Sequence record: PZ445426.1
Length of the DNA: 58,342 nucleotides
Reading direction: 5' to 3' (one strand)
DNA from: a phage
Shown: piece after piece, positions 1 through 58,342 of the stretch
Numbering within the stretch: the stretch's first letter is position 1
How the letters are laid out: every line of letters begins with the position of its first letter
Program-made: the position numbers and the translations under genes
Notes under the pieces: generated by a model
What the model saw: the letters and a program-made list of their open reading frames with translations, nothing else
Database searches by the model: none
What the model was told of the DNA's origin: nothing

Positions 1-1560
1 ATGGAGCTAAACCGACAACCTGATAACATGCCGCGAGTAGTCTGGAAGCCACATCCAGGTTCACAGACGCTCGCTTTATCCTGCCCTGCTGATATCATTT
101 TATACCACGGTACTCGCGGTCCTGGAAAGACGGACTGCCAGCTTATGCGTTTCCGTAAGAATGTTGGCGTAGGGTATGGTAAGTTCTGGAAGGGTATTAT
201 ATTCGACCGTGAATATAAAAACCTTGATGACCTTGTAACCAAATCACAGCGTTGGTTCCCCGAATTTAAAGATGGTGCTAAATTCCTTAGCTCCAAGTCT
301 GATTATAAATGGGTTTGGCCCACTGGGGAAGAATTGCTGTTCCGTGTTGCTTGCAAAGAAAAGGATTATTGGTCTTATCATGGTCACGAATACCCGTTTA
401 TCGGATGGAACGAATTAACAAAGTATCCGGACGGGCGTTTGTTTGAAGCAATGATGTCCTGTAACCGTTCATCGTTCCTACCAGAAGATAATCCAATTAT
501 CAATCCGGATGGTACTGTCACATATTTACCAGATATTCCTCTGGAAGTGTTCGCTACCAGTAACCCGTTTGGTGCGGGGCATAACTGGGTTAAGAAACGC
601 TTCATTGACGCTGCGCCGATGGGTAAAATACTCAGGAAAACTACGCGAGTGTTCAACCCGCGGACGCAGAAAGAGGAAGATGTGGTTACGACGCAATGCC
701 ATATCTTCGGATCTTATCGTGAGAACAAAAACCTAAGCCCAAAATATATTGCAGAGCTTATGTCTATCACAGACCCGAACAAACGCGCTGCATGGTTGGG
801 TGGTAGCTGGGATATTACTTCAGGTGGTATGTTCGATGACCTGTGGCGTAGCACGGTTCATAAAATACGCCCTTTCCCGATTCCAGCGAGTTGGAAGATC
901 ACACGTTCTTTCGACTGGGGTTCTTCAAAACCTTTCTCTGTTGGTTGGTGGGCTATTAGTGATGGTTCGGACGTTGTGCGTGAAGATGGTACTACATTCT
1001 CCACGGTCCGCGGTGACCTGTTTAGGATTAACGAATGGTACGGGACCAACGGTAAAACAAACGAAGGTCTACATTTGCTGGACTCAGAGATTGCAAGCGG
1101 TATACTGGAGCGGGAATTGGCCTGGGGTATACACGATCGTGTAGTTCCTGGACCTGCGGATAACTCTATTTGGGATCTGGAGAACAATAACTCTACCGCT
1201 GCAACAATGGCGAAGAAAATTCGTCTTAACGGGAAGTTATACGACGGTATACATTGGAAGCGTAGTGATAAGTCTGCTGGGTCACGTAAACGCGGATGGC
1301 AGAAAATGCGTGAGTTTCTTAAAGCTGCATTGCGGGAAGATGCAAACGGTAAGCCTTTGCCGGGACCACGTGAAAATCCAGCAATGTATGTTTTCGATAA
1401 CTGCAATTATTTCTTTGAACTTGTTCCAAGTCTTCCGCGCGATGAAGTAGATCAGGACGACGTTGATACGGAATGTGAAGACCATATGGGCGATGAAGTT
1501 CGTTATATGGTTCTGGATCAAGCTGTTTATACAGGTGTTGGCAAAACTATCGGTATTTAA
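1..1560 (+). CDS. terL: terminase large subunit
   Basis: 519-aa ORF; Walker A-like GTRGPGKT near N-terminus; first gene of the packaging/head block; terS-like ORF at window end. Start could be ATG at 28. Confidence 0.75.
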   Translation: MELNRQPDNMPRVVWKPHPGSQTLALSCPADIILYHGTRGPGKTDCQLMRFRKNVGVGYGKFWKGIIFDREYKNLDDLVTKSQRWFPEFKDGAKFLSSKSDYKWVWPTGEELLFRVACKEKDYWSYHGHEYPFIGWNELTKYPDGRLFEAMMSCNRSSFLPEDNPIINPDGTVTYLPDIPLEVFATSNPFGAGHNWVKKRFIDAAPMGKILRKTTRVFNPRTQKEEDVVTTQCHIFGSYRENKNLSPKYIAELMSITDPNKRAAWLGGSWDITSGGMFDDLWRSTVHKIRPFPIPASWKITRSFDWGSSKPFSVGWWAISDGSDVVREDGTTFSTVRGDLFRINEWYGTNGKTNEGLHLLDSEIASGILERELAWGIHDRVVPGPADNSIWDLENNNSTAATMAKKIRLNGKLYDGIHWKRSDKSAGSRKRGWQKMREFLKAALREDANGKPLPGPRENPAMYVFDNCNYFFELVPSLPRDEVDQDDVDTECEDHMGDEVRYMVLDQAVYTGVGKTIGI

Positions 1561-1571
1561 CTGGAGGGTAT

Positions 1572-3068
1572 ATGGGTATTGATGCAACTCACCCGCTATA
1601 TGACAAGTGGAAGGACGCATGGGTTAAGTGCAACGACTGCTATGAGGGTGAAGATAAAATTAAGGAAGAAGGTGTTAAATATCTACCACCTTTAGCTTCC
1701 ATGCTTATTGATGGGATGAATAATCCTAATGATCTGGGCTTTCAACGTTGGCTCGCTTATCGTCTGCGTGCTAACTTCCCTGACGATTATTCAAGTGCTG
1801 TTACAAACAATTTAGGTCTGCTGCACCAGAAGCCGCCTACAATCCAGCTTCCTCCTGAAATGGAGTACATGCGGGAGCTGTGTACTGCGGACGGTGAAGA
1901 CATTATTGCTCTGCTACGTCGCATCAACGAAATGCAGTTAAAAAATGGACGTTTGGGCCTGCTGCTGGACTTGCCAAAAGGTGAGGATGTAAATAACAGA
2001 CCGTATATTAGCGTTTATGATGCTTTATCCATTATCAACTGGGATGATGGTAAAGATGAACTAGGTAATATCAACTTGAACATGGTTGTACTGGATGAAA
2101 GCGGTCCTGTACGTGTTAATCAGTTTGACTGGAAAGAAGAGAAGCGTTATCGGGTTCTGCAATTAGGTCCGATGGACACAGATGAAGTTGCAGGTGGTGC
2201 GGTTTACTCCCAGCATCTATTTATCAACAATACCAATTATGATGAAGGGCAAATGATTGCTCCTTATTATAAAGGTAATACGCTGGACGAAATACCTTTC
2301 CAGTTTGTTAATACAACAGATATTACACCAGCACCGGAAGCGCCTCCATTGTTGGGGCTAGCTAACATCTGCTTAAGCATGTACCGAAGTGACGCTGATT
2401 ACCGTCAAAGTCTGCATATGCAGGGTCAGGACACGTTAGTTGTTGTTGGTGGCTCGGGTGAGAATGGAGATAAAGCCCCTCAGCGCATCGGTCCTGGAGC
2501 GGTCATTAACGTTGCTCTTGGGGGTGACGCTAAATATGTAGGCGTTAGCGGCGATGGTTTGTCCGAGCAACGCCTTGCATTGGCAGCGGATAAGCAGGAA
2601 GCTCAGATTAAAGCTGGGCAGATGGTAAACAACACCAAGAGCACGCAGGAATCAGGCGAAGCTATGAAAACGCGTATTGCTGCGCGTACCGCTAGCCTGA
2701 TTCGAATTGCGTATACTGGTGCGGCAGGTTTGGAAAACTTGCTGAAGGTCTGCGCTAAATGGATGGGTGCTGATCCAGAGAAAGTTGTGGTTAAGCCTAA
2801 TCTTGAATTTACCAAGAGCATGTTTAACGGTCAGGACTTTGTTCAAATTATTACTGCACGCAACCTTAAGGCTCCGATCAGCTTGCAGTCTATTCATGGC
2901 TGGCTTGTTGATCAGGGCTTAACCACACTAAGCTTTGAAGAAGAAATGGCAATTCTTGAAGAGGAGCTTAAGAAGTGGCCTCTGCCTGATGATGCTAAAG
3001 CTGATTTAAACGCAGAGCAGCAAGTAAACAAAGATCCTAAGGAAGACGACGCTTCCGATAAAGAATAG
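1572..3068 (+). CDS. putative portal protein
   Basis: 498-aa ORF directly after terL; GGAGGG RBS; call by size and position. Confidence 0.55.
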   Translation: MGIDATHPLYDKWKDAWVKCNDCYEGEDKIKEEGVKYLPPLASMLIDGMNNPNDLGFQRWLAYRLRANFPDDYSSAVTNNLGLLHQKPPTIQLPPEMEYMRELCTADGEDIIALLRRINEMQLKNGRLGLLLDLPKGEDVNNRPYISVYDALSIINWDDGKDELGNINLNMVVLDESGPVRVNQFDWKEEKRYRVLQLGPMDTDEVAGGAVYSQHLFINNTNYDEGQMIAPYYKGNTLDEIPFQFVNTTDITPAPEAPPLLGLANICLSMYRSDADYRQSLHMQGQDTLVVVGGSGENGDKAPQRIGPGAVINVALGGDAKYVGVSGDGLSEQRLALAADKQEAQIKAGQMVNNTKSTQESGEAMKTRIAARTASLIRIAYTGAAGLENLLKVCAKWMGADPEKVVVKPNLEFTKSMFNGQDFVQIITARNLKAPISLQSIHGWLVDQGLTTLSFEEEMAILEEELKKWPLPDDAKADLNAEQQVNKDPKEDDASDKE

Positions 3069-3098
3069 TTGCAACTTGCAAGTTGATCGGTTTATATT
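3069..3098 (+). promoter_or_regulatory. candidate sigma70-like promoter (TTGCAA-18-TATATT) overlapping a perfect 14-bp palindrome CAACTTGCAAGTTG (3072..3085)
   Basis: hexamers and palindrome read directly; lies between portal stop and next gene. Confidence 0.3.
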
Positions 3099-3163
3099 AA
3101 CGAACACGGGGCTGGGACGGCTCAGCTCCAAAAACGTCACACGGGTGACAACGGAGATAAGAA

Positions 3164-4036
3164 ATGAAAAAGAGTTCTGTAGCTATCAGTATTGGTCTTG
3201 CTCTAATTAATCCACGCGCTCGCGGTGAAGGTGATGTGGAATTGCAATACGAGTATGCATCTGCGGAAGAAATCCCGGCAGAATTTGCAACTCTTTACGC
3301 AGAGCAGGGCGGTAAATACGTTCTTGCAAAAGTCAAAGGTGTAGCACCTGCTGATAGCGTTCGTCGTCTGGAAAGTGCGTTAGCAAAAGAGCGTAACGAT
3401 CATCGTCAGGTGAAACAACAAATTAGCGCACTGGGACGTCCAGTTGAAGAAGTCCTGGCGGATTTGGATCGTATCCCTGAGCTGGAAGCTGCTGCTAACG
3501 GTAAAGGTAATCCGGAAGACATTGAGAAGATGGTCAAAGCCCGTCTTGCTCCGCTTGAGCGCCAATTGCAAACTGTTATCACCGAGCGTGACACGGTTAA
3601 GCAGGAAATTGAAGGCTACCGCACTCGCGAAACTAAAGCGAAGATTAAAGATGCAGTTATTGCCGCTGCATCCGGTGCTAAGCTGCGTCCGTCTGCTATT
3701 GAAGATGCGGTGACTTATGCACAGTTGCAAATGACAGTCGACGAGAACGGCAATGTGGTTACGAAAGATGGGGCTGGTGTAACTCCTTACCTGACTCCGG
3801 CGGATTGGCTGAACGAAATCCTTCCGAAACGTCCGCACTGGGTTGAAGGTTCTGCTGGTGGCGGTGCATCTGGTCCTGGCGCTGGCGGTCATCACGGTGA
3901 AGACCCGTACAGTCACGACGGTTGGAACATCTCTAAGCAGATGAATCTCTGGAAAACTAATCAATCTTTAGCTAAACGCTTAGCTGAAAAGAATGGCGTA
4001 GACCCGCTGAAGCCTGTACGTCCTGCTAAGAAATAA
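3164..4036 (+). CDS. putative scaffolding protein
   Basis: 290 aa; charged, coiled-coil-like middle and Gly-rich C-terminus; between portal and capsid genes; GGAG RBS. Confidence 0.4.
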   Translation: MKKSSVAISIGLALINPRARGEGDVELQYEYASAEEIPAEFATLYAEQGGKYVLAKVKGVAPADSVRRLESALAKERNDHRQVKQQISALGRPVEEVLADLDRIPELEAAANGKGNPEDIEKMVKARLAPLERQLQTVITERDTVKQEIEGYRTRETKAKIKDAVIAAASGAKLRPSAIEDAVTYAQLQMTVDENGNVVTKDGAGVTPYLTPADWLNEILPKRPHWVEGSAGGGASGPGAGGHHGEDPYSHDGWNISKQMNLWKTNQSLAKRLAEKNGVDPLKPVRPAKK

Positions 4037-4037
4037 G

Positions 4038-4083
4038 TTGACATCCCGACGTCCCTGATGTTAAGTTTCAACACATCAGGGAC
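4038..4083 (+). promoter_or_regulatory. TTGACA hexamer (4038..4043) followed by perfect 11-bp inverted repeat GTCCCTGATGT/ACATCAGGGAC (4051..4083) upstream of capsid gene
   Basis: read directly; no U-tract after the stem so not a classic terminator. Confidence 0.3.
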
Positions 4084-4158
4084 ACGGGTTCCTAAACAGC
4101 CTTCCACGGGGAAAGGCTACCAACAGTAAACAAATCAATCCTTTTCCTGGAGACAAGT

Positions 4159-5220
4159 ATGTCTAAATCTAAAATTATTCTACCATTTGGTCGTGGTGAA
4201 ACTGACCTGACTCGTTTGAAGGATGTCATTGTCCCTGAGATCTTCACTGGTTATGTGCAGACGCAGACTGCTGAACTTTCTGCTCTGATTCAATCCGGTG
4301 CGGTTGTAATGGACGAGCGTTTATCTGCTAACCTTGCTGGTGCAGGTCTGACTTTTAACGAGCCGTTCTATAACGACCTGAAAGATGAAGACGAAGATAT
4401 CGCGGTTGATAAAGGCAATCCGTCCAAACCGTCAAACATCACTACCGGATCTGAAGTTCAGGTTCGTATGAGCCGTTCGAAATCCTGGGGTTCTGCGGAT
4501 CTGGTATCAGCTTTGATTGGTAACGACCCAATGACCGCTATCGGTAACCGCGTGTCTGCGTGGTGGGTTCGCCGTCTGCAAGCTGCATACATCGCAACCT
4601 GGAAAGGCGTATTTGCTAATGCGAAGAAATCCCATAAGGATGATCTGACGTTCGATATTTCCGGTTCTTCATTTGTAAACAACCAGACCAACTTTACCGC
4701 GTCTAACTTCATCAACGCAACTGCAACGATGGGTGATGCTGCTCGTGGTCTGACCATGATTATGGTTCACTCTACCGTTCGTAACCGTATGCGTCAGCTA
4801 AACCTGATCGACTTCATTCCGGATGCTCGCGGCGAAACTCAGTTTGAGTATTATCAGGGTCTGCGTATTATTGAAGACGACTCCATGCCGCACGAACCGT
4901 CTACTGGTGTGTTTGAAAGCTGGCTGTTCGGCCCGGGCGCGACTGCAATGGGTGCTGGATCACCGAAAGTTCCGACCGCTGTGGTGCGTGACGAAGCCGC
5001 TAACCAAGGCGCTGGTGAAGAAGTTCTTCACAACCGTGTTGAATGGATTCTGCATCCGGTTGGCCATGCTTGGGCTGCTACTCAAACTGCTAAAGGTGGT
5101 CCGTCTAACGCTGCAACTACTAACAACCTGGCCCATGAAGATTCCTGGCGTCGTGCGTTCCCTGAGCGCAAGCAGCTTAAAGTTGCGCGCCTGATCACTC
5201 GTGAGTATCAGGGTTCCTAA
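4159..5220 (+). CDS. major capsid protein
   Basis: 353-aa ORF with GGAGA RBS after the scaffold-like gene and before an intrinsic terminator; call by position. Confidence 0.55.
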   Translation: MSKSKIILPFGRGETDLTRLKDVIVPEIFTGYVQTQTAELSALIQSGAVVMDERLSANLAGAGLTFNEPFYNDLKDEDEDIAVDKGNPSKPSNITTGSEVQVRMSRSKSWGSADLVSALIGNDPMTAIGNRVSAWWVRRLQAAYIATWKGVFANAKKSHKDDLTFDISGSSFVNNQTNFTASNFINATATMGDAARGLTMIMVHSTVRNRMRQLNLIDFIPDARGETQFEYYQGLRIIEDDSMPHEPSTGVFESWLFGPGATAMGAGSPKVPTAVVRDEAANQGAGEEVLHNRVEWILHPVGHAWAATQTAKGGPSNAATTNNLAHEDSWRRAFPERKQLKVARLITREYQGS

Positions 5221-5251
5221 GGCTTCACTCAACGCCGCGCTGTAGTATTTT

Positions 5252-5277
5252 GGGGACATTTATGTCCCCTCTTTTTT
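5252..5277 (+). terminator. rho-independent terminator (GGGGACA-ttta-TGTCCCC + T-tract)
   Basis: stem-loop and T-run read directly downstream of the capsid gene. Confidence 0.6.
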
Positions 5278-5289
5278 AGGAGAACAACC

Positions 5290-5613
5290 ATGCGTTATCA
5301 ACGTTATGAACGACATGACTTGATGGAAAAATCGTTGCAGGTGGAGCCAATTTCGATTACTCTCGATCCTGCTACGATTGACACCACAACTTCAGAAGTA
5401 AAAACGGTTACTGTTAAAATAAACTTTGTCCCAGGCGGAACTACAAACAAAGCGTATAGTGCGTCAGTTGACGGTTCCTCTGCTACAATTAAAGACAACG
5501 GGGACGGTACAATTACTGTGACCACAACCGCAAGCAGTGGTACTTCAAACTTGACAGTAACGTCCAAGGCAAAGGATAGTGTTACTGGTACATGTGTTAT
5601 TAATGTGACCTAA
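5290..5613 (+). CDS. Ig-like (Big_2-like) domain protein, possible capsid decoration protein
   Basis: 107 aa; Thr/Ser/Val-rich beta-strand pattern (GDGTITVTTTASSGTSNLTVTSKA) typical of bacterial Ig-like domains; AGGAGA RBS. Confidence 0.45.
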   Translation: MRYQRYERHDLMEKSLQVEPISITLDPATIDTTTSEVKTVTVKINFVPGGTTNKAYSASVDGSSATIKDNGDGTITVTTTASSGTSNLTVTSKAKDSVTGTCVINVT

Positions 5614-5630
5614 AAAATAAGGATTAAACA

Positions 5631-6284
5631 ATGAAGACATTAATTGAAGCATTGTTAGAACTTGATCCGGAGAACCCGAATCATTGGACCAGCGATGGCT
5701 TACCTAAAGTTGATGCTCTGCGTTTCGCTACCGCTAACCCGTCTTTAACCCGCGACGATATTACAACTGCTGCTCCGCTGTTTACCCGCGATAACCGCGT
5801 GCTGGAAGAGCCCGAGCCAGTGGAACCTGTTAAATCTGCTGATCCAGTTTTACATGAATCTGTCAAACAGGAGAAAGCTCATGAAGAACAAAAGAAAGTC
5901 GCGGTTGCAACGATGCAAATCGAAGTTAAGATTAGCGAAGCATTGCGTGCTCTTCTGGAGCCGGAAAAAATCGGTGACACTTCCAGCCTAAGCGATGAAG
6001 AGCTGAAAGCGAAGCGTGAAAAGCTTAGCAATGTGGTTAAAGAGATTGCCCACACTAAGCACGCGCTGGAGCTTGCTATTGCCGACGTTCAAGCGGATCT
6101 GGATAAGATTATCGTTGAGCAGGAAAGTCGTCGTCCTAAGTCCGGTCTTACTGCAACTCAAATGTATCTTGAAGCGCAGAAAAAACGTAAACCTGAAGAC
6201 ATGCTTTCTGACCATCGCTTCCAGAACCCTATTGACGATCCGGTCGCCCGTATGGTTGCACGTAATATGATGCGTCGAGGTTAA
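5631..6284 (+). CDS. hypothetical protein (head module)
   Basis: 217-aa ORF with AAGGA RBS; acidic/coiled-coil-like; no recognisable motif. Confidence 0.45.
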   Translation: MKTLIEALLELDPENPNHWTSDGLPKVDALRFATANPSLTRDDITTAAPLFTRDNRVLEEPEPVEPVKSADPVLHESVKQEKAHEEQKKVAVATMQIEVKISEALRALLEPEKIGDTSSLSDEELKAKREKLSNVVKEIAHTKHALELAIADVQADLDKIIVEQESRRPKSGLTATQMYLEAQKKRKPEDMLSDHRFQNPIDDPVARMVARNMMRRG

Positions 6285-6338
6285 CCATGGAAATGAGCCA
6301 TAGACAATATGTGTTGTGGCTCCTCCGACGTAATAGAA

Positions 6339-6368
6339 AACGGCGTCAAGAAGACGCCGTTTCTGTTC
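6339..6368 (+). terminator. possible weak intrinsic terminator (AACGGCGTC-aagaa-GACGCCGTT + tctgtt)
   Basis: 9-bp stem read directly; poor U-tract. Confidence 0.3.
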
Positions 6369-6422
6369 CTGAAGAAGAGCTCCCGCCGCTTATCCCTACA
6401 ACCATCGCAATGAGGAAGAAAG

Positions 6423-6929
6423 ATGGAGATTTCACTGATAGTTGAAGATGGTACTGGTGTACCGGATGCTAACAGTTATGTGACCATTGAACAAGTCCGC
6501 ATGTATGCCGCAATGCGAGGTATTGTACTTCCAAGTGAAGATGAAGATCTAAAGACAAAGATCTTCGACGCTATGGATTTTGTGGAAGGATACGGTCAAC
6601 GGTTTAAGGGTTACAAAATGGACCCACAGCAACCGCTAAATTGGCCACGCTACGGGGTGTTTGTGGATGGGTTCGAGCTACCCCAAAGCCCTTTACCAAA
6701 GGCGCTTATAAACGCGGTTTGCCAGCTTACAGCGGACTCAGCTACTGGCGGTCCCCTTAATGGGAAAACTACTGCATATGCAGTCAAAAGAACTAAAGTA
6801 GAAGGTCTTGAGATTGAATATGCAACTGGTAGCACAGCACAGTCAGGTCCAGCAAAAACATATGATAAAGCTATGACGTTTTTATCACCTTTGCTGGGTT
6901 ATCAAATGGGTAACAGATTAATACGGTGA
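6423..6929 (+). CDS. putative head-tail connector/adaptor protein
   Basis: 168-aa ORF; first of four short, translationally coupled genes between head and tail genes. Confidence 0.4.
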   Translation: MEISLIVEDGTGVPDANSYVTIEQVRMYAAMRGIVLPSEDEDLKTKIFDAMDFVEGYGQRFKGYKMDPQQPLNWPRYGVFVDGFELPQSPLPKALINAVCQLTADSATGGPLNGKTTAYAVKRTKVEGLEIEYATGSTAQSGPAKTYDKAMTFLSPLLGYQMGNRLIR

Positions 6930-6932
6930 TTT

Positions 6933-7313
6933 ATGAGCTTTCCTTATGAGCAGTTAGTTGAAGCTGCAAAGCAAATGATCAACGACGCTGGCGTGAACTG
7001 TACCCTTGTGGTTATGGAAAAAGGAGAAGGTCAAGATGAGTGGGACGATCCTAGTGTTGAAAAACGCTACCCATTTATCGGAGCTTTTCTTTCTCCGAAG
7101 GAAAAAATGATCGGTGGGAGCCTTGTTGCTACTGGCGAATTGAAAGTCTTAACCTATCCAATGACTCCGCCGCTGACACGTGATAAAGCAATGACTGCAC
7201 GTATTGAGCGCATGTCTCCCGACGGTGAGTTGGAAGTATGGACAATTAACGAGTTCGTTGATACAAGACCTGCTAATGTTTCTGTTCTTTATACTTTCAA
7301 GGTGACGCGATAA
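6933..7313 (+). CDS. putative head-tail joining protein
   Basis: 126-aa ORF; tightly packed with flanking genes. Confidence 0.4.
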   Translation: MSFPYEQLVEAAKQMINDAGVNCTLVVMEKGEGQDEWDDPSVEKRYPFIGAFLSPKEKMIGGSLVATGELKVLTYPMTPPLTRDKAMTARIERMSPDGELEVWTINEFVDTRPANVSVLYTFKVTR

Positions 7314-7720
7314 TGGGATTCGGGGCGGATATACGGCGTGCAAGTCAAAAGGTGCTTGTCCAGACTGGGGAGCAAGCCAAAAAGGTTGTTGTCAAGTTCA
7401 CGGAGAATGTAATTCAGGATACTCCTGTTAAAACCGGACGTACAAAAGGCGGTTGGCGTTCATCCATTGGTGCACCATATGCGACGGAAACTATCCGCCT
7501 CGATCCTACTGGGGAATTAGCTAAAGCGGAAGCTAGGGTTATCGTAAGACAGTTGCCATATGATAAAGACTGGACTTTCTACTTTAGCAACTTGACCCCG
7601 TATGCTCCGAAACTTGAATATCTTGGTTGGTCGCAGCAAGCGCCAAATGGCATGGTGCGTATTAACGTAGCGAAGCTTCCGATGTTGATACGCCAAGCTA
7701 TTGTAGAAGGAAAACTATAA
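7313..7720 (+). CDS. putative head-tail joining / tail completion protein
   Basis: 135-aa ORF; start overlaps upstream stop. Confidence 0.4.
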   Translation: MGFGADIRRASQKVLVQTGEQAKKVVVKFTENVIQDTPVKTGRTKGGWRSSIGAPYATETIRLDPTGELAKAEARVIVRQLPYDKDWTFYFSNLTPYAPKLEYLGWSQQAPNGMVRINVAKLPMLIRQAIVEGKL

Positions 7721-8169
7721 TGCTGGGATACGATTTTATCAATGACGCATTTAATAAGATGCTACGCGAAGCCGTTGGACCGGATATCGGTATAGCTTGG
7801 AAGAACAAGAAGTTTACACCCAAAGCGAATCAGATGTGGTTAAAGGCAATCAATGCACCTGCATCCACATACGCGGCAACGTTAGGTGACAACGGTCTGA
7901 ATGAAATTCCGGGATTCTATCAAGTCACAGTGTACAGTCCGTTAAACACTGGAACGTCTAAACAGAATCAAATCTTGGATTCCATTCGGAAAAAGTTTAA
8001 ACTGGGCTTGCGTATCCCGTGCCCGGATGACCACACGTTACGGATTGTCAGTTTAGACTTTTCGCAAGGTGGGCAAACTTCGCTGAACGATTTTACCAAA
8101 GGCGGGGTTGAAGATAACTGGGACGTTAACTTTATCACAATCTATTGGTCGGCTCGTGAGCCGAGGTAA
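7720..8169 (+). CDS. putative tail terminator / tail completion protein
   Basis: 149-aa ORF; start overlaps upstream stop; precedes major tail gene. Confidence 0.4.
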   Translation: MLGYDFINDAFNKMLREAVGPDIGIAWKNKKFTPKANQMWLKAINAPASTYAATLGDNGLNEIPGFYQVTVYSPLNTGTSKQNQILDSIRKKFKLGLRIPCPDDHTLRIVSLDFSQGGQTSLNDFTKGGVEDNWDVNFITIYWSAREPR

Positions 8170-8183
8170 GAGAGGATCTAAAT

Positions 8184-9107
8184 ATGGCTACAGGTTCACG
8201 TTATTCGTGTTATTACGTCAAAGAAGATGTGAGCAACATAACTCCAGCGAACGCAAAGTTTACCCCGTTTCGTGTAACGAGTTCCGGTCTGGATATTAAC
8301 ATCGCGACGCTGGAGTCTGAAGAGCTGCGCGATGACGCAGAAACCGCAGACTTCCGTCTTGGCGCTCGAAGCGTTGAAGGTACGGTAACAGGCGAAATGT
8401 CCTTCGGTACATTTGACGACCTCATTGCGGCAGCACTGCGCGGTGAATGGCAAGACAACGTCCTTAAAGGCGGTATTGTCCGTCAGTCATTTACTTTTGT
8501 AGACTATAACGCAGATCTGCCGTCAGGTAAATATACAATCTATCGCGGTTGTGAAGTTAATAGCATGACTTTCTCATTGTCTGCTGAAAACATGACCACA
8601 GTAGAGTTCGGTATTGTTGGTCGCTCGATGGAAATTGCGGAATCGCTCCCATCTGGTGCAACTATCAACCCGCGTACAACTACTTCTCCGATGGATGGCT
8701 TCTCTGGCTGCTTGCTGGAAGACGACAAAGAGATCAGCGTTATTACGGAAATCGGTCTTACCGTTGAAAACGATATCGCTCCGCGCTTCGTTGTTGGCTC
8801 AAAGTTCTCCATTGAACCGTCTGCTGGTCGCCGTGCTGTAACTGGTACAGCTAACGTTTACTTCCTGGATAACAAGCTGCGTATGAAGTATCTGGATGAA
8901 GTGGAAACTTCAATCAAGTTTGATCTGATTGACCCAAGCAATCCGGAACAAAAATACACTGTGGAAATTCCTCGCGTGAAATTCACTGAAGCTCCGCGTC
9001 CTATTGACGGTGAAGGGGATATCATGCTTAATATGGGCTACCGCGGATTGCTGGACCCAACAACCGCAAGTTCCATCAAAATTACCCGCGTTTTAGCGGC
9101 AGCATAA
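8184..9107 (+). CDS. putative major tail protein
   Basis: 307-aa ORF with strong RBS directly upstream of the chaperone/frameshift/tape-measure genes. Confidence 0.5.
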   Translation: MATGSRYSCYYVKEDVSNITPANAKFTPFRVTSSGLDINIATLESEELRDDAETADFRLGARSVEGTVTGEMSFGTFDDLIAAALRGEWQDNVLKGGIVRQSFTFVDYNADLPSGKYTIYRGCEVNSMTFSLSAENMTTVEFGIVGRSMEIAESLPSGATINPRTTTSPMDGFSGCLLEDDKEISVITEIGLTVENDIAPRFVVGSKFSIEPSAGRRAVTGTANVYFLDNKLRMKYLDEVETSIKFDLIDPSNPEQKYTVEIPRVKFTEAPRPIDGEGDIMLNMGYRGLLDPTTASSIKITRVLAAA

Positions 9108-9116
9108 GGATAAGAA

Positions 9117-9524
9117 ATGACCGACACCAAAAAAGGCAAAGTTGCAGTAGCTAAAAGCTTCCGTGATTTTAAAACTGTGAGCCGGGCAAACGACCCGGCA
9201 AACACTAAGCCCATGAATGTGGTTATTCCTGGTGTAGGCGACACTGGCGAAAAACTCTACATTCGTAGCCGTTATTGCACTGAGTACCGTGAAGCTGAAC
9301 TGAAAGCACAACGTCAATTGTTGGCTCTTATGCAGGGTAAAGACGGGGAAGTAACGGATGCTATGAAGGAAGACATCCTTACCCGTTCACTGTGTAACCT
9401 TGTAGCAGGTTGGACCTTTGATGAGCCGCCGACCGTTGACAACGTGTTTGAGTTCTTAACGGAGAACCCAACTGTTCGAGAAGACCTTAACGTATTTGCC
9501 GCCAAAGATAGTAATTTTTTCTAA
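9117..9524 (+). CDS. tail assembly chaperone (lambda G-like)
   Basis: 135-aa ORF before the tape measure gene; ends in slippery heptamer T_TTT_TTC just before its stop. Confidence 0.55.
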   Translation: MTDTKKGKVAVAKSFRDFKTVSRANDPANTKPMNVVIPGVGDTGEKLYIRSRYCTEYREAELKAQRQLLALMQGKDGEVTDAMKEDILTRSLCNLVAGWTFDEPPTVDNVFEFLTENPTVREDLNVFAAKDSNFF

Positions 9525-9922
9525 AAGCGCGCAGACAGTTAATTGATAAGAAGATTCTCCAATGGGAACTAAATAGTAAAGTCCCCGGCGGGGGATCTTC
9601 TTTATTATCGCAACTGCAAAAGGTTGAGGAACAGTCTGGTAAGACGCCGCCTAAGCTTAAAGAATATCGGGAAAAGGAAATACCAATCTGCTTTGAATAC
9701 TTGTCTACTTTATTTGATGACATTTACACCGGAGGAGATTTTAGTTATACAGAATTGCACAGCTATCAGGTAACGATGGGCCTACATCTTCAACCGTACG
9801 AATGCGAAATACTGCGGCAGCTATGGCTTGAAAAGCGCGTGTCTGAAGCTGAACAAAATGCTAAACTCATGGAAAGTCAAATGCAAAATCAGAATAAAGG
9901 TAGAAGGAAAAGGAGAAGGTAA
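9117..9922 (+). CDS. tail assembly chaperone frameshift product (lambda GT-like), programmed -1 shift at 9515..9521
   Basis: canonical X_XXY_YYZ heptamer TTTTTTC at 9515..9521; the -1 frame is open from 9521 to 9922 and ends where the tape measure gene starts. Confidence 0.5.
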
Positions 9923-12900
9923 TGGCCGAAACTGCTTCGCTAGTAATCAGGGTTGACGCGAAAGGGATTAGCACAGCGGACTCCATGCTGCGTAACCTTG
10001 CGCGTACAGGTGACACAGCGGAGCGTTCCGCTCAACGTGTCACATCCAGCTATAAGACATTGTCTAACACATCTAACGAACTTGCAACTGTCACAAGTCG
10101 TTTAGATGCTGCAATTGTAGGAATGATTAGCGTCGACACCATTAACCGTGTTATTTCTCTATCGGACTCCTGGACTATCCTCACCAACAAGCTTGAACTG
10201 GCTCGTACTGGTAATGAAACCGTTGCGGATGCGCAGCAACGCGTGTTTGATATTGCCCAGCGGTCACGTACAAGCTTGGAAGCAACTGCAACTCTATATT
10301 CCCGTCTCCAGCGTGCAATGAAGAATACTGGTATGACGGGTATGGAGCTTGGACGTATCACTGAAACAATTAACAAAGCGATGATTGTTTCCGGTGCAAC
10401 GTCACATGAAGCAAGTGCCGCCCTTATTCAGTTTTCGCAAGCAATGGCATCCGGTGTTTTGCGCGGGGATGAATTCCGTTCTGTTGCAGAACAAGGCCCG
10501 CGCTTAACTCAAATCATGTCCGATGCGTTAGGTGTTACCATTGGACAATTGCGTGAAATGGCGTACAGCGGCAAGTTAACCGCTGATGTGGTTATCAAAT
10601 CGTTGTCTGGTGCTGCGGATACAATTGATAAAGAATTCAGCCGCACTATGCCAACGTTCAACCAGCAATGGACAATTGCGACAAACAACCTAACTAAGTT
10701 TATGGGCGAATCCCAAAAGACTCAAGGTGCGGTTGCTGCATTGGGACAGACGTTTGTTGCATTATCCAAAAACTTAGGAACGGTTGTAACGGTTGGTTCA
10801 GCTTTAGCCACAGTGATTACTGCCCGTATTATTACGGCAATGCTTGCTAAGACTAAAGCGTCTATAGCTGCTGCAAAAGCATCACAGATGGAAGCTGCAC
10901 AAACAGCGGCAACTACTGCGGTGATGCAAAGCTCTATTGGCGTTACCGTGCAGAAAGCGGCTGCGGATCGTGCTGCTTCTCTTGCAGCGTTACAGGTTGC
11001 TCGCGGGTCATTAGCGGTTGCTAAAGGTACAGCAGCGGAAGCAGGTGCACGTCTTGCGCTTATTAACGCCACCCGTGCGCATTCTGCGGCAATTATGGCG
11101 GACGTACAAGCGCGGCAAGCGCTCAATGCTGCGCTTAATGCAACTGTACCAGCCGCAAGCCGGGCAGCTACAGCAATGAGCGTGCTGCGCGGTGCTATGG
11201 GGTTAATTGGCGGTCCTGTTGGTGTAGCAATGCTGGCAGCGGGTGCAATTTACTCCTATAAAGCATCGCTGGAAGCTGGTCGTGCGGAAAACAATCAGTT
11301 TGCGGATAGTGTTGATTCTGTACGCGAGAAACTGATGCAGATGACAGAAGCTCAGTTGGCAGCTAACGCAGTTAAAGCTCGCGCAATCCTCCCCGAACTT
11401 GAAGAGCAAATGAAGCGGGAGCAAACTGCTCTTAAATCTGCAACGGAAACGCAGAAGTTCTATGAAGCACAATTAAAACGTCGTGCTGCGTCCGGTCGTG
11501 ATACAGCTAGTGCCGAGAAAAATTTACAGATTGCTACGGATAACGTCAAGCTTGCTGCTGAACGTGCTGAAGAAGCTCAACGCCGTTACAACAATGTCTT
11601 AGAAATGACAAGCCCTGCTATCGAGAAGATAATTCCGTTAGCTCGTCAGCTTGCAGCGGATATGAAAGCAGTGCTTAATATCAAATCCGGTCCGCTTATT
11701 GACGAGAAAGTGCTTGATCGTTTTAAAGGTCAGTTAGGTGACGTTAACCGTGAGATTGATGTTAACACGGTTAAGGGTGCTGGCAATGCTCGCCAAGCTG
11801 CAATCCTTAGTGGACTGTATCAGACGCTGGGCAAGGATGCGGATACATACGGAAGTCTTATTCGCAAAGTAGCTATGGGCCAGGATGTTAGCTCTGAAGC
11901 AACAAGCGAGTCCGCAAAAGAACTTGTTAAATATGCTCAAGAGCTAGCGGAAGCTTACGGCAAGAATTATGATCTCGAGGAAGCGGAGAGGAACCGAACT
12001 AAAGCGACAAAAGACGGTATTAAAGCAGAACAACAGAACGCCAAAGTTATTGACGATTTACGCAACAAGCTTAACGAAGTAACTACAGGAGTTAAAGAAA
12101 ACGCTAAAGCTAAAGCGCAAGCTGTGGCACTTAATAAGCTCAATGCGTCTGCAACGGCTGCGGAAAAAGCGGAAGTTGTTAGTCTTGCTGCTGCAATTTA
12201 CGATGCAGAAGAAGCTCAAAAGAAACTGGACGAGCGTAAAAAGAATCGTAAGTTTGCTCAGGGTCTGTTAGATGAAGGTATGACAGACTATGAAAAAATC
12301 GCGTACGAGCAAAATACTAAGATTGCTGAGCTTACTGCTAAACAACGAGCGGATGACCTAGCTTACTATCAACTTTATGAGGATGCTAAAACTCAAGTCC
12401 TGAAGAAAGCAAGCATGGAAAGGGAAAATCTGGATAAAGTTCTTATGAACCGAATGATATCCTTTTCTCAGGAATCGTTGGGTATTATACTGTCAGGGCT
12501 GGAAGAAGGTGTTAGTAAACAGAACTTTATTTATAAGGCAATGTTTGCCGCACAGAAAGCAATGCAAATCCCGTCAATCCTTGCTAACACGGAAACGGCA
12601 GCATCCGCAGCGCTTGCATGGGGTACACAGCAAGGCGGTGCTACAATGGGCGCGGCTATGGCTGGAATTGTTAAAGCTATGGGTTATGCGTCCGCTGCTA
12701 CTGTGGGTGGCTTAGCAATCGCTGGCATGGCACACGATGGTATTGATAATGTTCCACGCGAAGGTACATGGTTATTGGATAAAGGTGAACGCGTACTTAA
12801 TGCTCCGTCTAATGACAAGTTAAACCGCTTCCTGGATAGCCAAGCTTCACAACAAGGTGGCGTGAATATGTCTGGTGGTGTTAGCATTGTCCAGTATATC

Positions 12901-13038
12901 ACGGTGCAAGGGAATGGCGATGCTGCACTCACGCAAGCCATGCAGCAAGCGGCTCGTGATGGTGCGGAGCAGGGATATAATAAAGTTCTTACAGACTTTG
13001 CATCCCGAGGAACAATTCGTAGAACTGCAATGGGGTAA
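9922..13038 (+). CDS. tail tape measure protein
   Basis: 1038-aa Ala/Gln-rich, largely helical protein after the chaperone pair; largest tail gene. Confidence 0.8.
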   Translation: MAETASLVIRVDAKGISTADSMLRNLARTGDTAERSAQRVTSSYKTLSNTSNELATVTSRLDAAIVGMISVDTINRVISLSDSWTILTNKLELARTGNETVADAQQRVFDIAQRSRTSLEATATLYSRLQRAMKNTGMTGMELGRITETINKAMIVSGATSHEASAALIQFSQAMASGVLRGDEFRSVAEQGPRLTQIMSDALGVTIGQLREMAYSGKLTADVVIKSLSGAADTIDKEFSRTMPTFNQQWTIATNNLTKFMGESQKTQGAVAALGQTFVALSKNLGTVVTVGSALATVITARIITAMLAKTKASIAAAKASQMEAAQTAATTAVMQSSIGVTVQKAAADRAASLAALQVARGSLAVAKGTAAEAGARLALINATRAHSAAIMADVQARQALNAALNATVPAASRAATAMSVLRGAMGLIGGPVGVAMLAAGAIYSYKASLEAGRAENNQFADSVDSVREKLMQMTEAQLAANAVKARAILPELEEQMKREQTALKSATETQKFYEAQLKRRAASGRDTASAEKNLQIATDNVKLAAERAEEAQRRYNNVLEMTSPAIEKIIPLARQLAADMKAVLNIKSGPLIDEKVLDRFKGQLGDVNREIDVNTVKGAGNARQAAILSGLYQTLGKDADTYGSLIRKVAMGQDVSSEATSESAKELVKYAQELAEAYGKNYDLEEAERNRTKATKDGIKAEQQNAKVIDDLRNKLNEVTTGVKENAKAKAQAVALNKLNASATAAEKAEVVSLAAAIYDAEEAQKKLDERKKNRKFAQGLLDEGMTDYEKIAYEQNTKIAELTAKQRADDLAYYQLYEDAKTQVLKKASMERENLDKVLMNRMISFSQESLGIILSGLEEGVSKQNFIYKAMFAAQKAMQIPSILANTETAASAALAWGTQQGGATMGAAMAGIVKAMGYASAATVGGLAIAGMAHDGIDNVPREGTWLLDKGERVLNAPSNDKLNRFLDSQASQQGGVNMSGGVSIVQYITVQGNGDAALTQAMQQAARDGAEQGYNKVLTDFASRGTIRRTAMG

Positions 13039-13041
13039 TAT

Positions 13042-13626
13042 ATGCTCACTTGGCCTGAAGAGCTTAGACCATCGGAAATGGAATGGTATCTAGTTTCAAA
13101 CGCTGTAGAATTTACAAGCCCCTTCAATGGGGCTTCCCAAACTGTGTCATATCCCGGATCTCGTTGGGAAGCGACACTGACATTTAGCAACTTAAATGAC
13201 TGGCAATCCAGAAAGCTTGAATCAACGTTAGCTAAACTTGATGGCAAAGCTGGTCGCATTATGCTTCAGGATTTTGGTCGCTGGGGTAGGCCTCCAATGG
13301 GATTACCTGTGGTTAATGGCGCAAATAACACTGGGACAACTTTATCAACTAAGGGTTGGACTCCTGACCGTAAGGTATTATGGGAAGGGGACTATATCGC
13401 AGTAAACAATGAATTAAAATTGATAACAGAAGATGCTTGGAGTGATTCTTCTGGTAACGTGATTTTAAATATTGCCCCAATGTTAAGAAGCATCCCTCCA
13501 AACGGTGCAAAGATTGAGACTCAGAAACCACAAGGATCTTTCCGTTTAGCCGAAAACACAAATGGAGTTAAACGTCAACCTGCATTTAATAACTCCTTTA
13601 CTTTAAAATTCTCGGAGGCGTTCTAA
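13042..13626 (+). CDS. minor tail protein (distal tail, by position)
   Basis: 194-aa ORF directly after tape measure. Confidence 0.45.
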   Translation: MLTWPEELRPSEMEWYLVSNAVEFTSPFNGASQTVSYPGSRWEATLTFSNLNDWQSRKLESTLAKLDGKAGRIMLQDFGRWGRPPMGLPVVNGANNTGTTLSTKGWTPDRKVLWEGDYIAVNNELKLITEDAWSDSSGNVILNIAPMLRSIPPNGAKIETQKPQGSFRLAENTNGVKRQPAFNNSFTLKFSEAF

Positions 13627-14210
13627 TGTTATTCAGTCCGTTTAGCGATAGCCTTCTTAGCGCAATGGAGCAACCAAACGTTGCGCTAGTGTTGGCAGCG
13701 GAAATAGACTTCCCTTCCGGTATCACTCGCGTGCATACTGGAACAGGAACTGTTATTATCAATGGTCAGACTTTTCTTGGTGTAGGTACTCTAGGGGATG
13801 TTGGATCGGTTACAGAAGAAAACAGCACAAGCTCAAGCACTATGTCCATGGCACTTAGCGGTCTGGATATGAGTCTTGTAGGGGAGACGTTAAACGAAGA
13901 AGTTATTGGCCGCAATGTTATTTGCTATCTTGCGGTTATGAACGATCAAGGCGTTGTCACTGGTGCAAACGTATTATTTGAAGGGTTTATTACAGATACA
14001 GCTTTACAAGCAGGGCAACAAAATGCTTTGAGCTATGTTATTGCCAATGTCTTTGAGCGTTGGTCACAAGGTTTACCGGATCGCTATACAGATGAAAGTC
14101 AACAACGTTTACATCCAGGTGATCGGTTCTTTAGATATGTTGCACAAATGGCTGAACGTTCAATCTTTTGGGGGAGTAAAAAAGATGCGCCAGGGTTCAC
14201 GTATGAGTAA
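13626..14210 (+). CDS. minor tail protein
   Basis: 194-aa ORF; GGAGG RBS; start overlaps upstream stop. Confidence 0.45.
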   Translation: MLFSPFSDSLLSAMEQPNVALVLAAEIDFPSGITRVHTGTGTVIINGQTFLGVGTLGDVGSVTEENSTSSSTMSMALSGLDMSLVGETLNEEVIGRNVICYLAVMNDQGVVTGANVLFEGFITDTALQAGQQNALSYVIANVFERWSQGLPDRYTDESQQRLHPGDRFFRYVAQMAERSIFWGSKKDAPGFTYE

Positions 14211-14619
14211 AATGCCAGGATGGCAAACACGTTTATTAACCACAGTAAAGGAGTTGGCATCGACTCCTTTTTCTTGGGGCGAAAACGATTGCTGTACGTT
14301 TGCCGCTAAATGTGTTGATGCACAATACAACACAAATATTTATAATCAGATAGCAGGTAAATATAGCACAGAGCTTGGAAGCAAGAGATTCTCAATTGAA
14401 AAAGTCGGGACAGCTTATCTTCCAACCTTGCTTGACGCTTACCTGAGTGAGCGTGTTGATAAGAACTTTGCACAAAGAGGAGATGTGGTTACATTTGAGG
14501 GAGCATTGGGCTTAACTGCTGGCATATTATGGACGGGATATGTATGGGCTATGGGTCCGAACGGTGTGGAAACTTTCCCGCTTAATAAGACCAAAATCAC
14601 GGATATTTGGAGGGTCTAA
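14185..14619 (+). CDS. tail assembly protein, possible NlpC/P60-like cysteine peptidase (lambda K-like)
   Basis: internal ATG at 14185 with GGGGAG RBS preferred over track start 14035; Cys-containing ENDCCTFAAKC segment; position before J-like gene. Confidence 0.35.
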   Translation: MRQGSRMSKMPGWQTRLLTTVKELASTPFSWGENDCCTFAAKCVDAQYNTNIYNQIAGKYSTELGSKRFSIEKVGTAYLPTLLDAYLSERVDKNFAQRGDVVTFEGALGLTAGILWTGYVWAMGPNGVETFPLNKTKITDIWRV

Positions 14620-17258
14620 TGCCACCAGCAATAATTGGAGCAGCAATAGCTTTAGGTGCTTCCGCTGCCGCTGCGGCGGGGTGGATTGCTACGGGTGTAG
14701 CTTTAGCTATTGGTATGGCTGCAACTGCGGCGGGTGCTCTTTTAACTAAGACACCTAATATGAACTTTAATGCTTATAAAGGTCAACAAGAGCGTAAACA
14801 GGTTTTACGAGCAGCCGCAGCGTCTCGAACAGTAGTGTATGGCACAACGGTCGCTTCCGGAGTTATGACGTTTGCTGAGGAGCAGCCTGGAGATCAGGAC
14901 GAAGACGAACTCCTGCATATGGCTCTTGTTGTAGCTTCACATCCATTGGAGGGAATTGGTGATATTTGGCTTGGGGATGACCTTGTACAGACTTTCGAAC
15001 AGTATGTTACTTGGGAATTCCATAACGACCGTCAGACTGTAGATCCATTTATGTTAAGCAATTGCCCTTCCTGGAAAGAGGATATGATCGGGAAAGGGAT
15101 TGCATGGCTTCGTATTAGCTTTAAATTTAATGCGGAAAAATTCCCGTCTGGTTTGCCAAATATTAAGCTTCTTAAAAGAGGTCGCCGTGTATATGATCCT
15201 CGTTCTGGTTATACCATATTTAGCGATAATGCAGCGTTAGTGATACTTGATTACTTCCGCACGTATTTAAAGCGCAAAGATGAAGATATTAACTGGGACC
15301 AATTCAAAGAAGCGGCTAACATCTGTGATGAATACGTCAATAACGCTGATGGTTCTACAGAGCGCCGTTATAAAATCAACGGTGAATTTGAAGTAGATGA
15401 AGCCCCATCCAAAATTCTGGATGCTATGTTGCAAGCTTGTGGTGGTGAGCTAACGTATGTAGCGGGTAAACACGGTCTTCTGGTTGGCGCATATTACGGC
15501 CCAGCAACAATGACGCTGGACGAAAGTTGTATTGCTGGGGATATTAAAATTGTTCCAGAGACTTCTTATAAGGAGCGCACCAACACCATCACAGGGACAT
15601 TTATTGATCCAAAGCAAAACTATGTTGAAGCGGACTTTCCTCCAGTTGTGGTTAAGGAATGGGTGGAAAAGGACGGCGGTGAAATAACGCAAGACATGGA
15701 TTTCCGATTTGTAACAAGTGAATATCAAGCCCAACGTTTGTCTAATATTATTCTACGTCGTAAACGTGTTGGCCGTACAATTGAAATTCCTTGTAACATG
15801 AAGGGTTATAAATTTCGTCCAGGAATGTATGTAAAAGTCACCATTACGCAGATTGGCATGAAGAATGTTGAAATGCGCGTTACTAAATGGTCTTTTAACC
15901 CTAAAGGTGGTGTTAACCTTACACTACGTCAAGATTTCCTGGAAATGTGGGACGATGCAATTGGTAAGCCTATGGACAGACCAGATCTTGTAGACTTGCC
16001 AAGTGGTGGTGTTGCCCAACCTCAAAATCTTCAATACCAGATATTGCAGATTAGTGATGTGGTACAGGGGGTATTATCCTGGACCAACATGGGGCAAGTT
16101 GCATATAACCGCGTAGCTGTGCGACAGGGAGGTGTCACTATTTGGACAGCACAAGTCCCCGGCCAAAGCGTTCGTGTCACTGGGTTGCTGCGTGGGTCGT
16201 ATACTGCGCACGTTCAAGCTGTATCGCACAGTGGCGCAATATCACCGGAAGCTTATCTGGAGTTTAATATTCAAGCCCCACCGCCGCCTTCATCTGTCGA
16301 AATACAGAACGGTTATTTTTCTTTAACTCTTATACCAAAGATTGCAGAGCTCACTAGTGTTAGCACACAATTTGATTTCTGGACGTCTGGTGAAACAAAA
16401 CTGCCGTCTGCTAATACAGATGTTGTTGAGCGCGATGCCACCCGTGAAGGTATGGGAACTATATGGCAGAAAAATAACTTACTCAATGACCACACTTATT
16501 ACTGGTATGTAAGAACTATCAATGCCTTTGGGTCGTCCTCGTTTGTGGAAGTTGAAGCTCGTGTATGGGCAGAAACTGCACAGATCATAGAAATTATGGA
16601 TAAAGAGTTTCAAGAAACTGAAACTTTCAAAAACCTCATGGAGACTGTGCAAAAGGTTGATGACGGTGTAACGGAATTGTCCAAAGTAGTTGAAGGACAA
16701 GCTACAAAAATTGAATCGGTTCAGAGTAGTGTGGGTGATGTTGTTGTTACCGTGCAAGAGCAATCGCAAGCACTAGCAGATCTTAATGGTAAACTTTCTG
16801 CTCAATGGGGACAAAAGGTTCAAATAGACAATAATGGTAACAAATATGTTGCAGGTATGCAGTTAGGTATTGAAGGTAGCGGAGGACAATTCCAGTCTTA
16901 CTTTATGGTGAGCGCGGATAACTTTGCTATTTATAATCCTGTAGCAGGAGCAGCACAGCTTGCATTCGCTATTAAAAACGGTCAAAGTTTCTTGCGAGAA
17001 GCGTTTATTGAAAACGGATCGATTACTAACGCTAAGATTGGTAATGTTATCCAGTCCAATAACTGGAATGGTAACGATCAAGGTTGGGCAATTACAAAAG
17101 ACGGTTATTGCGTATTTAATAACGTGACCGTCAGAGGGACCGTTGTTGCTAACGCTGGTCAATTTGGTTTCAATGGAAATGGAGGTATTACAATTGATAG
17201 TAACGGTATTCGTGTTCCGCTATCAGGTGGTGGTGTTGTCATAGTGGGACGATGGTAA
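14619..17258 (+). CDS. tail tip / host specificity protein (lambda J-like)
   Basis: 879 aa from ATG 14619 (GGAGGG RBS; track start 14607 is TTG); hydrophobic Ala/Gly-rich N-terminus, FN3-like segment, large size. Confidence 0.55.
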   Translation: MPPAIIGAAIALGASAAAAAGWIATGVALAIGMAATAAGALLTKTPNMNFNAYKGQQERKQVLRAAAASRTVVYGTTVASGVMTFAEEQPGDQDEDELLHMALVVASHPLEGIGDIWLGDDLVQTFEQYVTWEFHNDRQTVDPFMLSNCPSWKEDMIGKGIAWLRISFKFNAEKFPSGLPNIKLLKRGRRVYDPRSGYTIFSDNAALVILDYFRTYLKRKDEDINWDQFKEAANICDEYVNNADGSTERRYKINGEFEVDEAPSKILDAMLQACGGELTYVAGKHGLLVGAYYGPATMTLDESCIAGDIKIVPETSYKERTNTITGTFIDPKQNYVEADFPPVVVKEWVEKDGGEITQDMDFRFVTSEYQAQRLSNIILRRKRVGRTIEIPCNMKGYKFRPGMYVKVTITQIGMKNVEMRVTKWSFNPKGGVNLTLRQDFLEMWDDAIGKPMDRPDLVDLPSGGVAQPQNLQYQILQISDVVQGVLSWTNMGQVAYNRVAVRQGGVTIWTAQVPGQSVRVTGLLRGSYTAHVQAVSHSGAISPEAYLEFNIQAPPPPSSVEIQNGYFSLTLIPKIAELTSVSTQFDFWTSGETKLPSANTDVVERDATREGMGTIWQKNNLLNDHTYYWYVRTINAFGSSSFVEVEARVWAETAQIIEIMDKEFQETETFKNLMETVQKVDDGVTELSKVVEGQATKIESVQSSVGDVVVTVQEQSQALADLNGKLSAQWGQKVQIDNNGNKYVAGMQLGIEGSGGQFQSYFMVSADNFAIYNPVAGAAQLAFAIKNGQSFLREAFIENGSITNAKIGNVIQSNNWNGNDQGWAITKDGYCVFNNVTVRGTVVANAGQFGFNGNGGITIDSNGIRVPLSGGGVVIVGRW

Positions 17259-17268
17259 TGAAATATTT

Positions 17269-17290
17269 AAACGGGGCATGTGCCCCGTTT
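17269..17290. terminator. bidirectional terminator, perfect 22-bp palindrome AAACGGGGCATGTGCCCCGTTT
   Basis: read directly between convergent stops at 17258 (+) and 17292 (-). Confidence 0.6.
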
Positions 17291-17291
17291 A

Positions 17292-18293
17292 TTAATACAT
17301 ATTTGGTATAGCGATAGCTGGAGTAGGGATGATAATATTTCTTTCTGGTGGTCTTAAAGAAGGGGAATAGAAGTTACCAATCACTTTATTTCTTTCAGCT
17401 CTTACCTGATTATTATACATATAAACGCCATTATAACGAACATGGTCATACCCGCCATTATAGACGTTGCGCATACCGTAAAAAGCAAGCTGAATTAACC
17501 TGTTACCTATGTCTTGGTTACTTCCCGATAAAATTAAAGTCCTGTCGAATAAGAATGGTTTTCTCACTGTAGAAAATGTGACTTGCCCAATATTGTTTGT
17601 CATTGTAATACCGTCGCCAGGTGACGGTGGAGTATTATTAAAGATTACCAGCTCCATTGTAACGCTACCAGCAACGTCGTCTCGACCCGTATACGCAATG
17701 TTGCGGACTATAATGTTAGAACCATCAAAGCCAACAGAAACGTTTGGATCGCTCCATCTTGCAAACGGGATACCGGATACAGGTAGTTGCAGACTGCCAT
17801 TGACTGTAACCGTACCAGCGTATTGACAAGTCATTAGCTTTGCATTATTAGAGATTGCTGTAAAATCCGTAGAGTTAGATACATATAGACCTGTATTATA
17901 ATTGGCGGCAGGTAATACCTCCATAATTGAACCCGCCCATTGCGGTAGTTTTCCGGTATACCCAAAAGGATTACCACCCCTTAAGACAACTCCAGAATTA
18001 CCGTTCCTGGAAATAGAGGATATATAGAAAGGTGATGCGACAACTAAACCTTGATCGTAAACTTCAATAATTTCAACTGGCCTTGTTGGAATTACAAAAA
18101 TCTCAGACCCGTTAGTGAGAGGGGTATTAATGACTAACGTTTGATCGGATTGACAGCGCTGATCAAATTTAGCGCAAAAGGACAAGGCCCGTAAACCTGA
18201 TGTTATTTCCATTGCAGGTCTACCGTCATTGTAGTCTATATAAATACCCTCTGGCATAATTACTCCAACAATGTGGTTAAAGATGATAGACAA
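17292..18293 (-). CDS. hypothetical protein, inverted gene inside tail module
   Basis: 333-aa ORF on the opposite strand to all neighbouring tail genes; AT-rich divergent region upstream. Confidence 0.5.
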   Translation of the reverse strand: MSIIFNHIVGVIMPEGIYIDYNDGRPAMEITSGLRALSFCAKFDQRCQSDQTLVINTPLTNGSEIFVIPTRPVEIIEVYDQGLVVASPFYISSISRNGNSGVVLRGGNPFGYTGKLPQWAGSIMEVLPAANYNTGLYVSNSTDFTAISNNAKLMTCQYAGTVTVNGSLQLPVSGIPFARWSDPNVSVGFDGSNIIVRNIAYTGRDDVAGSVTMELVIFNNTPPSPGDGITMTNNIGQVTFSTVRKPFLFDRTLILSGSNQDIGNRLIQLAFYGMRNVYNGGYDHVRYNGVYMYNNQVRAERNKVIGNFYSPSLRPPERNIIIPTPAIAIPNMY

Positions 18294-18381
18294 TATTGTT
18301 TTATATTCTAATTTAATTTACCATATTTGTATGCCATAGTGCATCCATTAATTAATCAACTCTGCGAAACAAGAGGTAAAA

Positions 18382-20508
18382 ATGGCAACTCGTCTACATG
18401 GTATTCTGATGGATGGTTTAAATAAACCAATCATCAACGCTACAGTTGCTCTTATTGCTAAAGGGAACACAATTACCGTTCTTAATGGTAGTGAGGCTAT
18501 ATTTCGCACTGACGGATCCGGTGCGTATAATGTAACTGTCCAGACTGGTCATTATAAAGTAATCATCGGACCTCAAGGTATTGAGCCTTATAAAGCTGGG
18601 GAAATCGTCATTTATGGCGATAGTCCTGAAGGTTCGCTGAACGGATATTTAATTAACTGGGCACCGGAAGAATTAACTCCGGACGTTATTAAACAAGTCC
18701 AGCAACTTGTAGCTAACTCTGAGGAATACGCTCTGCAAGCTGGACGGTCTGCTGCTGCTGCAAACGCAGACGCTACAGACGCACGTAACAGCAAAGCGTC
18801 CGCTGCCTCTTCTGCAAGTGAAGCACTTACATATAAGAACGATTCTAAAGCTAACGCAGATGCAGCTAAACAAGCCCAGTCCAGTGCTGCGGGCTCTGCT
18901 AACACTGCAACCCAAGCTGTAACCACAATAACAAATCTCAAAAAGGATGTTGAAAAGTTAAAGTCGGATACACAGACTATTAAGAATAGTGCAGTAAGCG
19001 AGACGCAAGCAATTAAGGACACCGCTGTGTCCGAAACTACCGCGCTAAAAGACGCTGCTGCTGCTTCAGCTACGAAAGCAGCTAATAGCGCCACCGAAGC
19101 TGGAAAACAAGCAGGCAACGCAGGTACAAGCGCAACAAACGCTAAGAACCACGCAGACCGTGCAAAGACAGAAGCTGACCGTGCGGAAGCTGCTGCCAAC
19201 GATGCACCAGAAATCCAGCCGCTGCCTGATGTGTGGATACCATTTAACGATTCGCTGGATATGATTACGGGCTTTTCGCCATCATATAAAAAAATTGTTA
19301 TTGGTGACGATGAAATAACGATGCCTGGCGACAAGATTGTTAAGTTTAAACGTGCATCGAAAGCAACCTATATTAACAAATCTGGTGTGCTGACAGAGGC
19401 TGCCATTGACGAGCCACGATTTGAACGTGATGGTCTGCTTATTGAGGGGCAAAGAACAAACTACATGCTCAATTCGGAAAGTCCAGATTCTTGGGGTAAA
19501 TCTGCAAATATAAATGTCGCTGATGTTGGAACGGATAGTTTTGGTTTTACTTATGGAAAGTTTGTTTGTAATGATTCATTAATTGGGCAAAGTACAACCC
19601 TTAATATGGCATCAGTTTCAAACGCTGGGGCTGTCGATGTATCTGGCGATAATAAGTATGTGACAACATCGTTGAGATTCAAAACGGATGTTGAGCTCCA
19701 GTTAAGGATTAGGTTTGAAGCATTCGATGGCAGCACTACATCTAATCTTGGATATGTTATTGTTAATACACAGTCTTTATCAGTTAACATGAGCGGTGTA
19801 GCTGCCAGCAGGATTACCGCACGAGTCAACAAAGATGAAGCTACTGGTTGGATTTTTGTAGAGGCAACGATTCAAGCAATTGAAGAAATGTACATAACCT
19901 CTGCAATACAATATGTATCAAAAGCTGGTGGTGTTATTGAATCTGGTGACTATATTTATCTGGCCACTCCTCAGGTTGAGGATGGTTTGTGTGCATCATC
20001 TTTTATTATATCAGGAAAGACGGCGGCGACGCGCGCAAGCGATATGGTTACAGTTCCGATTAAGAATAATCTTTATAATCTTCCTTTTACGGTTCTTTGT
20101 GAGGTACATAAGAATTGGTACAAAACACCGAACGCAGCACCGCGAGTTTTTGATACTGGAGGTCATCAAACTGGAGCAGCAATCATTCTTGCATTTGGTT
20201 CTTCAGCAGATTACGATGGGTTTCCATATTGCGATATTGGTAGGTCTAACAGACGGATAAACGAAAATGCATCACTTGAAAAAATGGTTATGGGGATGCG
20301 TGTAAAGTCTGATCAGTCTACATGCGCAGTAAGTAACGGGCGTATATCTAGTGAAACAAAGACAACTTGGACTTATATTCAAAGCTCTGCAACCATTCGT
20401 ATTGGTGGTCAGACAACAACGGGGCAGCGTCATTTATTCGGGCATGTCAGAAATTTTCGAGTATGGCATAAAGCATTGACTGACCGTGAATTGAAGGAGT
20501 CTGTATGA
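18382..20508 (+). CDS. tail fibre protein
   Basis: 708 aa; N-terminal Ala/Ser/Thr/Asn-rich repetitive shaft-like region typical of side tail fibres; own RBS after AT-rich intergenic region. Confidence 0.6.
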   Translation: MATRLHGILMDGLNKPIINATVALIAKGNTITVLNGSEAIFRTDGSGAYNVTVQTGHYKVIIGPQGIEPYKAGEIVIYGDSPEGSLNGYLINWAPEELTPDVIKQVQQLVANSEEYALQAGRSAAAANADATDARNSKASAASSASEALTYKNDSKANADAAKQAQSSAAGSANTATQAVTTITNLKKDVEKLKSDTQTIKNSAVSETQAIKDTAVSETTALKDAAAASATKAANSATEAGKQAGNAGTSATNAKNHADRAKTEADRAEAAANDAPEIQPLPDVWIPFNDSLDMITGFSPSYKKIVIGDDEITMPGDKIVKFKRASKATYINKSGVLTEAAIDEPRFERDGLLIEGQRTNYMLNSESPDSWGKSANINVADVGTDSFGFTYGKFVCNDSLIGQSTTLNMASVSNAGAVDVSGDNKYVTTSLRFKTDVELQLRIRFEAFDGSTTSNLGYVIVNTQSLSVNMSGVAASRITARVNKDEATGWIFVEATIQAIEEMYITSAIQYVSKAGGVIESGDYIYLATPQVEDGLCASSFIISGKTAATRASDMVTVPIKNNLYNLPFTVLCEVHKNWYKTPNAAPRVFDTGGHQTGAAIILAFGSSADYDGFPYCDIGRSNRRINENASLEKMVMGMRVKSDQSTCAVSNGRISSETKTTWTYIQSSATIRIGGQTTTGQRHLFGHVRNFRVWHKALTDRELKESV

Positions 20509-20780
20509 AAGACTTAACGATGAAATTTAAGGATAAGAAAGCATTTGAAGATTTTCTTGTGGTTATTGATTGGGAAGGCAATGAAACTTTGCAAAATCAA
20601 ATAATGCTTGATGTCATAGGTTACACCTATGCCGAAGTTGAAAGTTTATCGGATGAACCAACACATATTCAAAATAAAGGATATTATGTAAACGTAAGGA
20701 TTATTGATGACTCATTTGATTTTACACAGTACAGTAACCACCGTGTCATTCTTGAGCAACCTTTAAGGGAGTGGGCATAA
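20505..20780 (+). CDS. hypothetical protein (possible tail fibre assembly factor)
   Basis: 91-aa ORF whose ATG overlaps the tail fibre stop (ATGA). Confidence 0.4.
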   Translation: MKDLTMKFKDKKAFEDFLVVIDWEGNETLQNQIMLDVIGYTYAEVESLSDEPTHIQNKGYYVNVRIIDDSFDFTQYSNHRVILEQPLREWA

Positions 20781-20782
20781 TT

Positions 20783-21937
20783 ATGGCTAAAACTATCACA
20801 AACATACCAAAAGATATCACTAACCTTAAAAACGGTAAGTTAGATAAGAGTGCAAACCTTAGCGACTTAGCAGATCGCGAAGTTGCCTGGTTAAACGTGC
20901 GTCCTATTGGACCTACTCCTCTTGCGGGGGATCCTGTGGACGACCTTGACGCAACTACAAAACGTTGGGTGCAGAATAAATTTGACAATGGTATCGCCAA
21001 TACATCATGGAGCGTAATAAACGCAGACCAAAGCGCGCCAGCAGTAGCCACCGTGGTTGTCGGCGGGAAAGTAGAGTCAAAATATACCAATCCTAGTTCA
21101 TCACAGTTTGCACGTCTGTACTCAAGTTCTTCATGGGGTTCTTCTAGTTATGCTGTTGTAGAGGCAGAGGGTTCTTCCAAGCACGCTTATAAATTCTATG
21201 AGAATGGCACAGTTGACTTCCGACAGTCAGGGAAGACCAACCCATTCCGCATGTATACAAATATTGGAACATGGAGTGACATAACGGACGCCACGGTATC
21301 CAACTTGACAACTAACGGAATGGACAGGGTGGCCATTTCGAGCGGCTCAGATACTCTGGTGCGCGGATATTCTATCAGCGCCACCAAACCTAATGGATAT
21401 CCAACAAAGGTTGGATATCACATGTATATTCCAGGCAATGATGCATTTGGTATAGCTTGCATGGTAATCGGTGGAGATAACGGAAAATTTTGCCGTTACT
21501 TTTTTGACATTGATGGTCAAATATATGGTTCGACCGATTACGGGAACTTCAGTTATACGAAAAATGGCACTTCTGACTCACGTGTAAAACACGGCATCGC
21601 CCCTGTTGGAGTTGACAAATCATACTCTAATATTAAAGGGCTGGAATTTGTAGAGTTCATTTATGATAATGACGAACAAAATCGAGTTCGGCATGGCGTG
21701 ATTGCACAGCAAGCAGAGGTTGTTGAGCCTTTATATGTCAAGACGCGCAAATATGTTGGCAATAATCCAGGAGAGATTGTTGAACAAAAGGAACTTGACA
21801 CAACACCTATGCTTTTGGACACTATGCATGTCGTGCAAGAACTTATAAAACGGATTGAATCTTTGCAAGAAGATAATAAGAAACTAAAAGAACTCATTTC
21901 TAATCTAAACAATTCACAGACTACAGATCTTCCATAA
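20783..21937 (+). CDS. tail fibre/spike protein with C-terminal S74-type intramolecular chaperone-like domain
   Basis: ATG 20783 preferred over track GTG 20771; SDSRVKHGI motif (Ser...Lys five residues later) followed by a helical C-terminus, resembling the self-cleaving chaperone domain of endosialidase/L-shaped fibre proteins. Confidence 0.55.
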   Translation: MAKTITNIPKDITNLKNGKLDKSANLSDLADREVAWLNVRPIGPTPLAGDPVDDLDATTKRWVQNKFDNGIANTSWSVINADQSAPAVATVVVGGKVESKYTNPSSSQFARLYSSSSWGSSSYAVVEAEGSSKHAYKFYENGTVDFRQSGKTNPFRMYTNIGTWSDITDATVSNLTTNGMDRVAISSGSDTLVRGYSISATKPNGYPTKVGYHMYIPGNDAFGIACMVIGGDNGKFCRYFFDIDGQIYGSTDYGNFSYTKNGTSDSRVKHGIAPVGVDKSYSNIKGLEFVEFIYDNDEQNRVRHGVIAQQAEVVEPLYVKTRKYVGNNPGEIVEQKELDTTPMLLDTMHVVQELIKRIESLQEDNKKLKELISNLNNSQTTDLP

Positions 21938-21953
21938 CCACATCTAACTTCCT

Positions 21954-21980
21954 CAGCGCGTCTTCGGGTGCGCTTTTATT
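21954..21980 (+). terminator. possible intrinsic terminator (AGCGC-gtcttcggGT-GCGCT + TTTTATT)
   Basis: short GC stem and T-tract read directly after the tail fibre gene. Confidence 0.4.
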
Positions 21981-22107
21981 GGCTGTCAATCCTAATTTAC
22001 AAAATCTTTACATTTGGATCATTGTAAAAAGCATGTTAAGGGGTATGCTTTACTTCGTAACCAGTTGGTTACATCCGCTTAACAAATCCATATATGGAGA
22101 TTTTCCT

Positions 22108-22698
22108 ATGTCTGACATGACTCTTTTACCTACTAATCTCGGTGGCGACGGTTTCGGCGGTGAAGCTGGTGCGGCCGGTATTGGTGGCGCGATCGGTGGC
22201 TTAATTGGTTCCTGGATCGGTAATGGTTGGGGTGGCAATGGTGGTTGGGGTGGTCGCGGTAACTTCGCTGGCCCGGTGGAAGTGCAAGCTTCTGTTGACA
22301 CCAACGCAATTCTGCAAGCTATCAACAACGGTACTCTTCAGACCATTCAGGGGCAGAACGGCACTAACCTGACTGTTGAGCGCTCCGCTGCTTCTACCTA
22401 TAACGGCATCACTCAGCAGAACACTCAGAACATGCTGGCTTCCGTTCAGGGCTTTGCTGGTCTGAACACACAGATCCAGGGCGGCACCAGCCAAGTGCTC
22501 GCGGCTCTGTGTAACAACGAAGCAGCTAACATTACCCGTTCCTTCCAGGCGCAGCTAGAAGCTCAGAAGTGTTGCTGCGAAACCAACCTGAACATCGAGC
22601 GTCAAGCAGAAGCTACTCGTGCGCTCCTGCGCGATCAGCACGCACAAGCGCATAATCATAGTTATTCCAACAAAAGAAATAAGTCATTGCTGCAATAA
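22108..22698 (+). CDS. glycine-rich (glycine-zipper) protein with C-terminal Cys cluster
   Basis: 196 aa from ATG 22108 (GGAG RBS); N-terminus MSDMTLLPTNLGG then long GxxxG-rich stretch; KCCCET near C-terminus. Confidence 0.5.
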   Translation: MSDMTLLPTNLGGDGFGGEAGAAGIGGAIGGLIGSWIGNGWGGNGGWGGRGNFAGPVEVQASVDTNAILQAINNGTLQTIQGQNGTNLTVERSAASTYNGITQQNTQNMLASVQGFAGLNTQIQGGTSQVLAALCNNEAANITRSFQAQLEAQKCCCETNLNIERQAEATRALLRDQHAQAHNHSYSNKRNKSLLQ

Positions 22699-22730
22699 CT
22701 GCACCAATTACAAAATACATAACCACATAT

Positions 22731-22919
22731 TCATGCATCGGTAAACTCCCAAATCAGATTATAATTATTTCCCGCTGGTACATAGCGCCCTGGACGTGGA
22801 TCGAAGCTTTTCACTGAAAACTCCAGCGTTCCAGCGCTATATAGTTGCACCTTTTGTCCGTCCCACGGTCCGCCTATCAATTTAAAAGTCTGTCGATAAC
22901 CTTTTGCAGCTCTAGCCAT
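22731..22919 (-). CDS. hypothetical protein
   Basis: ATG at 22919 with AAGGAG RBS (track start 22925 is GTG); last gene of minus-strand block. Confidence 0.45.
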   Translation of the reverse strand: MARAAKGYRQTFKLIGGPWDGQKVQLYSAGTLEFSVKSFDPRPGRYVPAGNNYNLIWEFTDA

Positions 22920-22930
22920 GCTCACTCCTT

Positions 22931-22956
22931 AAATACCCGCGCGAACGCGGGTATTT
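22931..22956. terminator. GC-rich hairpin AAATACCCGCG-cgaa-CGCGGGTATTT (terminator-like on the plus strand)
   Basis: perfect 11-bp stem read directly; T-rich tract follows on the plus strand. Confidence 0.45.
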
Positions 22957-22961
22957 CTTTG

Positions 22962-23168
22962 TTACGCTTCCGGTGTTTCCGGTGATGGTTCATCAGGAAC
23001 AACAATAACGTCGGCTAAAACTTTTAACGCTTCTTGTTGCTCCGCGGTCATATTATTCCAGTAATAGACGTGAATGTAAACTACTGGTTTGTCACCATGT
23101 TGCCACGGTTCGCGACTTACTACATCCGCAGCTAAATCGCTTGCTACGCTCTTTTCTTTACCAGCCAT
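22962..23168 (-). CDS. hypothetical protein
   Basis: 68-aa ORF in minus-strand operon. Confidence 0.4.
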   Translation of the reverse strand: MAGKEKSVASDLAADVVSREPWQHGDKPVVYIHVYYWNNMTAEQQEALKVLADVIVVPDEPSPETPEA

Positions 23169-23200
23169 GCTAATGTACCCCTTTAAGGTTTTACACGCGG

Positions 23201-23494
23201 CTAACCCCCAAAAGTACCCCTATGATCAAGGGTTCTAATGCGCTGCTCCAGCCAACGTGCGTTCTTTTCAAAATGTTTATTGGTGCGCGCTGCTTTGCAC
23301 GCATCAATAATACCTAACTCACATCCAAGCTGCGTTTGGCCCATCACGTAAGAATGGGTTAACATGCTGGATACAAGTTCTTCACATTGTAACTTAATAG
23401 GATGGTCTTGGCATAGTTTCTTTGCTGCATCCTTTAAATCCACAGCTTGGACGCCAGGCGCTATCAGCAAAGCTACGAGTAATAAACGTTTCAT
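23201..23494 (-). CDS. secreted Cys-containing protein (Sec signal peptide)
   Basis: N-terminus MKRLLLVALLIAPGVQA looks like a cleavable signal peptide; start overlaps upstream stop. Confidence 0.5.
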   Translation of the reverse strand: MKRLLLVALLIAPGVQAVDLKDAAKKLCQDHPIKLQCEELVSSMLTHSYVMGQTQLGCELGIIDACKAARTNKHFEKNARWLEQRIRTLDHRGTFGG

Positions 23495-23778
23495 TATGCT
23501 TTCCCTTTACGACATAAGGCTTGAAGTTCCAGAAGCGCATCAATGTCTTCCTGTGGAGTTACACCAACGTGAATTGGATATTTAGCGCGACATTCGTTGC
23601 CAACTTCAACAGTGTGGTTAATGTAGCCGTAAACACATCCCCCAATAACAGTGAAGATAAGCGCAACAATCATTGTAAGGTATTTACCTTGTTTGCGTTC
23701 TTCATTTTGTTTATTAAGCTGACGGTTAAGTTCCACCGCGTCGATTTTACCTTTGTTGTAATCGTCTACTAAGCTCAT
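23494..23778 (-). CDS. small single-pass membrane protein
   Basis: ATG 23778 with GAGGAG RBS; one hydrophobic helix (LTMIVALIFTVIGGCVYGYI). Confidence 0.45.
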   Translation of the reverse strand: MSLVDDYNKGKIDAVELNRQLNKQNEERKQGKYLTMIVALIFTVIGGCVYGYINHTVEVGNECRAKYPIHVGVTPQEDIDALLELQALCRKGKA

Positions 23779-23841
23779 TTTGCATCTCCTCTTGTTGTAT
23801 ACATATATTAAAACAGACCCGCGAAGGGTCTGCAAGTAGAA

Positions 23842-25827
23842 TTAGGCGTATCCCATGTCTTCGAGATACTTCTCTGCCTTAGCTATATAAGCATCATAAT
23901 CTATGTCGTCCGGTATTTTATCCGGTAGCGTCATGATTGGGACACCTCCCGCGCTACCAGCTACACGGTTGCCCGAGTTAGCATAGATTATTTCAGGGGT
24001 TTCTTCATTGGTGCTTAAATACCAGCGTACAACCTTACCCAAAAATTCGCCATTCCATACCGCGCCACCTTTCACCGCACGTAGGATAATGAATTTTCTA
24101 ATATCGTTGCAATTGCGTATAGTACGAGAAACAGGCGTACCGTGGGCCAAACATTCACATACAGCTTCCATAATAATTTCACCAGTACAGTTCTTTTGAA
24201 GTCCTGTCTTGGCAAACCAGCCCTTACGCTTAACTTCAACGTTACCTTCTGCATCAGGTTCTTTGACAGCTACATAGTTGTTAACGTTCGCGCTATATAG
24301 CTTGTCATAATAAGTGGATTCCATTTCAAAACCTGTGACGGATTCCCACCACTTGATCATGTTATCAACGAAGTCCTGCATGTGGTCGGGATACTTAACC
24401 ACAATACCATCGGTATTCGCTGAAATTACTTTAACACCGTTCAGCTCAAATGCTTCAATAAGCATTAACAGTGATAGTTGCCCTGTGATAGTTACCTGTA
24501 TCAATAATTGCGGCGCGTACAGTACGGACCACATAGACCCTAACTTACCGAACGATCCGTTGATTACGATCTTCAGCGTGTTGGCTGTGTTCTTGTCCCC
24601 TGAGTGCTTAGCTGCAATACGGCGATCTACAATACTTTTATAAACACGAAGGAACGCTGGTCCCAACTGCTCAGGGTATAATCCCTGATTAAGAATAATT
24701 GAAGGGTAATAAGACGTTACGTCAATGTCCCGCTTCTTAATACCAGGCTCTTTACCGTGACCAGCACACTCTTCGGAGCTATGCAAACCGCCAATACCCA
24801 TACGGTAGACACCGTCCGCAATCTTGATTTCAAGACCTGTTAACGCTGGGGGCAAGCTAACGCCACCGTTATCGCTAACAACAAAACGGCAGTCCCGAAC
24901 AATATCCAAAACACTATTCATCAGAGGTGTTTGAAAACGAATAAAGTCCGGTATGTTATACGCATACTTTGTTCCAGGATAAACTTGGGGACGCTGGGGA
25001 CGCACACCAGTTAATGCTTGAATTTCGTGTTTAATTACGTCTTCTGCAATCTGCGCATCAGAACGTGAACGCAGATCCACACCGTATTCTTGCGACATAA
25101 TTTCACGAAGGTGCAAAGGTTCTTGTAATGCAATAAAACATTCTTCTGTCTGTACAAGGTCGTTAATACAGTACCAGCGTACAATTAACATCTGGTCCTG
25201 CGTCAACATTGTATTTGGCTTGAACGGTAAATCCTGCATACGGCGAGTATGTACACGTCCGCCATATTGTTTCAAACCACCAGATCCAGGCAGAACTTCC
25301 ATAATATCAATGTGGTTAACGTTCTGCATACGCTTAAGGCGGTAACTCTTCAACACATCGGAAGGACGCCAATCTTCCACGATTATCTTATCGGTTGCGT
25401 GTTTAAGCTGCGCATTAGAACAGCCGTTAAGCGCAAGCGTAGCAATGGGCATATCGTACCCATTACCGTTAAAGCTTACGATAAGGAAGTTTGTCATTAC
25501 CCAGTTAAGTAACAAGCAATTTAAACTGCAACCGTGATACATTTCAAAGTAGACAACTTTCTTAGTTCGTACTCCGCGGAATGCGATCAAGAAATAGTTT
25601 GGATAACATTCGATATCATATACAAGCGGTTCGCGGTTGATCCATGCTTGAATGAGTTCGTCCTGAGTATACAGGTTATATTGGAAGTTTCGAGCTTCCT
25701 CTAGATTTGGCAAATAATCCGGGCGCTCCCAAGTGCGCTCCGGCGGTAAACGCTTAACCTTTTCTTTCTTCACTTTTGGCTCAGGCGGCAAGTCCTGCCA
25801 AAAGAAACCAATAGCATCGGTCCGCAT
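23842..25827 (-). CDS. DNA polymerase, family-B-like, with 3'-5' exonuclease domain
   Basis: Exo I-like YDIE; DVTSYYPSIIL (motif A DxxSLYPS-like); KIVINGSFGKLG (motif B-like); ATG 25827 overlaps upstream stop (TAATG). Confidence 0.7.
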   Translation of the reverse strand: MRTDAIGFFWQDLPPEPKVKKEKVKRLPPERTWERPDYLPNLEEARNFQYNLYTQDELIQAWINREPLVYDIECYPNYFLIAFRGVRTKKVVYFEMYHGCSLNCLLLNWVMTNFLIVSFNGNGYDMPIATLALNGCSNAQLKHATDKIIVEDWRPSDVLKSYRLKRMQNVNHIDIMEVLPGSGGLKQYGGRVHTRRMQDLPFKPNTMLTQDQMLIVRWYCINDLVQTEECFIALQEPLHLREIMSQEYGVDLRSRSDAQIAEDVIKHEIQALTGVRPQRPQVYPGTKYAYNIPDFIRFQTPLMNSVLDIVRDCRFVVSDNGGVSLPPALTGLEIKIADGVYRMGIGGLHSSEECAGHGKEPGIKKRDIDVTSYYPSIILNQGLYPEQLGPAFLRVYKSIVDRRIAAKHSGDKNTANTLKIVINGSFGKLGSMWSVLYAPQLLIQVTITGQLSLLMLIEAFELNGVKVISANTDGIVVKYPDHMQDFVDNMIKWWESVTGFEMESTYYDKLYSANVNNYVAVKEPDAEGNVEVKRKGWFAKTGLQKNCTGEIIMEAVCECLAHGTPVSRTIRNCNDIRKFIILRAVKGGAVWNGEFLGKVVRWYLSTNEETPEIIYANSGNRVAGSAGGVPIMTLPDKIPDDIDYDAYIAKAEKYLEDMGYA

Positions 25828-26780
25828 TAGACACGTTCTCCAATTAATACACCGCGAAGATTTTCCCCAAAGAATGCGCAAGGTTGCGGATACAAACTAA
25901 AGTCCGCGGTCTTAACCACTTTTTCAAGCAATAGCAGGATATCAATATTGTACACTCCCGTTATTGTTCGGTCCTGTAATACGAAGCTTGCACCTTCTGC
26001 ATCGTCATAATGGGTACGCGCCAGACCGTTTTCAATATATACACGAGGTCTGTCTTCAGCGAAAGGTTTGATTTTATGCAAGCCTTCAAAAAGACCTGGA
26101 TCAACAGGATGTGCATTGCATTGAACATTTAAAATACGACGTATATCGGGCCACTCCGCATCAATAAGCTGTGTCCGCAACCAGCGACCTTCCGGATAAT
26201 GAAACGTCACATTGTTCTTGCTAACCTGAATATGTGTCGGGTTAGCTTTAATGCGCAGTATTTCTTTGATAGCAACAGACGGTATTATGCAGTCAATAGG
26301 GAATTGATTACCAAACCAGTATTCCGCAATTGTGACGTTATTTGTAGCAAACAGGCTACCGTTATTGATCAGGATACCGCAAGCCCAAGGACGGGATGCG
26401 TCTGAGCCTACAAACGGGGCAACAGATTTCACACCATGTACGAAGCGAGCACCGTCTATTTCGTATAAATCGCCTTCAGGGAATACGTGAGGCGTTTCTT
26501 TATCAATACAGCGTATAGCAACACGAAACGGACCTGACTTAATATTCAGCTTACCGTTGGCCATCATTGTTAGCTGTACTGTTTCGTCGCAGTTTGAGAT
26601 AGCTTTAATCATAGGCCCAGCTTCGGGCTTACAATCAATATTCAGCTCAATAGGGCTACCCAGTGCAATAACACCGTTAAAGCCCTGTACCTGCCCGTCA
26701 CGAATAAGAAAACTGGTAAGCCCTTCTACCAGTTCCTTTTTAGCAACGGAGCCTTGAACAAATTTAAGAGCGTCTAACAT
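25827..26780 (-). CDS. hypothetical protein
   Basis: 317-aa ORF, GAGGA RBS, translationally coupled to the polymerase gene; no motif recognised. Confidence 0.5.
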   Translation of the reverse strand: MLDALKFVQGSVAKKELVEGLTSFLIRDGQVQGFNGVIALGSPIELNIDCKPEAGPMIKAISNCDETVQLTMMANGKLNIKSGPFRVAIRCIDKETPHVFPEGDLYEIDGARFVHGVKSVAPFVGSDASRPWACGILINNGSLFATNNVTIAEYWFGNQFPIDCIIPSVAIKEILRIKANPTHIQVSKNNVTFHYPEGRWLRTQLIDAEWPDIRRILNVQCNAHPVDPGLFEGLHKIKPFAEDRPRVYIENGLARTHYDDAEGASFVLQDRTITGVYNIDILLLLEKVVKTADFSLYPQPCAFFGENLRGVLIGERV

Positions 26781-27007
26781 TAGCGATCCTCGATTGCTCT
26801 AATTGTGGTTAAATCTAATTCACAAGTGGGAGGGTATCCATAAAGTCCCATTTGTTTCCCTTGTGCATTAAACCATGTACCTGACGGATCCTGCCACTGC
26901 TTAGGTGTCTTGTGGAGGAATACTACTCTGTTTTCACCGTAATAATTAATTCTTACGCCTGTGTGAGTATATTTACGTTTACCTTTTGGTCTTCTTAAGT
27001 TAGCCAT
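26780..27007 (-). CDS. hypothetical protein
   Basis: 75-aa basic ORF; overlapping start/stop with neighbours. Confidence 0.4.
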   Translation of the reverse strand: MANLRRPKGKRKYTHTGVRINYYGENRVVFLHKTPKQWQDPSGTWFNAQGKQMGLYGYPPTCELDLTTIRAIEDR

Positions 27008-27927
27008 CAGAACAACTCCATTACACGATCACGGAATGTGCCGTCATGGGTAGCGTTAATGTTTGCAGCAATTACACCATACGCCCATAAGTTGAAGGCG
27101 GCACGTGATTCATAGATTGTTGATAAACGTTCGTAAGTGAAACCGTTTTGCTCAAGGTATTTAAGGACAGCGTCTTGTTCAATTTCAGTTAATGTTGAAA
27201 CATGCTTACCAAAATGATGGCGGTCCGACGACTTATCTGATACGCGCATTGGTCCCCAGGGAGGAGTAACCACACTTCCAAACGCTGCCGCTTGAATCCA
27301 GGAAGATGAGTCACAGCTATACCACGGGTAACGTTCCATAATGGTAGTGGACGTAATACCAAATGCATGAAGCTTAATCTTAGGACGACCGCTACCATCG
27401 CAAATATATTTGTCCCACATACGGTCAAGCCATGTTTTAAGCGTGTCCGTTGAACGCCCTACCATGCCACCAATCGTGATATATTCGTAGTTCTTCATGT
27501 AATATTCAAGATAGCGGAAGTCCTCACCAAAGTGAAAGCAAGGTAACGGTTTAGCACCGCGTGCTTCCATTTCAAGCTGGTTACGGTAGGTTTGCAGTGG
27601 ATCACCGATACCATCGAGCACCGACGCCATTACTGCACCATCTTCTACGCGAAGGATGTCTTTGTTGCGCTTAATGTATTCGCAGTATTCAACAATATCA
27701 ATGTGAGCACCCAAAGAGTGCGCGGAGAATGCACCGGAGTCGAGAAACACTTTAGCCCCGTCCGCACGCATCTGATCAACATACTTCTGACGCCCAACGT
27801 AGTGGTATGATTCCAAAATATGGGGCAGATTGCGCGTGATATTTTTCTCATGCTCGGACAACTTTTCATAACGCTGCTGACCAGGCATATATCCGTTCGT
27901 GTAAACTGCTGCCATAAAAACGTTCAT
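27007..27927 (-). CDS. dpdA: DpdA-like DNA-guanine transglycosylase (TGT fold)
   Basis: 306 aa; FLDSGAFS motif resembling the TGT catalytic DSG motif; GGAGG RBS; adjacent to the folE/queD/queC/queE cluster. Confidence 0.5.
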   Translation of the reverse strand: MNVFMAAVYTNGYMPGQQRYEKLSEHEKNITRNLPHILESYHYVGRQKYVDQMRADGAKVFLDSGAFSAHSLGAHIDIVEYCEYIKRNKDILRVEDGAVMASVLDGIGDPLQTYRNQLEMEARGAKPLPCFHFGEDFRYLEYYMKNYEYITIGGMVGRSTDTLKTWLDRMWDKYICDGSGRPKIKLHAFGITSTTIMERYPWYSCDSSSWIQAAAFGSVVTPPWGPMRVSDKSSDRHHFGKHVSTLTEIEQDAVLKYLEQNGFTYERLSTIYESRAAFNLWAYGVIAANINATHDGTFRDRVMELF

Positions 27928-28130
27928 TTTTGGAACGGTCCTCCAAACTGATCAATTAGTTCTAAAGTACGCCACGCTTCATTAAATGCTTCGTCCGCGC
28001 GATGTTTAGCGTCAATAAGCTGCTGCTTTAAGACATCTGTAGGCGCATCATTCTGTATTGCAGAGCAAGCATCCGCAGTACCTGCTTTAAGCTGGTAGAA
28101 TGCTGTCTCTAAGATTAGTTGTCTTGACAT
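27924..28130 (-). CDS. hypothetical protein
   Basis: 68 aa from ATG 28130 with GGAGGAAAT RBS; stop overlaps dpdA-like start. Confidence 0.4.
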   Translation of the reverse strand: MSRQLILETAFYQLKAGTADACSAIQNDAPTDVLKQQLIDAKHRADEAFNEAWRTLELIDQFGGPFQK

Positions 28131-28150
28131 ATTTCCTCCAATGACTAAAA

Positions 28151-28182
28151 AGCCCATACCAGTATTATGACCGATATGGGCT
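28151..28182 (-). terminator. intrinsic terminator-like hairpin (AGCCCATA...TATGGGCT + U-tract) downstream of folE
   Basis: 8-bp stem read directly; plus-strand A-run gives a U-tract on the minus strand. Confidence 0.4.
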
Positions 28183-28201
28183 TGATCTGTAAAGCTATCT
28201 A

Positions 28202-28816
28202 TTATTTACAAGCTTCAAGGAACTCCCGCCGCCAATAAGCACCCATATCGGTTCCCCCAAGTCCTGCGCGTGCGGTGCAACCACGGAATGCTTTAGTAAT
28301 AGTAGAGCTGCCGCATACCTGCTTAACTCCTCGCGACTCCATGCACATATGCTTGGCGTCAATATAAACACATACAGCTTTCGGATTCAGGTGCTCCTGG
28401 ATAGCGTCAGCAATCTGGTTAGTAAGACGTTCCTGAACTTGCAGTCGACGACTAAAAGCATCCACAACGCGAGACAGCTTACTAAGCCCAACAATCTTCC
28501 CATTGGGGACATAACCCACAACAGCATGCCCGATAATAGGAGCCATGTGATGCTCGCAATGACTGTATACAGGAATATCACGGACAATGACCATTTCATC
28601 CGTACCTTCCGCACCATCTTCAAAGGTTTTAAACAATCCAGCAATATTGACATCATAACCGCCGAACCATGTAGCATAAGCTTTTGCTACACGCGCTGGA
28701 GTTTCCTCCAGCCCTGGGCGCAGAACCGCGCTAACTTCAATTTGGGATAGTAAAGTACGCACAGCGTTAGCAATACGGAATTGAACACCTTCACTATTAA
28801 TACTATATTTAGACAT
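28202..28816 (-). CDS. folE: GTP cyclohydrolase I
   Basis: HCEHHMAPIIGHAVVGYVP and GLSKLSRVVDAFSRRLQVQERLT motifs; ATG 28816 (AGGAAA RBS) preferred over 28849. Confidence 0.8.
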   Translation of the reverse strand: MSKYSINSEGVQFRIANAVRTLLSQIEVSAVLRPGLEETPARVAKAYATWFGGYDVNIAGLFKTFEDGAEGTDEMVIVRDIPVYSHCEHHMAPIIGHAVVGYVPNGKIVGLSKLSRVVDAFSRRLQVQERLTNQIADAIQEHLNPKAVCVYIDAKHMCMESRGVKQVCGSSTITKAFRGCTARAGLGGTDMGAYWRREFLEACK

Positions 28817-28850
28817 GGTTTGCAGTTTCCTTGTTGTTAATGTGGTCATA

Positions 28851-29360
28851 TTACAGGCTATAGTTTACGTGACATTTCGAAGTTTCTTCGATGGTGCATT
28901 CTACAAGTTGAACGCCATGTTCGTCAAGCAGTTGCGGCCCAATTACGTTTACCATATATGCAGCCAGATTTTCAGCTGTCGGGTTGAACGGTAAAGATAC
29001 CAGCGAGTTGTCAAAGTCCCTTACATCTTGACCCGTAGTTTCGTCACAAAGTTCACAATCAACCTGAAGAGCTTTAATCAAAGGATCTTCTTCCCAATGC
29101 AGGAATTTATGATCCCAGTTGTCTTCCAGCCATTGACAGAGTGTAGTTTTAACCACACTAAAGTCGATCACACGCCCAACTTCGTCCAGTTGCTTAAGGG
29201 ACGCAAATTCGGCTTCGTCCATGACTGTATAAGGGACTTTGGGCGCAACCTTAAAGTGAAACTTATAGTTGTGACCGTGGAGGTGGCGACATTTGCTTTC
29301 GTGACCTACAACACGATGCCCAGCGCAAATCTCATGCGAACGAATTACTGTATAGCTCAT
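28851..29360 (-). CDS. queD: 6-carboxy-5,6,7,8-tetrahydropterin synthase
   Basis: CAGHRVVGHESKCRHLHGHNYKF (Cys-His-His-Glu zinc/catalytic pattern of the PTPS/QueD family). Confidence 0.75.
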   Translation of the reverse strand: MSYTVIRSHEICAGHRVVGHESKCRHLHGHNYKFHFKVAPKVPYTVMDEAEFASLKQLDEVGRVIDFSVVKTTLCQWLEDNWDHKFLHWEEDPLIKALQVDCELCDETTGQDVRDFDNSLVSLPFNPTAENLAAYMVNVIGPQLLDEHGVQLVECTIEETSKCHVNYSL

Positions 29361-29361
29361 T

Positions 29362-29631
29362 TTAACCCTCTTCTACTCTATTCATAAATTCCAAATGACG
29401 ACGCATAGTTTCTTCTTTTGTGGAAGAATTAAAATGCGACCAACCGTTATCTAACGAATAACCCCAGTAATACTCACCATACTTCTTCCGCATAGCTGGG
29501 ATGGGGCATTTCCTTCTTTCAAGCTTAGGATTCTGCGATCTTATATACGCTTGTTTTTCTTTAAGGCTTAATGCTTCAAACCAATCAGCTTGCTCGTGTG
29601 GCTTTAAATGCTTTGGAGGTACAGGAATCAT
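29362..29631 (-). CDS. hypothetical protein
   Basis: 89-aa ORF with AAGAGG RBS inside the que cluster. Confidence 0.4.
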   Translation of the reverse strand: MIPVPPKHLKPHEQADWFEALSLKEKQAYIRSQNPKLERRKCPIPAMRKKYGEYYWGYSLDNGWSHFNSSTKEETMRRHLEFMNRVEEG

Positions 29632-30224
29632 TTTAACACCTCTTTAGACTGTTCAATTTCTAACGCACGCTGTGCGGATGCAATAATATCTTTCAAGTCT
29701 TCTACCAGACTTTTATGACCGCGTTCGCCCGGCTGCAACGCCTTTTTAATTAAATGTTGTAAAGCTGGGTTAGTTGTTTTCCAAGCTTCCAAGACATCAT
29801 ACACGTCCACGATGCATTTTACAACATTGCCGTTTTGATCTTTACCATAAATAATTTTCTGATATTTATTCATGGGAATTTTAGATGGTTCATCTTTCGT
29901 AAAAATTGCGGTTTTATCAGTTCTCCAATCGGGCAGATTTGCTTCAATAGATTGTTTGACATAATCATCCGCAACAATATATCGCCAGGCTATAATATCT
30001 TGAACTTTATAAGGGCTATTCTCATCCATAGCTGAACGCCCTTCCATAGCCCAATCCCATCCATGTAATAGATTCTTAACGTGTGTGCCGTTGCGTAAAC
30101 GAACTTCAAACTTCTCATTACGAAGAAAAATAGGCATTCCTTTACCGTCGTGTTGGTGCCAAATTTTATTCAAATTATCTTTCATTTTACGCTCTCGCTG
30201 TACGTGAATGAACTTCGTAAACAA
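29628..30224 (-). CDS. hypothetical protein
   Basis: 198-aa ORF inside the que cluster; true start may be a downstream Met. Confidence 0.4.
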   Translation of the reverse strand: MFTKFIHVQRERKMKDNLNKIWHQHDGKGMPIFLRNEKFEVRLRNGTHVKNLLHGWDWAMEGRSAMDENSPYKVQDIIAWRYIVADDYVKQSIEANLPDWRTDKTAIFTKDEPSKIPMNKYQKIIYGKDQNGNVVKCIVDVYDVLEAWKTTNPALQHLIKKALQPGERGHKSLVEDLKDIIASAQRALEIEQSKEVLK

Positions 30225-30666
30225 CCCAAAGGATGGCAGATGCTGTGAACTTACTTAAGCTCATTGCTACCATTGATCCCGGATTAACAATACCTATAAT
30301 ACTTAAGAAGACAATAGAGTCAATTGGTACAGCTACCAAAGAGCTGATAAATACGCGTTGATGAAAAGGCTTCTTCGTAATCGTGTATACCGCATAGTCC
30401 GCAAACTCGCTAAGGGCGAAGGACGCAACGGATGCAACTACAACCGCAGGATCCCCGAACACCCAGCTAAGGATGCAACCGACAATCATTGCAGGAATAA
30501 CGCCTTTACCAGCGTTACGCTGTGCGTAGTCACGCAACACAAAGATAATACCTACAAAGAAAGCCATCATGGGGACTACGCCAAGAGGCGTGTTAAGCAT
30601 CGGAAGGTAGGAAAAGCCCAGGTTTACGAATGTAATTGCAGCCAGATAAGCAACGATAAATTTCAT
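30187..30666 (-). CDS. YhhQ-like queuosine-precursor transporter
   Basis: ATG 30666 with GGAGAA RBS; about 160 aa, multiple hydrophobic helices; lies between queD and queC. Confidence 0.5.
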   Translation of the reverse strand: MKFIVAYLAAITFVNLGFSYLPMLNTPLGVVPMMAFFVGIIFVLRDYAQRNAGKGVIPAMIVGCILSWVFGDPAVVVASVASFALSEFADYAVYTITKKPFHQRVFISSLVAVPIDSIVFLSIIGIVNPGSMVAMSLSKFTASAILWVVYEVHSRTARA

Positions 30667-30786
30667 ACTTTTGTTCTCCAGTTTTAACAGCGTTATTCGC
30701 TGGTTGTTGGGTTTAAAAGCTTTAGTAGTATAGTTGGGTCCCCGCACCCTAAACAATGCGCTAGCGGTGCGGTTTTCGCGGTAAGA

Positions 30787-31494
30787 TCAAGCTTTGCTAA
30801 TAAATTCGCTGTACCCTTTAGCACGCAGTTTGCACGCAGGACATTCACCGCAACCATATCCCCAGTCATGCAGAGTGCGACGGACGCCATTATAGCAAGT
30901 ATGGGACTGTTCAATTACTGTGGTTAAGAAACCAACCTTATCCGCCAGTTCAAACGTTTCCGCTTTGTTTAAACGCATAAGGGGGGTAACAAAATGAATA
31001 TCTGTTTCATATCCAACGTTTAACGTAGCTTCAAGGAGATCAACAAACTGCTGGCGACAATCCGGATAACCGCTATAGTCTGTTTCACAAACGCCTGTAA
31101 CCACATATCGGGCTCCAACCTTCTGCGCGTAGGCGTGCGCTGTAGTCAGGAAAAGCGCATTACGGTTTGGCACAAAGCTTGCCGGAAGGTTGTTGTGCTG
31201 TTCGTGGTGTTCGTTAACATCGCCTTCGTTCCCAATTAAAGCACTATTGCCAATCTGTTTCAAAGCAGGTAATTCAAAGACAACAAACGGGACATTGTGC
31301 TCTTTACATATCTGTTCAGCGCAAGCCAATTCCACAGTGTGACGTTGACCGTATGCAAAACCAATAGCGTAAACCTTATCATAGTTATTAAGTGCAAGAC
31401 CTAAACAGGTCACGCTGTCCTGGCCGCCAGACAGGACGACAACGGCGGAGTTATGATTTTTTACAGGGAATACCAGTTTATCTAATTTATTCAT
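30787..31494 (-). CDS. queC: 7-cyano-7-deazaguanine synthase
   Basis: N-terminal PP-loop VVVLSGGQDS; C-terminal Cys cluster (CYNGxxxxxxxGYGCGECPAC); 235 aa stand-alone. Confidence 0.8.
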   Translation of the reverse strand: MNKLDKLVFPVKNHNSAVVVLSGGQDSVTCLGLALNNYDKVYAIGFAYGQRHTVELACAEQICKEHNVPFVVFELPALKQIGNSALIGNEGDVNEHHEQHNNLPASFVPNRNALFLTTAHAYAQKVGARYVVTGVCETDYSGYPDCRQQFVDLLEATLNVGYETDIHFVTPLMRLNKAETFELADKVGFLTTVIEQSHTCYNGVRRTLHDWGYGCGECPACKLRAKGYSEFISKA

Positions 31495-31495
31495 T

Positions 31496-31684
31496 TTAGA
31501 AACCTTTAAGACTAATATTAAGGTTAATGACTACTTGTTCCACCACCGCTTCAGATGTTACCTGACGCTGGTGTATCTCAAGCTCCGAATGTATTTTCTT
31601 TGATGCAGCGCGGCAAATAGCGTCATTCAACTCGTCCTGTAAACGTTGGATTTTCTGCATAAGAATTACAGTTTCTTCATTCAT
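31496..31684 (-). CDS. hypothetical protein
   Basis: 62-aa ORF between queE and queC. Confidence 0.35.
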   Translation of the reverse strand: MNEETVILMQKIQRLQDELNDAICRAASKKIHSELEIHQRQVTSEAVVEQVVINLNISLKGF

Positions 31685-31889
31685 CTTCTACACCTTTAAT
31701 ATCACAAGGATTGATTGTTACATTTGACATCACAATTGGATGATTGCGTGCCCCAATTGTGCTAACGTGATTAATATCTAATTCTACATGCACGCCCTGC
31801 ATAGTAGCATGAGCAATTGAAGAATTAAGTTTTTCTACCAGCTCAGTGATCATTTCCTGATGCTGTTTCGCTTCTTCCAAAGTGATCAT
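31677..31889 (-). CDS. hypothetical protein
   Basis: 70-aa ORF; start overlaps queE stop. Confidence 0.35.
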   Translation of the reverse strand: MITLEEAKQHQEMITELVEKLNSSIAHATMQGVHVELDINHVSTIGARNHPIVMSNVTINPCDIKGVEDE

Positions 31890-32596
31890 TATTCCACCCC
31901 GATATATTTATGAACCTGAAGCTGCAACGTGTAACCGTGTTTCATACAGCTTTGGACAACCGCTTGGATATTGCTGTGGTTAAGGTCTTCATCCTGCTCG
32001 TCCATTGGCTGTAAATATATCTTACCCTTGAACCCCTTCGGAGGTCTAGCGATAAATGGCGTAGCTTGATGATCTAATGCTTGAAGAGGTAAACCATCTT
32101 CCACGTTTACACAGCACGCTTTAAGTACATATTTAAATGCATTAGCGCGGCGCAGCACAGAAGGATGAATCTTTGAGGTCTTGGGACTACATACAATCAC
32201 AGGTAACTGGGAAAAGTTCTTAGGTAAAGGCATAGATCCATTAGTTTCAATTTGCACCAAATACCCGCGCGATAACAGTTGTTCAATAAACGGGTTAATT
32301 TGCTGACGGAACGGTTCACCCCCAGTGATAACCACAAGTGAGGTGCTATTGCCTGATTCCAGCTTACGGCTTTCGATTAAACGCATAATATCGACAATAT
32401 GATAAAGACTACGACCAACAGTATAATCTGTATCACAGCCAGGGCATTGCAGATTACACCCAGCAAGACGCACAAATACAGCAGGTTGGCCGCAGAATGG
32501 ACCTTCACCCTGAATGGTAGAGAATACCGAATGGACGTCTAAATACATATCGTTTTCTTTAGAACGGGACTCGGGAGCTTGTTGATTAATATTCAT
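31889..32596 (-). CDS. queE: 7-carboxy-7-deazaguanine synthase (radical SAM)
   Basis: VFVRLAGCNLQCPGCDTDY (QueE-type CxxxCxxC cluster); GAGGA RBS. Confidence 0.8.
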   Translation of the reverse strand: MNINQQAPESRSKENDMYLDVHSVFSTIQGEGPFCGQPAVFVRLAGCNLQCPGCDTDYTVGRSLYHIVDIMRLIESRKLESGNSTSLVVITGGEPFRQQINPFIEQLLSRGYLVQIETNGSMPLPKNFSQLPVIVCSPKTSKIHPSVLRRANAFKYVLKACCVNVEDGLPLQALDHQATPFIARPPKGFKGKIYLQPMDEQDEDLNHSNIQAVVQSCMKHGYTLQLQVHKYIGVE

Positions 32597-32618
32597 CTTA
32601 AATCCTCTAGTGAAAAAG

Positions 32619-32640
32619 AAAGCGCCTCATTGGGCGCTTT
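32619..32640 (-). terminator. intrinsic terminator hairpin (AAAGCGCC-caatga-GGCGCTTT + CUUUUUC) immediately upstream of queE
   Basis: read directly; TTGTAA-18-TATAAT promoter-like hexamers abut it at 32642..32671. Confidence 0.5.
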
Positions 32641-32665
32641 CATTATAACGTGATATGTTTTGATA

Positions 32666-33469
32666 TTACAAGCCGTTCAGGGCTTCCGGTACTGGCATAG
32701 GCACACGACCAGTTACACCATTGAACTTCTTCCAACGTGCATACTGAGTTTTAACAGTATCTTCGTTCAGACCGTGACGACCTGCCAGATTCAGAACATA
32801 AGAGATCGGAGCAGGCTGACCCAGCGTAGCGCTAATCTGATCCATCAGAGCCCAGGCACGACCGCAGGAAGTTTCCGGTTGCGGACGGCGAACACCGTTC
32901 TGTTCAGGCATACGATTAGCTTCTTTTTCTTTCTCGCGGAGCTCTTTAGCGCGTGCTTTTTCCGCTTCTTTTTCTGCCTGTTTTGCAGCACGAATCTTGT
33001 CTTTGAAGCCTTTAATAGTAGCTTCCAGACCATCCACCAGACCCTGAGCAGAAGTTACAGCACCGGACAGGTCTTCACCTTTAGACTTCTTAACGACAGC
33101 TTTCAGCTCTTTCAGAGCTTCTTTAATGGTCTTCAGGTTTGCAGATCCCTGAGTTCCTGCTTCCGTGATCTGTTCAACAGTGCTTTCGTCGGTGACGGTA
33201 GCCAAAGAGTTTTTCAGGATTTCAGCAGCGTTAGCAATCGCATTAAATTTGTTTTCCGCTTCAATGCGGATTTCAGCTTGTTTCTTTTCAGCGGCAGCTT
33301 TTTTCTCTGCTTCTTTTTTCTCTTTTGCTACGCGTGCAGCTTCAGCAGCAGCGGCTTTCTTAGCTTCTGCATCATTCACAGTAGCTTCTTTCTTTGCAGG
33401 TTTAGCAGATTTTGCAGCGGCAGCAGCGGCAGCAGCGGCAGCGGCTTTTTTATCTTCAATGTTGCTCAT
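32666..33469 (-). CDS. Lys/Ala/Glu-rich histone-H1-like protein with poly-Ala tract
   Basis: ATG 33469 with GGAG RBS (track start 33478 is GTG); N-terminal KKAAAAAAAAAAAAK and KAAAEKK repeats; globular C-terminal 90 aa. Confidence 0.45.
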   Translation of the reverse strand: MSNIEDKKAAAAAAAAAAAKSAKPAKKEATVNDAEAKKAAAAEAARVAKEKKEAEKKAAAEKKQAEIRIEAENKFNAIANAAEILKNSLATVTDESTVEQITEAGTQGSANLKTIKEALKELKAVVKKSKGEDLSGAVTSAQGLVDGLEATIKGFKDKIRAAKQAEKEAEKARAKELREKEKEANRMPEQNGVRRPQPETSCGRAWALMDQISATLGQPAPISYVLNLAGRHGLNEDTVKTQYARWKKFNGVTGRVPMPVPEALNGL

Positions 33470-33596
33470 TCTCTTCACTCCGAATTGTTATGGGTTCGTT
33501 TGTTACCAACGGGGTTAAATGTACCAAAGGATTTTGTGACACGCAACCCCTTATCTGAACATTTTTAAAAATATTTTTGATCAAGCTTAGAACTTA

Positions 33597-34091
33597 CTAG
33601 CTCTTTGCCCCTCTTCCCGGCGTCCATGCAGCTTGCAATGCGGGTTGTTCACAAACGACCCGGGCACCGGAAATAATACCACCCTCCCGTTCAGCATCGT
33701 ATTTGACACGGGCAGGTTTCCAAAGTCCTTCATCCATTGACGGTACATATTGCCCAATTTGAGGTGAGCAAAAGCCTTGGATATCGTATTCCACACAGAA
33801 TTCGGCTTGTGCGCTGATTTGGGCGTGATCCAGGATTGTTTCTGGAAGTTGAGTAAAGTAATCAAACAAAATGCGCTCAACAATTTCCCGTTCATAAGGT
33901 GCAGCTCCTAAGTTTTCTGTCAGGTTAATATAAAGCATTTGAAGATCAACATCTTCAAGATCTTTTAAATCGTTTACTGGTGTTACCAGTGTTGACTCTG
34001 GACAACAAATAATTCCAAGTTGGTGTAGTGTCAGCCAATTGGGATGCTTTGCCAAGAGTTCAAATTTATCTGTATCAATCAGGACGTACAT
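33597..34091 (-). CDS. hypothetical protein
   Basis: 164-aa ORF in minus-strand operon. Confidence 0.45.
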   Translation of the reverse strand: MYVLIDTDKFELLAKHPNWLTLHQLGIICCPESTLVTPVNDLKDLEDVDLQMLYINLTENLGAAPYEREIVERILFDYFTQLPETILDHAQISAQAEFCVEYDIQGFCSPQIGQYVPSMDEGLWKPARVKYDAEREGGIISGARVVCEQPALQAAWTPGRGAKS

Positions 34092-34150
34092 TGCGATCCC
34101 CTATAAATAAGTAATGCCCCAATAGTAGGGGCATTAGATGTTGAAGTCAA

Positions 34151-36127
34151 TTAGAAAGGAACGTAATCCGGATCATCTACTTGTACAGGGTTAACCACAT
34201 TGTTCACCGTTATACCTTGCGTATTCTGCGAAACAATATCGTCCCAGCTTACATCATCGTTATAGCTCGGACCTTCTGTTGTTCCATCCTGCCCGTATAC
34301 TTTAATCTGAATAGCTTCGTCGTCCTGTGGAGCTTCAAACTTACCGAAACAAGTACCATCATAATCATAGTTCAATATCTCAGGCCATTTCTTATTGGTA
34401 TGAACTTTGATGTATTTTGGTGTTTTAAGCATTGCAGCAACATCAAGGGCTTCTTCAATAGTTTGTGGTAAAGGTAAATGTGTCCTTTTCTTCCACCATG
34501 CCACCGCTTTACGACCCGCCCAGTCACCATGAAGTAGAGCTACCCATTCGCTGAATATTTTACTACCGCAATAATAAGTCACCTTCATTGTTGGAGGTTT
34601 GGAGCTGTCATTGCGTTTAGTGTGCTTCGCATAAGTAACATGCGTAACTTTAAAGTCTTCAACTACAGGAATGTCCTGCTTGATCAGGGCTTCCGTACTT
34701 GCAGCTTTCTTGAGTTTGGTCTGGAACTTAAACTCATGGCCGCAAAAGCCTTCTTTAACGTAATCCGTCCCGCGTAGCCTAAAACCTTTCAGATATAATT
34801 GTTGAACTTGTTCCTGTGTGACGCTGTCCATTGGGATTGGTGCGAAGCCACCGCAATAGCGAGCGGATGCATGATTATACGACCCACATACATCGCATTC
34901 TTTAACCGGAGCAGTGCCAGCACCTTTTTCGCCCGGGCGCTTGGGTTTAACAGGGTCGTTAATAGGGCCCAAACGGCGCGTATTACCGCTGAAATCCAGT
35001 ACAAGGCAGTTCTGCTTGGGGCTTGCCGCAATAGCTTGTAAGCGTCCCTCCTGCGTGGAAAGATCAAAGCCCTCCGCGTACACCGGACGCGTACCGCGAC
35101 CCAGCATCTGAACCCATAACACCGCCGACGCAGTGGGGCGAAGCATGATAATCAGATCAAGCATTGGATGGTCGAAACCTGTGGTTAAGACGTTGTTGTT
35201 CGTTAACGCACGAAATTCACCGCGCTTGAACTTTTCAATAATCTCGTCACGCTCTTTTGCATCAAGCTTTGAGTGAATACATCCGCAACTAATACCCATA
35301 TCATTCAGCATATCACACGCATCTTTAGCGTGTTCAATACCAGAACAAAATATAAGCCAGCTTTGACGGTCTTCACCACATTCAATGGCTTCCTCAAGTG
35401 CGCGGAGTGTTGCGTCGTCGCGATTTACCGCACTTTGCAGCTCACTTTGAATAAACTCACCACCGCGTTTCCCTACCCCGTTGAGGTCCAACTCCATCTT
35501 TGTACGCTTCGGCACAACCGGAAGCAAATAACCTTGCTCCAGGAACCAGTTAAAGGCTTCAGGGGTAGTTGCATCAAACGTTACTTTATCAAATAAAGCA
35601 TCATCGTCTTCGTTTTCCTTAACAATTGAGCCGTAACCCAGTCGATAAGGTGTAGCGGTAAGACCGATAATTTTTAAATACGGGTTAACTTCACGCAATG
35701 CTGCAAAGAACTTCTTATACATTGTTGCATCACGCGGACTAATAAGGTGCGCTTCATCCACAAAGATTAGATCAACCTTGCCAAACTTTTTAGGATGCTT
35801 AGCAACAGATGCAATCCCCGCAAATGTGATAAGATTATAAACTTCTTTACGCTTCAAACCTGCGCTGTAAATACCTGCTGGCGCTTCAGGCCAGACTTTC
35901 ATTAATTTATCATAGTTTTGCGCAATCAACTCTTTGACGTGAGTTAACATCATTACGCGCTGGTTTGGATACCATTTATAAAGCAGATCGAGGAACCCCG
36001 CGATAACGAGCGATTTTCCTGTCCCTGTTGGTAACAGGATCAAAGGGTTCCCCGCGTTACCCTTTTCAGCATCAAAATAGCGGAATACGCTATAAACTGC
36101 TTCCTGTTGATAATCTCTTAATTTCAT
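34151..36127 (-). CDS. SF2 DEAD/DEAH-box helicase
   Basis: motif I LLPTGTGKS, motif II DEAH, motif III TATP, motif VI QMLGRGTR; C-terminal Cys-rich extension. Confidence 0.8.
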   Translation of the reverse strand: MKLRDYQQEAVYSVFRYFDAEKGNAGNPLILLPTGTGKSLVIAGFLDLLYKWYPNQRVMMLTHVKELIAQNYDKLMKVWPEAPAGIYSAGLKRKEVYNLITFAGIASVAKHPKKFGKVDLIFVDEAHLISPRDATMYKKFFAALREVNPYLKIIGLTATPYRLGYGSIVKENEDDDALFDKVTFDATTPEAFNWFLEQGYLLPVVPKRTKMELDLNGVGKRGGEFIQSELQSAVNRDDATLRALEEAIECGEDRQSWLIFCSGIEHAKDACDMLNDMGISCGCIHSKLDAKERDEIIEKFKRGEFRALTNNNVLTTGFDHPMLDLIIMLRPTASAVLWVQMLGRGTRPVYAEGFDLSTQEGRLQAIAASPKQNCLVLDFSGNTRRLGPINDPVKPKRPGEKGAGTAPVKECDVCGSYNHASARYCGGFAPIPMDSVTQEQVQQLYLKGFRLRGTDYVKEGFCGHEFKFQTKLKKAASTEALIKQDIPVVEDFKVTHVTYAKHTKRNDSSKPPTMKVTYYCGSKIFSEWVALLHGDWAGRKAVAWWKKRTHLPLPQTIEEALDVAAMLKTPKYIKVHTNKKWPEILNYDYDGTCFGKFEAPQDDEAIQIKVYGQDGTTEGPSYNDDVSWDDIVSQNTQGITVNNVVNPVQVDDPDYVPF

Positions 36128-36636
36128 AAAGGTCTCACTGTTCTATGATTCTTGTTAAACCCGTATGTAATTTCAGCCTCTTTTCTTGTCTTTATTGCGT
36201 CTTGTAGACTTTCAAAATAACCAAGATGCAGCCGAATACCGTATACATCAATCTGAGCTTTCCATTTCTTATTTGCCTTAGCCCACGTTACTCCAGGACA
36301 ACCGCTCTTATTATTCGATGGTAGTTTTCTATTATGGTTGTTATGGTATTTATTACTTTTATTTAGATTAGTTTTCCAATTATGCGTACCGTCACCATCA
36401 TCATGATCAATATATTCTGGTTCTTCGTTATAGAGCATTTTCCAGATTATACGATGTGCGTAATAATTAAGACCGTTCATAAAAACCATAATATAGGTTT
36501 TACCATGACTAAAAGTAACTTCACTCCCTGCAATTTGACCGTTATGGTTCCAGAATAAGTTACCGCTATCTTCGCTATAGCTAAAAATCCTATTGAGTTC
36601 TTCTTGCGTCGGTAGCGGCAACCTTTTCATAATCAA
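36124..36636 (-). CDS. HNH homing endonuclease with AP2 DNA-binding domain
   Basis: HRIIW...IDHDDGDGTHN (HNH) followed by GVTWAKANKKWKAQI...LGYFES (AP2-like). Confidence 0.65.
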   Translation of the reverse strand: MIMKRLPLPTQEELNRIFSYSEDSGNLFWNHNGQIAGSEVTFSHGKTYIMVFMNGLNYYAHRIIWKMLYNEEPEYIDHDDGDGTHNWKTNLNKSNKYHNNHNRKLPSNNKSGCPGVTWAKANKKWKAQIDVYGIRLHLGYFESLQDAIKTRKEAEITYGFNKNHRTVRPL

Positions 36637-37541
36637 TCTTTCCCGTAATAATTAGCTACTTGATAGTTTTGACAACCAACTTTCTGTCCTTGCGTATCCA
36701 CTGAGGCGGAATGGAAATTGCAATACCATGTTCCATCTTCTTTTGGTTCAAGGAATTGACATGTGCGGCAGTTTACTTCCGGCATAGTTTTACGCCAGCA
36801 TAGTGAGGAGTGATCGCACCATTTACATTCGAAGAAAGTGGAATCTTTAAACGCGCGGTCCGGAATATCTGTAGCAATAGCAATCTGCACACCACGATCA
36901 ATATACATGTCCGCGGTAACAGGATCAAACGGAATAATTTCTGCGTAAACTTCATCGTCATTCTTGTTTACAGCAAGATATAACGCTGCGCCAAGACCTA
37001 GTTTTCGCATGTACACGTTCATCTGTACATAGTGCTCAGGTTTGGCTTCTTTGACACCTTTAGCTTTCAGCTTTTTAAAAGACTTATCGTTATGGGTTTT
37101 CATTTCGGTAAGCACAGGCATCCCAGGCTGCACGTCCGGACAACCTATAACCACACCATCGCAGGAACCGCCAAAGTGTCCGCCAGCTTCGCTGATACGG
37201 AACTGGTGTCCGTTTTCATCCTGCTGGTAGACCTGCATACCTGCCGCAAGAAGCATAGCAATAAAGCGCGCTTCTTCCAGATGTCCGCGGTTAAACAGTC
37301 GAAGCTGGCGTCCGTCAAACTCTTTGCGTGTAGCCCAGCGATATCCATAGAAAAGCTTTCGTGCGCATTGTTGACCAATAAGGGAAGCGCCTAAGTGACT
37401 GCGGTTACCGCTTTCAGGACGATAAGCGTCTTCAATTGTGGGAATAACTACGCCAAGATACTTACGGTAAGTCCCACCCTGATCTTTTTGCACACCATCA
37501 TTGATCGCTTGAAGTGTTTTTTCTGCAATATAAATAGCCAT
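36633..37541 (-). CDS. PD-(D/E)xK nuclease (Cas4/RecB-like exonuclease) with C-terminal Cys cluster
   Basis: D...EMK core, QMNVY motif, four C-terminal cysteines (CKWCDHSSLC...CRTC) consistent with an Fe-S cluster. Confidence 0.55.
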   Translation of the reverse strand: MAIYIAEKTLQAINDGVQKDQGGTYRKYLGVVIPTIEDAYRPESGNRSHLGASLIGQQCARKLFYGYRWATRKEFDGRQLRLFNRGHLEEARFIAMLLAAGMQVYQQDENGHQFRISEAGGHFGGSCDGVVIGCPDVQPGMPVLTEMKTHNDKSFKKLKAKGVKEAKPEHYVQMNVYMRKLGLGAALYLAVNKNDDEVYAEIIPFDPVTADMYIDRGVQIAIATDIPDRAFKDSTFFECKWCDHSSLCWRKTMPEVNCRTCQFLEPKEDGTWYCNFHSASVDTQGQKVGCQNYQVANYYGKD

Positions 37542-37606
37542 TGGAATACCTTAGAAAAATAAGCCGTCTTTCGACGGCTTATGGACACTACAGAGGGAGG
37601 GTTAAC

Positions 37607-38488
37607 TTACTGCTGCCACGGCGGGACTGCTGCTTGTGCCGGATGCGGTTCAGCTTGCTGCTGAGGCTGAGCTTGCTGCTGAGGTGCTGCTGCCTGGCCT
37701 GGCTGTGCTACCTGCTGCGCCCACGGCTGCTGAGCTGCTTCCGGTGCTACTGGCTGTTGTACCGGAGCTTGCTGCACTGGCTGCTGTGGTGCTGCATTTT
37801 GAGCAGGATTATCCCACGGCTGCGGTGCGGCGTTCTGCCACGGTTGAGCTGCTGCGCCCTGCTGCGGTGCTGGTTGCTGCACAGGCTGCTGAACTGGCTG
37901 CTGTTGCTGCACCGGAGCTTGCTGCTGTACAGGTGCTTGCTGTTGCTGAGCAAACGGGTTAGCTGCTGGTTGCCGAGGTGCTGCGCCCGGGAAAGCTGGC
38001 TGCTGTGCTGGAGCACCTGCACCAAACGGGTTAGCTACTGCTGGAGCACCCATTGATGAAGCCTCTGCTGCTTTTTCTGCATATTTAACCGGATCGTTGA
38101 TGTTAGCGTAACCGTTAGGCTCGTTGCTGTCTTCATAACCTTCCTGAGAACGAACTTTCAGACGCAGGTTCAGCGGAATGTTATGCAGCTGAGCAGGGGT
38201 ATCCCAGCGAATTACACCAACCGCATGGGACAGAGCACCCAGTTGCTCGTAAGCGATGCGTACAGTATCTTCGTTGTCGTTAATGACGTTATAACGAGCA
38301 AAGATTTTACGCCCTTTAGCAAAACCGTCAATGATGCTAAACGTTACCTGGATCGCCATACCGCCGTTTTTGGTCGGTTTAAATTCAGATGCTTCAATTA
38401 CTGCTTTATACCAACCTTTCGGCAATGCGCCGTAAGAAGGTGCTTGATAGCTGCTCGCGTCAAAGTGGAAATTAGTTGGCATAGTCAT
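37607..38488 (-). CDS. putative ssDNA-binding protein with long Gln/Pro/Ala-rich low-complexity tail
   Basis: about 140-aa globular N-terminus then about 150 aa of PVQQ/AQQ repeats; directly downstream of Sak4-like ATPase. Confidence 0.45.
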   Translation of the reverse strand: MTMPTNFHFDASSYQAPSYGALPKGWYKAVIEASEFKPTKNGGMAIQVTFSIIDGFAKGRKIFARYNVINDNEDTVRIAYEQLGALSHAVGVIRWDTPAQLHNIPLNLRLKVRSQEGYEDSNEPNGYANINDPVKYAEKAAEASSMGAPAVANPFGAGAPAQQPAFPGAAPRQPAANPFAQQQQAPVQQQAPVQQQQPVQQPVQQPAPQQGAAAQPWQNAAPQPWDNPAQNAAPQQPVQQAPVQQPVAPEAAQQPWAQQVAQPGQAAAPQQQAQPQQQAEPHPAQAAVPPWQQ

Positions 38489-39216
38489 TAGTTGATACCT
38501 TTCATTTTGTTGATAACAGAACCTAAGTGTGGGACTTCAACCGCATCTAAACGTCCCGAACGATCCTTAGCGATTGTATTAAAGTCCGGTTGAGTTTGCA
38601 AGTAACGATACGAGTTACCTTGCTGATCCTTATTTACATTCAGACGAAATACTTCGTCGAAGAAATAAGGGAGCATTTGCCCCAATTTGGACCCAGGCAT
38701 TGATGGAGCATACGCGGTAACACCGGAGACTTCATCTTTGTCTTTGCCCATTTTAGCAGACATATAAACATGTTTGCCAGGAATATCGCGAAACTTACGG
38801 ATTAGATCTTGCATCTTTTCAAGCAAAGTACCATAAGCTTGACGAGGATCTTTCGTTCCCTTTTTCGCGTTGTTTAAACATTGTTCAGCAATTTCGCTCA
38901 AGCTGTCAAGCGCAATAGAATCGAAATACTGCTGGTTAGCTGGAGTTACGCACCACTGATAAGCCGCTTCAACGTCTTCCAGACATTTCACTTCAATTAC
39001 CGGAATATCGTAAACGATGGGTAAACCCATGTTACCATAAACACGGTTAAGGTTTTCCGCTGCAATAGACAACAGACCGGATTCTGCGCTGATTAAAATT
39101 GGTTTAGGTAATGTGGCTACAAGGCTGGTTTTACCCATACCCGCTTCACCGTAAACCAGAATTTTAACACCTGTGTCCTGCACAACTTGTGAAGACATTT
39201 TAATTTCAATGGCCAT
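38488..39216 (-). CDS. Sak4-like RecA-fold ATPase
   Basis: Walker A YGEAGMGKTS near N-terminus; 242 aa; paired with SSB-like gene. Confidence 0.6.
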   Translation of the reverse strand: MAIEIKMSSQVVQDTGVKILVYGEAGMGKTSLVATLPKPILISAESGLLSIAAENLNRVYGNMGLPIVYDIPVIEVKCLEDVEAAYQWCVTPANQQYFDSIALDSLSEIAEQCLNNAKKGTKDPRQAYGTLLEKMQDLIRKFRDIPGKHVYMSAKMGKDKDEVSGVTAYAPSMPGSKLGQMLPYFFDEVFRLNVNKDQQGNSYRYLQTQPDFNTIAKDRSGRLDAVEVPHLGSVINKMKGIN

Positions 39217-39281
39217 TTAACGCCTCTCTTTTAAGTTCGCGCTCATTGTAACGTAATATACTTTGAACCCTCAATTACTTT

Positions 39282-40196
39282 TTAATCTAAAGCCTGATCA
39301 CTTTCATCGCGGAAATGCATAAAGTTTGCAAAACGCGGTTTATCTTTCACGCCATGAGGGAAGTGTTTATATGAAATAGTCCGACCTTTAATTTTGTCAG
39401 GGTTATTCCAATAATAAATCTTATCCTCTTGCGTTAGTTTACCAGGACTAACGTTGATTGTATTACCCGTCTTAACGTCTTTACAAACCAACGTCCCAAT
39501 CATACCGTTAGGAACTTTATTTTCCTGATGCGAAGATCGTGTAGTCCTGCCCAGCTCGTTAACAGTAGCTTCATTAAGGTTAGTTTCGCCCTCAATAATA
39601 TCAAGGACAATAGCGTCTTCCTGAATAAAGCGTTTAATACGAAGATATCCACCTTCACGAACTGTGCCGCGCCCATGTTTATAAGGCTTGTCAGGATCAC
39701 GGATAATAATACCTTCATAACCCATATCAAGCCAGATATTTTCCCAGTAGAGCAGCTCTTGTAAAGACTTAACCACATACATTGGCACAACTTGCAGGTC
39801 GAGCAATTCACCTTTCGCGTGCTGTGTGGTTATAAAATCTTTCATCATGTTGTAGCGGGCTTCATAGCCCAGCTCTGCAACACTCTCAGCGCACAGATCA
39901 AAGATGTGCCATTTCAGGAACGGTTCACCTTCAATTGTGTTTACCGCACTGGTTGTTTTACGACACAGGTCTGGATCTGTTTCCACCCCTGCCGCAAGCT
40001 CACCGTCATAGCCCATGTATTGAGAACCGCTGAAAATTGCGCTGGTATGGCGGTTTTTAAACAGCTTTAAGCTTCGCCCTACTATCTGCCCGTCCGGATT
40101 TAAACCGCGTACACCGTCGATTTTAGGCAGTATACAGCACGGAAACTTAATCTTTTCTTCAACCGCGTCAGTCGCTAAATGTGGTTTAAATGCCAT
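39282..40196 (-). CDS. ATP-dependent DNA ligase
   Basis: motif I KxDG (LPKIDGVRG); ATG 40196 with GAGG RBS. Confidence 0.7.
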   Translation of the reverse strand: MAFKPHLATDAVEEKIKFPCCILPKIDGVRGLNPDGQIVGRSLKLFKNRHTSAIFSGSQYMGYDGELAAGVETDPDLCRKTTSAVNTIEGEPFLKWHIFDLCAESVAELGYEARYNMMKDFITTQHAKGELLDLQVVPMYVVKSLQELLYWENIWLDMGYEGIIIRDPDKPYKHGRGTVREGGYLRIKRFIQEDAIVLDIIEGETNLNEATVNELGRTTRSSHQENKVPNGMIGTLVCKDVKTGNTINVSPGKLTQEDKIYYWNNPDKIKGRTISYKHFPHGVKDKPRFANFMHFRDESDQALD

Positions 40197-40204
40197 TGTT
40201 AACC

Positions 40205-40828
40205 TCATTCATAATAATCATGTTGATGAGAACTGCCACGTATACCGCAACGTTCTAAAAGTATTGCAGCTTTTTGAGCTTTCTCTTTCATACGGGTATT
40301 ACGGTGTAAATGTCCGCTACCCTTTTTAGGTCTATTTTCCTTTTTCTTTGCTTCGGAAATAAGCTCTTTGCATTCCTGCAAACGGATCTTGCTTCTTTCC
40401 AATCGCATAGCAGAACGCGCACGTTCATCGCAAAATCTTTGGGCTTTACTACGCTGGTCCTGATTACTTGTATGACCTTTAACGTGGCGAAACTCAATAG
40501 TAAGATTATATTTACGAAGTTGATCGTTCAACCATTTGAAAGCTACACCTTCCTGTTCACTTTTCCAGCTTGCCTCTTTATACACTTTAATAGCAGTTGA
40601 ACAATCTGTTTGCACAATTAAATGATCGCCTGGATGGATTAATTTAGCCTTCATTCCCTCCCAAATAACATTACAGATTGCCATTGTTTCAGCTGCATTA
40701 TTATCAGGAGCTCCACGTAACGGTCCACCGTTAGCGTTATTTCCACGGTTACACACTACCCATCCACCGTATCCCGCGGCTTTTGTATTTGGACAAAAAC
40801 TTGCATCGGATATAATTGTTACTCGCAT
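40205..40828 (-). CDS. ribonuclease H
   Basis: ATG 40828 with AGGAG RBS; IISDASF, AAETMAI, IVQTDCS and HVKGHTSNQD match RNase H DEDD/HxxGH pattern. Confidence 0.6.
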   Translation of the reverse strand: MRVTIISDASFCPNTKAAGYGGWVVCNRGNNANGGPLRGAPDNNAAETMAICNVIWEGMKAKLIHPGDHLIVQTDCSTAIKVYKEASWKSEQEGVAFKWLNDQLRKYNLTIEFRHVKGHTSNQDQRSKAQRFCDERARSAMRLERSKIRLQECKELISEAKKKENRPKKGSGHLHRNTRMKEKAQKAAILLERCGIRGSSHQHDYYE

Positions 40829-40871
40829 AATAACTCCTGTTAAAAAGGGGTCTACTGACCCCTTTAGTTTA

Positions 40872-41663
40872 TTACAGTTTGTCTTTGAACTCTTCGATAT
40901 ATTGCTCGATCGGATACTGCTTACGCTTGAAACGATCAAACAAGATTTTAGCTGCGGTTACGTCTTCTTTATTCTCCTTATTTGCGCCAGGAGCCATAAA
41001 ATCACGCCACGTGAAACCGTTCAAAGTATGCATGTTTGCAATGTGTTTATTGTAACGACTTTCCCAGTCCACACGCGGACCTTCTATCTTGCGCAAACCG
41101 CGTCCAAGAACTTGTACATATAAATCTTTCTGATGTTGTACAGCTTCGCTATTATAAGGTCCGGTTTTAAACTCAACAACACTACCGTTAAGATCTACAC
41201 CATCCGCAAAGTTGTGTAGCATAGTTTCAATAACGTCATTCAATGTTGGAACCATCACTTTGCCCTGGGCAATACCTGCCAAATAACCGACATTTTCTTC
41301 ACCGTACAACTCGATCAGTTCTTTCTTGGTCGCTTCTGCTTCTTTGTTTGCGGACAAAGCCAACATCTGTTGTTCGAACATATGTTCCTGTTCCAGGAAG
41401 TGAGCATAACGCTCTTTGTCTACTTTGCACACAATCCATTTATATTCGACATCCTTGCTGAAGTCCGGATACTGATCCACTTCTACTACTTCCGTAGTAA
41501 AAAACTTGCCGTTATATTGAATAACAACAGTATCGCCCGGTTGTAATTCGTCGCTTTCCAGGGCACGGTAGGTATAAAGACGACCACCTGCTTCAAACTT
41601 AACTTTGACAGTTACAACACCTTTTAACAGGGCATGATAAGCTTTCTGAAATTCTTTACGCAT
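40872..41663 (-). CDS. hypothetical protein
   Basis: 263-aa ORF in replication module. Confidence 0.45.
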   Translation of the reverse strand: MRKEFQKAYHALLKGVVTVKVKFEAGGRLYTYRALESDELQPGDTVVIQYNGKFFTTEVVEVDQYPDFSKDVEYKWIVCKVDKERYAHFLEQEHMFEQQMLALSANKEAEATKKELIELYGEENVGYLAGIAQGKVMVPTLNDVIETMLHNFADGVDLNGSVVEFKTGPYNSEAVQHQKDLYVQVLGRGLRKIEGPRVDWESRYNKHIANMHTLNGFTWRDFMAPGANKENKEDVTAAKILFDRFKRKQYPIEQYIEEFKDKL

Positions 41664-41704
41664 TTTAGTTTCCTCTTGGGCGGTTGATCCGCCCGTTAAT
41701 GTGG

Positions 41705-42115
41705 TTAAGCTTTATTTGGAACGATTTCCAGTGACGCAGATCCAACTTTAGATTCAACGCACTGGTTGAAGACTGCGGCTTGCTCCGCTGTAAGTTTACG
41801 CCAAGCCGCGACTTTCAATACAGGTTTATTTTCCACAAGCTGATCAACGTTAACACCAACTTTAATCAGATCGCCCAGGATCCCGTTAAGGCTTGGAAGA
41901 TCAATCTTACGATCAATCTTGTGGGTCATTTTCATAACCCCGCCAGTAATTTCAACTTTATTAGTCCCTTCAGATGGAGCAGGGAAATAGGACTTAATAA
42001 TCTTTTCGCGTAGTGCTCGCTCGCGAGCTTGAAGCTTTTGTAATTCTGCTTTAGTTTTATACCACTCAATTACATCTGCTTCTGTTGCTTGTACTGCTTT
42101 ATCTGCGTCGAACAT
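41705..42115 (-). CDS. hypothetical protein
   Basis: ATG 42115 with GAGGA RBS preferred over track start 42175. Confidence 0.4.
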   Translation of the reverse strand: MFDADKAVQATEADVIEWYKTKAELQKLQARERALREKIIKSYFPAPSEGTNKVEITGGVMKMTHKIDRKIDLPSLNGILGDLIKVGVNVDQLVENKPVLKVAAWRKLTAEQAAVFNQCVESKVGSASLEIVPNKA

Positions 42116-42178
42116 TTTTCTGTCCTCTGTTGTGTTTCGATATATGTATAGTAGCACATCCATGTGCTTAGGCAAGAC

Positions 42179-42772
42179 TTATTTTTTATCTAAATGACGT
42201 GAAGTCATGATCGGATGCGTAGCAGCTTCTTCCTCTGCTGTAACCACATTGGCAGACGTGCCAGTAGACCCGAAGCCGTTAGCACCGCGCTCAGTAGTTT
42301 TGAGCTCGTCTACTTCTACCAGTTGCACGCAAGGCACCTTAATAAGCATAGCTTGCGCAATACGATCACCATGACTAACGGTAAAACTACCATCATGATC
42401 AATAGTAAGCTTAACTTTAACTTCGCCAGTGTAATCGCTATCAATAACGCCCACGCAGTTTGCCAAACGCACGTCATTTTTGAATCCGTGTCCACTACGG
42501 GAATAGACCATAAGCGCATACCCTTTAGGAATATCAAACGCTAGCCCTGTGCGGAATATGTACTCGTTATAGAAATTTATTTGGTCGCAATCGTCTTCGC
42601 TTTTAAGATCCGCGTGCAGGTCAAAACAAGCTGCCCCGGCAGTAGCGAACGCTGGTAGAATTGCGGTGTCTGTTAAGAGCTTCACACCGACCGGAATTGT
42701 GCTTAATGATGCAGCAAGTTTTTCAACATCAATTGCAAAAGAACTTTCTGTGTTATTTAATACGTCAGTCAT
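42179..42772 (-). CDS. dut: dUTP diphosphatase
   Basis: dUTPase motifs: AGAACFDL, YSRSGHG, GVIDSDYTGEV. Confidence 0.8.
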   Translation of the reverse strand: MTDVLNNTESSFAIDVEKLAASLSTIPVGVKLLTDTAILPAFATAGAACFDLHADLKSEDDCDQINFYNEYIFRTGLAFDIPKGYALMVYSRSGHGFKNDVRLANCVGVIDSDYTGEVKVKLTIDHDGSFTVSHGDRIAQAMLIKVPCVQLVEVDELKTTERGANGFGSTGTSANVVTAEEEAATHPIMTSRHLDKK

Positions 42773-42784
42773 AATTTCACCTTA

Positions 42785-43249
42785 TTAAGAATATGTGCCT
42801 GTTTGCACAATGTGATTAATAGCATGTGCTCTGAAGATTTCTCTAAAATCTTCAAGTTCTATTGTGGCACGAATTGGTTCCTTTTTAATATAATGATTGA
42901 ACTCATTAATATCAAAGACGGAAGGGTTCATACATATAACAACTTTCCAACCCGCTCTAGGAATCTTATACATTAAGACCGGGATTTTATTACATTCCTG
43001 TGCAGACTTAACAGTTTGCTTCCACCATGTGTTAACAGCAAGAGTTGCATGGTTTTTAATCTCTACACAATATTGGCAAGTATTATCAATATCCGCACCA
43101 CCTACAGCGGATTGATTTTGTCGCCTTTGTGCAATAGGTTTAGGTGGTAACGGTTTACCAATAAGCTTATGCACTTCAGCATAAATATCGTTGAAAAAAT
43201 CGCAGGCTTCCCTTTCAGCTCTCTGACCTTTTTGACGTATGTTGACCAT
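42785..43249 (-). CDS. putative PD-(D/E)xK resolvase-like nuclease
   Basis: ATG 43249; GADIDNTCQYCVEIK resembles a D...E.K nuclease core; weak call. Confidence 0.3.
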   Translation of the reverse strand: MVNIRQKGQRAEREACDFFNDIYAEVHKLIGKPLPPKPIAQRRQNQSAVGGADIDNTCQYCVEIKNHATLAVNTWWKQTVKSAQECNKIPVLMYKIPRAGWKVVICMNPSVFDINEFNHYIKKEPIRATIELEDFREIFRAHAINHIVQTGTYS

Positions 43250-43727
43250 GATTTGCAAATTCCTTATGTAATTCCAATCTTTTAGCTCTAACCCAAGCTT
43301 TAGCAGCTTGTAAACCTTCAGGTGTAAATTCAAAATATTTTGATACCAGAACACCTCTTACATGTAAGTTTGCATAGTAAACTTGAATACCGTTATGTTT
43401 TGTAATGGTTACACACTTGACACCAGTTTTTGAGTCTTTACGAATAACCATATTATAATTGTTCTGTGAACGATCAGCCAGTCTAAGATTTTCTATTCTG
43501 TTATCGTCTCGAACTCCATTAATATGATCAATTATCATGCCTTCGGGGATATCACCATTGAAGTATTGCCATATTAATCTGTGAGCAAAATAAAATTTCT
43601 TATCAATCTTACCTTGGATATAACCATCCTGACGTCTTGTACCAAATGGTCTTTTATTATATCCGTTTTTATTTCTTTGAAATAATTTGCCATCTATATA
43701 AATAAAACGATCGTTTACATTGATCAT
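43215..43727 (-). CDS. HNH homing endonuclease
   Basis: ATG 43727 with AGGAGG RBS; HRLIWQYFNG...IDHINGVRDDNRIENLRL; preceded by a terminator. Confidence 0.65.
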   Translation of the reverse strand: MINVNDRFIYIDGKLFQRNKNGYNKRPFGTRRQDGYIQGKIDKKFYFAHRLIWQYFNGDIPEGMIIDHINGVRDDNRIENLRLADRSQNNYNMVIRKDSKTGVKCVTITKHNGIQVYYANLHVRGVLVSKYFEFTPEGLQAAKAWVRAKRLELHKEFANHGQHTSKRSES

Positions 43728-43774
43728 ATTTACCTCCTTTATACATATTTTAATATGAAGTAAAATCAATCTCA

Positions 43775-43806
43775 ATAAAAAAGCGCAACGTTTTCACGCT
43801 GCGCTT
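43775..43806 (-). terminator. intrinsic terminator (AAGCGCA-loop-TGCGCTT + UUUUUUAUU)
   Basis: read directly in the intergenic region upstream of the HNH gene. Confidence 0.55.
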
Positions 43807-43907
43807 AGTTTAAATAAGGTACTTGACTATTCAGCTTCCCTTATTTCCGGTAAATTGTACAGCCTCGCCAAAGGCTGGTGACGGTTTGGTACATCTGGCG
43901 CCGTCGC

Positions 43908-44072
43908 GTTAAACATCGTTCACATCGTTCAGTAAGTTGCGGGTTTACCCTGTCCGCTCCAGGAAGCCCAGCGAAAGTAGTTGCTGTAAGGAGGTACAGC
44001 TACCGCTTTCAAGGGCTTGAGTTAAACATCGTTCACTAAGTTAATGTTGTTAAATTGTTAAACCTCGTTAAC
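43908..44072. repeat. three copies of GTTAAAC(A/C)TCGTT(C/A)AC (43908..43923, 44021..44036, degenerate 44057..44072) flanking a nested stem-loop region
   Basis: read directly in a 384-bp non-coding gap. Confidence 0.5.
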
Positions 44073-44111
44073 TGTGGTTATCTTAAAGGATGCAGTCTTG
44101 AATGGCAAGCT

Positions 44112-44426
44112 TCAATTTTGCGCGGTTCCCTTTGCCGCTTTTGGTGCTAAAGTACCATCGTTTAACATCAACTCAAAACCTGTTACTTGATCGGTTGGAA
44201 CAATAGGGTAATTCATAATAGCCATGTGGATACGATGCCCTCCGTCACATTCATCGATGTATTCATTGCCCCAATAGTATAAATGCCCATCTCTTCGGAT
44301 ATCCATTGCCGTCGGGAAATCTACAAGAATTCTTTTGATTTCTTTTCGTCCTTCTTTATGCAGATTAGTTTCAATACGGATAAGCTCCGCATAAATTGCT
44401 TCACAGATAGTATTTACAATTCCCAT
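44112..44426 (-). CDS. hypothetical protein
   Basis: 104-aa ORF; ATG 44426. Confidence 0.4.
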   Translation of the reverse strand: MGIVNTICEAIYAELIRIETNLHKEGRKEIKRILVDFPTAMDIRRDGHLYYWGNEYIDECDGGHRIHMAIMNYPIVPTDQVTGFELMLNDGTLAPKAAKGTAQN

Positions 44427-44478
44427 CACCAGTCCGCCTTTTCTGTTTCGTTAATACATTGTATAAGTTGATCAATAC

Positions 44479-44733
44479 TTACAGCTTAAACTTGACTACT
44501 GTTCTATATCTAGAAAGCTGTGCAATACATTTATTCAATTCACTTATACGGTGTTTAATCCTGAGCGTTTTGCGCAATTGCCCAATATTATTAATTTTCA
44601 GTTTTTCTAACTCTTTTGTTAAATGGTTGAGAAGACTTAATTGGTACTCTAAGATGAACCCTATTCTGAAATATGTGCTAGTAGACTTAGACGGCATCAC
44701 TCTAGGCAACACAGGAAAATCTTTAATGTTCAT
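44479..44733 (-). CDS. hypothetical protein
   Basis: 84-aa ORF with GAGGTG RBS; preferred over overlapping plus-strand ORF 44459..44746. Confidence 0.35.
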   Translation of the reverse strand: MNIKDFPVLPRVMPSKSTSTYFRIGFILEYQLSLLNHLTKELEKLKINNIGQLRKTLRIKHRISELNKCIAQLSRYRTVVKFKL

Positions 44734-44973
44734 TCACACCTCATAATATATACATAAACCAGAAATAACCAGCTACGAAAATAGCACCCGCAAATAATTT
44801 TAAAAGCTCGAACATTGTTCCCTCCGTTAACTTTATGATGTAAGTATAGCAAGACTTACGATGTATGCAACAACTTTAGACTTGAAATACATCTATGAAA
44901 TAGCACGATTTGCCTTTACCTCTGATCCGTCTAGCTGTACTATTAACCCATAAACAGAGCGGAGGATTACAAA

Positions 44974-45198
44974 ATGGTCATGCTGAATAAAGTATATAGC
45001 ACAATGGGCGCGGATTATAAAGTTGTACGTCACCCGCGTACTGGCAAATTTGAAGCATATATCCGTCCAATGGGTGAAGGTTGGATGTATTACGGCACTT
45101 ATGACGACGCTGAGCAAGCTTATGAAGAAGCGGAAAGTGCGGCGGAAGCATCCGAAATTATGGCAAGGTACGACGTCGATGATTACTATCTCAACTAA
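44974..45198 (+). CDS. hypothetical acidic protein (lone plus-strand gene inside minus-strand block)
   Basis: 74 aa; GGAGGA RBS; followed by a bidirectional terminator. Confidence 0.5.
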   Translation: MVMLNKVYSTMGADYKVVRHPRTGKFEAYIRPMGEGWMYYGTYDDAEQAYEEAESAAEASEIMARYDVDDYYLN

Positions 45199-45202
45199 CA
45201 AT

Positions 45203-45230
45203 AAAGGGCCGAAAGGCCCTTTATTTATTT
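45203..45230. terminator. bidirectional terminator (AAAGGGCC-gaaa-GGCCCTTT + T-rich)
   Basis: read directly between convergent genes 44974..45198 (+) and 45225..47561 (-). Confidence 0.6.
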
Positions 45231-47561
45231 GCTTAAGTCTTTGAAAACACTCTCAATTGACTCGTCTATATACCATCCCAACCCCCTGAAATTACGCTTC
45301 AATGCATCCTCACGCGTAACCGGAACAAGCGCGCCCATATCTACAAGTTGTTTGATAGTGAGGTCTGTTGCAGTACCTGCTCCCATCCTGTGATTCTTGA
45401 ATGCTGCTAGCCCGTAGGTTCTGCGTGTGATAGTTGCCTTCGGAATAATACCGTCAACGCGCAGCTCCTTACGATCACATGCAATTTTACCGCCAAGATA
45501 GTCTTTGCAGACCTGACAGATAGCCTTCACACGCGTTTCATCATCACCGCCAATAGTACCTTTTTCCCATGCGTTGATCATGATGTCCTGCCCATGCGTG
45601 ACAAAATCTACCGCCCATTGCATGTGATTGGGTTGAACGACAGGATTGATCCAGTTTTCCCCCACTGCTAACAGGGAGGCGAGACGCAGAGCTTTAAGGT
45701 GAGCACGGTTCCACGGCTGACGAATTGCTTCGTCTTTTGTTGCGTTAATGTGTTCATCGCACAACAAGTTAAACTCCCGCTCAATCCTTGCAGCTTCCGG
45801 GCTTAACTGGACGGTAACGGTCTGAAACTTTGCCATTGTCACTAACGTGTGGTTAACAAGATGACAGACCATGTCCTTTAATTGTTGGGGCATTGTAATT
45901 TCAGGATTCTCGTTTGCAGGAACACGATCCCCTTCATATTGCACAATGTGGAAACGGGACAAGAAACCGTCTTCCATCATTTCACGTGTTAACGCTTCAA
46001 AGAAGGTGTCTGGTGTTGTTTCGCCCAGCACGCTGAACGCCACCCCTTCCATCGTTTTGGTATTATTAGCCTTATCAGAATATCCGATACCGCCAACAAC
46101 ATCCATCGCACCAGATTTTTGATACACATCTGTGATAGTTTGCTTCAGGGTATAGTTTGCAGTGCCAGGTTGAGCCGTTGCCATACCTTTAATGGTTTTA
46201 CCAAACTCACCGTTAATATTCACAAACGAAGTGTGATCCGCAAAACTTTTACGCAAGGCAGGACCGGAAGCATAGTTAGTCATGTCTACAAATTCATGCA
46301 CTTGCGGTAATTGCTCCCCTACTTGCTTACAGATATAGCTGGGCCCAGCGTGAAGCATTTCTTTGCCCACACCTGATCGGGCAATGAGCACAAAGTAACC
46401 GTTCAACCCTGTGTTGGTGATAGTATTCCATACCTTACCGCACACACCAGACAGAAATGCTAACGATGCGGTGATTGCAATTTCTTTAACCGGACGTTGC
46501 GATGCTTTGTAGATGTACTTCGCAAGCTCCCCAGCAAGCCCCGGCGGCCACTCAATAGCGGTTGCATCAATAGACGTACTTTCTGCGACCACTATTTCAC
46601 CAGAAGGGCTAACTGTGGTTACAGGCATCTCTGTTACTTGCTGCATTGTGCTGTGTGCTGCTTGCATACGGGCAGCGTAATCCCGCGCCAGCGCCGCTAC
46701 GTTTTCCTGGGCAATGCGCTCACGCTCCATGCGACCTCGACACATACGCAAGCAACGGTCAATATGAACATTGTTCTTATTAGCCTTCTCACGTTTGCCC
46801 AGTGCACTGTAACGAAATAAACGGCGACATTGCTCATTACTTTCCGTGTAGAATGCATACATAGAAATAAGGGCAAGGTCTGCTTCAGACTGGGAGGGGA
46901 ATCCCATTTCAACCCATTCACCATTAAATAACCGCGCATACTTATCGCCGTTATCTGCTTCAAGTGCACGCTGGTGAATAGTTGCATCATCTTCTACCGG
47001 ATCTTTTTCTACCAGTTCAATTTCATATGTCTTGCGCTGAAGATCAATTTCATTCACAAGCATAGTAAGGTAATGATCACGTTCTGCAACTGGTTTGTTG
47101 TAGACGGGATTACCCGTGCAGATAATAAAACGCTCCTGACTATAAACCTCGACACCATCACGTCGACGACCTTTACCGATGTTACCTCTTAACCACAGGT
47201 GAACACCCAAGCCTGAGCGACTCACTTCGGTGTAAGTATCGAACGCAGTCATGATCTGTTCGAAGCGGCGCAACTGCTCCGGCGTCGTGTGCTTCTTGGG
47301 ATCAGGTTCATTGGTTGCATTCTTCACATCCAGGTCGATGCAGGTGAACGGGTCTTGTGCAGTAAGCACGAAGCCAATATAAGGTTTATTGAAATGAGCG
47401 GCGCAACCTTTGGCAGCTTCAAACGTCATAAGGATATCCGGATCGGTAACGTCCGCCGCCATCAAACGTCCGATATCGTTGTCCCATACAAGCGGCTTTT
47501 TATCCGCATCGGCCACCGCCCATTGTGGGAAAGCTTTAATTTCAGCGGGAAACAGTTCCAT
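45225..47561 (-). CDS. primase-polymerase (Prim-Pol, AEP superfamily) with C-terminal extension
   Basis: Prim-Pol motifs: CIDLDV (DxD), SRSGLGVHLWL (SGxGxH), ERFIICTGN; 778 aa. Confidence 0.65.
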   Translation of the reverse strand: MELFPAEIKAFPQWAVADADKKPLVWDNDIGRLMAADVTDPDILMTFEAAKGCAAHFNKPYIGFVLTAQDPFTCIDLDVKNATNEPDPKKHTTPEQLRRFEQIMTAFDTYTEVSRSGLGVHLWLRGNIGKGRRRDGVEVYSQERFIICTGNPVYNKPVAERDHYLTMLVNEIDLQRKTYEIELVEKDPVEDDATIHQRALEADNGDKYARLFNGEWVEMGFPSQSEADLALISMYAFYTESNEQCRRLFRYSALGKREKANKNNVHIDRCLRMCRGRMERERIAQENVAALARDYAARMQAAHSTMQQVTEMPVTTVSPSGEIVVAESTSIDATAIEWPPGLAGELAKYIYKASQRPVKEIAITASLAFLSGVCGKVWNTITNTGLNGYFVLIARSGVGKEMLHAGPSYICKQVGEQLPQVHEFVDMTNYASGPALRKSFADHTSFVNINGEFGKTIKGMATAQPGTANYTLKQTITDVYQKSGAMDVVGGIGYSDKANNTKTMEGVAFSVLGETTPDTFFEALTREMMEDGFLSRFHIVQYEGDRVPANENPEITMPQQLKDMVCHLVNHTLVTMAKFQTVTVQLSPEAARIEREFNLLCDEHINATKDEAIRQPWNRAHLKALRLASLLAVGENWINPVVQPNHMQWAVDFVTHGQDIMINAWEKGTIGGDDETRVKAICQVCKDYLGGKIACDRKELRVDGIIPKATITRRTYGLAAFKNHRMGAGTATDLTIKQLVDMGALVPVTREDALKRNFRGLGWYIDESIESVFKDLSK

Positions 47562-47842
47562 TATTTACCTTCGTTAGCAATCACTTTTAACAGGGATGTA
47601 ATCACATCCTTAACTTTATCAACAGTGCTGAAAGCTGTATCTAACGTGGCATAGGTGCCAATGTACTGATATTCATCCATGACTCTGATAAATGCGCGGT
47701 ATTGTGTATTTCCACCTTTTAATTCTGCCTCCTGATCCACAGGTTCAAAATAAGCGCATACATCCTCAAATTGTCCTTCTCCCAGCCATGGAGCAGGGAA
47801 TCGAATCATCTCTTTACCTATAAATGGAATTTTTCTAGCCAT
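47561..47842 (-). CDS. hypothetical protein
   Basis: ATG 47842 with GGAGG RBS; stop overlaps primase start. Confidence 0.4.
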   Translation of the reverse strand: MARKIPFIGKEMIRFPAPWLGEGQFEDVCAYFEPVDQEAELKGGNTQYRAFIRVMDEYQYIGTYATLDTAFSTVDKVKDVITSLLKVIANEGK

Positions 47843-48134
47843 AAATCTGTTTCCTCCGCCATTCTTCATATGCTGAATTATTTGCATCGTATACTTCGCA
47901 AGCGTCTTTCATGCTGTCATACAGTCCAAGGAAAGTTCGCCTTGTTTCTCCGCCTACGTCTACCCATGTTAATCGGGCGAGCCATTTACCCGTTTTGTGA
48001 TCGAAAGTAACGCCCTCACGCCCGCTTACATTTTCCCGCGGCACTCGGGGCTTTCGGCGTGCGAGCCCACGACCTTTGAAATTACTGCCCGGGACAGTCC
48101 TGCACTTACGACCCACGACCAACCTCCGGCACAA
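47835..48134 (-). CDS. AP2-like DNA-binding domain ORF (no ATG start; possibly fused to upstream HTH ORF)
   Basis: GVTFDHKTGKWLARL...LGLYDS resembles an AP2 domain; track start is TTG and overlaps the HTH ORF in another frame. Confidence 0.3.
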   Translation of the reverse strand: MCRRLVVGRKCRTVPGSNFKGRGLARRKPRVPRENVSGREGVTFDHKTGKWLARLTWVDVGGETRRTFLGLYDSMKDACEVYDANNSAYEEWRRKQIYG

Positions 48135-48321
48135 CCCGACCAGCGTGCAACATCAAGATAGGTTCTGCAACTTCGCGCACGTAAACGTAAACGTTAGCAA
48201 TCTTAACTTCGCCCGGCAGCTTACCGCGAAGCGAACATAATTTGCGACGGCTAAGACCGAAGCGGTTTTCAATTTCTGATGTGGTTATGTATTTAAGATC
48301 AAATTCTTTTTGATGGTCCAT
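48106..48321 (-). CDS. helix-turn-helix DNA-binding protein
   Basis: 71 aa; ITTSEIENRFGLSRRKL resembles an HTH; AGGAGG RBS. Confidence 0.45.
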   Translation of the reverse strand: MDHQKEFDLKYITTSEIENRFGLSRRKLCSLRGKLPGEVKIANVYVYVREVAEPILMLHAGRVVPEVGRGS

Positions 48322-49155
48322 ATCTACCTCCTAACAGCACTATACACAATACATAGTAAGACAGCCACAATTATTCCACACGAAGTTATGATGTGAGCGG
48401 ATTGTTAATATATAACCACATGTGATGGAAAGTTTTGGGTAGGAATAGTTGGTGCTCCACAGTTTGCACAATGTGACGGAAAGTTTTGTGAGTTTTGCGA
48501 AGTTTTGCGAAGTTTTGTGGTGCCACTGTTGCTAAAAACTTTAATAAAAACAATAAGTTGGTGCAGTAAGTTTTTGCGTTTTGGGGTAAAACGCATTTTT
48601 TACCCTAACACCCAAATCCCGACTGTTAGTAAAAAACGTATATAAATCAATAGGATAGATACTAAATGAATAGTGGATGGAATGGGTAGAAATCCAAATG
48701 ATGGAAGTGGAATAATTTATTCCTACTTGATAGAATAATGGAATCGGTACTCCAGAGCGCAAAAACCTAAAACTTTCAGTCAACAGACTAAAAACGGATA
48801 GAAACTAAAAGTTAATAAGTAATACCATAAATATATATAAAATAAGGATTTATTAGTAATGTATATAGTACCTATTGGTATTATTTGAATGTTTTTGGGT
48901 CACTGTTAAAAAGTCCCAAAACTCACAAAAAGTGAAAGAATACAATTCGTGACAGGATTGTTAATGAAATATGGTGTATGGATATACAGTATTATTCCAG
49001 ATTCCGGAATAATTGGAATAATGGAATAAATTATTGAACTATTGTAATCGGAAGGTATATCAAGCTATAATGCGCTTAATCGCGGGATATTGGAGGAGGA
49101 CTTTATTGCGCGGTTAACCGGACCAGTAGGAGGGCTGGCCCGGAGAAGTTAGAAT
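48322..49155. promoter_or_regulatory. 830-bp AT-rich non-coding region with iteron-like and inverted repeats (candidate replication origin / early control region)
   Basis: no credible ORF; multiple short direct and inverted repeats read directly. Confidence 0.45.
48427..48520. repeat. array of five (G)AAGTTTTG(C/T)G direct repeats
   Basis: GGAAAGTTTTGGG, GGAAAGTTTTGTG, AGTTTTGCG, AAGTTTTGCG, AAGTTTTGTGG read directly. Confidence 0.6.
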
Positions 49156-49332
49156 TTATTTGCGGACGAATACAGAGCCGACAAATAATGTTGACTGAGT
49201 AGCAGCTTGCTCGATTAATTCGCCAACAAGCTGGGACTGCGTCAGAGGTTTAAGGCCTTCTTTGGCGCGTGCTTCATTTACACGGCGCTGAAGGTCTTTT
49301 AGGTATTGAGTTGCGAAGCTGTCTAATTGCAT
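49156..49332 (-). CDS. small hypothetical protein (58 aa, below ORF-track cutoff)
   Basis: ATG with perfect AGGAG RBS; hand translation MQLDSFATQYLKDLQRRVNEARAKEGLKPLTQSQLVGELIEQAATQSTLFVGSVFVRK. Confidence 0.4.
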   Translation of the reverse strand: MQLDSFATQYLKDLQRRVNEARAKEGLKPLTQSQLVGELIEQAATQSTLFVGSVFVRK

Positions 49333-49378
49333 TTTCGTTACTCCTAGGGCTCCCGCAGAAGCCCGTTGGTTGATGTGG

Positions 49379-49513
49379 TTATAGAACGCGCCAGTTAGTT
49401 ATTAAACCTTGTGCGAGCATAAACTTGCCAGTTTGCTCCGCGTCGTAGAGGTTATCGAAAAGTTCTTCTACTTCCCAACCGCTACCGAAATATTTTATTT
49501 CTAAAGTGAACAT
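49379..49513 (-). CDS. small hypothetical protein (44 aa, below ORF-track cutoff)
   Basis: ATG with AGGAG RBS; hand translation MFTLEIKYFGSGWEVEELFDNLYDAEQTGKFMLAQGLITNWRVL. Confidence 0.35.
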   Translation of the reverse strand: MFTLEIKYFGSGWEVEELFDNLYDAEQTGKFMLAQGLITNWRVL

Positions 49514-49566
49514 ATTAAACTCCTTTGCTGTTAATGATATAATTATAGGTCAGTTTAAAGGAAAGA

Positions 49567-50112
49567 TCAAGCATCTAAACCATTATACTTGCGCCAGGCG
49601 TAGAACTGAATGGCGACCGTTGTCCCGTTGTAAGAAGGCATTGCCGCTTTCATTTCTTTCAGCTCCGGCGTGCGGCCCAGTTCGGCTAAAAGTTTATCGC
49701 CCATTGCCCACACTTCGGCGGTTTTTCCTTTGAGAGGCTTGCGAGCGCCATTTTTGAAATCACAGCGAGCAGCTTTTGCGTGTTTCATATCTTTCTCTTC
49801 CTCCTGCTCCAGAGCTTCGAGGCAGCTTTTGACGATTTCCGGATTTACCATCGGGCGCAGTACCGAGACGCTGGCAGCTGGCGCGGCGGTCGGTGCCGGG
49901 ACTTTCTGCTCCGGCTGTTGCGCTTTTTTATAGTCGCGCAGTACCTGAAGCACTTCCTTCTCGACGATGTAAAAACCAATCTCATCCTGATGGATTAACT
50001 GCTCGTGTGCATCGCGTGCAACCTGGCCCCAGCGGGTCTTAAGGGCGCGGCGTGCATTCGTTTTCATGGTGTAACGCATTTTATCCTGTTCGCGGTGAGT
50101 TACTTTAGACAT
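49567..50112 (-). CDS. hypothetical protein
   Basis: 181-aa ORF near the start of the minus-strand early operon. Confidence 0.45.
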   Translation of the reverse strand: MSKVTHREQDKMRYTMKTNARRALKTRWGQVARDAHEQLIHQDEIGFYIVEKEVLQVLRDYKKAQQPEQKVPAPTAAPAASVSVLRPMVNPEIVKSCLEALEQEEEKDMKHAKAARCDFKNGARKPLKGKTAEVWAMGDKLLAELGRTPELKEMKAAMPSYNGTTVAIQFYAWRKYNGLDA

Positions 50113-50198
50113 GGTATATTCCTTCTGTTAGATTGTTTAGTAGTCTTGTTAAGTTGTACTTATTATTGCCCACTAAGTTGAAGTAGGCAAGATATAAA

Positions 50199-50762
50199 TC
50201 AACTATTTCTGATATTCTTTAGAGCTTGTGTACAAAAGAAAACATCCAGCAAAACAAGTTTTCCGTCTTTTACCGCCACATTGCGGGGACTGATTTCAAA
50301 CCACATTTGCGGACCAATATTAGCGCAAGCATCCAAAGCTTCCAGGAGCACATCTTTAATGTCTTGAGCCAGGTCGCTATTACTGAAAGCATCATATAGA
50401 TAGCTATAGTTGTCATATGTGTTACGCGGCATCTCTAACCCTGCGCACAAGCTGCGGAGTTGTTTATAGAGTGCGTATTGCTCAGGTTGTAAAGCGCTTT
50501 TTAAGCTGCGGACACGAGGGTAATACTCCATTTCGTAGACACCTGTGTCTATCATTGTGACATGGGGAAATAATTCATGCTCAGGAAACCATCCCCATGC
50601 CATGCATTCTTTAATAGGGTCGCAAGATTTTAGAAGTACGCAACCTGAGTCCAGAAGGTATGCCTTAGTGAAAGCGCCCTTGCCAATTAGTTTAGTAGCC
50701 ATGTTGTGCTCATTAATGTGGTTAAGCAGTATTGCTTTGTTGAAGTAATAATAGCCTTGCAT
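50199..50762 (-). CDS. hypothetical protein
   Basis: 187-aa ORF; first gene downstream of the divergent control region; start uncertain. Confidence 0.45.
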   Translation of the reverse strand: MQGYYYFNKAILLNHINEHNMATKLIGKGAFTKAYLLDSGCVLLKSCDPIKECMAWGWFPEHELFPHVTMIDTGVYEMEYYPRVRSLKSALQPEQYALYKQLRSLCAGLEMPRNTYDNYSYLYDAFSNSDLAQDIKDVLLEALDACANIGPQMWFEISPRNVAVKDGKLVLLDVFFCTQALKNIRNS

Positions 50763-51160
50763 CGTGATATTGAATAGGCCAAAAGTGCTATTTTAGATCA
50801 CTATTACATCTACAGCTTTGCAGTAACGCTACGCTAAAAATGCAAAGTCTTACGTTTGCTAAACATGTAGATTTTGTGCACATCACTCTTAGTACGTATA
50901 ACGTCTATTATGTTAAATAGCTAAGTTATTGATTTATGGTAAATCTTGTATCAATTCGGACGTTATAGGCGTCTAACATATTGATTTATAAGGATGTAGA
51001 ATTTTGCTGTTTGTAGCGCATAAAAAGGAACAAACCGGGATGTCATAAAATGACATGTGTTTTGTCAGTATAGATGGCACGTTTGGGCTAGACATAGATC
51101 AAGTCATGGCGTACTATATAGTCAAAGGAAAGATAAAGCCGAAAGGCGGAGGAAAATAAA
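50763..51160. promoter_or_regulatory. divergent intergenic control region with 17-bp palindrome ATGTCATAAAATGACAT (51040..51056)
   Basis: about 400 bp between divergently oriented gene blocks; palindrome read directly. Confidence 0.45.
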
Positions 51161-51310
51161 ATGAGAAAGTTTAAAGTCATGTACTACGGTAACTATATTG
51201 GGGACGTTAAAGCTCCGAACCGTGCAGAAGCAGAAGGTTTCGTTCGCGCAGAGATGCGACTTGGAATCGCCGATTTTGCAGCTATTATTGAACTGGTAGA
51301 GGTATTCTGA
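51161..51310 (+). CDS. small hypothetical protein (49 aa)
   Basis: ATG with GGAGG RBS; first plus-strand early gene; below ORF-track cutoff. Confidence 0.4.
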   Translation: MRKFKVMYYGNYIGDVKAPNRAEAEGFVRAEMRLGIADFAAIIELVEVF

Positions 51311-51311
51311 T

Positions 51312-51455
51312 ATGGCACGCAAATATTCGCTTACACGCGCACAGCACGCGTTATTATTGCAGGTTATGCGCATGGAGTACGAAGAGACTACATGGGCGCA
51401 AGCCATGCAAACTGGGCGCGAGTTCTACGCGCAACTAATAGCACAAAATGCCTAG
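51312..51455 (+). CDS. small hypothetical protein (47 aa)
   Basis: ATG 2 nt after the upstream stop; hand translation MARKYSLTRAQHALLLQVMRMEYEETTWAQAMQTGREFYAQLIAQNA. Confidence 0.3.
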   Translation: MARKYSLTRAQHALLLQVMRMEYEETTWAQAMQTGREFYAQLIAQNA

Positions 51456-51514
51456 ACAACATGATCGGTCTGGTGGATACTACACACATCAACAACGCAA
51501 CGGGGAAAAACAAA

Positions 51515-51700
51515 ATGTTAATCTTAATCATGATGGTCATCGCAGTAGTAAGTCCACTGGTAGCACTGATCGTTAGCGAAGTAATGGATGCGAAGTGGGA
51601 TCGTCAATACAACGAAGTAATGGAACAGCGGTATGCAGAGCGCCGCGCACGAAATGGGGAACAGCGCTATAACGCACACAGCGCCACGCTAGCGAGCTAA
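51515..51700 (+). CDS. small membrane protein
   Basis: internal ATG of ORF 51392..51700; hydrophobic helix MLILIMMVIAVVSPLVALIV. Confidence 0.35.
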   Translation: MLILIMMVIAVVSPLVALIVSEVMDAKWDRQYNEVMEQRYAERRARNGEQRYNAHSATLAS

Positions 51701-52098
51701 TGTACAAAGGTAATGGTAATGCATTAGCTCGGGCAAAACAGGCGCACAGCGTCGCGCACAGCTCGCACAGCGCACACAGACCCACGCAGGTCCAGCCGCG
51801 CGACCCGACCCATCCTTTTCCAGGTACTTGGATCGCTGGGGCGTGCCCTGTCTATCCTGATAGTAAGTCCACGCCTAAATCTCACCTGTCACATAGCCCA
51901 TCCACCTACATCCATGACCCCACCTACCTTCTTTTTGAATATATTGCGCTCATCCTTTCTAAATATATGGATTTTGGTAGTAAATTCTGAGTCGTCAACG
52001 TATAATTCGTCTTGTAGCTGCTCCATAGCTACCATCTTTAAGCGGATGCAACCAATTTCTATCAATTCACACCTGTTTTAGAGCATCAAGGAGGTATT

Positions 52099-52350
52099 AT
52101 GTGCAACTCCAGTGCAAGCGCTACACCCAGTACCTCCAGCAATGTGGTTACAGAGGTAAATGCAATGCGATTAGGTCCATATCGCGGCTATTATGGTCGT
52201 GCTGCATGGAATGACGCTACTCAACGTTTTGAAGGCTGGATTATCTGCCCGGAACGTGTTAAATTTCACTCCGTAAAAGAGAAAAATATCGTTCTTAATT
52301 TTCAAAAATGTGTCACTAAATATGTAGAGGAGCAAGAAGAATGCGTGTAA
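52099..52350 (+). CDS. hypothetical protein
   Basis: 83 aa; AAGGAGG RBS. Confidence 0.45.
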   Translation: MCNSSASATPSTSSNVVTEVNAMRLGPYRGYYGRAAWNDATQRFEGWIICPERVKFHSVKEKNIVLNFQKCVTKYVEEQEECV

Positions 52351-52583
52351 AAGACGAGCAAAAGACAGTCGAATACTTCGGAATGCAAATTGTTGTTCCG
52401 GAATGGGTTAAATGGCTTGCTGTCGATGGTAACGGCAAATTATTCGGTTATGAATGTGAGCCCGACATTTTAGTTGATGAAGATTGGGATGAATGGTACA
52501 GCGAAGAAGGCAAATGCCGCTGCATTACAGAAGTCATCCTTGAAGAAGAACATTGGTCACAAACCTTAGTGGAGCTTTTTTAA
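52341..52583 (+). CDS. hypothetical protein (paralog of 52681..52983)
   Basis: 80 aa; shares motif W-x-W-[LI]AVDG-x-GK-x-x-Y-[ED]-x-x-P with the next gene. Confidence 0.45.
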   Translation: MRVKDEQKTVEYFGMQIVVPEWVKWLAVDGNGKLFGYECEPDILVDEDWDEWYSEEGKCRCITEVILEEEHWSQTLVELF

Positions 52584-52680
52584 AATGCATATGGCACATT
52601 ATTGACCCAATTTCCTGGAAGAAGTATAATTATCAATCTATAATGGACTCTACGGAGCCCTTAATTATCTGGAGGTTGTT

Positions 52681-52983
52681 ATGCTGTATTTAGGAATGGA
52701 CGAAACTGGACACGCAATTCCTTCTGTTAACAAGGAGACGCAAGTATTTACTAACTATTACGGGTCTGCTGTCCCTGTTGAGCCCTGGGCTAACTTTATC
52801 GCTGTAGACGCAGACGGTAAAGTTCATTGTTATGACGCTAAACCTTCTTGCTATGAATCTGGTAAGCAATGGATGCTTGGAGTATACGGTTTGCATGTCC
52901 GCTACTGCGGTGAAGTTGACATTGAAGGTATGGACTGGCGCGATACGCTAAGGGAAATCAGAGAATATAGGCTTAACCCATGA
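52681..52983 (+). CDS. hypothetical protein (paralog of 52341..52583)
   Basis: 100 aa; GGAGG RBS; shared motif with the previous gene. Confidence 0.45.
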   Translation: MLYLGMDETGHAIPSVNKETQVFTNYYGSAVPVEPWANFIAVDADGKVHCYDAKPSCYESGKQWMLGVYGLHVRYCGEVDIEGMDWRDTLREIREYRLNP

Positions 52984-53201
52984 AAATATTCATAATACTA
53001 GGCGTTATACTTGCCTTTGTTGTATTTGCAATCGTAGACTCCAAAGAAATGGAGCAGCAAAACTGTCAACGTACTGGTAACAGCCGGGAATATATTGTTT
53101 GGAACAATATTTACGATGCAAAAGGTAATTTTATGTCAATGTACCCACAGTTTATTACTGAGTATGAATATAAATGTGATGACTATAACAGGTGGAGATA
53201 A
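52980..53201 (+). CDS. small membrane-anchored protein
   Basis: 73 aa; N-terminal hydrophobic helix MKIFIILGVILAFVVFAIV. Confidence 0.4.
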   Translation: MKIFIILGVILAFVVFAIVDSKEMEQQNCQRTGNSREYIVWNNIYDAKGNFMSMYPQFITEYEYKCDDYNRWR

Positions 53202-53203
53202 TA

Positions 53204-53746
53204 ATGAGCTGTCAAAAATGTAACGGAACGGGAATGGTTGATAGTGGTGGAGTTCAACCGTGGGGTGAGCCTATTCTGGTGGAGTGCGATTGTTTATATC
53301 GTGAGCGTGATGCTTGGGAGCTGGATCGAGCTGGAGGTTATTACTCCCGTCATGTTATGGCAATGACATCCGAAGGTTTGCACAGCAAAGGTGATATTGC
53401 TGCGGAACTGGGTTATCGTGATATGCGGATTGACCAGTTAGAAGCTGAATGGCGTGCTCAGGAAGAACGTGCAGAAAATGCTGAGACGGATCTTGTCGAC
53501 ATGCGTGCTGCTGAGCACGCTCTATCCGATTCTTATATTCGTTTGCGTCAAATTGTTGGTGCAATGAATCCGCCTGGTGTGAGCAGCGAAGAGGTGTGGG
53601 CGCATACCGAGAAGAAGGCTCAAGAGTTGCGTGATCGCTGCGAAGCTCTGGAAGCTATAGCAAAGGACTTCCTGCGTCGTAATAAATATGGTCCTTTGTT
53701 CTATCGTGATTTGTATAACCGTTTTAAGGAGGTTATTGGTGATTGA
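53204..53746 (+). CDS. zinc-finger (CxxCxGxG) coiled-coil protein
   Basis: ATG 53204 (track start 53192 is GTG); N-terminal CQKCNGTG...ECDC. Confidence 0.45.
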   Translation: MSCQKCNGTGMVDSGGVQPWGEPILVECDCLYRERDAWELDRAGGYYSRHVMAMTSEGLHSKGDIAAELGYRDMRIDQLEAEWRAQEERAENAETDLVDMRAAEHALSDSYIRLRQIVGAMNPPGVSSEEVWAHTEKKAQELRDRCEALEAIAKDFLRRNKYGPLFYRDLYNRFKEVIGD

Positions 53747-53809
53747 AGAAAATATCAAATATTGGAAAGGTTTTATTGATGAAATGTTGAAACCATTGGA
53801 GAAGAAATA

Positions 53810-54202
53810 ATGCTATTAGTCGTCACCGGAGGTCGAGATTTTAAGCATGTGGAGTATATTTACTCTCAATTGGATAAGCTGCATATGCAAAGAAGGATAA
53901 CCACACTTCGCCACGGTGACGCTGACGGTGTTGACCGGATTTGCGCACATTGGGCAGAGCGCAACGGTATTAAGACAGAAGCGTTCCCTGCCCCGTGGGA
54001 CAATCTTTCCTTACCAAATACCAAGATACGGTATAACGCCAAAGGTGCTTATAATGCACAAGCTGGCTCTTACCGCAATCAATTAATGCTGGATACCGAT
54101 CCTAAACCAGATCACGCTATTGTGTTTCCTGGCGGAGCTGGTACTATGGATATGTACAGACGGATTAAAGCATCCGGTATTCCTTACACTTTAGCGGAGT
54201 AA
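53810..54202 (+). CDS. LOG/SLOG-like Rossmann-fold protein
   Basis: 130 aa; VVTGGRDF and FPGGAGT match the GGxG / PGGxGT signatures of LOG/DprA-type nucleotide-binding proteins. Confidence 0.4.
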   Translation: MLLVVTGGRDFKHVEYIYSQLDKLHMQRRITTLRHGDADGVDRICAHWAERNGIKTEAFPAPWDNLSLPNTKIRYNAKGAYNAQAGSYRNQLMLDTDPKPDHAIVFPGGAGTMDMYRRIKASGIPYTLAE

Positions 54203-54235
54203 ATAATAGCTGATGTTAAAACTATTGTTGATGCA

Positions 54236-54676
54236 ATGGACGAGTCCAAAGACTGCCAGTTGAAGAAGTCGTTTGAAGTAAAACAGGTTACAGAGACTCA
54301 GTTGGTCTGTAATTTTGCGCGTTATTGTGGACTGGGGCGCGGGAAAGACTGGAACGGGCTTATTGTTATGCCTACATCACAGATCCTTGTCTATGTCCGT
54401 AATGTTGTAGAAGATCTTTTACGTCTTCAAATAGATATTGGTGACGTAGAAATTAACATGACCGCAAGTTCCACCATTGTGGTTAAATGGCAGTCGGGCG
54501 AGACACTTCGTTTGGAAGCGTGTCATTGTGCTAAGAGCTTGCACCACCTGCGCGGTTGTCACTACCAGTTTGTTGGGTTTGTGCATCCGCAAGGGTTAAG
54601 CGAGCGTACGGCGCTGGTAGCGCGTTTGCTGCTGCGTCCTTATAATAACGAGCCGGAAGTTATATACGAGGCATAA
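54236..54676 (+). CDS. hypothetical protein
   Basis: 146-aa ORF. Confidence 0.45.
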   Translation: MDESKDCQLKKSFEVKQVTETQLVCNFARYCGLGRGKDWNGLIVMPTSQILVYVRNVVEDLLRLQIDIGDVEINMTASSTIVVKWQSGETLRLEACHCAKSLHHLRGCHYQFVGFVHPQGLSERTALVARLLLRPYNNEPEVIYEA

Positions 54677-54677
54677 G

Positions 54678-54884
54678 ATGGAAACTCCATTGGCTAAACA
54701 AATGATAGAGCGTGCTGATCGGGACGGTTTGCCTGAAGACCATGCTATGCGTCGAACTGCACAAGCGTTTGACGAAATTAGCGTTAATTACGCTATGGGA
54801 AAGAGCACGCCTAAAGGCTTACTGGGCGCATGGGCTCGCGCTCGTCGCTGCTGGTGCAACTACACCGGAGAACCGCTTGTATGA
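54678..54884 (+). CDS. hypothetical protein
   Basis: 68-aa ORF; stop overlaps next start. Confidence 0.4.
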   Translation: METPLAKQMIERADRDGLPEDHAMRRTAQAFDEISVNYAMGKSTPKGLLGAWARARRCWCNYTGEPLV

Positions 54885-55303
54885 TTAAACATGTCAAGCA
54901 ACCAACGTTGAATACATGCGTTTCTGCGTGTTTGGCAATGATCCTTAATAAACCTGTTGAGAAGGTGATTGAGGAATTTCATAGTCGTTATTATAACAAC
55001 TGGGAAATCACTATCAGCGAATATTTGACTAAAAACGGCGTCCAGCATCATTGTTCAGAAGGTGGTGGGCGCGAAACTTTGCATATGGGAGGTTTGTTCC
55101 TGTGCACGGTGCCAAGTCTTAATATTCCGGGCGCATTGCACCAGATTGTGATTGATATGACAGATCACAAGTTTATTGTGCATGATCCAATTAAAGGATG
55201 GGAAGGTAAAAAGTTCTATGTTGGTCCGGATCAAGATCCTGAAGAGCCTGGAGCTTTCATCATTCATACTTGGGTCAAAGACGTTGAAATCCTGCCTTAT
55301 TAA
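54881..55303 (+). CDS. C39-like papain-fold cysteine peptidase
   Basis: ATG 54881 (ATGA overlap); KQPTLNTCVSACLAMIL matches the C39 Q-x5-C-x2-ACLAMI active-site signature; later IVHDP supplies a candidate His/Asp. Confidence 0.55.
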   Translation: MIKHVKQPTLNTCVSACLAMILNKPVEKVIEEFHSRYYNNWEITISEYLTKNGVQHHCSEGGGRETLHMGGLFLCTVPSLNIPGALHQIVIDMTDHKFIVHDPIKGWEGKKFYVGPDQDPEEPGAFIIHTWVKDVEILPY

Positions 55304-55364
55304 TTTTCTTGCTATCACATAACCCTTCATTGTATTGTGTACCCATCAAATAGAGGGGTACACA

Positions 55365-55550
55365 ATGACCAAACTATACGCCGGATTGTTTTTATTTGCG
55401 ACGTTAATGTTCGCTGGGCTTTATACCTATACAGTAGTCGAACAACCTTCCACGGTTATCCGAATCTTTGCAAGTACAGGGCTTTGTATCTGTCTTATTC
55501 TATTTGTTTTATGCATTGTTATTATCCAAGACCAAAGGAAAATTAAATGA
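55365..55550 (+). CDS. small two-helix membrane protein
   Basis: ATG 55365 with AGAGGGG RBS; two hydrophobic segments. Confidence 0.4.
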   Translation: MTKLYAGLFLFATLMFAGLYTYTVVEQPSTVIRIFASTGLCICLILFVLCIVIIQDQRKIK

Positions 55551-56008
55551 CCACAATTGCGTTTGATGGGAAAGTATTAGCTGCGGACCGTGGAGTTATG
55601 CGCGGGGAAGTTGTGACTGCTTATAAGAAAGTTCATAGCGTAAATGGACATCGTGGACGGTTTTTACTGGGCTTGTGCGGCCTTACAGCATTTACCGATC
55701 AGGTGTTGCGTTATTTTAATAGCGCGGAACCTGTTAAGTTCCCTGATATTAAGCTTTACAGCAAAGATGATTACGGGCAAACTTGCGGTCTTGCGGTTAC
55801 TCCGGAAGGTACTTGCCATTTTATTTATAATGATGGTACTTTGAGCGAACCCATGCTGGACGGATGGGGATCTGAGGGTAGCGGTTGTGTGTTTGCTGCT
55901 GGCGCGTTAGCTGCTGGTGCAAGTGCGAGCGAAGCTATTGAGTTAGCAATTAAACACACCACATGCGCATTCCTGGGAGTTGATACAATATCATTTGAGG
56001 GTTTTTAA
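55547..56008 (+). CDS. HslV-like / proteasome beta-type Ntn-hydrolase protease
   Basis: N-terminus MTTIAFDGKVLAADRG (Thr directly after Met), KKV, and GSEGSGCVFAAGALAAGASASEAIELAI resembling the HslV GSGG...AL...A.DIAE.A region. Confidence 0.55.
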   Translation: MTTIAFDGKVLAADRGVMRGEVVTAYKKVHSVNGHRGRFLLGLCGLTAFTDQVLRYFNSAEPVKFPDIKLYSKDDYGQTCGLAVTPEGTCHFIYNDGTLSEPMLDGWGSEGSGCVFAAGALAAGASASEAIELAIKHTTCAFLGVDTISFEGF

Positions 56009-56269
56009 ATGACTACATTCAGTCATCTGATCCCACCTGCTTATCATAGTAAGGTAGTTGACCACGGGACTCATGTTGTAATTGGTGGCGAAATCTTTAT
56101 CACAGATAACGAGGAAATCGCCATTGCAATTATTGACAGCACTCAGCATGACTTTATGGTTATCCTGCAACACGAACCCGATAACTTCACTTTTTACTCC
56201 AGCTACGGGGTCGATAAAGGTGGAAAAGATCTTGTTAGCTGGTACATTAGCGAGTGGTTTGACGGGTAA
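56009..56269 (+). CDS. hypothetical protein with HslV-like N-terminus
   Basis: 86 aa; starts MTT and has GTHVVIGGE like the HslV N-terminal strand; too short for a full fold. Confidence 0.35.
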   Translation: MTTFSHLIPPAYHSKVVDHGTHVVIGGEIFITDNEEIAIAIIDSTQHDFMVILQHEPDNFTFYSSYGVDKGGKDLVSWYISEWFDG

Positions 56270-56351
56270 TCTCCTTAGATCAATTCTCCTTGCGCCGTAT
56301 CAAGTTTCTCTGTTACCCTTGAGTGGTTCATGTCAAGCGGAGGAACTCGAT

Positions 56352-56789
56352 ATGGCACTTCAACCTCGTGGTATTCGTAATAACAATCCAGGCAATATTC
56401 GCTGGGGTGACAATTGGCAGGGCTTAGTTCCTGCTGATAAGCGGACCGATAAATCTTTTGCTCAATTCACGCAACCGATTTACGGCATTCGTGCACTAGC
56501 GAAAATCCTGACAAACTACACCAAACGTGAAGGCCTGCCAAATGTGGGTAAGAAAAACATCGACACTGTACGTGAAATTATCGCTCGCTGGGCACCGCCT
56601 AACGAAAACGATACGGAAGCGTATATTCGCTCTGTTGCCAAAGCAATTGGTGTTCAACCCAACGATCCAATTAATGTCTTTGACAAGGCAATTATGTCAG
56701 GATTGGTGAAAGCAATCATTCGTCATGAAAATGGCATGATGCCCTATACCGACGACGTAATTAACCGCGCTATTGCAATGGTACTTTAA
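56352..56789 (+). CDS. putative endolysin (by position only)
   Basis: ATG 56352 with GGAGG RBS inside ORF 56082..56789; GIRNNNPGNIRWGD motif; immediately upstream of holin/spanins but separated by a terminator. Confidence 0.35.
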   Translation: MALQPRGIRNNNPGNIRWGDNWQGLVPADKRTDKSFAQFTQPIYGIRALAKILTNYTKREGLPNVGKKNIDTVREIIARWAPPNENDTEAYIRSVAKAIGVQPNDPINVFDKAIMSGLVKAIIRHENGMMPYTDDVINRAIAMVL

Positions 56790-56794
56790 CTGAC

Positions 56795-56816
56795 GGGGCG
56801 TTAGCCCCTTTTATTT
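56795..56816 (+). terminator. intrinsic terminator (GGGGC-gtta-GCCCC + TTTTATTT)
   Basis: read directly between 56789 and the holin start. Confidence 0.5.
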
Positions 56817-56825
56817 GGAGGGAGC

Positions 56826-57170
56826 ATGTTCAATTCACCCAACGAACATTGGGCAGTTCTAGCGGGGTTTGCGTTTATCTCCCTTATTGGGGGAGCTCTC
56901 GGTTATGTCATGCGTACAATAGACGCTGGTAAGAAAGTAAGGGCAAGCATTGCATTTCTTGAAGGCTTATCCGCCGCTTTCTTTGGTGTTATAATGTATG
57001 CGATCTACAGGGAGTTTAACATCAGCCTTTGGTTCGCTTTTGGCCTTGCTGGCCTATTTGCTTGGGCAGGTTCACGTGCTACGCTAAAAGCCCTAACGTC
57101 GCTTATAGCTTCACGGACAGGGATCAAACTCGATTCAGGGGACTGCAAACATGAAAACGATTCTAAATAA
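56826..57170 (+). CDS. holin (three transmembrane helices)
   Basis: 114 aa; three hydrophobic helices and charged C-terminus; GGAGGGAG RBS; followed by spanin pair. Confidence 0.6.
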   Translation: MFNSPNEHWAVLAGFAFISLIGGALGYVMRTIDAGKKVRASIAFLEGLSAAFFGVIMYAIYREFNISLWFAFGLAGLFAWAGSRATLKALTSLIASRTGIKLDSGDCKHENDSK

Positions 57171-57624
57171 CTTCTTCGGTTTTATAAAAACTAAACCGCG
57201 TCTGTTTATCGAGTATTTGATGATTGGCGCGGTTGTGTTTTTATGCGGGGTGGCCGCCTACTTGTGGTCACAGAACGAGCTCAGCAAAACTAATTTAAAT
57301 CATGCTGAGCAAAGACTAACCGTTGTAGAACAGGACAATGCAAAGCTGGGCGAAGCTGTTGTATTTCTTGCTTCCCAACGGGAGAAGGATACTGAATCTT
57401 ATCGAAAATTGGCTTCAGCAATTGAAAGTGAGCAACATAACCACAGGTTGCTTCAGGACAAATTAAAAGCACTGGAGAAAAGCAATGCCGACGTCAAAGC
57501 TTATCTTAATGAGCGTGTTCCTGATGATTTGCGCAGGCTGCTCGACGGAGATACAACCACCACCACCGCAGATAGTGAAGATAAAACTTCCAGCTCATCT
57601 GTTGGTAGAATGTCGGGAAGTTGA
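57151..57624 (+). CDS. i-spanin (Rz-like)
   Basis: N-terminal TM helix then coiled-coil periplasmic region; overlaps holin stop and o-spanin start. Confidence 0.6.
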   Translation: MKTILNNFFGFIKTKPRLFIEYLMIGAVVFLCGVAAYLWSQNELSKTNLNHAEQRLTVVEQDNAKLGEAVVFLASQREKDTESYRKLASAIESEQHNHRLLQDKLKALEKSNADVKAYLNERVPDDLRRLLDGDTTTTTADSEDKTSSSSVGRMSGS

Positions 57625-57787
57625 TAAATATCCTTTGGTTTATACGAGGGATATTATCCAACGTTTGCAGGATACAGAAACAGCTCTGACTGAATGTAAA
57701 CTGAGGGTTAAGGAAATCATACGCTATGAAGCTGAAAATGTTTCGCTTGATTTTGTAGGATCAAGCAATTATATTCAGCCTAAATAG
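57485..57787 (+). CDS. o-spanin (Rz1-like outer-membrane lipoprotein)
   Basis: signal peptide with lipobox-like ICAGC, Pro-rich QPPPPQ; begins in +1 frame inside the i-spanin gene and extends beyond it. Confidence 0.6.
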   Translation: MPTSKLILMSVFLMICAGCSTEIQPPPPQIVKIKLPAHLLVECREVDKYPLVYTRDIIQRLQDTETALTECKLRVKEIIRYEAENVSLDFVGSSNYIQPK

Positions 57788-57807
57788 CAATAAGAAAGGG
57801 GGCTTCC

Positions 57808-58342
57808 ATGAACGGGGCAAGTCAAGAGCAATATGATCGTGACTGGACGAATTACATCCAGTATGCAAATAGCTTGTCCGCTGACGAGATGGCAATACGT
57901 GACAAAGTTGTTGCTGAGTATATGTTCGACTACAATTGGACTAACGCTTGCATGAGATGCGGGTTCAATGCTATGTTTGCACAGGAGCTTGGCCAACGCT
58001 TTGCCACGGACTGTTACGTTCGATGGAAGCTCAAGGAGATTGAAAGATCCCGTGTTCAACGTACTTCTGAGCAAGCTAACATTGAAGCAGACCTAGAGCG
58101 TCAGCATATCATTGAAGCATTAAAACGTGAAGCTCATTATACAGGACCGGGATCTTCTCAAGCTGCTAGAGTAGCCGCATTGGGCAAGCTTGCACAAATT
58201 TATGATTTGGATGCTCCCAAGAAGGCTAAAATTGATGTTACTAACAGAGGCGGCGTAATGATAGTCCCTGCTGTAGCAAATATTGACGAATGGGAAAAAA
58301 CTGCATCCGAGTCTCAACAACTGCTAGTTAAAGAGACTGAAG
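57808..58342 (+). CDS. putative terminase small subunit (3' end outside window)
   Basis: ORF with GGGGG RBS runs to the window end; directly upstream of terL if the genome is circularly permuted. Confidence 0.4.
   Translation, partial: MNGASQEQYDRDWTNYIQYANSLSADEMAIRDKVVAEYMFDYNWTNACMRCGFNAMFAQELGQRFATDCYVRWKLKEIERSRVQRTSEQANIEADLERQHIIEALKREAHYTGPGSSQAARVAALGKLAQIYDLDAPKKAKIDVTNRGGVMIVPAVANIDEWEKTASESQQLLVKETE

Follow-up and report, generated by a model that had tools for sequence, protein, structure and literature searches.

A truncated CSP1_021 homologue behind the lateral tail fibre genes of a Seuratvirus phage, probably the remnant of an inactivated lysis-suppression module

The Cronobacter/Escherichia phage CSP1 forms turbid plaques, and the cells that it infects elongate and keep the progeny inside (PMC13577005, Kim & Ryu 2025). 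In CSP1C, a spontaneous clear-plaque mutant, a 4672-bp deletion between 14-bp repeats removed most of CSP1_020, all of CSP1_021 and CSP1_022, and part of CSP1_023, and the adsorption, latent period, and burst size of the mutant were unchanged (PMC13577005). Suppression of lysis was restored in trans by 020, 021, and 022 together and by no single gene and no pair, and the three genes blocked lysis by the cloned holin and endolysin (PMC13577005). The block was lifted by holin overexpression or DNP, and the suppression was described as PMF sensitive and of the antiholin type (PMC13577005). In the case of CSP1_021, one TMD was predicted, and the protein was BACTH positive, with vectors pKT25 and pUT18C, for its reported partner CSP1_092, a predicted three-TMD class I holin (PMC13577005). 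Expression of CSP1_020 alone restored the fibre on CSP1C particles (PMC13577005). The lysis-suppression function is known from this one study and this one orthologue. We assigned genes CSP1_020 to CSP1_023 to the 3,081-, 708-, 369-, and 531-bp genes at the locus in KY982929 (CSP1) because these sizes match those in PMC13577005.

The intact protein is similar to the antiholins T4 RI/RIII, P1 LydB, and lambda S107 in that it is membrane associated and binds holin, and in that its lysis delay is released on PMF collapse; it has a single predicted TMD, as do RI and LydB. In contrast to the classical antiholins, to which it has no sequence similarity, the CSP1_021 family is encoded outside the lysis cassette and has homologues beside unrelated holins. 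CSP1_021 also differs from them because it needs two further proteins, including the product of a tail fibre gene, and because it acts at low MOI without superinfection (PMC13577005).

The window analysed here is a 58,342-nucleotide phage sequence (PZ445426.1). Megablast placed it in Seuratvirus (Queuovirinae), with CAjan, Greed, slur01, CSP1, and BASEL phages. It is probably a whole genome in the CAjan orientation, since the holin, endolysin, and spanin genes are located at 56.35-57.8 kb, like those at the right end of CAjan. The gene of interest is a 196-aa open reading frame at 22108..22698 on the plus strand, and a GGAG ribosome-binding site, read directly from the sequence, is located 8 nt 5' of its ATG (22096..22099). 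The product begins with MSDMTLLPTNLGG; its first 55 residues include 22 Gly residues, and this Gly-rich N-terminus carries 10 overlapping GxxxG motifs, followed by a middle rich in Q, A, L, T, and N and by KCCCET at residues 154-159. The sequence-only reading had described this ORF, its Gly-zipper N-terminus, the KCCCET motif, and one hairpin on each side (21955-21974 and 22931-22956), and all of these features are real. A sigma-70 scan found no plus-strand promoter between the upstream terminator and the ATG. The exact 196-aa protein was not found in a collection of 15 billion proteins.

The ORF was homologous to CSP1_021 (177 of 182 residues identical, 97%) and matched phrog_9288 with an E value of 2.4e-95 over profile positions 1-180 of 234. 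Codons 1-181 (22108..22652, plus strand) constitute the native part of the gene, which belongs to the CSP1_021/CAjan gp21/phrog_9288 family. CAjan gp21 is 235 aa long and ends ...AQAQAVLICDLKSQLQ...NFKLPTPPTPPTGCC. The window protein tracked CAjan gp21 through residue 181 and then continued with HNHSYSNKRNKSLLQ and a stop; the 54 residues beyond the match in CAjan gp21 are conserved family-wide. Hence, the full-length protein with the ICDLK...NFKLPTPPTPP C-terminus was not present in the window, and residues 182-235 were replaced. The intact gene has already been described, and the feature in the window is a damaged copy of it.

The nucleotide comparisons located the damage. In the megablast search, positions 21932-22652 matched Seuratvirus relatives at 95-97% identity (97% in the case of CAjan), and the match was lost abruptly after 22652. 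In a local BLAST, 21932-22652 was collinear with CAjan locus 4001-4722 and 22647-24585 was collinear with CAjan locus 6780-8722, so that the match to CAjan and KurtStettler jumped from locus position 4722 to 6780 with a 6-bp overlap. This overlap was a single AGCGCA at the junction (22647..22652); CAjan and KurtStettler carried both breakpoint copies, and in intact relatives the two copies were about 2.06 kb apart. The pattern is that of a microhomology-mediated deletion of about 2063 bp at AGCGCA. Codons 182-235 of gp21, including the conserved ICDLK...NFKLPTPPTPPTGCC end, were lost, as were the whole homologues of gp22, gp23, gp24, gp25, and gp26, and the convergent gp27 homologue was shortened at its 3' end. 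The junction at 22647-22652 was spanned by no record in a 50,697-genome phage collection, and the deletion may be an assembly artefact or a subpopulation variant.

Downstream of the junction, the ORF ran into a non-native tail (22653..22698, plus strand) that was the antisense of the truncated convergent gene. The 15 foreign codons consisted of the junction codon His182 (22651-22653) followed by NHSYSNKRNKSLLQ, plus the stop. In the convergent gene (22613..22738, minus strand), a small membrane protein homologous to CAjan gp27 is truncated. It matched phrog_23919 over profile positions 1-36 of 68 and, in a comparison with CAjan gp27, retained 36 of 68 native residues. The two ORFs overlapped by 86 nt, and each ended in the antisense of the other.

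These results do not support the picture of an insulated single-gene cassette, or moron, between terminators that had been drawn from the window. The ORF stands isolated because of the 2.06-kb deletion, and its insulation is an artefact: its last 15 codons are foreign, and two minus-strand ORFs (22613..22738 and 22731..22925) are located between it and the downstream hairpin. Moreover, the gp21 gene heads a conserved operon of four to five genes in relatives. The downstream hairpin (22931..22956) is strong and conserved (-16.7 kcal/mol, z -4.2), but it is not the native terminator of the gp21 module. It is the counterpart of the CAjan hairpin between the gp28 and gp29 homologues, which is located more than 2 kb further downstream in intact relatives. 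In those relatives, the plus-strand module ends at a bidirectional terminator after gp25, AAAGGGGCaaacGCCCCTTT, which was deleted in the window. The hairpin at 22931..22956 lies within a minus-strand cluster, immediately upstream of the ribosome-binding site of the gene ending at 22925, and a T-rich run follows it on the plus strand. It could stop antisense read-through, or it could stabilise or process the minus-strand mRNA.

The upstream hairpin was a more balanced case. An intrinsic-terminator-like hairpin and U-tract (21955..21981, plus strand) is located directly 3' of the tail fibre gene. In the hairpin itself (21955-21974), which begins 18 nt past the tail fibre stop, a UUCG loop caps an 8-bp stem, and UUUUAUU follows as the tail. 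Its energy alone was unremarkable (-9.3 kcal/mol, z -0.9), and seven terminator-like sites were seen in the region compared to 7.0 expected from shuffles. The earlier description of the hairpin as terminator-like was supported by its stem, loop, and U-tail and by the annotated terminator at the matching place in related GenBank records, but not by its energy.

The gene immediately upstream of the truncated ORF (20771..21937, plus strand) encodes the distal lateral tail fibre protein (388 aa), whose C-terminus carries an intramolecular chaperone domain of the Peptidase_S74 type (PF13884, residues 268-320, E value of 1.1e-8 in Pfam), and its product matched PHROG tail fibre families. In function, this fibre corresponds to CSP1_020, the third lysis-suppression component. 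Compared to CSP1, the fibre upstream in the window is a different allele that is split over three genes. The lateral tail fibre locus (18382..21937, plus strand) encodes proteins of 708 aa (phage_tail_N), 91 aa, and 388 aa (S74). A three-gene fibre locus is also found in KarlJaspers (Hanrivervirus) and KurtStettler (Seuratvirus), whereas CAjan and CSP1 have a single fibre of 1026 aa.

The second partner was absent. In CAjan, KarlJaspers, and PY100, the gp21 gene is followed by phrog_9157, phrog_8329, and phrog_7239 in the same order. In distant members (a 64.7-kb metagenomic phage contig and short contigs), the genes that follow encode proteins of about 110, 163-183, and 82 aa, and the first of them matched phrog_9157 in two of three cases. 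The pairing of gp21 with phrog_9157 is thus kept in distant relatives, which fits the reported co-requirement. In the window, the place of the adjacent CSP1_022/phrog_9157 partner falls within the deleted CAjan locus 4723-6779, and no phrog_9157-type ORF was found at 22650-23200. The CAjan genes gp22 to gp25 (positions 4957-6357 of locus L002), all deleted in the window, showed some features of their own. CAjan gp22 contains a stretch rich in His, HHHEHEKEEYKHAHSYARDHEH, and BASEL records label it a "putative pyrophosphatase", for which Pfam and the PDB give no support; gp25 is a 67-aa Cys-rich peptide with an aromatic FFRIF tail. Searches of Pfam, NCBIfam, PADLOC, and PDB sequences returned nothing for the four downstream CAjan module proteins.

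The lysis genes of the window were located via tblastn with CAjan gp88-gp91. The holin (56826..57170, plus strand; 114 aa) was 99% identical to that of CAjan and 93.9% identical to the CSP1 holin, CSP1_092; thus, a CSP1_092-type holin is encoded in the genome. It is flanked by the endolysin gene (56352-56786) and the spanin gene (57151 to about 57621), and all three genes were intact. The lambda Rz-type i-spanins are similar to the gp21 family in architecture only (an N-terminal anchor and a long helical Cys-containing domain). An i-spanin reading was rejected because there is no homology and the window has its own separate spanin at about 57151-57621. In addition, a block at the spanin step is argued against by the CSP1 phenotype, in which the cells are elongated and unlysed.

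Taken together, the comparisons indicated that the ORF is a C-terminally truncated CSP1_021 allele, most likely a pseudogene-like remnant of a lysis-suppression module that is no longer active. In CSP1, the full-length 235-aa protein binds the holin in the two-hybrid assay, and CSP1_021 acts with the S74-type fibre gene CSP1_020 and with CSP1_022 to produce a PMF-sensitive suppression of holin-endolysin lysis (PMC13577005). In the window, the AGCGCA deletion cut off the C-terminus of 021, the CSP1_022 homologue, four further genes, and the 3' end of the convergent gene, and would leave the module inactive and the ORF as a pseudogene-like remnant. The module should be inactive because all three components are needed in CSP1 and the 022 homologue is gone; accordingly, the phage is predicted to be fast lysing and to form clear plaques. 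Its behaviour would be like that of CSP1C, with prompt lysis and clear plaques, but with the tail fibre kept. Among the points against this interpretation, holin binding might survive in the truncated protein, which keeps the Gly zipper and some 70% of its helical domain, and the window's fibre allele, from a three-gene locus, differs from the CSP1_020 that was tested.

An alternative, which we considered unlikely, is that the truncated protein is still expressed and active and that its zipper binds the holin or the membrane and tunes lysis timing, with neither the lost C-terminus nor the 022 partner. In favour of this alternative, the window retains the ribosome-binding site and start codon as well as 181 native residues with the predicted TMD, intact relatives are 97% identical to it upstream of the gene, and the holin is present. 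However, no single gene or pair restored suppression in CSP1, and the 54 C-terminal residues that were lost are among the best conserved in the family. Independent deletions of the whole locus or parts of it are also common, as expected for a dispensable locus.

The window and CSP1 share the genus, the location of the gene right behind the lateral fibre gene, the zipper TMD, the CCC motif, and the holin type. The window copy differs in that 15 foreign codons stand in place of residues 182-235, and its locus lacks the CSP1_022 homologue and three more module genes. As in CSP1C, a deletion at a short direct repeat in the same locus destroyed the lysis-suppression module; the repeat was 14 bp and the deletion 4672 bp in CSP1C, compared to 6 bp and about 2.06 kb in the window. 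CSP1C lost the fibre, 021, 022, and part of 023. In contrast, the window kept the fibre and most of 021 and lost the 022 to gp26 homologues and part of the gp27 homologue. The annotation should be corrected so that the ORF is flagged as a truncated lysis-suppression remnant that is neither a toxin nor a moron. Since relatives with turbid plaques and delayed lysis behave differently, the prediction of prompt lysis is relevant to the choice of phages for therapy or biocontrol.

To characterize the family, we examined its alignment, its distribution, and a predicted structure. Homologues of 225-237 aa were found in Seuratvirus, Nonagvirus, Sashavirus, and Hanrivervirus (Drexlerviridae), as well as in the Yersinia phages PY100 and P400, Hafnia phage yong3, and Edwardsiella phage eiAU-183. 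The family alignment showed conserved N-terminal elements (MSDMTLLP, the zipper G(A/G)xGGLIGSW(F/I)GNG, and QGFAGLN) and further conserved elements (CCCETNLNIERQ, ICDLK, and NFKLPTPPTPP), and the zipper segment was nearly invariant across the family. The CCC motif (residues 155-157; 22570..22578, plus strand) is a hallmark of the family and is located within the predicted long helix. In the family alignment C157 was invariant and C155 and C156 were at least 90% conserved, and the motif was retained in distant relatives. A profile search of 1.8 billion representatives yielded 132 relatives. The 18 that were read were mostly about 200-300 aa long with a Gly-zipper N-terminus and the CCC motif, two longer repeat proteins among them were apparently spurious matches, and a known family was reached from none of these 18 remote relatives. 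Prediction of the structure, which had been proposed earlier as a check, was carried out with AlphaFold2 on a 42-sequence alignment and gave a low-confidence model (pLDDT 55) with a disordered Gly-rich N-terminus and one helix at 65-221; a Foldseek search with the model matched nothing in the PDB.

These data also bear on the idea that the ORF is a moron for a pore-forming Gly-rich bacteriocin, microcin, or colicin-like toxin that is exported via a double-glycine leader, which we considered extremely improbable. The resemblance was confined to composition, namely, the Gly-rich zipper and the GG at residues 12-13. The N-terminal segment ending in GG is not conserved, since most homologues have an indel at NLGGD, and the family thus lacks a conserved site for double-glycine cleavage. 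In addition, the protein had no match in Pfam, NCBIfam, PADLOC, or a PDB sequence search, the bacteriocin and colicin families in Pfam and NCBIfam were among those unmatched, and genes for a C39-peptidase/ABC exporter, immunity, or lysis release were absent nearby. A class II microcin or double-glycine bacteriocin was rejected in view of the missing conserved leader and of neighbours that are fibre genes and small phage ORFs. A colicin was rejected because Pfam, NCBIfam, and the PDB held no match and because the model shows a disordered Gly-rich segment and then one long helix. Finally, one long helix makes up most of the 235-aa family protein, and the orthologue delays membrane permeabilisation instead of causing it.

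The zipper segment AGAAGIGGAIGGLIGSWIG (residues 20-38; 22165..22221, plus strand) was the only candidate transmembrane helix. It was the top 19-residue Kyte-Doolittle window, with a borderline hydrophobic mean of 1.27. The charges around it were weak (-3 on the N flank and 0 on the C flank) and weakly favoured an N-out orientation. Against this signal, both partners are cytoplasmic, namely, the fibre protein and gp22, in which neither a signal peptide nor a TMD is present. The vectors pKT25 and pUT18C put reporter fragments at the N-termini of both fused proteins. The two-hybrid constructs and the natural fusions described below force an N-in topology, and bulky N-terminal tags on both membrane proteins may have forced a topology in the two-hybrid assay that is not native.

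In line with some GenBank annotations, a role for the gp21 product as a tail-fibre accessory protein (an assembly chaperone, a sugar-binding protein, or a virion-associated fibre component) was also considered, and we judged it very unlikely. The gene is always behind an S74 fibre gene in Seuratvirus, Hanrivervirus, and T5-like Epseptimavirus, where the gene directly upstream has Peptidase_S74, and a long helix was predicted in its product. Homologues are labelled "putative sugar-binding protein" or "putative lateral tail fiber chaperone" in BASEL records, but the BASEL paper offers no justification for either label. The product had no similarity to known Tfa/chaperone families in PHROG or Pfam, and a comparison with tail fibre assembly proteins and chaperones gave no tail-category PHROG or Pfam match. 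Furthermore, the module is located away from fibre genes in PY100 and in the 64.7-kb metagenomic phage contig, where no fibre gene is adjacent, and CSP1_020 by itself restored the fibre of CSP1C. A literature search found no usable virion proteomics of CAjan-like phages.

A survey of the locus in Seuratvirus, with CAjan 4007-7060 as the query, provided further evidence on the role of the gene. The region was intact in about 19 phages, and about 10 had other deletion alleles. KS_A3 and KS_S4 have lost gp21 to gp25 with the fibre intact, and the full-length fibre gene of KS_A3 without a gp21 gene speaks against a fibre-accessory role. The deletion alleles of phiG7 and CSP1C also lack the gp21 gene, PLYYY01 and GottfriedDienst have other deletion alleles, and those of WildeMaa, KS_W4, and Seurat were inferred from coverage only. 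Two alleles are natural in-frame fusions to fibre fragments, which a fibre-accessory protein could explain: in KurtStettler (L001:3124-4656) the S74 domain is joined to gp21 at residue ~19, and in SHIN8 (L012:2104-2712) the fibre N-terminus is joined to gp21 residues ~167-235. The fusions may be no more than inactivating deletions, or they may point to a physical association of gp21 with the fibre. A Rosetta-stone argument from S74 C-terminal fragments was rejected because the alignment shows only generic S74 conservation, and the fibre-gp21 link thus stays hypothetical. The recurrent deletion alleles indicate that the gp21 gene is dispensable for plaque formation, and they match the spontaneous clear-plaque deletants reported for CSP1. 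Deletions thus cluster in the tail fibre-to-gp25 locus of Seuratvirus, a hot spot at which roughly one in three sequenced isolates is affected. The earlier view of the gene as an accessory gene and not a tail or virion component held up, given that phages without it (KS_A3, phiG7, and CSP1C) are viable and that its product is predicted to be membrane located.

The gp21 gene heads a conserved multi-gene module that is common to several phage families, and the published mechanism of specific holin binding is hard to square with the presence of this module in phages that have unrelated holins. The Seuratvirus holin family was confined to Queuovirinae-like phages and some Pseudomonas, Klebsiella, and Providencia phages, and a holin of this type was not found in Drexlerviridae, T5-like phages, or PY100. 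The gp21 homologues of Seuratvirus and Hanrivervirus are 71% identical over the ~170 residues aligned by BLASTP, yet the 71-aa holin of KarlJaspers showed no similarity to the 114-aa one. This coexistence of Hanrivervirus homologues with an unrelated 71-aa holin makes strict holin specificity of the mechanism uncertain. The mismatch may reflect generic binding via helix-helix packing of the Gly zipper, a recent transfer of the module, or a real target other than the holin.

A broader and more speculative proposal, which we regard as unlikely, is that phrog_9288 supplies the membrane component of a portable module (phrog_9288-9157-8329-7239) in which tail-fibre maturation is linked to the timing of lysis. 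Such a module may, for example, sense the auto-released S74 chaperone fragment. The family would then not be a holin-specific antiholin, and its targets could be unrelated holins or the energised membrane as such. This proposal is hinted at by the ~70% identity of the module between Seuratvirus and the T1-like Hanrivervirus, which have unrelated holins, by the location of the gene next to S74 fibre genes in three phage families, and by the natural fusions to fibre fragments, of which the KurtStettler fragment includes the S74 domain. If it were true, the window would be a natural knockout of an assembly-to-lysis checkpoint.

Part of the locus is also found outside the Seuratvirus phages. The segment at 21938..22230 (CAjan L002:4007-4305) spans the intergenic region and the start of the gene, where ~120 nt encode the Gly zipper. 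Counterparts with 84-96% nucleotide identity are present in T5-like phages (Kenya-K38/K45 and Gostya9) and in FritzHoffmann and ChristophMerian (Nonagvirus). In these phages, the remainder of the gene has diverged or is missing, a pattern that resembles a mosaic or recombination boundary moving together with tail-fibre cassettes. In the T5-like Salmonella phage vaffelhjerte (L006:4752-5342), the homologue is split by a stop or frameshift into parts of 123 aa and 67 aa, and several other Epseptimavirus records carry "hypothetical protein (x2)" downstream of the S74 fibre gene. These Epseptimavirus copies look like decaying genes that have no partner genes.

Follow-up and report, generated by a model that had tools for sequence, protein, structure and literature searches.

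Two adjacent genes of a Seuratvirus (Queuovirinae) coliphage, here termed A and B, encode a well-defined, genus-restricted pair of phage ORFans belonging to an uncharacterised family, and their general kind, small phage envelope accessory proteins, is a common one. By analogy with phage T4, their products may form an early-made inner-membrane complex that, from the periplasmic face, would block the DNA entry of a second phage; we hold this reading tentatively, at a probability of roughly 0.3. Superinfection exclusion or envelope modification, as the initial annotation of the pair had suggested, fits every result described below, although none of them shows it. The periplasmic site of action proposed at the same time is well supported as a localization by the signal peptide of B, the topology bias of A, and the invariant, even-numbered cysteines on the predicted periplasmic side of both proteins.

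The window, i.e., the whole 58,342-nucleotide stretch of phage DNA that was analyzed (PZ445426.1), is 93–96% identical between positions 22500 and 26000 to approximately 32 Escherichia Seuratvirus phages, including SeppeHuegi, KurtStettler, CAjan, Seurat, and Dru_SM1. Genes A and B (homologs of Seurat gp29 and gp28 and of DruSM1 ORF35 and ORF34, respectively) lie on the replication-gene strand, where the sliding-clamp gene and the DNA polymerase gene immediately precede them, and they directly follow the latter and a conserved terminator-like hairpin (Table 1). The pair had been placed at the end of the minus-strand operon; this is wrong, as three further small minus-strand ORFs follow B in the window, compared with four in its relatives.

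Table 1. Positions in the window of genes A and B, their predicted protein regions and expression signals, and other genes discussed in the text.
Feature	Position	Strand	Description
DNA polymerase gene	23842..25881	-	Directly upstream of the A/B pair
Terminator-like hairpin	23813..23833	-	Found by scan; between the polymerase stop (23842) and gene A
SD of gene A, AGAGGAG	23786..23792	-	7 nt upstream of the ATG
Gene A	23494..23778	-	94 aa + TAA; predicted bitopic inner-membrane protein
A residues 1-33	23680..23778	-	Predicted cytoplasmic (alignments, K+R bias)
A residues 34-53	23620..23679	-	Sole transmembrane helix (hydropathy)
A residues 54-94	23497..23619	-	Predicted periplasmic domain, 41 residues (alignments)
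SD of gene B, AAGGG	23503..23507	-	In the final codons of A, 8 nt upstream of the B ATG
TAATG stop/start overlap	23492..23496	-	TAA of A and ATG of B share one base
Gene B	23201..23494	-	97 aa + TAG; predicted secreted periplasmic protein
B residues 1-17	23444..23494	-	Sec/SPase I-type signal peptide (MKR, LLLVALLIAPG, VQA↓VD)
Mature B	23204..23443	-	80 aa; predicted four-helix protein
ORF after B	23168..22962	-	68 aa
ORF	22919..22731	-	62 aa
Truncated ORF	22738..22613	-	Third ORF 3' of the pair
DUF6453 protein gene	17292..18293	-	333 aa; after the J-like tip gene, opposite strand
Endolysin	56082..56789		Lysis cassette
LydA-type holin	56826..57170		Lysis cassette
157-aa ORF after the holin			Lysis cassette; putative spanin, from position alone

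Both genes were found by tblastn in the same 35 phage records, all of them Seuratvirus, and both frames are intact in 34 of these. Across the E. coli Seuratviruses, the proteins are 93–100% identical. Five diverged lineages were compared, namely the window, Salmonella phage STP-SP5, Hafnia phage yong3, and two metagenomic contigs (L008 and L009); here protein identity falls to 26–57% for A and 29–66% for B, and the order polymerase, hairpin, A, B is nevertheless kept in all five, together with the TAATG overlap and the SD sequence inside A. The dN/dS ratio between lineages is 0.14–0.46, with dS at or past saturation. This conservation and a dN/dS well below 1 establish A and B as real genes. 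In an exhaustive search of 1.84 billion cluster representatives, a profile of B retrieved three true clusters and one spurious repetitive ORF, and a word-indexed search of 5.8 billion clusters with a profile of A gave twelve matches, all of the same type. Nonagvirus is the sister genus, and the polymerase of its member JenP2 is 59% identical to that of the window; there, the pair and the entire block of small genes are absent after the polymerase gene, where the minus-strand operon ends. This makes the pair an accessory insertion specific to Seuratvirus.

The expression signals support the coupling of B translation to that of A. Gene A begins with the ATG at 23778–23776, which is also its start in all annotated relatives, and the AGGAG of its SD sequence, where a ribosome-binding site is annotated in Seurat, is conserved in all five lineages. 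The SD sequence of B, embedded in the last codons of A, reads AAGGA or AAGGT in relatives. The overlap of the two genes, already recognized in the initial annotation as an ATG/TAA overlap, was confirmed as a one-base TAATG overlap and is the same in STP-SP5, yong3, and both contigs. Upstream of A, the hairpin consists of GCAGACCC-TTCGC-GGGTCTGT, followed by TTTAATAT; the annotations of Seurat and SA126VB list it as a terminator. It forms part of a 31-nt element, TTGCAGACCCTTCGCGGGTCTGTTTTAATAT (23806–23836, minus strand), that is identical in seven loci, including the divergent contigs L008 and L009, and is thus unchanged even in contigs whose A proteins are only 40–57% identical; in STP-SP5 and yong3 the stem has changed, with pairing kept via G.U. 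The element looks like an intrinsic terminator, and given that the same sequence reads as a weak promoter (-35 TTGCAG, 17 nt, -10 TTTAAT), it may possibly serve as both.

Mutants of both genes are available. Ojima et al. (bioRxiv 10.1101/2024.04.14.589459) attempted the deletion of every ORF of the Seuratvirus DruSM1. According to the primer sequences, their ORF34 is B and their ORF35 is A; both are marked "Yes" under "ORF deletion mutant synthesized?", and no defense system is listed as affected by either deletion. As a measure of dispensability this column is lenient, since the DruSM1 polymerase gene is also marked "Yes". Judging from the published deletions, both A and B are dispensable for plaque formation. 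Natural variants independently support the dispensability of A. SeppeHuegi (Bas24; isolated on E. coli K-12; MZ501104.1) carries TAA at codon 61 of its A homolog (L001, 4568–4852), so that its record annotates a CDS of 60 aa from which the periplasmic domain is lost; this codon is polymorphic, being AAC (N) in the window and TAC (Y) in other phages. Additionally, a frameshifted A (P0012) occurs on five contigs. Such truncated variants, along with the lack of known domains, are what could be cited for the view that the ORFs are chance frames or decaying genes without function. We give this view practically no weight: besides the intact frames and the low dN/dS, the cysteine pattern, cleavage motif, and coupling signals are invariant across lineages that are only 30–45% identical.

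The genes that follow the pair were also inspected. The 68-aa protein is small, acidic, and cytoplasmic, with a conserved PW..GDKPV.Y.H.YYW motif; its gene is kept in four of the five lineages and missing in yong3, and it could be a third partner of A and B or just a neighbor. A second G+C-rich hairpin, AAATACCCGCG-CGAA-CGCGGGTATTT, lies at 22931–22956 between the genes for the 68-aa and 62-aa proteins; the scan placed it on the plus strand, and it carries a terminator annotation in SA126VB. Beyond these genes, the window is without 2,058 bp that SeppeHuegi has (L001, 1654–3711), the junction falling at 22647–22652, with 6 bp shared by the two blastn pieces. On the plus strand, a Gly-rich gene loses its 3' end through the deletion, and a putative pyrophosphatase and three other ORFs are lost; on the minus strand, a 93-aa gene with three transmembrane segments (Seurat gp24) is lost and the homolog of Seurat gp25 is shortened at its 3' end. 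The deletion therefore leaves the flanking ORFs of the window, 21979..22698 (plus strand) and 22738..22613 (minus strand), truncated. The 62-aa ORF is a homolog of DruSM1 ORF32, the deletion of which is listed as altering BREX type I activity (Ojima et al., Table S1, bioRxiv 10.1101/2024.04.14.589459). Located two genes downstream of the pair, it is a candidate anti-BREX gene.

The presence of such a gene, whose loss changes BREX sensitivity, in the same Seuratvirus-only block of small accessory genes raises the question of whether A and B could themselves act in counter-defense, against an envelope-associated form of host immunity that senses or attacks the phage at the membrane. We consider this quite unlikely. 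Neither the ORF34 nor the ORF35 deletion has a listed change against the defense plasmids used by Ojima et al., the Gao library pLG001-034, and neither protein has a PADLOC match. The negative result with the library weighs little, since membrane-level systems have not been shown to be part of it. Papers on Avs2/Ksap1 and on SNIPE do not cover the A and B genes.

Protein A contains a single hydrophobic segment at residues ~34–53 (Kyte–Doolittle 19-residue maximum 2.0), and the initial description of a 94-aa single-pass membrane protein is thus upheld by hydropathy. In all 11 sequences checked, the N-terminal flank of this segment has 3–6 K+R residues and the C-terminal flank 1–3. This bias indicates an N-in/C-out topology and, on the basis of sequence, supports the placement of A in the inner membrane. 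Three cysteines are present: Cys48, within the transmembrane segment, is not conserved, whereas C63 and C89, on the periplasmic side, are invariant, as are N54, H55, K66, and Y67, and C63 and C89 probably form a disulfide. The best-conserved stretch of A is its cytoplasmic N-terminus, MS-x-[VI]-D-[DE]-Y-N-K-G-[KE]-I..E-L-N-R. Synonymous codon changes at D5, D6, Y7, N8, K11, I12, D13, E16, L17, N18, and R19 show that the protein, not the RNA, is under selection here.

Conservation of the N-terminal 20 residues at the protein level, in a gene that adjoins the polymerase and clamp genes, would fit a membrane tether that recruits a cytoplasmic machine such as the replisome and is stabilized by B from the periplasm. 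This role is improbable, because Nonagvirus has the same replication genes without A and B, A tolerates both deletion and nonsense mutation, and no clamp-binding or other known motif was recognized in A.

Protein B begins with a classical cleavable signal peptide, as had been proposed for this 97-aa protein, with MKR as its n-region, an h-region rich in Leu, and the cleavage site V-Q-A↓V at -3/-1. The A/V-x-A cleavage motif is kept in all nine B sequences while the h-region drifts. None of the nine has a lipobox or a cysteine in or adjoining the signal peptide; the first cysteine is found at residues 28–32. The six cysteines previously ascribed to B were a miscount, as B has four (28, 37, 58, and 66), and six is the number of conserved periplasmic cysteines in the pair as a whole, two in A and four in B. 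Their spacing, C-x8-C-x20-C-x7-C, is identical in the nine sequences, and C28, C37, S43, Y49, G52, C58, E59, G61, A65, C66, and W81 are invariant. An AlphaFold2 model of B (mfa8f302e81c3) based on an 8-sequence alignment reached a mean pLDDT of 76, with 85–91 in the core, whereas a 5-sequence alignment proved too poor (pLDDT 55). The model contains helices at residues 20–27, 34–59, 63–71, and 75–88. Each pair of cysteines flanks a helix-loop-helix turn in the model, which makes two local disulfide staples likely.

A small, disulfide-stapled, helical protein predicted to reside in the periplasm could alternatively inhibit or modulate an enzyme or sensor of the host envelope, such as a peptidoglycan hydrolase, a protease, or a stress sensor, with A as its membrane holder; the benefit would then be a conditioned host envelope during infection and not the exclusion of other phages. 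Ivy-type lysozyme inhibitors work by rigid Cys-bridged loops that present a histidine. The first loop of B, between Cys28 and Cys37, reads C-[QKD]-[DES]-H-P-x-[KRE]-x-Q-C and carries H-P in eight of nine sequences, which is suggestive, but H-P is missing in yong3. The existence of DruSM1 deletion mutants would agree with such a role. However, B matches Ivy, PliC, MliC, Spackle, CpxP, and Spy in neither sequence nor fold, and restriction to a single genus would be odd for so general a target as a host enzyme. Overall, this possibility appears doubtful.

Database searches placed both proteins in families labeled "unknown function". A matches phrog_26834 over its full length (E 4.5e-65 over 1–94/94), and B likewise matches phrog_23744 (E 1.3e-66 over 1–97/97). 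For A, B, and the 68-aa gene, scans of Pfam, NCBIfam, and PADLOC gave nothing near threshold. Single-sequence and profile searches of A and B against PDB sequences returned no meaningful match, those to a defensin (E 0.12) and a pilin (E 1.7) being rejected as chance similarity to a transmembrane-like segment; the profile of B found nothing in PDB sequences at E<=10, nor did its model in a Foldseek search of the PDB. Against known exclusion proteins, Pfam, PHROGs, PDB, hhalign, and Foldseek revealed neither sequence nor fold similarity. Among T4 proteins, hhalign of B to Sp (alignment A5) gave a probability of 7.3% over 29 aligned columns, essentially the signal peptide, and B did not match the flat helical-bundle fold of Spackle (PDB 6X6O, 6XC0). 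For A and T4 Imm (alignment A2) the probability was 0.3%, and a Pfam scan of A at E<=1 was without Imm_superinfect. A further lead, from B to phrog_1256 and T4 Vs ("valyl tRNA synthetase modifier"; E 1.6e-3 over residues 1–56), was dismissed as a signal-peptide artifact: hhalign aligned only residues 1–18, at a probability of 2.7%. The N-terminus of T4 Vs (NC_000866, 4390–4734) aligns with the signal peptide of B (MTKILVLCIGLISFSASA), and this resemblance explains the spurious match. It also makes Vs look secreted, which is odd given its annotated function.

The lysis genes of the window form a cassette at 56.1–57.8 kb, 33 kb from the pair, in agreement with the earlier statement that A and B are not next to the holin/spanin genes. 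The ORF listed as endolysin (235 aa, phrog 873) is the counterpart of the DruSM1 gene annotated as such, and a Pfam scan of it at E<=1e-3 gave no match. A tail-associated lysozyme, as a possible target of a Spackle-like inhibitor, was also sought: by Pfam, the tape measure, the J-like tip protein, and the other tail proteins scanned show no muralytic domain.

The pair could nevertheless control the timing of lysis in a manner resembling T4 lysis inhibition, with A as a holin-like or holin-binding protein, B as an RI-like periplasmic regulator, and the 68-aa protein in the role of RIII. The T4 holin T is bitopic and N-in/C-out; its cytoplasmic head is functional, and its periplasmic part bears a disulfide. 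A resembles T in topology, in its cytoplasmic head of ~33 residues, and in its disulfide-containing periplasmic part, B has the length of T4 RI (97 aa) and is likewise a secreted partner, and in four of five lineages their neighbor is a gene for a small cytoplasmic protein. The likeness does not extend further. The periplasmic part of A has 41 aa and that of T about 160 aa, with no homology between the two; B has a Leu-rich N-terminus and an A-x-A-type cleavage site in place of a signal-anchor-release domain; and a LydA-type holin is already encoded by the phage in a complete, separate cassette, whereas the pair sits among replication genes. Assignment of A to the class III (T-type) or LydA-type holins was rejected because it matches no holin family in Pfam or PHROGs (T-holin included, at Pfam E<=1) and the LydA-type holin is another gene; moreover, a holin is required for lysis, and the deletion mutant of the A homolog was obtained in DruSM1. 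Likewise, B was rejected as an RI antiholin (hhalign probability 0.4%, Foldseek against the PDB empty, cleaved-type signal peptide). Deletion mutants were obtained for both genes, and the third gene is missing in yong3. Overall, a role in lysis timing is unlikely. The position of the pair on the replication strand, away from the lysis genes, is a reason for favoring exclusion.

Under the exclusion reading, A and B would constitute a Seuratvirus-specific accessory module acting in the envelope of the infected cell. The sequence evidence supports that they are made together, by way of the TAATG overlap and the ribosome-binding site of B in the last codons of A. It also supports that A spans the inner membrane with its N-terminus inside, exposing a conserved 33-residue head to the cytoplasm and a 41-residue tail with one probable disulfide to the periplasm, and that B is exported via its cleavable signal peptide and adopts a small helical fold whose four invariant cysteines probably form two local disulfides. 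Coupling and co-occurrence suggest that B may bind the periplasmic tail of A in a 1:1 complex on the periplasmic face of the inner membrane. This complex would render the infected cell refractory to further Seuratvirus infection, and the head of A probably contacts another host or phage partner. Terminal receptors differ among these phages (LptD, FhuA, and LamB) according to the BASEL study. Because the pair is 93–100% identical among phages whose receptors differ, the block would concern a genus-wide step and not the outer-membrane receptor, most likely the passage of the tape measure and DNA conduit through the periplasm and inner membrane.

If exclusion at DNA entry is correct, the pair would represent a second, unrelated instance of the arrangement seen in T4 Imm/Sp and would help in studying the poorly understood step by which small siphoviruses get through the periplasm and the inner membrane. 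Co-applied Seuratviruses would then interfere with one another, which could bear on the design of phage cocktails. In either case, the pair is clean, tractable, and non-essential, and deletion mutants already exist in DruSM1.

The conserved cytoplasmic head of A is the sole feature left unexplained by simple periplasmic models; it would be superfluous for a simple periplasmic block and hints at a function linking two compartments. A more speculative and rather improbable proposal is that A and B, perhaps with the 68-aa gene, form a trans-envelope signaling device. B would sense a periplasmic event, such as the tail or DNA of a second phage or envelope damage, and A would relay it across the inner membrane, where its invariant motif DDYNKGKI..ELNR would engage a cytoplasmic factor and change the phage program. 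Such a device would amount to a decision circuit in a virulent siphovirus, lysis-inhibition-like or anti-sigma-like (RseA/RseB-style), built of proteins without known relatives.

Like the Rz/Rz1 spanins, A and B combine a bitopic N-in/C-out protein bearing periplasmic cysteines with a second secreted protein from an overlapping gene. A two-component spanin was nevertheless rejected, because an o-spanin has to be a lipoprotein of the outer membrane and B lacks a lipobox. A further differs in its long cytoplasmic head and only 41 periplasmic residues, the putative spanin ORF lies in the separate cassette, and deletion mutants of the A and B homologs were obtained. T5 Llp and T1/phi80 Cor are phage-encoded envelope proteins directed against re-infection, as is proposed for A and B. 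They are lipoproteins, each acting on one receptor and encoded beside the receptor-binding protein, whereas A and B hardly vary among phages whose reported receptors differ. A Cor/Llp-type identity for B was rejected because it lacks a lipobox and the pair lies 5 kb from the locus of the DUF6453 protein, presumably the receptor-binding module. Beside that locus, no small Cor/Llp-type lipoprotein gene is visible in the window; DruSM1 annotates a "lipoprotein" at the equivalent place.

Similar in the proposed effect are HK97 gp15, P22 SieA, and P1 Sim, small envelope proteins that allow adsorption but halt the entry of the genome, whichever receptor is used; of these, Sim is periplasmic and undergoes processing. 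These are single proteins expressed from prophages, none of them a coupled membrane-plus-periplasmic pair, and A and B show no similarity to them in Pfam, PHROGs, or PDB. The virulent coliphage T4 offers a small membrane protein (Imm, 83 aa) together with a small secreted, disulfide-bonded, helical protein (Sp), as A and B appear to do. Both imm and sp are dispensable for growth. The Sp precursor has the length of B, 97 aa, and its mature form has 75 aa with one disulfide. The T4 genes, like A and B, sit among replication genes, imm two genes past polymerase gene 43 and sp inside the primase/helicase cluster. As Spackle (Sp) shows, exclusion can be mediated by the product of an early gene, a helical protein of ~75 aa that resides in the periplasm and carries a disulfide (PMC7677548). 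The proteins of the two phages are unrelated, with every test for sequence or fold similarity to the T4 families negative; as an arrangement, T4 Imm/Sp is the closest working analogy for A and B.

Follow-up and report, generated by a model that had tools for sequence, protein, structure and literature searches.

A divergent phage beta-type sliding clamp translationally coupled to a family-B DNA polymerase, with candidate clamp-docking peptides on the polymerase and on DpdA

The 317-aa protein encoded immediately upstream of the DNA polymerase gene in the phage record PZ445426.1 belongs to a divergent phage subfamily of beta clamps that is not orthologous to bacterial DnaN. Our reading, to which we assign a probability of roughly 80%, is that this protein is the phage's own beta-type sliding clamp, to which the polymerase would be tethered by an N-terminal module and, less certainly, the DNA-modifying enzyme DpdA by its C-terminal tail, and that the clamp would be loaded by the host. 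The clamp gene itself is ordinary, having been annotated before in near-identical phages. Beyond this existing annotation, the module on the polymerase and the tail of DpdA are put forward here, on the strength of their sequences and genomic context, as putative signals of clamp clients.

The analysis covered the record in its full length of 58,342 nt, referred to below as the window, of which positions 23,842-26,780 are shown. The genes and signals around the clamp gene are the following:

25827..26780, minus strand: clamp gene, 317 aa, beta-type (DnaN-like, three-domain), assigned from the ORF, PHROG 947, AF2, Foldseek, a PDB profile search and hhalign
26787..26791, minus strand: Shine-Dalgarno sequence GAGGA, 6 nt 5' of the clamp ATG, from the sequence
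25825..25829, minus strand: TAATG junction of clamp stop and polymerase start with a 1-nt overlap, from the sequence and the M-R-T-D start conserved in homologs
23842..25827, minus strand: divergent family-B DNA polymerase, 661 aa, putative main clamp client (PHROG 1252, E 1e-228)
26780..27007, minus strand: 75-aa ORF, function unknown, separating dpdA from the clamp gene (PHROG 38388, E 8e-58)
27007..27927, minus strand: DpdA (DNA 7-deazaguanine transglycosylase), 306 aa, putative second clamp client (PHROG 887, E 4e-96; annotated as DpdA in KurtStettler)

The clamp ORF opens with an ATG at 26780-26778 and extends over 317 codons to a TAA at 25829-25827, which overlaps the polymerase ATG at 25827-25825. 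An earlier, sequence-only reading had given the exact bounds of this ORF, though not its strand, and its descriptions of a good ribosome-binding site and of a TAATG overlap with the polymerase start agree with the elements listed above. It had also placed the gene between dpdA and the polymerase gene; the contact with the polymerase holds, whereas direct contact with dpdA does not, as the 75-aa ORF, which had been overlooked, intervenes. This ORF overlaps the clamp start through TAATG and the dpdA stop through TGATG, and DpdA, the 75-aa ORF, the clamp and the polymerase are thus encoded, in this order, as one chain connected by 1-nt stop/start overlaps. The counterpart of the 75-aa ORF in KurtStettler is annotated as hypothetical, and in the other lineages compared the ORF is absent from the interval between dpdA and the clamp gene. 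The longest polymerase ORF reaches back to a TTG at 25881; the conserved start in homologs is M-R-T-D-A-I-G. More than 500 homologs of the clamp protein were retrieved at E<=1e-3, the best 120 of which all have E<=1e-100, and 359 phage records contain a match, so the ORF lies far beyond chance and is confirmed as a real gene.

The assignment of the protein to the clamps came from profile, PHROG and fold searches. PHROG 947, 'DNA polymerase processivity factor', is matched over the full length of the protein (E 1.5e-81; residues 1-317 align with positions 12-365 of the 368 in the profile), and membership in this family is further supported by the adjacent phage DNA polymerase gene; in the window, as in most of 69 clamp-positive loci, the clamp gene lies directly upstream of the polymerase gene. 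A profile search of the PDB matched the beta clamp 4trt (E 2.8e-5), and the hhalign comparison with E. coli DnaN extended over 273 columns (E 6.5e-6). In the AF2 model of the clamp (pLDDT 92, pTM 0.86) a pattern of strands and helices is repeated three times, and the best 50 Foldseek matches to this model in the PDB are all full-length bacterial DnaN (best E 4e-20, TM 0.83; DnaN matches in general, to more than 50 chains, E about 1e-19, TM 0.76-0.85, 353-372 alignment columns, 14-17% identity). The model and the full-length Foldseek alignments both divide the protomer into three tandem clamp-fold domains. Thereby, an identity of the T4 gp45/PCNA type, with a two-domain protomer assembling into a trimer, is ruled out, since the model has three domains and the best 50 PDB matches are exclusively DnaN.

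What speaks against the clamp assignment is the low identity to DnaN and the fact that the cut-offs of curated models were missed: TIGR00663 (dnaN) scored 33.6 bits (cut-off 137.65; E 2e-8) and the Pfam model PF02767 (DNA_pol3_beta_2) 22.3 bits (cut-off 27; E 1.7e-4), and single-sequence and curated-model searches accordingly yielded sub-threshold DnaN matches. The sequence-only reading had found no recognisable motif in the protein, which is correct for inspection by eye but not for profile and fold methods, both of which lead to a clear assignment. Its description of the protein as unassigned no longer stands, given that 99%-identical Seuratvirus genes had already been annotated as 'DNA polymerase beta subunit' or 'processivity factor'; the protein of KurtStettler (bas22_0036) is 99.4% identical. 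Its proposal of a replication accessory factor was well founded, as a beta-type sliding clamp is the classic polymerase accessory factor. The profile search and structure prediction that it had suggested as a check gave the PHROG 947 match and the AF2/Foldseek match to DnaN, respectively, and in place of the clear unrelated homolog that it had named as counter-evidence, the clear homolog that did turn up is a replication factor.

By analogy to bacterial DnaN, two copies of the clamp would encircle duplex DNA as a ring of six domains, and the head-to-tail homodimer that this requires is expected from the three-domain architecture. Several positions of the client-binding cleft have counterparts in the phage protein when compared with the residues listed for the cleft subsites of E. 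coli beta (PMC11139829). R152 of E. coli corresponds to phage R130, which is 98% conserved in the family, and P242 to the invariant P211, while R215/I216 and Y277, the counterparts of R246/V247 and Y323, are conserved in the family as well. The C-terminal P363-M364-R365 of E. coli aligns with G314-(M/E)315-R316 within a family C-terminus that reads I-[VI]-G-M-R-x, and an invariant A-T-N-N (145-148) aligns in hhalign with the ATDG strand. Near E. coli T172-L177 the registers of hhalign and MAFFT disagree, and no conserved residues correspond to H175/R176; the comparison with the E. coli cleft therefore holds only in part. The clamp is acidic overall, with a pI of 5.8. No experimental study of the PHROG 947 clamp family was found in the literature searched.

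The genomic context suggests that the clamp would act as a processivity factor for the family-B polymerase that is translated right after it. This polymerase matches archaeal PolB and E. coli Pol II in the PDB, with matches to the NCBIfam PolB and Pol II models that remain below cut-off. It begins with a module through which it would be tethered to the clamp:

25678..25827, minus strand: N-terminal module of the polymerase, about 50 aa, putative clamp tether, consisting of MRTDAIGFFWQD, a K/P-rich linker and PPERTWERPDYLP

The general pattern of this module is R-x-D-x-x-G-F-F-W, followed by a variable, flexible linker rich in K and P and by a P-P-x-x-x-W element. R2, D4, G7, F9, W10, D12, P28, W33, Y38, L39 and P40 are invariant in 30 polymerase homologs, and G-h-[FW]-W is found within the first 16 aa in 118 of 120 homologs. 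The core of the module, I-G-F-F, is similar to L-G-L-F within QLGLF, the clamp-binding motif of E. coli Pol II. The module would dock where domains II and III of the clamp form a predicted hydrophobic cleft that is completed by the clamp's own C-terminal tail.

At the level of sequence, the module is a short, conserved and hydrophobic motif on a flexible polymerase terminus, and it co-occurs with the clamp. In the clamp-positive loci the polymerase is extended N-terminally by 39 aa or more in 66 of 69 cases when the first ATG is taken as the start, and in the remaining three (L039, L041 and L047) motif-like peptides are found in frame upstream, after non-ATG starts. In PolB loci without a clamp, the module is missing in 12 of 12, and the extension does not exceed 29 aa. 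Because these clamp-less PolBs fall into only two clades of a neighbour-joining (NJ) tree, the loci are not independent and the correlation between module and clamp rests on about two evolutionary events. Furthermore, the module is present on 25 of 28 unrelated family-A polymerases that are encoded downstream of homologous clamps, and the PolB HMM matches 19 of these 25 module-bearing enzymes, exclusively at profile positions 1 to about 53. The module is probably a portable docking peptide, which would have been exchanged between families A and B.

A second putative docking peptide is found at the C-terminus of DpdA:

27010..27024, minus strand: C-terminal V-M-E-L-F-COOH of DpdA, a clamp-binding-like motif recognised from the sequence (family consensus [IV]-Q-E-L-F-COOH)

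Close DpdA homologs end in [LM]F in 115 of 120 cases, and among diverse DpdA representatives the tail is found in 65 of 126 (52%, versus a background of 3%). Of 78 diverse viral loci, 74 have dpdA just upstream of a clamp gene, and the two genes are also adjacent in the phages Dp-1, Flasso, Ssp-JY38, BcepGomr and ART; a DpdA sample that is nearly all clamp-positive in this way permits no 2x2 contrast of LF tail versus clamp. The AF2 model of DpdA is poor (pLDDT 65.6), and the tail appears to be disordered in it. Single-protein scans with the DpdA proteins of Dp-1 and Qyrzula returned only close relatives.

The same clamp would recruit DpdA via the [IV]-Q-E-L-F-COOH tail, which is less certain than the tether of the polymerase, and the exchange of guanine to preQ0 would then take place on freshly replicated DNA. 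On a broader and tentative view, which may well hold but which we do not favour outright, the clamp would be a hub that couples hypermodification to replication, with DpdA tethered by its tail and moving along with the fork or close behind it, dpdA and the clamp gene forming a functional pair conserved among very different phages irrespective of their polymerase family (B, A or DnaE-like), and polymerases of different families docking by the portable module. The alternative that competes most directly is that the clamp serves the polymerase only, while the DpdA tail binds the host beta clamp or acts within DpdA itself, in folding, in oligomerisation or through another partner; the adjacency of dpdA and the clamp gene would then reflect modification genes that merely sit in a replication module, much as the deazaguanine genes of the phage iggy are described as simply adjoining polymerase genes (PMC10484667). 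The tail does fit the host beta-clamp consensus equally well, with the canonical motif QxxLF, and may thus bind the host clamp instead. Against this alternative, among about ten conserved gene families of the neighbourhood DpdA alone is enriched in LF endings (91% versus a background of 2.9%), and overlapping-frame ORFs in the same neighbourhoods show no enrichment. The tail is, moreover, kept while the residues preceding it vary freely, and the order of dpdA and then clamp persists whichever polymerase lies downstream, be it of family B, family A or DnaE-like. Single lineages point in both directions: three clamp-negative actinophage lineages encode a DpdA without the LF tail, whereas locus L132 has the tail with no phage clamp within 10 kb, and phiSM has a processivity factor gene nearby and a DpdA that lacks the tail. 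On balance, a clamp restricted to the polymerase appears unlikely to us. With regard to the suggestion of the earlier reading that the protein might be a component of the modification pathway, it fails for an enzyme, as there is no catalytic fold, but may be partly right in an indirect sense through the DpdA motif and the conserved gene pair.

A regular-expression scan of the termini of window ORFs for clamp motifs returned two small ORFs besides the polymerase and DpdA, and nothing else. An 87-aa ORF at 52320..52583, which ends in SQTLVELF, was rejected as a client: its homologs come from Klebsiella and Erwinia phages that lack a clamp, the homolog alignments stop short of the C-terminal end, and its LF ending is taken as chance.

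Our preferred reading of a clamp that serves phage replication includes loading by the host. No clamp loader (DnaX/RFC-type AAA+) was recognised among the 14 replication-module proteins of the window scanned against Pfam and PHROGs, and none is annotated in the genome of the closest relative. The proteins identified in this module comprise an SSB-like DUF669 protein, a Sak4-like AAA_24 protein, a Cas4 exonuclease, an SF2 helicase, a prim-pol/DUF3987 helicase, a ligase and a RusA/PDDEXK nuclease. As no phage loader was recognised, the host DnaX complex is most likely to load the phage clamp, which we adopt as an assumption. The same observation means that the clamp interacts either with host machinery or with none, and together with the beta-like C-terminal tail and the several cleft positions retained it could be taken to indicate a mimic for host takeover, which, by titrating the host loader or host clamp-binding proteins or by entering mixed rings with host DnaN, would stop host replication. 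A mimic of this kind is very improbable, considering that its gene is translationally coupled to that of the phage polymerase and nearly always lies directly upstream of a phage polymerase with a dedicated N-terminal module, and that mixed dimers are unlikely at 14-17% identity to DnaN. Most improbable of all is a clamp that, additionally or mainly, activates late transcription as a mobile factor and couples late expression to replication, for which there is precedent only (T4 gp45 is said to be such an activator, and phage Mu has recently been reported to use host beta in late transcription), while beyond the polymerase and DpdA no window protein has a conserved terminal motif of the LF type.

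After replication, deazaguanine-modifying phages, among them the Queuovirinae and numerous others, exchange a fixed fraction of their G residues. In the literature searched we found no explanation of how DpdA locates phage DNA that has just been synthesised and no paper that links DpdA to a sliding clamp. The DpdA tail and the near-universal pairing of dpdA with the clamp gene offer a simple candidate mechanism, and if it proved true, DpdA would, to judge from the searched literature, be the first enzyme of bacteria or phages known to modify DNA bases while tethered to a clamp. The N-terminal module would represent a compact example of a docking peptide common to unrelated polymerase families and could help to annotate clamp clients in phage genomes. 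The lack of a recognised loader, in turn, raises the question of a host DnaX complex loading a clamp that is about 15% identical to the host's own.

Among known systems, bacterial DnaN (E. coli, PDB 1mmi/2pol; P. aeruginosa, 6ams) has the same three-domain fold over its full length (TM 0.8). Both clamps are acidic, their C-terminal tails are similar (G-M-R-x in the phage, P-M-R-L in E. coli), the E. coli cleft positions R152, P242, R246/V247 and Y323 are kept, and the putative phage clients carry short hydrophobic motifs at a terminus which end in LF or FF, comparable to the client motif QL[SD]LF. In contrast, the phage clamp is about 50 residues shorter (317 versus 366 aa), adjoins a family-B or, elsewhere, a family-A polymerase, whereas DnaN serves Pol III alpha, and has no recognised cognate loader; the motif of the phage polymerase is N-terminal, lacks the Gln and has an extra Trp. 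The annotated PHROG 947 clamps of Seuratvirus, Nonagvirus and other siphophages (for example KurtStettler bas22_0036, KS_S4, Vid5, KL1 and Ab26) are of the same family and share the synteny upstream of the polymerase, and for the gene itself there is no difference from them. In T4 and RB69, the polymerase gp43 binds the clamp gp45 by a short terminal peptide; the phage described here resembles them in pairing a phage clamp with a phage family-B polymerase, in the predicted binding of a terminal peptide and in a clamp that may be a hub. It differs from them in that gp45 has two domains, forms a PCNA-like trimer and has its own loader, gp44/62, as opposed to three domains and no recognised loader here, and in that the polymerase motif is C-terminal there and N-terminal here. 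In eukaryotes, the DNA methyltransferase Dnmt1 is tethered to PCNA by a PIP box, so that modification follows the fork. The clamp class, the chemistry (methyl transfer versus base exchange by DpdA) and the motif are different, and the parallel is one of function only, in which the predicted DpdA-clamp pair, like Dnmt1 and PCNA, would place a modifying enzyme on the clamp by means of a short motif.

The 317-aa ORF was recovered at exactly the coordinates proposed by the sequence-only reading, on the minus strand, with the proposed ribosome-binding site (GAGGA, read from the sequence 6 nt before the ATG) and the proposed TAATG at the junction of its stop codon with the polymerase start. Its placement between the dpdA-like gene and the polymerase stood in part: coupling to the polymerase holds, whereas direct adjacency to dpdA does not, since a 75-aa ORF intervenes, joined by TGATG to dpdA and by TAATG to the 317-aa ORF. 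As stop and start codons overlap at each junction, DpdA, the 75-aa ORF, the 317-aa ORF and the polymerase form a single chain of 1-nt overlaps. In other lineages, the position of the 75-aa ORF is taken by different small ORFs or by none. The window is an essentially complete Seuratvirus (Queuovirinae) genome, in which these genes are arranged as follows:

27007..27927, minus strand: dpdA, upstream of the 75-aa ORF
26780..27007, minus strand: 75-aa ORF of unknown function (PHROG 38388), between dpdA and the clamp gene
25827..26780, minus strand: clamp ORF of 317 codons, ATG at 26780-26778, TAA at 25829-25827
23842..25881, minus strand: polymerase as mechanically called, extending 18 codons to a TTG within the clamp gene; the N-termini of homologs place the conserved start at the ATG at 25827

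The 317-aa protein is predicted to be a three-domain DnaN-type clamp protomer, and the earlier suggestion of a replication accessory factor was right. It is not unassigned, as its counterpart in Escherichia phage KurtStettler (bas22_0036, 99.4% identity) is already annotated as "DNA polymerase beta subunit". The prediction combines profile matches with the modelled fold. The family phrog_947, "DNA polymerase processivity factor" (PHROGs), matched over the full length (E 1.5e-81), and Pfam DNA_pol3_beta_2 (22.3 bits, cut-off 27) and TIGR00663 dnaN (33.6 bits, cut-off 137.65) matched weakly. A single-sequence PDB search reached E. coli beta at E ~0.01 over ~70 residues, a family profile of 41 sequences found 4trt, the beta clamp of D. 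radiodurans, at 2.8e-5, and hhalign aligned E. coli DnaN over 273 columns (E 6.5e-6). Structure prediction, one of the checks that had been proposed, gave an AF2 model from the family alignment (pLDDT 92.1, pTM 0.86) with the clamp domain pattern three times, and each of the best 50 Foldseek matches in the PDB was a bacterial DnaN chain in full length (14-17% identity, TM 0.76-0.85 normalised to the query, E 4e-20 to 2.5e-18). A two-domain PCNA/gp45-type identity was rejected on these three repeats and these 50 matches.

The protein has a pI of 5.8, lacks ~50 residues relative to bacterial beta and belongs to a divergent subfamily of beta-type clamps in phages; the literature searched gave no experimental characterisation of this subfamily. 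As a clamp it is unremarkable, and public genomes already carry the annotation; the interest resides in its context, namely the polymerase module, the gene pair with dpdA and the DpdA tail. Among 14 replication-module proteins scanned, no RFC/DnaX-type ATPase was found, the only P-loop proteins being a Sak4-like AAA_24 protein, an SF2 helicase and a prim-pol/DUF3987 helicase, and the KurtStettler annotation lists no clamp loader. Loading of the phage clamp by the host DnaX complex, at ~15% identity to host beta, is the default assumption. Genes of the module include:

45225..47561, minus strand: 778-aa "primase" with an NrS-1-like prim-pol helical bundle domain and a DUF3987 helicase-type domain
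38488..39216: Sak4-like AAA_24 protein
37607..38488: DUF669 SSB-like protein
36633..37541: Cas4-type exonuclease

The polymerase (661 aa, PHROG 1252) is a divergent family-B enzyme with weak, consistent matches to archaeal PolB and E. coli Pol II. Its first ~50 residues are unusually conserved, with M-R-x-D-x-x-G-[FLM]-F-W-x-D, a K/P-rich linker and P-P-x-x-x-W-x-x-x-x-Y-L-P; G-h-[FW]-W lies inside residues 1-16 in 118 of 120 homologs. The scan covered 80 IMG/VR loci that encode PolB relatives and, in addition, the window and phages KL1 and 9NA; 69 PolB loci have a clamp gene, and 66 of these show an N-terminal PolB extension of at least 39 aa, scored by the first-ATG rule; the other three (loci L039, L041 and L047) have in-frame motif-like peptides upstream, after non-ATG starts. 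Divergent forms of the module include MELQGLFW, MKRFQEGLF, MFFEEVP and MFFENLP. At all 12 loci where a clamp is absent within 10 kb, 1-29 aa of PolB precede the Exo I motif; as these 12 fall into only two clades of a neighbour-joining tree, about two evolutionary events underlie the correlation.

Stronger evidence, independent of this correlation, comes from family A in a second locus set, collected via DpdA. Here, a local core match to the polymerase of locus L118 assigns 28 polymerases to family A, all following homologous clamps, and 25 of them carry the same module; the PolB profile matches 19 of these 25, at positions 1 to ~53 only. Pfam PF00476 and PF01612 confirm family A in four scanned module-bearing polymerases, as does PF00476 in three module-less ones (L112, L133, L178), and all 32 PolBs of the set have the module. 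Since the module is shared across unrelated polymerase families, adjoins the clamp gene and is absent without it, the N-terminal ~50-aa peptide is best explained as a clamp tether, clamp binding being what we infer from these sequence patterns.

Two variants were observed. In Burkholderia phage KL1 (L082, 16667-18736), PolB directly follows the clamp gene, starts MLNEQGFVV without G-F-F-W and ends ...TTAPLFF-COOH; in this lineage, the docking motif may have shifted to the C-terminus. At the IMG/VR loci L133, L169, L178 and L189, downstream of distant clamps, a uracil-DNA-glycosylase-superfamily domain is fused to a family-A polymerase; these UDG-PolA fusions open with M-x-G-F-F and continue into a K-rich stretch (MKGFFTKK, MGFFFAEDKKKK, MAFFKASE, MEGFFTKK), which may be another N-terminal clamp-docking variant.

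The clamp gene is also paired with dpdA. Among 79 diverse viral loci chosen via DpdA (sharing 33-48% identity with the lead sequence; 78 with complete dpdA), it lies on the same strand, overlapping to ~2.3 kb downstream of dpdA, in 74 of 78, and contig ends cut two of the remaining four. The pair is kept across downstream polymerases of family B, family A, the UDG-PolA fusion type and a DnaE-like Pol III alpha type. The last type follows the pair at six IMG/VR loci (L166, L175, L177, L179, L182, L187): PHP, DNA_pol3_alpha and finger domains were confirmed by Pfam in L175, and the other five share its PHP-type H-L-H-x-H N-terminus. DnaE-like loci have a second type of DpdA tail (...WPW.FK....GF[GS]L), seen as ...WPW.F.....GF.L in most of the six, with L187 ending ...GFGFKKG; this suggests that, with a clamp closer to DnaN, the motif differs.

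The DpdA of the window was flagged by a scan of ORF termini, as it ends ...R-V-M-E-L-F-COOH. At the PolB loci, all 57 DpdA homologs have an LF-like end, mostly [VI]-Q-E-L-F-COOH, and DpdA is the sole conserved ORF family enriched for it in PolB neighbourhoods ([LMIF]F.{0,2} in 91% of DpdA vs 2.9% of 3,601 background ORFs; 0% for clamp, FolE, QueC/D/E, helicase and exonuclease, 5% for PolB). Of 120 close homologs in the database, 115 have [LM]F as their last two residues. A profile search of 1.84 billion representatives gave 6,550 DpdA relatives; among the best 150, 126 reached the C-terminal part of the profile, and of these 65 (52%, vs 3% background) end in [LMFI]F.{0,2} and 40 (32%, vs 1%) in Q.{1,3}[LMFI]F. 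The latter include ...EQPGLF, ...RQPRLF and ...VQDTLF, the canonical bacterial motif, and the preceding residues vary freely. The pattern recurs in distant phages, with a clamp gene close to dpdA in Streptococcus phage Dp-1 (...RQRRLF), Bacillus phage Flasso (...SQGKLF), Synechococcus phage Ssp-JY38 (...PDPVLF), BcepGomr (...QQGLFV) and Achromobacter phage ART (...QMELLG). In three actinophage lineages, DpdA has no LF-type tail and no clamp was detected in the whole genome (Rosebushvirus, which has Pol I) or the genome parts covered (Sonali, Bipper). There are exceptions: phiSM DpdA has no tail and a processivity factor gene 2.5 kb away, and the IMG/VR locus L132 has a canonical tail (...RQPELFA) and no clamp gene within 10 kb either side.

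From these patterns, we read DpdA as a probable client of the clamp. Host beta is an equally possible target of the tail; AF2 predicted DpdA with too low a quality for tail exposure to be read. L132 is the sole tail-without-clamp case with full 10-kb flanks; L116 (~3.5 kb each side) also has a tail, and no clamp was found there. In Arthrobacter phage Sonali (L108), a second, shorter TGT/DpdA-like gene (gp81, 16993-17610) ends ...QDALFPV, similar to a clamp-binding motif, and, as no phage clamp was seen in the 27 kb covered, this end could target the host clamp. Six DpdA representatives (P0363, P0368, P0377, P0386, P0395, P0426) reach 535-637 aa, about twice the normal length, and match the profile in two stretches, with the break close to position 205, as a large inserted element (an intein or homing endonuclease, for example) would produce; a "homing endonuclease" is annotated at dpdA in Pseudomonas phage NP1. 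Clamp fusion was rejected, as none of the six matches the clamp HMM.

Two further LF endings occur in a cluster of hypothetical genes in the window:

52320..52583, plus strand: 87-aa ORF ending ...SQTLVELF
51728..52081, plus strand: small ORF ending ...INSHLF

Clamp-less phages of Klebsiella and Erwinia encode homologs of the 87-aa ORF, and the alignments end before the C-terminus; its ending is therefore probably due to chance.

Taken together, the portable polymerase module, the dpdA-clamp pair and the DpdA tail suggest that 7-deazaguanine DNA modification may be physically coupled to the replication clamp. In the literature searched, no paper naming both DpdA and a sliding clamp deals, by its title and abstract, with a link between the two, and the main DpdA papers make no mention of a clamp. 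A client would bind in the cleft whose subsite I and II residues are listed for E. coli beta (PMC11139829), and which compare with the phage family as follows:

R152: phage R130, kept in 98%
P242: phage P211, invariant
R246/V247: phage R215/I216, R in 54% and V in 49% of sequences
Y323: phage Y277, 78%
P363-M364-R365: phage G314-(M/E)315-R316, G invariant

H175/R176 have no counterpart in the phage clamp; hhalign pairs the invariant A-T-N-N at 145-148 with the ATDG(HRL) strand, in a register that is shifted in MAFFT. The C-terminus reads I-[VI]-G-M-R-x in the phage family and V-M-P-M-R-L in E. coli beta, and by these residues the client cleft is plausibly retained. On the client side, the module core A-I-G-F-F resembles the QLGLF motif of Pol II minus its Gln, as does AMSLF of the delta subunit (PMC11139829).

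Follow-up and report, generated by a model that had tools for sequence, protein, structure and literature searches.

A probable Seuratvirus dPreQ0 DNA-hypermodification module in Escherichia phage VogelGryff

The DNA analyzed here (the window, 58,342 bp) is the complete genome of Escherichia phage VogelGryff (Bas25, Seuratvirus), and a minus-strand gene cluster at positions 27007..32596 is very probably the Seuratvirus dPreQ0 DNA-hypermodification module. The cluster comprises dpdA, folE, queD, a short yhhQ-like gene, queC and queE together with five small ORFs. It is already described, with GenBank labels naming DpdA and preQ0-pathway enzymes, and among its proteins exact sequence matches were found to QXV85455.1, QXV85458.1 and QXV85459.1 of phage VogelGryff. 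The six named genes are intact, full-length ORFs whose catalytic motifs, read from the translations, are complete. An initial annotation had proposed a 7-deazaguanine DNA-modification cluster; all six genes that it named were found on the minus strand where it had placed them, and every motif that it quoted is present in the translations. Profile-HMM searches (Pfam, NCBIfam and PHROG), which it had suggested as a check, gave matches far above chance for the named genes. FolE, QueC and QueD were matched, DpdA was recognized by PHROG and not by the Pfam TGT model, and the YhhQ-like protein scored below cut-off.

Four of the genes encode enzymes of preQ0 synthesis. The GTP cyclohydrolase I gene folE (28202..28849, minus strand; start at 28849 or 28816 uncertain) specifies a protein that matches PF01227 at 2.2e-62, scores 205 bits on NF006825 (cut-off 174), lies above the cut-offs of three NCBIfam FolE models and carries the zinc motif CEHH at residue 98. 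Its weak match to QueF, under the cut-off, we read as cross-reaction between FolE and QueF, whose folds are related. The 6-carboxytetrahydropterin synthase QueD (28851..29360, minus strand; 169 aa, identical in sequence to QXV85458.1) has the motif CRHLHGH (CxxxHGH) at residue 24 and matches PTPS PF01242 at 3e-22 (79.5 bits, cut-off 22.4), with 63.5 bits on TIGR03367 falling under the cut-off of 89.25. The stand-alone preQ0 synthase QueC (30787..31494, minus strand; 235 aa, no Gat domain) matches PF06508 at 5.9e-75 and TIGR00364 with 243 bits (cut-off 150), and has SGGQDS at residue 22 and a C-terminal Cys cluster, C-x15-C-x2-C-x2-C, at residue 200. The radical SAM enzyme QueE, a 7-carboxy-7-deazaguanine synthase (31889..32596, minus strand; 235 aa), carries CNLQCPGC (CxxxCxxC) at residue 47 and has a match to PHROG 2076 (6e-69). 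It also matches five QueE models of NCBIfam at 1e-20 to 6e-28, in each case under the equivalog cut-off.

The dpdA gene (27007..27927, minus strand) encodes a 306-aa DNA-guanine transglycosylase of the phage 9g/CAjan type (DpdA1). It matches PHROG 887 at 4e-96, has DSGAFS at residues 63–68 and is identical to CAjan DpdA at 304 of 306 positions (99.3%). Nine active-site residues predicted by modelling are all kept between the two proteins and are invariant in 38 homologues of ~70% identity. On the NCBIfam bacterial DpdA model, whose cut-off is 200 bits, the protein scored 17, and the Pfam search gave no match to the TGT model. The only matches that Foldseek returned from the PDB were generic TIM barrels, TGTs among them, at E ~3e-3. 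Past residue 208 the AlphaFold model is of poor quality, and it aligns to the catalytic barrel of arcTGT only (200/577 residues). Bacterial DpdA depends on the ATPase DpdB, and the number of guanines that it modifies is far smaller. It (Salmonella Montevideo; PDB 7ui4) and the archaeal and bacterial TGTs are ~15–17% identical to phage DpdA, whose 306 aa compare with 413, 577 and 373 aa in these longer proteins.

This analysis establishes the identities of the genes, their motifs and fold, and their synteny with and close similarity to those of CAjan. In the Seuratvirus CAjan the genes dpdA-folE-queD-yhhQ-queC-queE stand in the same order (PMC6884629; PMC7544227) and in the same neighborhood, flanked by the DNA polymerase and clamp genes at one end and by the helicase gene at the other; the gene order is also syntenic with that of GottfriedDienst. 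QueE is identical to its CAjan counterpart at 235/235 positions (100%), the YhhQ-like protein at 157/159 (98.7%) and QueC at 94.6%. FolE and QueD, in contrast, are only ~74% identical to those of CAjan in global alignment (79% and 75%, respectively, by local tblastn), so their activities are assigned from family membership.

The initial annotation had preQ0 made from GTP and inserted into DNA by DpdA; this reading is supported, and it agrees with what experiments have demonstrated in the congener CAjan. CAjan DNA contains 70,628 dPreQ0 per 10^6 nt (~32% of G), and none in a dpdA deletion (PMC6884629); overall dPreQ0 stands at ~25–32% of dG, at the motifs GA and GGC (PMC6884629, PMC7544227), and is the sole 7-deazaguanine detected by LC-MS/MS targeted at known derivatives (PMC7544227). 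Deletion of queC lowered dPreQ0 12-fold by LC-MS/MS, deletion of folE resembled that of queC in Nanopore sequencing and left the phage restriction-sensitive, and modification in a yhhQ deletion was that of wild type (PMC7544227). This single-gene deletion evidence covers dpdA, folE, queC and yhhQ. With base and motifs carried over from CAjan, the same base would be expected at the same motifs in VogelGryff DNA. The density of these motifs is the same: GA accounts for 24.4% and GGC for 4.06% of G in VogelGryff (sum 28.5%), against 23.96% and 4.28% of dG in CAjan (PMC10484667), or 28.2%. The analysis turned up neither QueF nor a Gat domain nor any other tailoring enzyme, and the 20 further ORFs scanned contained no QueF, amidotransferase or methyltransferase. 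Because QueC stands alone and QueF was not found, dPreQ0, the initial guess, would be the end product, which matches CAjan chemistry.

In the proposed pathway FolE, QueD, QueE and QueC would convert GTP through H2NTP, CPH4, CDG and ADG to preQ0 (7-cyano-7-deazaguanine). After replication the TGT-fold DpdA would flip guanines out in GA and GGC contexts and swap the base for preQ0; for these catalytic details we infer Asp206 as nucleophile and Asp63 as general base. About 28% of dG (~60 per 1000 nt) would become dPreQ0, which would impede many type I/II restriction enzymes and leave EcoRI and type III systems unaffected. The presence of preQ0 in the phage's own DNA would in this way blunt host restriction enzymes. 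According to the BASEL study, Queuovirinae resist restriction-modification of types I and II and are all sensitive to type III systems, and VogelGryff is partly EcoRI-sensitive (PMC8594841).

The yhhQ-like gene (30187..30666, minus strand), with GGAG upstream of its start ATG, encodes a short VUT/DUF165-family membrane protein of 159 aa, a putative preQ0 transporter. Homology to E. coli YhhQ/VUT (DUF165, PF02592) is detectable, with 14 residues invariant across the alignment with cellular proteins, and the phage protein has a multi-pass hydrophobic profile. It differs in being shorter than the cellular homologues found (~187–193 aa) and in scoring slightly under the Pfam cut-off (Vut_1, 2e-5, 25.5 bits against 27.2) and the NCBIfam equivalog cut-off (TIGR00697). 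All 39 aligned homologues match Vut_1, and identity to cellular 'queuosine precursor transporter' proteins is 45–49% across 63% of the query. The YhhQ-like precursor transporter of the initial annotation is a VUT-family membrane protein, with transport as its putative role. It probably salvages or retains preQ0 but is dispensable.

The five small ORFs also lie on the minus strand. Limits drawn initially for 27924..28130 were correct, but 29362..30224 and 31496..31889 each contain two genes. The orf68/77 gene (27924..28130; 68 aa, or 77 aa from a start at 28157) has a GGAGGA ribosome-binding site ahead of the 28130 start, better than that at the alternative start, and matches PHROG 20065 at 2e-40; orf62 (31496..31684) matches PHROG 24420 at 2e-44, both families being labelled 'unknown function'. 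Among nine loci compared, these two ORFs are restricted to E. coli Seuratviruses, and orf70 (31677..31889; PHROG 26258 at 2e-51), of which orf62 is a weak paralogue (BLASTP 1e-4), is found outside them only in Hafnia phage yong3 (45% identity). The accessory orf89 (29362..29631) has no match in Pfam, PHROG or NCBIfam and occurs in 11 phage records only. Its slot, which lies between queD and the gene for the 185-aa protein, is variable: VogelGryff has this 89-aa ORF there, CAjan an unrelated 107-aa ORF, and GottfriedDienst and two metagenomic contigs no ORF at all. The 185-aa gene (29628..30185) combines a Seuratvirus-specific N-terminal part, the half that diverges from CAjan (55% identity overall), with a C-terminal ~70-aa domain common across phages (703 phage records). 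Most of the phage groups behind these records are not known to us to carry 7-deazaguanine modification. Four of the small ORFs have CAjan orthologues, at 94%, 55%, 87% and 96% identity.

A tailoring or delivery role had initially been suggested for these ORFs, and one of them could make another final base (dADG, dG+, dPreQ1 or a new derivative). All five are interleaved among the pathway genes, the orf70 family is labelled 'radical SAM domain-containing' in PHROGs and the CAjan record, and the published CAjan LC-MS/MS was aimed at known derivatives. We nevertheless consider such a product very unlikely. CAjan, with its four orthologues, shows dPreQ0 only, at a level covering all GA/GGC sites; the orf70 label is unsupported by any Pfam match, and none of the five ORFs has a Pfam match above noise, even at E<=10. 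The five are missing from the compared loci of iggy, NP1, Acinetobacter HD01 and Vibrio CA8, the orf89 slot is empty or otherwise filled in sister phages, and the wide spread of the 185-aa protein's C-terminal domain and the 20-ORF scan for QueF, Gat and methyltransferase also argue against it. Since the small ORFs are confined to close Seuratvirus relatives and missing from iggy, which makes dPreQ0 with five core genes, a tailoring role is unsupported; they are probably lineage-specific passengers outside the chemistry.

That the cluster instead acts on tRNA, with preQ0, preQ1 or queuosine put into host or phage tRNA and translation tuned, is suggested by the tRNA-guanine transglycosylase fold of DpdA and by the name 'queuine tRNA-ribosyltransferase' that its homologue bears in many GenBank records. 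We hold this to be extremely improbable: DNA modification is abolished in CAjan once its near-identical dpdA is deleted, the small size of DpdA, its barrel-only alignment to arcTGT and its lack of a Pfam TGT match speak against a tRNA enzyme, VogelGryff encodes no tRNA, and the Q-specific QueA, QueG and QueH are unreported in phages (PMC6884629). The chance that the cluster is decayed or silent in VogelGryff is practically negligible. VogelGryff carries a unique, divergent queD allele, which forms a single-sequence cluster and whose nucleotide identity to phage records does not exceed ~86%, and the phage is one of only two BASEL Queuovirinae with some type I/II restriction-modification sensitivity (PMC8594841). 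However, the six genes are full-length with intact catalytic motifs, EcoRI sensitivity is a known trait of dPreQ0-DNA in CAjan and iggy (PMC6884629, PMC10484667), five EcoRI sites are still in the genome, and VogelGryff is otherwise reported to be type I/II-resistant (PMC8594841).

The dPreQ0 module of VogelGryff resembles the Nonagvirus (9g/JenP1) locus in gene order, flanking genes, DpdA subfamily (67% identity), FolE, QueD (88% to JenP1) and QueE (64%). Nonagviruses differ in being devoid of yhhQ, orf68/77, orf62 and orf70 and in having a glutamine amidotransferase domain fused to QueC, their product being 2'-deoxyarchaeosine (dG+); Gat-QueC fusions measure 466–471 aa in JenP1, NP1 and Vibrio CA8, compared to 235 aa for VogelGryff QueC. 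Pseudomonas phage iggy has the five core genes and dPreQ0 in its DNA (PMC10484667), but is devoid of yhhQ and the Seuratvirus small ORFs and has a divergent 353-aa QueC, and its DpdA, 72% identical to that of VogelGryff, targets GA only (PMC10484667).

The minus-strand gene block at 27007..32596 of VogelGryff, phage Bas25 of the BASEL collection, is, in every respect that could be tested, a CAjan-type Seuratvirus dPreQ0 system. By megablast, about 30 Seuratvirus genomes, among them those of RCIP0359, Seurat and CAjan, share 90–94% nucleotide identity with VogelGryff in the cluster as well as in the structural half. Exact sequence matches were found for DpdA (QXV85455.1, '7-deazaguanosine inserting enzyme [Escherichia phage VogelGryff]'), QueD (QXV85458.1) and the small ORF orf89 (QXV85459.1, bas25_0037). 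The VogelGryff GenBank record already assigns DpdA and QueD functions, and the whole pathway is named alike in sister BASEL genomes. Since the genome is published and annotated, and the chemistry, motifs and genetics have been worked out in the congener CAjan, the cluster is already known and adds nothing new. Identity to CAjan is 99–100% for DpdA, QueE and YhhQ, 95% for QueC and about 74–79% for FolE and QueD.

The cluster consists of closely packed minus-strand ORFs, most of which abut or share 1–8 nt with their neighbors. In transcription order, queE (31889..32596) is followed by orf70 (31677..31889), orf62 (31496..31684, overlapping orf70 by 8 nt) and queC (30787..31494). After a gap of 120 nt come the yhhQ-like gene (30187..30666), a gene for a 185-aa protein (29628..30185), orf89 (29362..29631), queD (28851..29360), folE (28202..28849), an ORF of 68 or 77 aa (orf68/77, 27924..28130 or 27924..28157) and, last, dpdA (27007..27927). 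The gene boundaries differ in places from those of the initial annotation: 29362..30224 and 31496..31889, taken there as single unassigned ORFs, contain two genes each. The membrane protein, listed as a 189-aa ORF with a TTG start, should begin at the ATG at 30666 (159 aa), in agreement with a GGAG ribosome-binding site and sister-phage annotation. Downstream, the cluster is flanked by an ORF of 75 aa and the genes for the sliding clamp and DNA polymerase B; a 270-aa protein and a helicase are encoded upstream.

The transglycosylase was analyzed against several family models. The product of 27007..27927 carries the DSGAFS motif at residues 63–68, has the TGT-like (beta/alpha)8 barrel fold and matches PHROG 887 at 4e-96. 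It is identical to CAjan DpdA at 304 of 306 positions, and the two differences fall outside the nine modelled catalytic and pocket residues. All nine (D63, D206, S64, F67, D105, H132, G153, G154 and F189 of CAjan) are identical in the VogelGryff protein and invariant across 38 homologues of about 70% identity; their assignment as catalytic aspartates (D63, D206) and preQ0/guanine-pocket residues comes from a homology model rather than a crystal structure (Kot et al., PMC7544227). Identity to DpdA of Nonagvirus JenP1 is 67%. This protein is taken to be a genuine DNA transglycosylase because of the PHROG 887 match, the near-identity to CAjan DpdA and the nine invariant residues. It is close kin of an enzyme genetically required for dPreQ0 in DNA: deletion of CAjan dpdA abolished dPreQ0 and made the phage DNA fully restrictable (PMC6884629).

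Curated models behaved differently. The Pfam TGT model (PF01702) gave no match to DpdA at E<=0.01 or even at E<=10, the NCBIfam model of bacterial DpdA (NF041059, cut-off 200) scored 17 bits, and the PADLOC DpdA model scored 16 bits. Searches of PDB sequences with phmmer and with a profile of 38 sequences returned nothing relevant, and Foldseek alone was not discriminating. VogelGryff DpdA thus lies outside the PF01702 and NF041059 models, yet shares their fold and chemistry; bacterial Dpd systems use a DpdA of another subfamily. The initial annotation had let its reading stand or fall with a TGT-family hit for this ORF. Pfam yields none, but PHROG 887 and the identity to CAjan uphold DpdA, and as the Pfam TGT search misses phage DpdA wholly, lack of a TGT hit is unfit as a refutation rule.

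Matches of FolE, QueC and QueD passed curated thresholds. FolE is a GTP cyclohydrolase I, with scores of 210 bits for PF01227 (cut-off 27, 2e-62), 205 for NF006825 (cut-off 174) and 190.7 for TIGR00063 (cut-off 181.6), and with the zinc motif CEHH at residue 98. QueD has the PTPS fold (PF01242, 79.5 bits versus 22.4, 3e-22), and its CxxxHGH signature is present as CRHLHGH at residue 24; with the stricter NCBIfam QueD equivalog it falls short (63.5 versus 89.25). QueC scored 251.8 bits for PF06508 (cut-off 22, 6e-75) and 243.3 for TIGR00364 (cut-off 150.3), and contains the PP-loop SGGQDS at residues 22–27 and a C-terminal zinc Cys cluster. QueE, grouped by the initial annotation with the other three enzymes, remained under equivalog cut-offs: its five top NCBIfam matches are all QueE models (1e-20 to 6e-28), with the best, TIGR04322 (cut-off 200), reaching 97.9 bits. 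The protein does match PHROG 2076 at 6e-69, carries CNLQCPGC (CxxxCxxC) at residues 47–54 and is 100% identical to CAjan QueE; it belongs to a divergent phage QueE clade. The motifs quoted originally for DpdA, QueC and QueE are all present.

Nonagvirus, Nipunavirus and a Vibrio relative encode Gat-QueC fusions (466–471 aa in JenP1, NP1 and Vibrio CA8), which lead to dG+, whereas QueC of VogelGryff is a stand-alone protein of 235 aa and its cluster, unlike the Nonagvirus dG+ system, has no Gat domain. The earlier observation of a stand-alone QueC and no recognisable QueF held: no QueF, Gat, ArcS, methyltransferase or amidotransferase was found among 20 further ORFs scanned, a set covering part of the small ORFs of the window. 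These ORFs had matches connected with replication and nucleotide metabolism (AAA_24, ligase, RNase H, dUTPase, PDDEXK, HNH, primase-like) or no match. FolE also gave a QueF match below the cut-off (25.2 bits versus 27.3); as the two folds are related, we read it as cross-reaction and rejected it as a sign of QueF.

In CAjan, dPreQ0 amounts to 70,628 per 10^6 nt, or about 32% of G (Hutinet et al. 2019, PMC6884629), and is the sole 7-deazaguanine found (Kot et al. 2020, PMC7544227). Deletion of queC lowered dPreQ0 12-fold by LC-MS/MS, and the folE deletion mutant resembled it in Nanopore sequencing, where the signal that remained was attributed to preQ0 of the host; the modification motifs are GA and GGC (PMC7544227). 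The best-supported mechanism for VogelGryff is carried over from this published work. FolE, QueD, QueE and QueC would convert GTP to preQ0, and DpdA would then exchange guanine for preQ0 at GA and GGC after replication, with Asp206 as the probable nucleophile and Asp63 as the probable base. The 99.3% identity of the two DpdA proteins suggests by inference the same dual GA/GGC specificity. The counts of both motifs allow the expected modification density to be predicted: 24.4% of G in VogelGryff lies in GA and 4.06% in GGC, together 28.5% of G or 62.9 sites per 1000 nt, compared to 23.96% and 4.28% of dG in CAjan (Olsen et al. 2023, PMC10484667).

The yhhQ-like protein scored slightly below the cut-off of Pfam Vut_1 (PF02592, 25.5 bits versus 27.2) and below that of TIGR00697 (20.5 versus 50.95). 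Vut_1 is, however, matched by all 39 of its aligned homologues (best 2e-11), 14 residues are invariant in the alignment, and phmmer revealed 45–49% identity over 63% of the length to cellular 'queuosine precursor transporter' proteins (1e-13). Deletion of yhhQ in CAjan left modification at the wild-type level (PMC7544227).

All cluster proteins were compared by tblastn with nine loci (CAjan, GottfriedDienst, Hafnia yong3, Nonagvirus JenP1, Klebsiella K4PH164, Pseudomonas NP1, iggy, Acinetobacter HD01 and Vibrio CA8). DpdA, FolE, QueC and QueE were found in every locus and QueD in seven, being annotated in the other two. Within this set yhhQ was restricted to Seuratvirus-like enterobacterial phages, orf68/77 and orf62 to E. 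coli Seuratviruses, and orf70 to E. coli Seuratviruses and yong3 (45% identity), while orf89 occurred in none and is present in just 11 records of the whole phage collection. Its slot is filled by an unrelated 107-aa ORF in CAjan and is empty in GottfriedDienst and two metagenomic contigs. The small ORFs between the pathway genes do not share the conservation of the pathway. Orf68/77, orf89, orf62 and orf70 had no Pfam match above noise and no PADLOC match, nor did orf89 match NCBIfam; no HMM match backs the label 'radical SAM domain-containing protein' that PHROGs and the CAjan record give to the orf70 family. The 185-aa protein carries a widespread 'PGERGHK' C-terminal domain. Orf62 and orf70 are weakly similar and look like tandem paralogues (BLASTP 1e-4; 10/26 identities in a segment of helix plus strand).

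The suggestion that the unassigned ORFs add tailoring or delivery steps found no support, since the Pseudomonas phage iggy makes dPreQ0 from five core genes alone (PMC10484667) and CAjan, with orthologues of four of the five small ORFs, shows only dPreQ0. The small ORFs appear to be passengers particular to this lineage, in a segment prone to recombination. A link to modification has a low prior for the short VUT protein, for the 'PGERGHK' domain and for the orf62/orf70 pair alike. iggy lacks both yhhQ and the second (GGC) specificity of DpdA, whereas the VogelGryff cluster has yhhQ and a probable dual specificity. An embedded lineage-specific gene (the short VUT/YhhQ-like gene, the 185-aa gene with its 'PGERGHK' domain, or orf62/orf70) might possibly serve in preQ0 scavenging or retention where the host supplies too little, or modulate the GGC specificity of DpdA, but we consider any such undescribed accessory role in deazaguanine modification very improbable.

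Mosaicism within the cluster is concentrated at 28202..30185 (folE-queD-orf89-185-aa gene). Only VogelGryff has this queD allele, which forms a one-sequence cluster and reaches at most about 86% nucleotide identity with other records; its product shares 88% amino acid identity with QueD of Nonagvirus JenP1 versus 73–75% with those of Seuratviruses, and we rate it as close to the former as to the latter. The flanking dpdA, yhhQ and queE are 99–100% identical to those of CAjan. The replication genes are interspersed with an HNH_3 homing-endonuclease-like ORF (43215..43775, minus strand; PF13392, 2e-22), and in Pseudomonas phage NP1 a homing endonuclease directly adjoins dpdA. Elements of this type may drive mosaicism of these clusters.

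A promoter and terminator scan of 26500..33700 gave no excess over shuffled sequence (17 versus 13.7 and 7 versus 7.1, respectively), and we therefore claim no operon structure. Upstream of queE, at a distance of 22 nt from its start codon, is a strong terminator-like hairpin, GAAAGCGCC-CAATGA-GGCGCTTTC followed by TTTTT (32618..32641, minus strand). A promoter-like site, TTGTAA-18-TATAAT (32671..32642), comes directly before the hairpin. A second GC-rich hairpin (about 30735..30770) lies in the queC-yhhQ gap. Rfam search revealed no preQ1 riboswitch or other family at threshold, sub-threshold matches being noise, and no tRNA was found in the window. The 270-aa protein directly upstream of queE (32666..33478, minus strand) has an Ala/Lys-rich, low-complexity N-terminal half and a C-terminal part conserved beside queE in 9 of 9 Queuovirinae-like loci compared. 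The annotation in both CAjan and Acinetobacter phage HD01 reads 'transcriptional activator (FtrA domain)', and the protein could regulate the gene block.

Phages are known to counter restriction by hypermodification with 7-deazaguanines, which is relevant to phage therapy and engineering. The BASEL study reports unusual resistance of Queuovirinae to restriction-modification systems of types I and II, partial sensitivity of VogelGryff to EcoRI, and sensitivity of all Queuovirinae to type III systems (PMC8594841). In vitro, EcoRI cuts the dPreQ0-containing DNA of both CAjan and iggy (PMC6884629, PMC10484667). The VogelGryff genome contains five EcoRI sites (GAATTC, at 10471, 10633, 15015, 33798 and 44327), compared to 16.4 +/- 4.2 expected from shuffles. 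Given the reported partial sensitivity of VogelGryff and the failure of dPreQ0 to stop EcoRI in vitro, avoidance of EcoRI sites may complement base modification.

Follow-up and report, generated by a model that had tools for sequence, protein, structure and literature searches.

Organization of the queE locus

The window, that is the whole 58,342-nt stretch of phage DNA analysed here (PZ445426.1), is assigned to Seuratvirus (Queuovirinae). Over 1.8 kb, Dru_SM1 is 96–97% identical to it, and Seurat and CAjan are ~92% identical. The region shows local mosaicism: in the window segment 31800..33600, Dru_SM1 is the closest relative over the 1.8 kb (96.7%), yet it is 95% identical around the intergenic region before queE, where SLUR75 is 98.8% identical to the window.

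The junction studied here separates a 267-aa ORF (orf267) from a queE-like gene. Its elements are the following (positions are those of the window):

32666..33469, minus strand: orf267, the 267-aa ORF upstream of queE (PHROG 11298, unknown function; no Pfam match)
32666..32671, minus strand: -35-like hexamer TTGTAA (4/6 compared to TTGACA)
32648..32665, minus strand: 18-nt spacer, from direct reading
32642..32647, minus strand: -10 hexamer TATAAT (6/6 match)
32633..32637, minus strand: predicted transcription start zone, from spacing rules, with G32635 as best candidate
32618..32641, minus strand: predicted intrinsic-terminator hairpin, from folding (9-bp stem, 6-nt loop CAAUGA; top-ranked site)
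32613..32621, minus strand: U-rich tract UUUCUUUUU, whose first four bases lie within the stem (TTTTT = 32617..32613)
32603..32607, minus strand: queE Shine-Dalgarno GAGGA, 6 nt upstream of the ATG (32596), invariant in relatives
31889..32596, minus strand: queE-like radical SAM gene (Radical_SAM and Fer4_12 matches; QueE in annotations of relatives)

The queE-like gene, with its ATG at position 32596 (minus strand), is the first of a downstream unit ordered queE, two small ORFs, queC, a yhhQ-like transporter gene, two unknown ORFs, queD and folE. Pfam matches on this unit are to QueE-like radical SAM, QueC, Vut_1/YhhQ-like (weak match), QueD (PTPS family) and FolE. Judged by this gene content, the queE-to-folE unit encodes a complete preQ0 (7-deazaguanine DNA modification) pathway. 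The next strong minus-strand hairpin with a U tract after queE is found at 28183..28150, directly 3′ of folE.

Inside the unit, the ~120-nt gap from queC to the yhhQ-like gene carries a GC-rich hairpin at 30742..30772 (minus strand, CCGCACCGC...GGGUGCGG) without a U tract. Two sister genomes, SA80RD and SA126VB, mark a terminator called by WebGeSTer only between queC and the transporter gene; a canonical terminator was rejected at this place in the window because the hairpin lacks a U tract. As for orf267, the N-terminal half of the protein is rich in Ala and Lys, and public records give it conflicting names (‘FtrA domain transcriptional activator’, ‘plectin 1’, ‘outer capsid protein’). A 302-aa plus-strand ORF (32660..33568) is wholly antisense to orf267 and looks spurious.

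Promoter-like hexamers upstream of queE

Direct reading of the minus strand confirmed the arrangement TTGTAA-18-TATAAT at about 32671..32642 that the initial annotation had proposed, with coordinates that were essentially correct. The TTGTAA hexamer is preceded by ggc, and its last three bases, TAA (32668..32666), serve as stop codon for orf267 upstream. Taken together, the two hexamers match the consensus at 10 positions out of 12, at a spacing within the 16–18 nt of sigma-70 promoters. Some features count against a promoter here: the -35 matches at only four of six positions, the 18-nt spacer is suboptimal and there is no TG extension. The flank upstream of the -35 is GC-rich and carries no UP-like element.

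Matches of at least 10/12 are expected ~0.02 times per ~75-nt stretch. Over the whole region, 45 promoter-like matches were counted, compared to 35.5 ± 5.1 in shuffled sequences, which is no significant enrichment. Since hexamer matches are common in the region, the promoter call rests on comparative evidence.

Predicted terminator hairpin and U tract

The hairpin 32641..32618 ranks first among terminator-like sites in 24–43 kb. It is formed by the arms G-AAAGCGCC (32641..32633) and GGCGCTTT-C (32626..32618), which enclose the loop CAATGA (32632..32627), and its stem is composed of six G-C and three A-U pairs. The calculated ΔG is -15.6 kcal/mol (z = -5.0), and none of 200 shuffled sequences folds equally well. 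The site has what is expected of an intrinsic terminator, namely a GC-rich stem with a short loop, a U tract directly 3′ and a gene upstream on the same strand; the stem begins 24 nt past the stop codon of orf267 (minus strand). RNA 3′ ends at this hairpin are expected at ~32613..32617.

The initial annotation had described this element as an 8-bp GC stem with U-tract (32640..32619) ending about 15 nt before the queE RBS. The hairpin and its U tract were found, whereas size and composition had to be revised, with a stem of 9 bp that includes three A-U pairs. The distance to the RBS was overestimated: the stem ends 10–11 nt before it and the U run 5 nt before it.

The last bases of the U tract (UUUUC) are able to pair with the queE GAGGA across a 4-nt loop (32603..32617, minus strand), the resulting helix being weak. 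As this helix is invariant, covariation speaks neither for it nor against it; such a pairing might slightly mask the queE RBS.

Three other interpretations of the hairpin were considered and rejected. A bidirectional terminator was discarded because the sequence that comes after the hairpin on the plus strand, TCATTATAACGT, is poor in T. A small RNA gene was discarded because only ~20 nt separate the predicted +1 from the U tract. Finally, the pattern GCGCC-N6-GGCGC is found once in the window, not above chance, which excluded a repeated element or a regulon.

Conservation of the junction in relatives

We compared 16 distinct regions upstream of queE from Seuratvirus relatives. None of the 12 columns of TTGTAA and TATAAT is variable in this set, compared to 16 of the 18 spacer columns (Fisher p = 1e-6), and the segment from the -10 through the RBS has five variable columns of 51, compared to 134 of 295 for the coding sequence that flanks it (Fisher p = 4e-7). 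Most of this variation comes from two or three diverged genomes, which makes for a small effective sample. All 16 relatives have a spacer of exactly 18 nt, and so does Klebsiella phage K4PH164. Thus, hexamers and spacing are conserved and the spacer sequence drifts, as is expected for a sigma-70 promoter. Hafnia phage yong3 keeps TTGTAA without coding constraint, its upstream gene ending before the hexamer. This pattern of conservation, a comparative argument, raises the putative TTGTAA-18-TATAAT promoter above chance, and the site is likely a host sigma-70-type promoter predicted to restart transcription for the preQ0 genes.

In the hairpin, the five core G-C pairs of the stem are invariant, and true compensatory evidence comes from two places only, the outermost pair and an inserted one. 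The outermost pair, G-C in the window, is U-A in yong3 and is broken in STP-SP5. In ECP2304 and WildeMaa, an A to G change on one arm of the stem gives a G.U wobble. Within the U tract, only its C varies (to A), in diverged relatives.

K4PH164, which belongs to another lineage of Queuovirinae, has the same order and spacing of elements before queE. A TTGACT overlapping the upstream stop codon is followed by 18 nt, by a -10 (TAAACT) which keeps A2 and T6 and, one base later, by the hairpin AAAAGCGTCC/TAATT/GGACGCTTTT. This hairpin differs from that of the window by its loop and by an extra U-A pair formed by both arms; the extra pair was deduced from direct reading and folding, the structure-aware MAFFT alignment being poor there. 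In the same K4PH164 locus, a tRNA-Ser gene and a second promoter-like site, of the extended -10 type (TGGTATAGT), lie at 1051..1139, between the module and queE.

A more distant QueE locus (L007, 47% protein identity) carries a terminator, then an extended -10 promoter (TGTTACAAT), before queE. The boundary before queE therefore recurs, since a terminator and a promoter are found there too, in the opposite, conventional order.

Taken with the canonical terminator, the promoter-type conservation (invariant hexamers, variable 18-nt spacer, -35 retained in yong3) speaks for the proposal, made in the initial annotation, that queE and the genes downstream of it would be under separate control.

Predicted start site and the question of attenuation

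The choice of start sites at Escherichia coli sigma-70 promoters follows known rules, on the basis of which we favour G32635. This base is the seventh after the -10, has a C at -1 and lies within the 5′ arm of the hairpin, the -10 ending 1 nt before the stem. An RNA beginning at G32635 would keep three of the nine stem pairs (GCC/GGC), with a stability of -4.0 instead of -15.6 kcal/mol. A start at G32637, unusually close to the -10, would leave a 5-bp GC stem beside the U tract and some self-termination would then be possible.

Because the predicted +1 lies in the 5′ arm, transcripts from the promoter would have no leader for sensing. The position of the +1 within the stem also means that the terminator is best read as acting on transcripts coming from upstream and not on those of the promoter itself.

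An Rfam scan of 32400..32900 gave no family near threshold, preQ1 riboswitches included; the weak matches obtained (sraL, csRNA, etc.) cover the terminator stem only. Neither a fold of 221 nt nor RNAalifold on seven sequences revealed an antiterminator or an alternative fold, the terminator hairpin being the only stable and conserved structure. A preQ1 or other riboswitch or leader was rejected on the basis of this sub-threshold scan and of the lack of a leader between the predicted TSS and the terminator. The suggestion of the initial annotation that control might be attenuated is thus not borne out, given the absence of an Rfam match at threshold and of an antiterminator and the predicted +1 inside the 5′ arm; the promoter–terminator pair before queE is probably not an attenuator.

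Similar modules and other hairpins in the window

Two other places in the window associate promoter-like hexamers with a terminator-like hairpin:

34112..34150, minus strand: module A, 3′ of the helicase gene; TTGACT-17-TACTAT, the loop of the terminator-like hairpin 34136..34112 containing the -10
28150..28193, minus strand: module B, 3′ of folE; TTTACA-18-CATAAT, the loop of the hairpin 28183..28150 containing the -10

In module A, the predicted +1 is A34115, in the 3′ arm. In STP-SP5 and yong3 the -35 of this module is invariant and its spacer is variable, at a length of 17 nt; the -10 in the loop reads TACTAT, TATTAT or TATAGT, A2 and T6 being kept. Module A is likely the start of an orf164–orf267 unit that would end at the hairpin 32641..32618. 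The hairpin of module B has 14 bp (-20.8 kcal/mol) followed by a U run, and its predicted +1, A28157, is again in the 3′ arm. The SA126VB record marks an overlapping promoter and terminator after folE, at the place of module B. SA126VB, yong3 and STP-SP5 carry module B unchanged, with different genes downstream, so that it looks like a conserved junction at a mosaic breakpoint.

The queE site and modules A and B share one geometry: the predicted +1, a purine preceded by a pyrimidine, falls within the hairpin, at exactly 7 nt from the -10. A predicted +1 falls inside three of the seven minus-strand intergenic hairpins (Poisson p = 0.002, which becomes 0.04 if intergenic DNA has three times the background rate). 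No such stacking of a promoter was seen in any of the plus-strand terminators of the late genes.

Other minus-strand hairpins are organized differently. The strong hairpin 43806..43781 (-17.4 kcal/mol) is followed by a T tract, then by TTGAGA-17-TAAAAT (43775..43747), in the conventional terminator-then-promoter order. Strong hairpins with U tracts at 40845..40864 and 37559..37582 occupy very short intergenic gaps without a promoter-like site; these two are probably partial terminators inside operons.

Previous annotations and known systems

A promoter and a rho-independent terminator are already annotated upstream of queE in the GenBank records of vB_EcoS_SA80RD (OL960575.1) and vB_EcoS_SA126VB (OL960573.1), and a terminator is annotated at the homologous place in Seurat (KM236243.1). 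The position is orthologous in these three phages and the sequence is identical to the window from the -35 to the queE ATG. The features of SA80RD and SA126VB are computational calls (TTGACA(N15-18)TATAAT with 2bp mismatch for promoters; TransTermHP and WebGeSTer for terminators), and the sister-phage annotations are silent on geometry, start site and function. The searchable literature yielded no map of transcripts for Queuovirinae, CAjan or Seurat, and phage ONT-cappable-seq papers yielded no precedent.

Terminator-based attenuators and riboswitches, the preQ1 riboswitch for example, occur upstream of queuosine genes. The junction resembles them in having a terminator hairpin between a promoter and que genes. 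It differs in that the window has no aptamer, leader, Rfam match or alternative structure and the predicted start is inside the stem.

The closest described arrangement is that of promoter-coupled terminators, in which the TTS lies ~10 bp upstream of the TSS, the T tract is just upstream of the -10 and the DNA of the stem-loop doubles as -35 (Fletcher, Forrest ... Grainger, bioRxiv 2026, 10.64898/2026.08.19.745784). As in that class, the terminator and the promoter of tandem units share a short intergenic DNA before queE. The predicted TSS (32635) and TTS (~32613..32617) are within ~20 bp of each other, inside the 35 bp that delimit the class, but the defining feature, a TTS upstream of the TSS, is absent at the queE site. 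There, the order is reversed: the -35 and -10 come before the stem and the TSS is inside it. The window site 43806..43747 and the more distant QueE locus resemble the published order.

Alternative explanations

One alternative is that the junction holds a terminator only, partial read-through of which supplies queE, the hexamers being inactive and conserved for other reasons or because divergence is limited. The abundance of promoter-like matches in the region (45 compared to 35.5 expected) and a -35 of 4/6 with an 18-nt spacer are in line with it; so are the Seurat annotation, which has a terminator alone here, and the minus-strand terminators at 40864 and 37582, which stand between genes without a promoter and indicate that read-through operons are present. 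We nevertheless hold this explanation unlikely, in view of the hexamers being invariant when 16 of 18 spacer positions vary at a fixed length, of the TTGTAA that yong3 retains outside coding sequence, and of K4PH164, where the -35, 18 nt and -10 are re-created with different bases and compensating indels. In an attenuation scheme, by contrast, transcripts of the promoter would include the hairpin and be terminated in part before they reach queE, possibly under regulation. A terminator placed between promoter and queE is what such a scheme requires, and with a start at G32637 the 5-bp GC stem would be kept at the U tract (stability estimated). Against this, the favoured +1 is inside the 5′ arm, as the -10 abuts the stem; a sensing leader, an Rfam match above threshold and a conserved alternative structure are lacking; and in both module A and module B the hairpin loop contains the -10, which makes self-termination geometrically impossible there. 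Attenuation thus appears improbable.

The palindrome AAAGCGCC-N6-GGCGCTTT (~-5 to +17) could also be an operator binding a phage or host regulator that times the preQ0 genes. Its position is typical for repressor operators, the segment is conserved beyond the strict need of a terminator, and terminator palindromes doubling as transcription-factor sites have been reported by the Grainger lab (LexA, yobI terminator; preprint 10.64898/2026.08.19.745784). Variants however keep RNA pairing and not DNA symmetry (the one-arm A to G change giving a G.U wobble), and the conserved U tract points to a function at the RNA level. Moreover, no candidate regulator was found, the neighbouring proteins having no Pfam match or falling only in PHROGs of unknown function, and the palindrome is unique in the window, leaving no regulon. 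We consider an operator slightly less probable still than attenuation. As to the hairpin mainly protecting the 3′ end of the upstream mRNA, or being cut by an RNase, instead of acting as a termination site, stable 3′ hairpins do protect mRNAs, and sequence by itself does not separate a protective stem from termination. This last explanation is the least probable, and indeed very improbable, considering that a U tract conserved right after a GC-rich stem is the defining feature of a terminator and that other annotators obtained the same call with two terminator predictors.

Proposed mechanism

The best reading, to which we give a probability of about 0.55, is that the terminator of the upstream unit is overlapped by a promoter which restarts transcription of the preQ0 unit, and that the terminator insulates rather than attenuates. 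Sequence elements, thermodynamics, conservation and gene content were computed; promoter activity, the position of the +1 and termination in vivo are what we infer from them.

In this overlapping arrangement, upstream transcripts would start at module A and carry orf164 and orf267, and would stop at the Rho-independent terminator formed by the hairpin 32641..32618 and its U tract, with 3′ ends at 32613..32617. Host RNA polymerase would restart at ~32635 from TTGTAA-18-TATAAT for the queE-to-folE unit. Transcripts from this promoter would be without most of the 5′ arm, so that no terminator would be formed and they would read on into queE; the unit would end at the hairpin 28183..28150. It is because promoter transcripts could not form the stem that the terminator is expected to insulate the downstream unit.

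More tentatively, with odds somewhat below even, the three modules may be read as conserved ‘inside-out’ modules, in which the terminator stem that closes one unit would contain the start site of the next, a promoter–terminator coupling of reversed polarity that would be present in Seuratviruses and at least one other lineage of Queuovirinae. At queE the +1 would be in the 5′ arm, whereas modules A and B would have it in the 3′ arm. An element of at most 70 nt would thereby halt incoming polymerases, its own transcripts being structurally immune to termination. Three such modules would delimit successive early/middle transcription units, two of them bracketing the preQ0 operon. An inside-out module would also bring its own kind of interference in polymerase traffic.

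Implications

The elements themselves are of textbook kinds and already annotated in sister genomes, and in this respect the junction is an ordinary one; for the same reason the practical gain is modest. Its geometry is unusual and conserved, and possibly under-appreciated. Should the proposed arrangement hold, it would represent a natural and conserved overlap of promoter and terminator, in the opposite order to the class described in bacteria. It would be useful for testing the interference between incoming and promoter-bound polymerase, and would offer synthetic biology a compact insulator-plus-restart part. For the phage, it would mean that the preQ0 DNA-modification genes are expressed apart from the upstream replication genes, by means of the host RNA polymerase and with little sequence.
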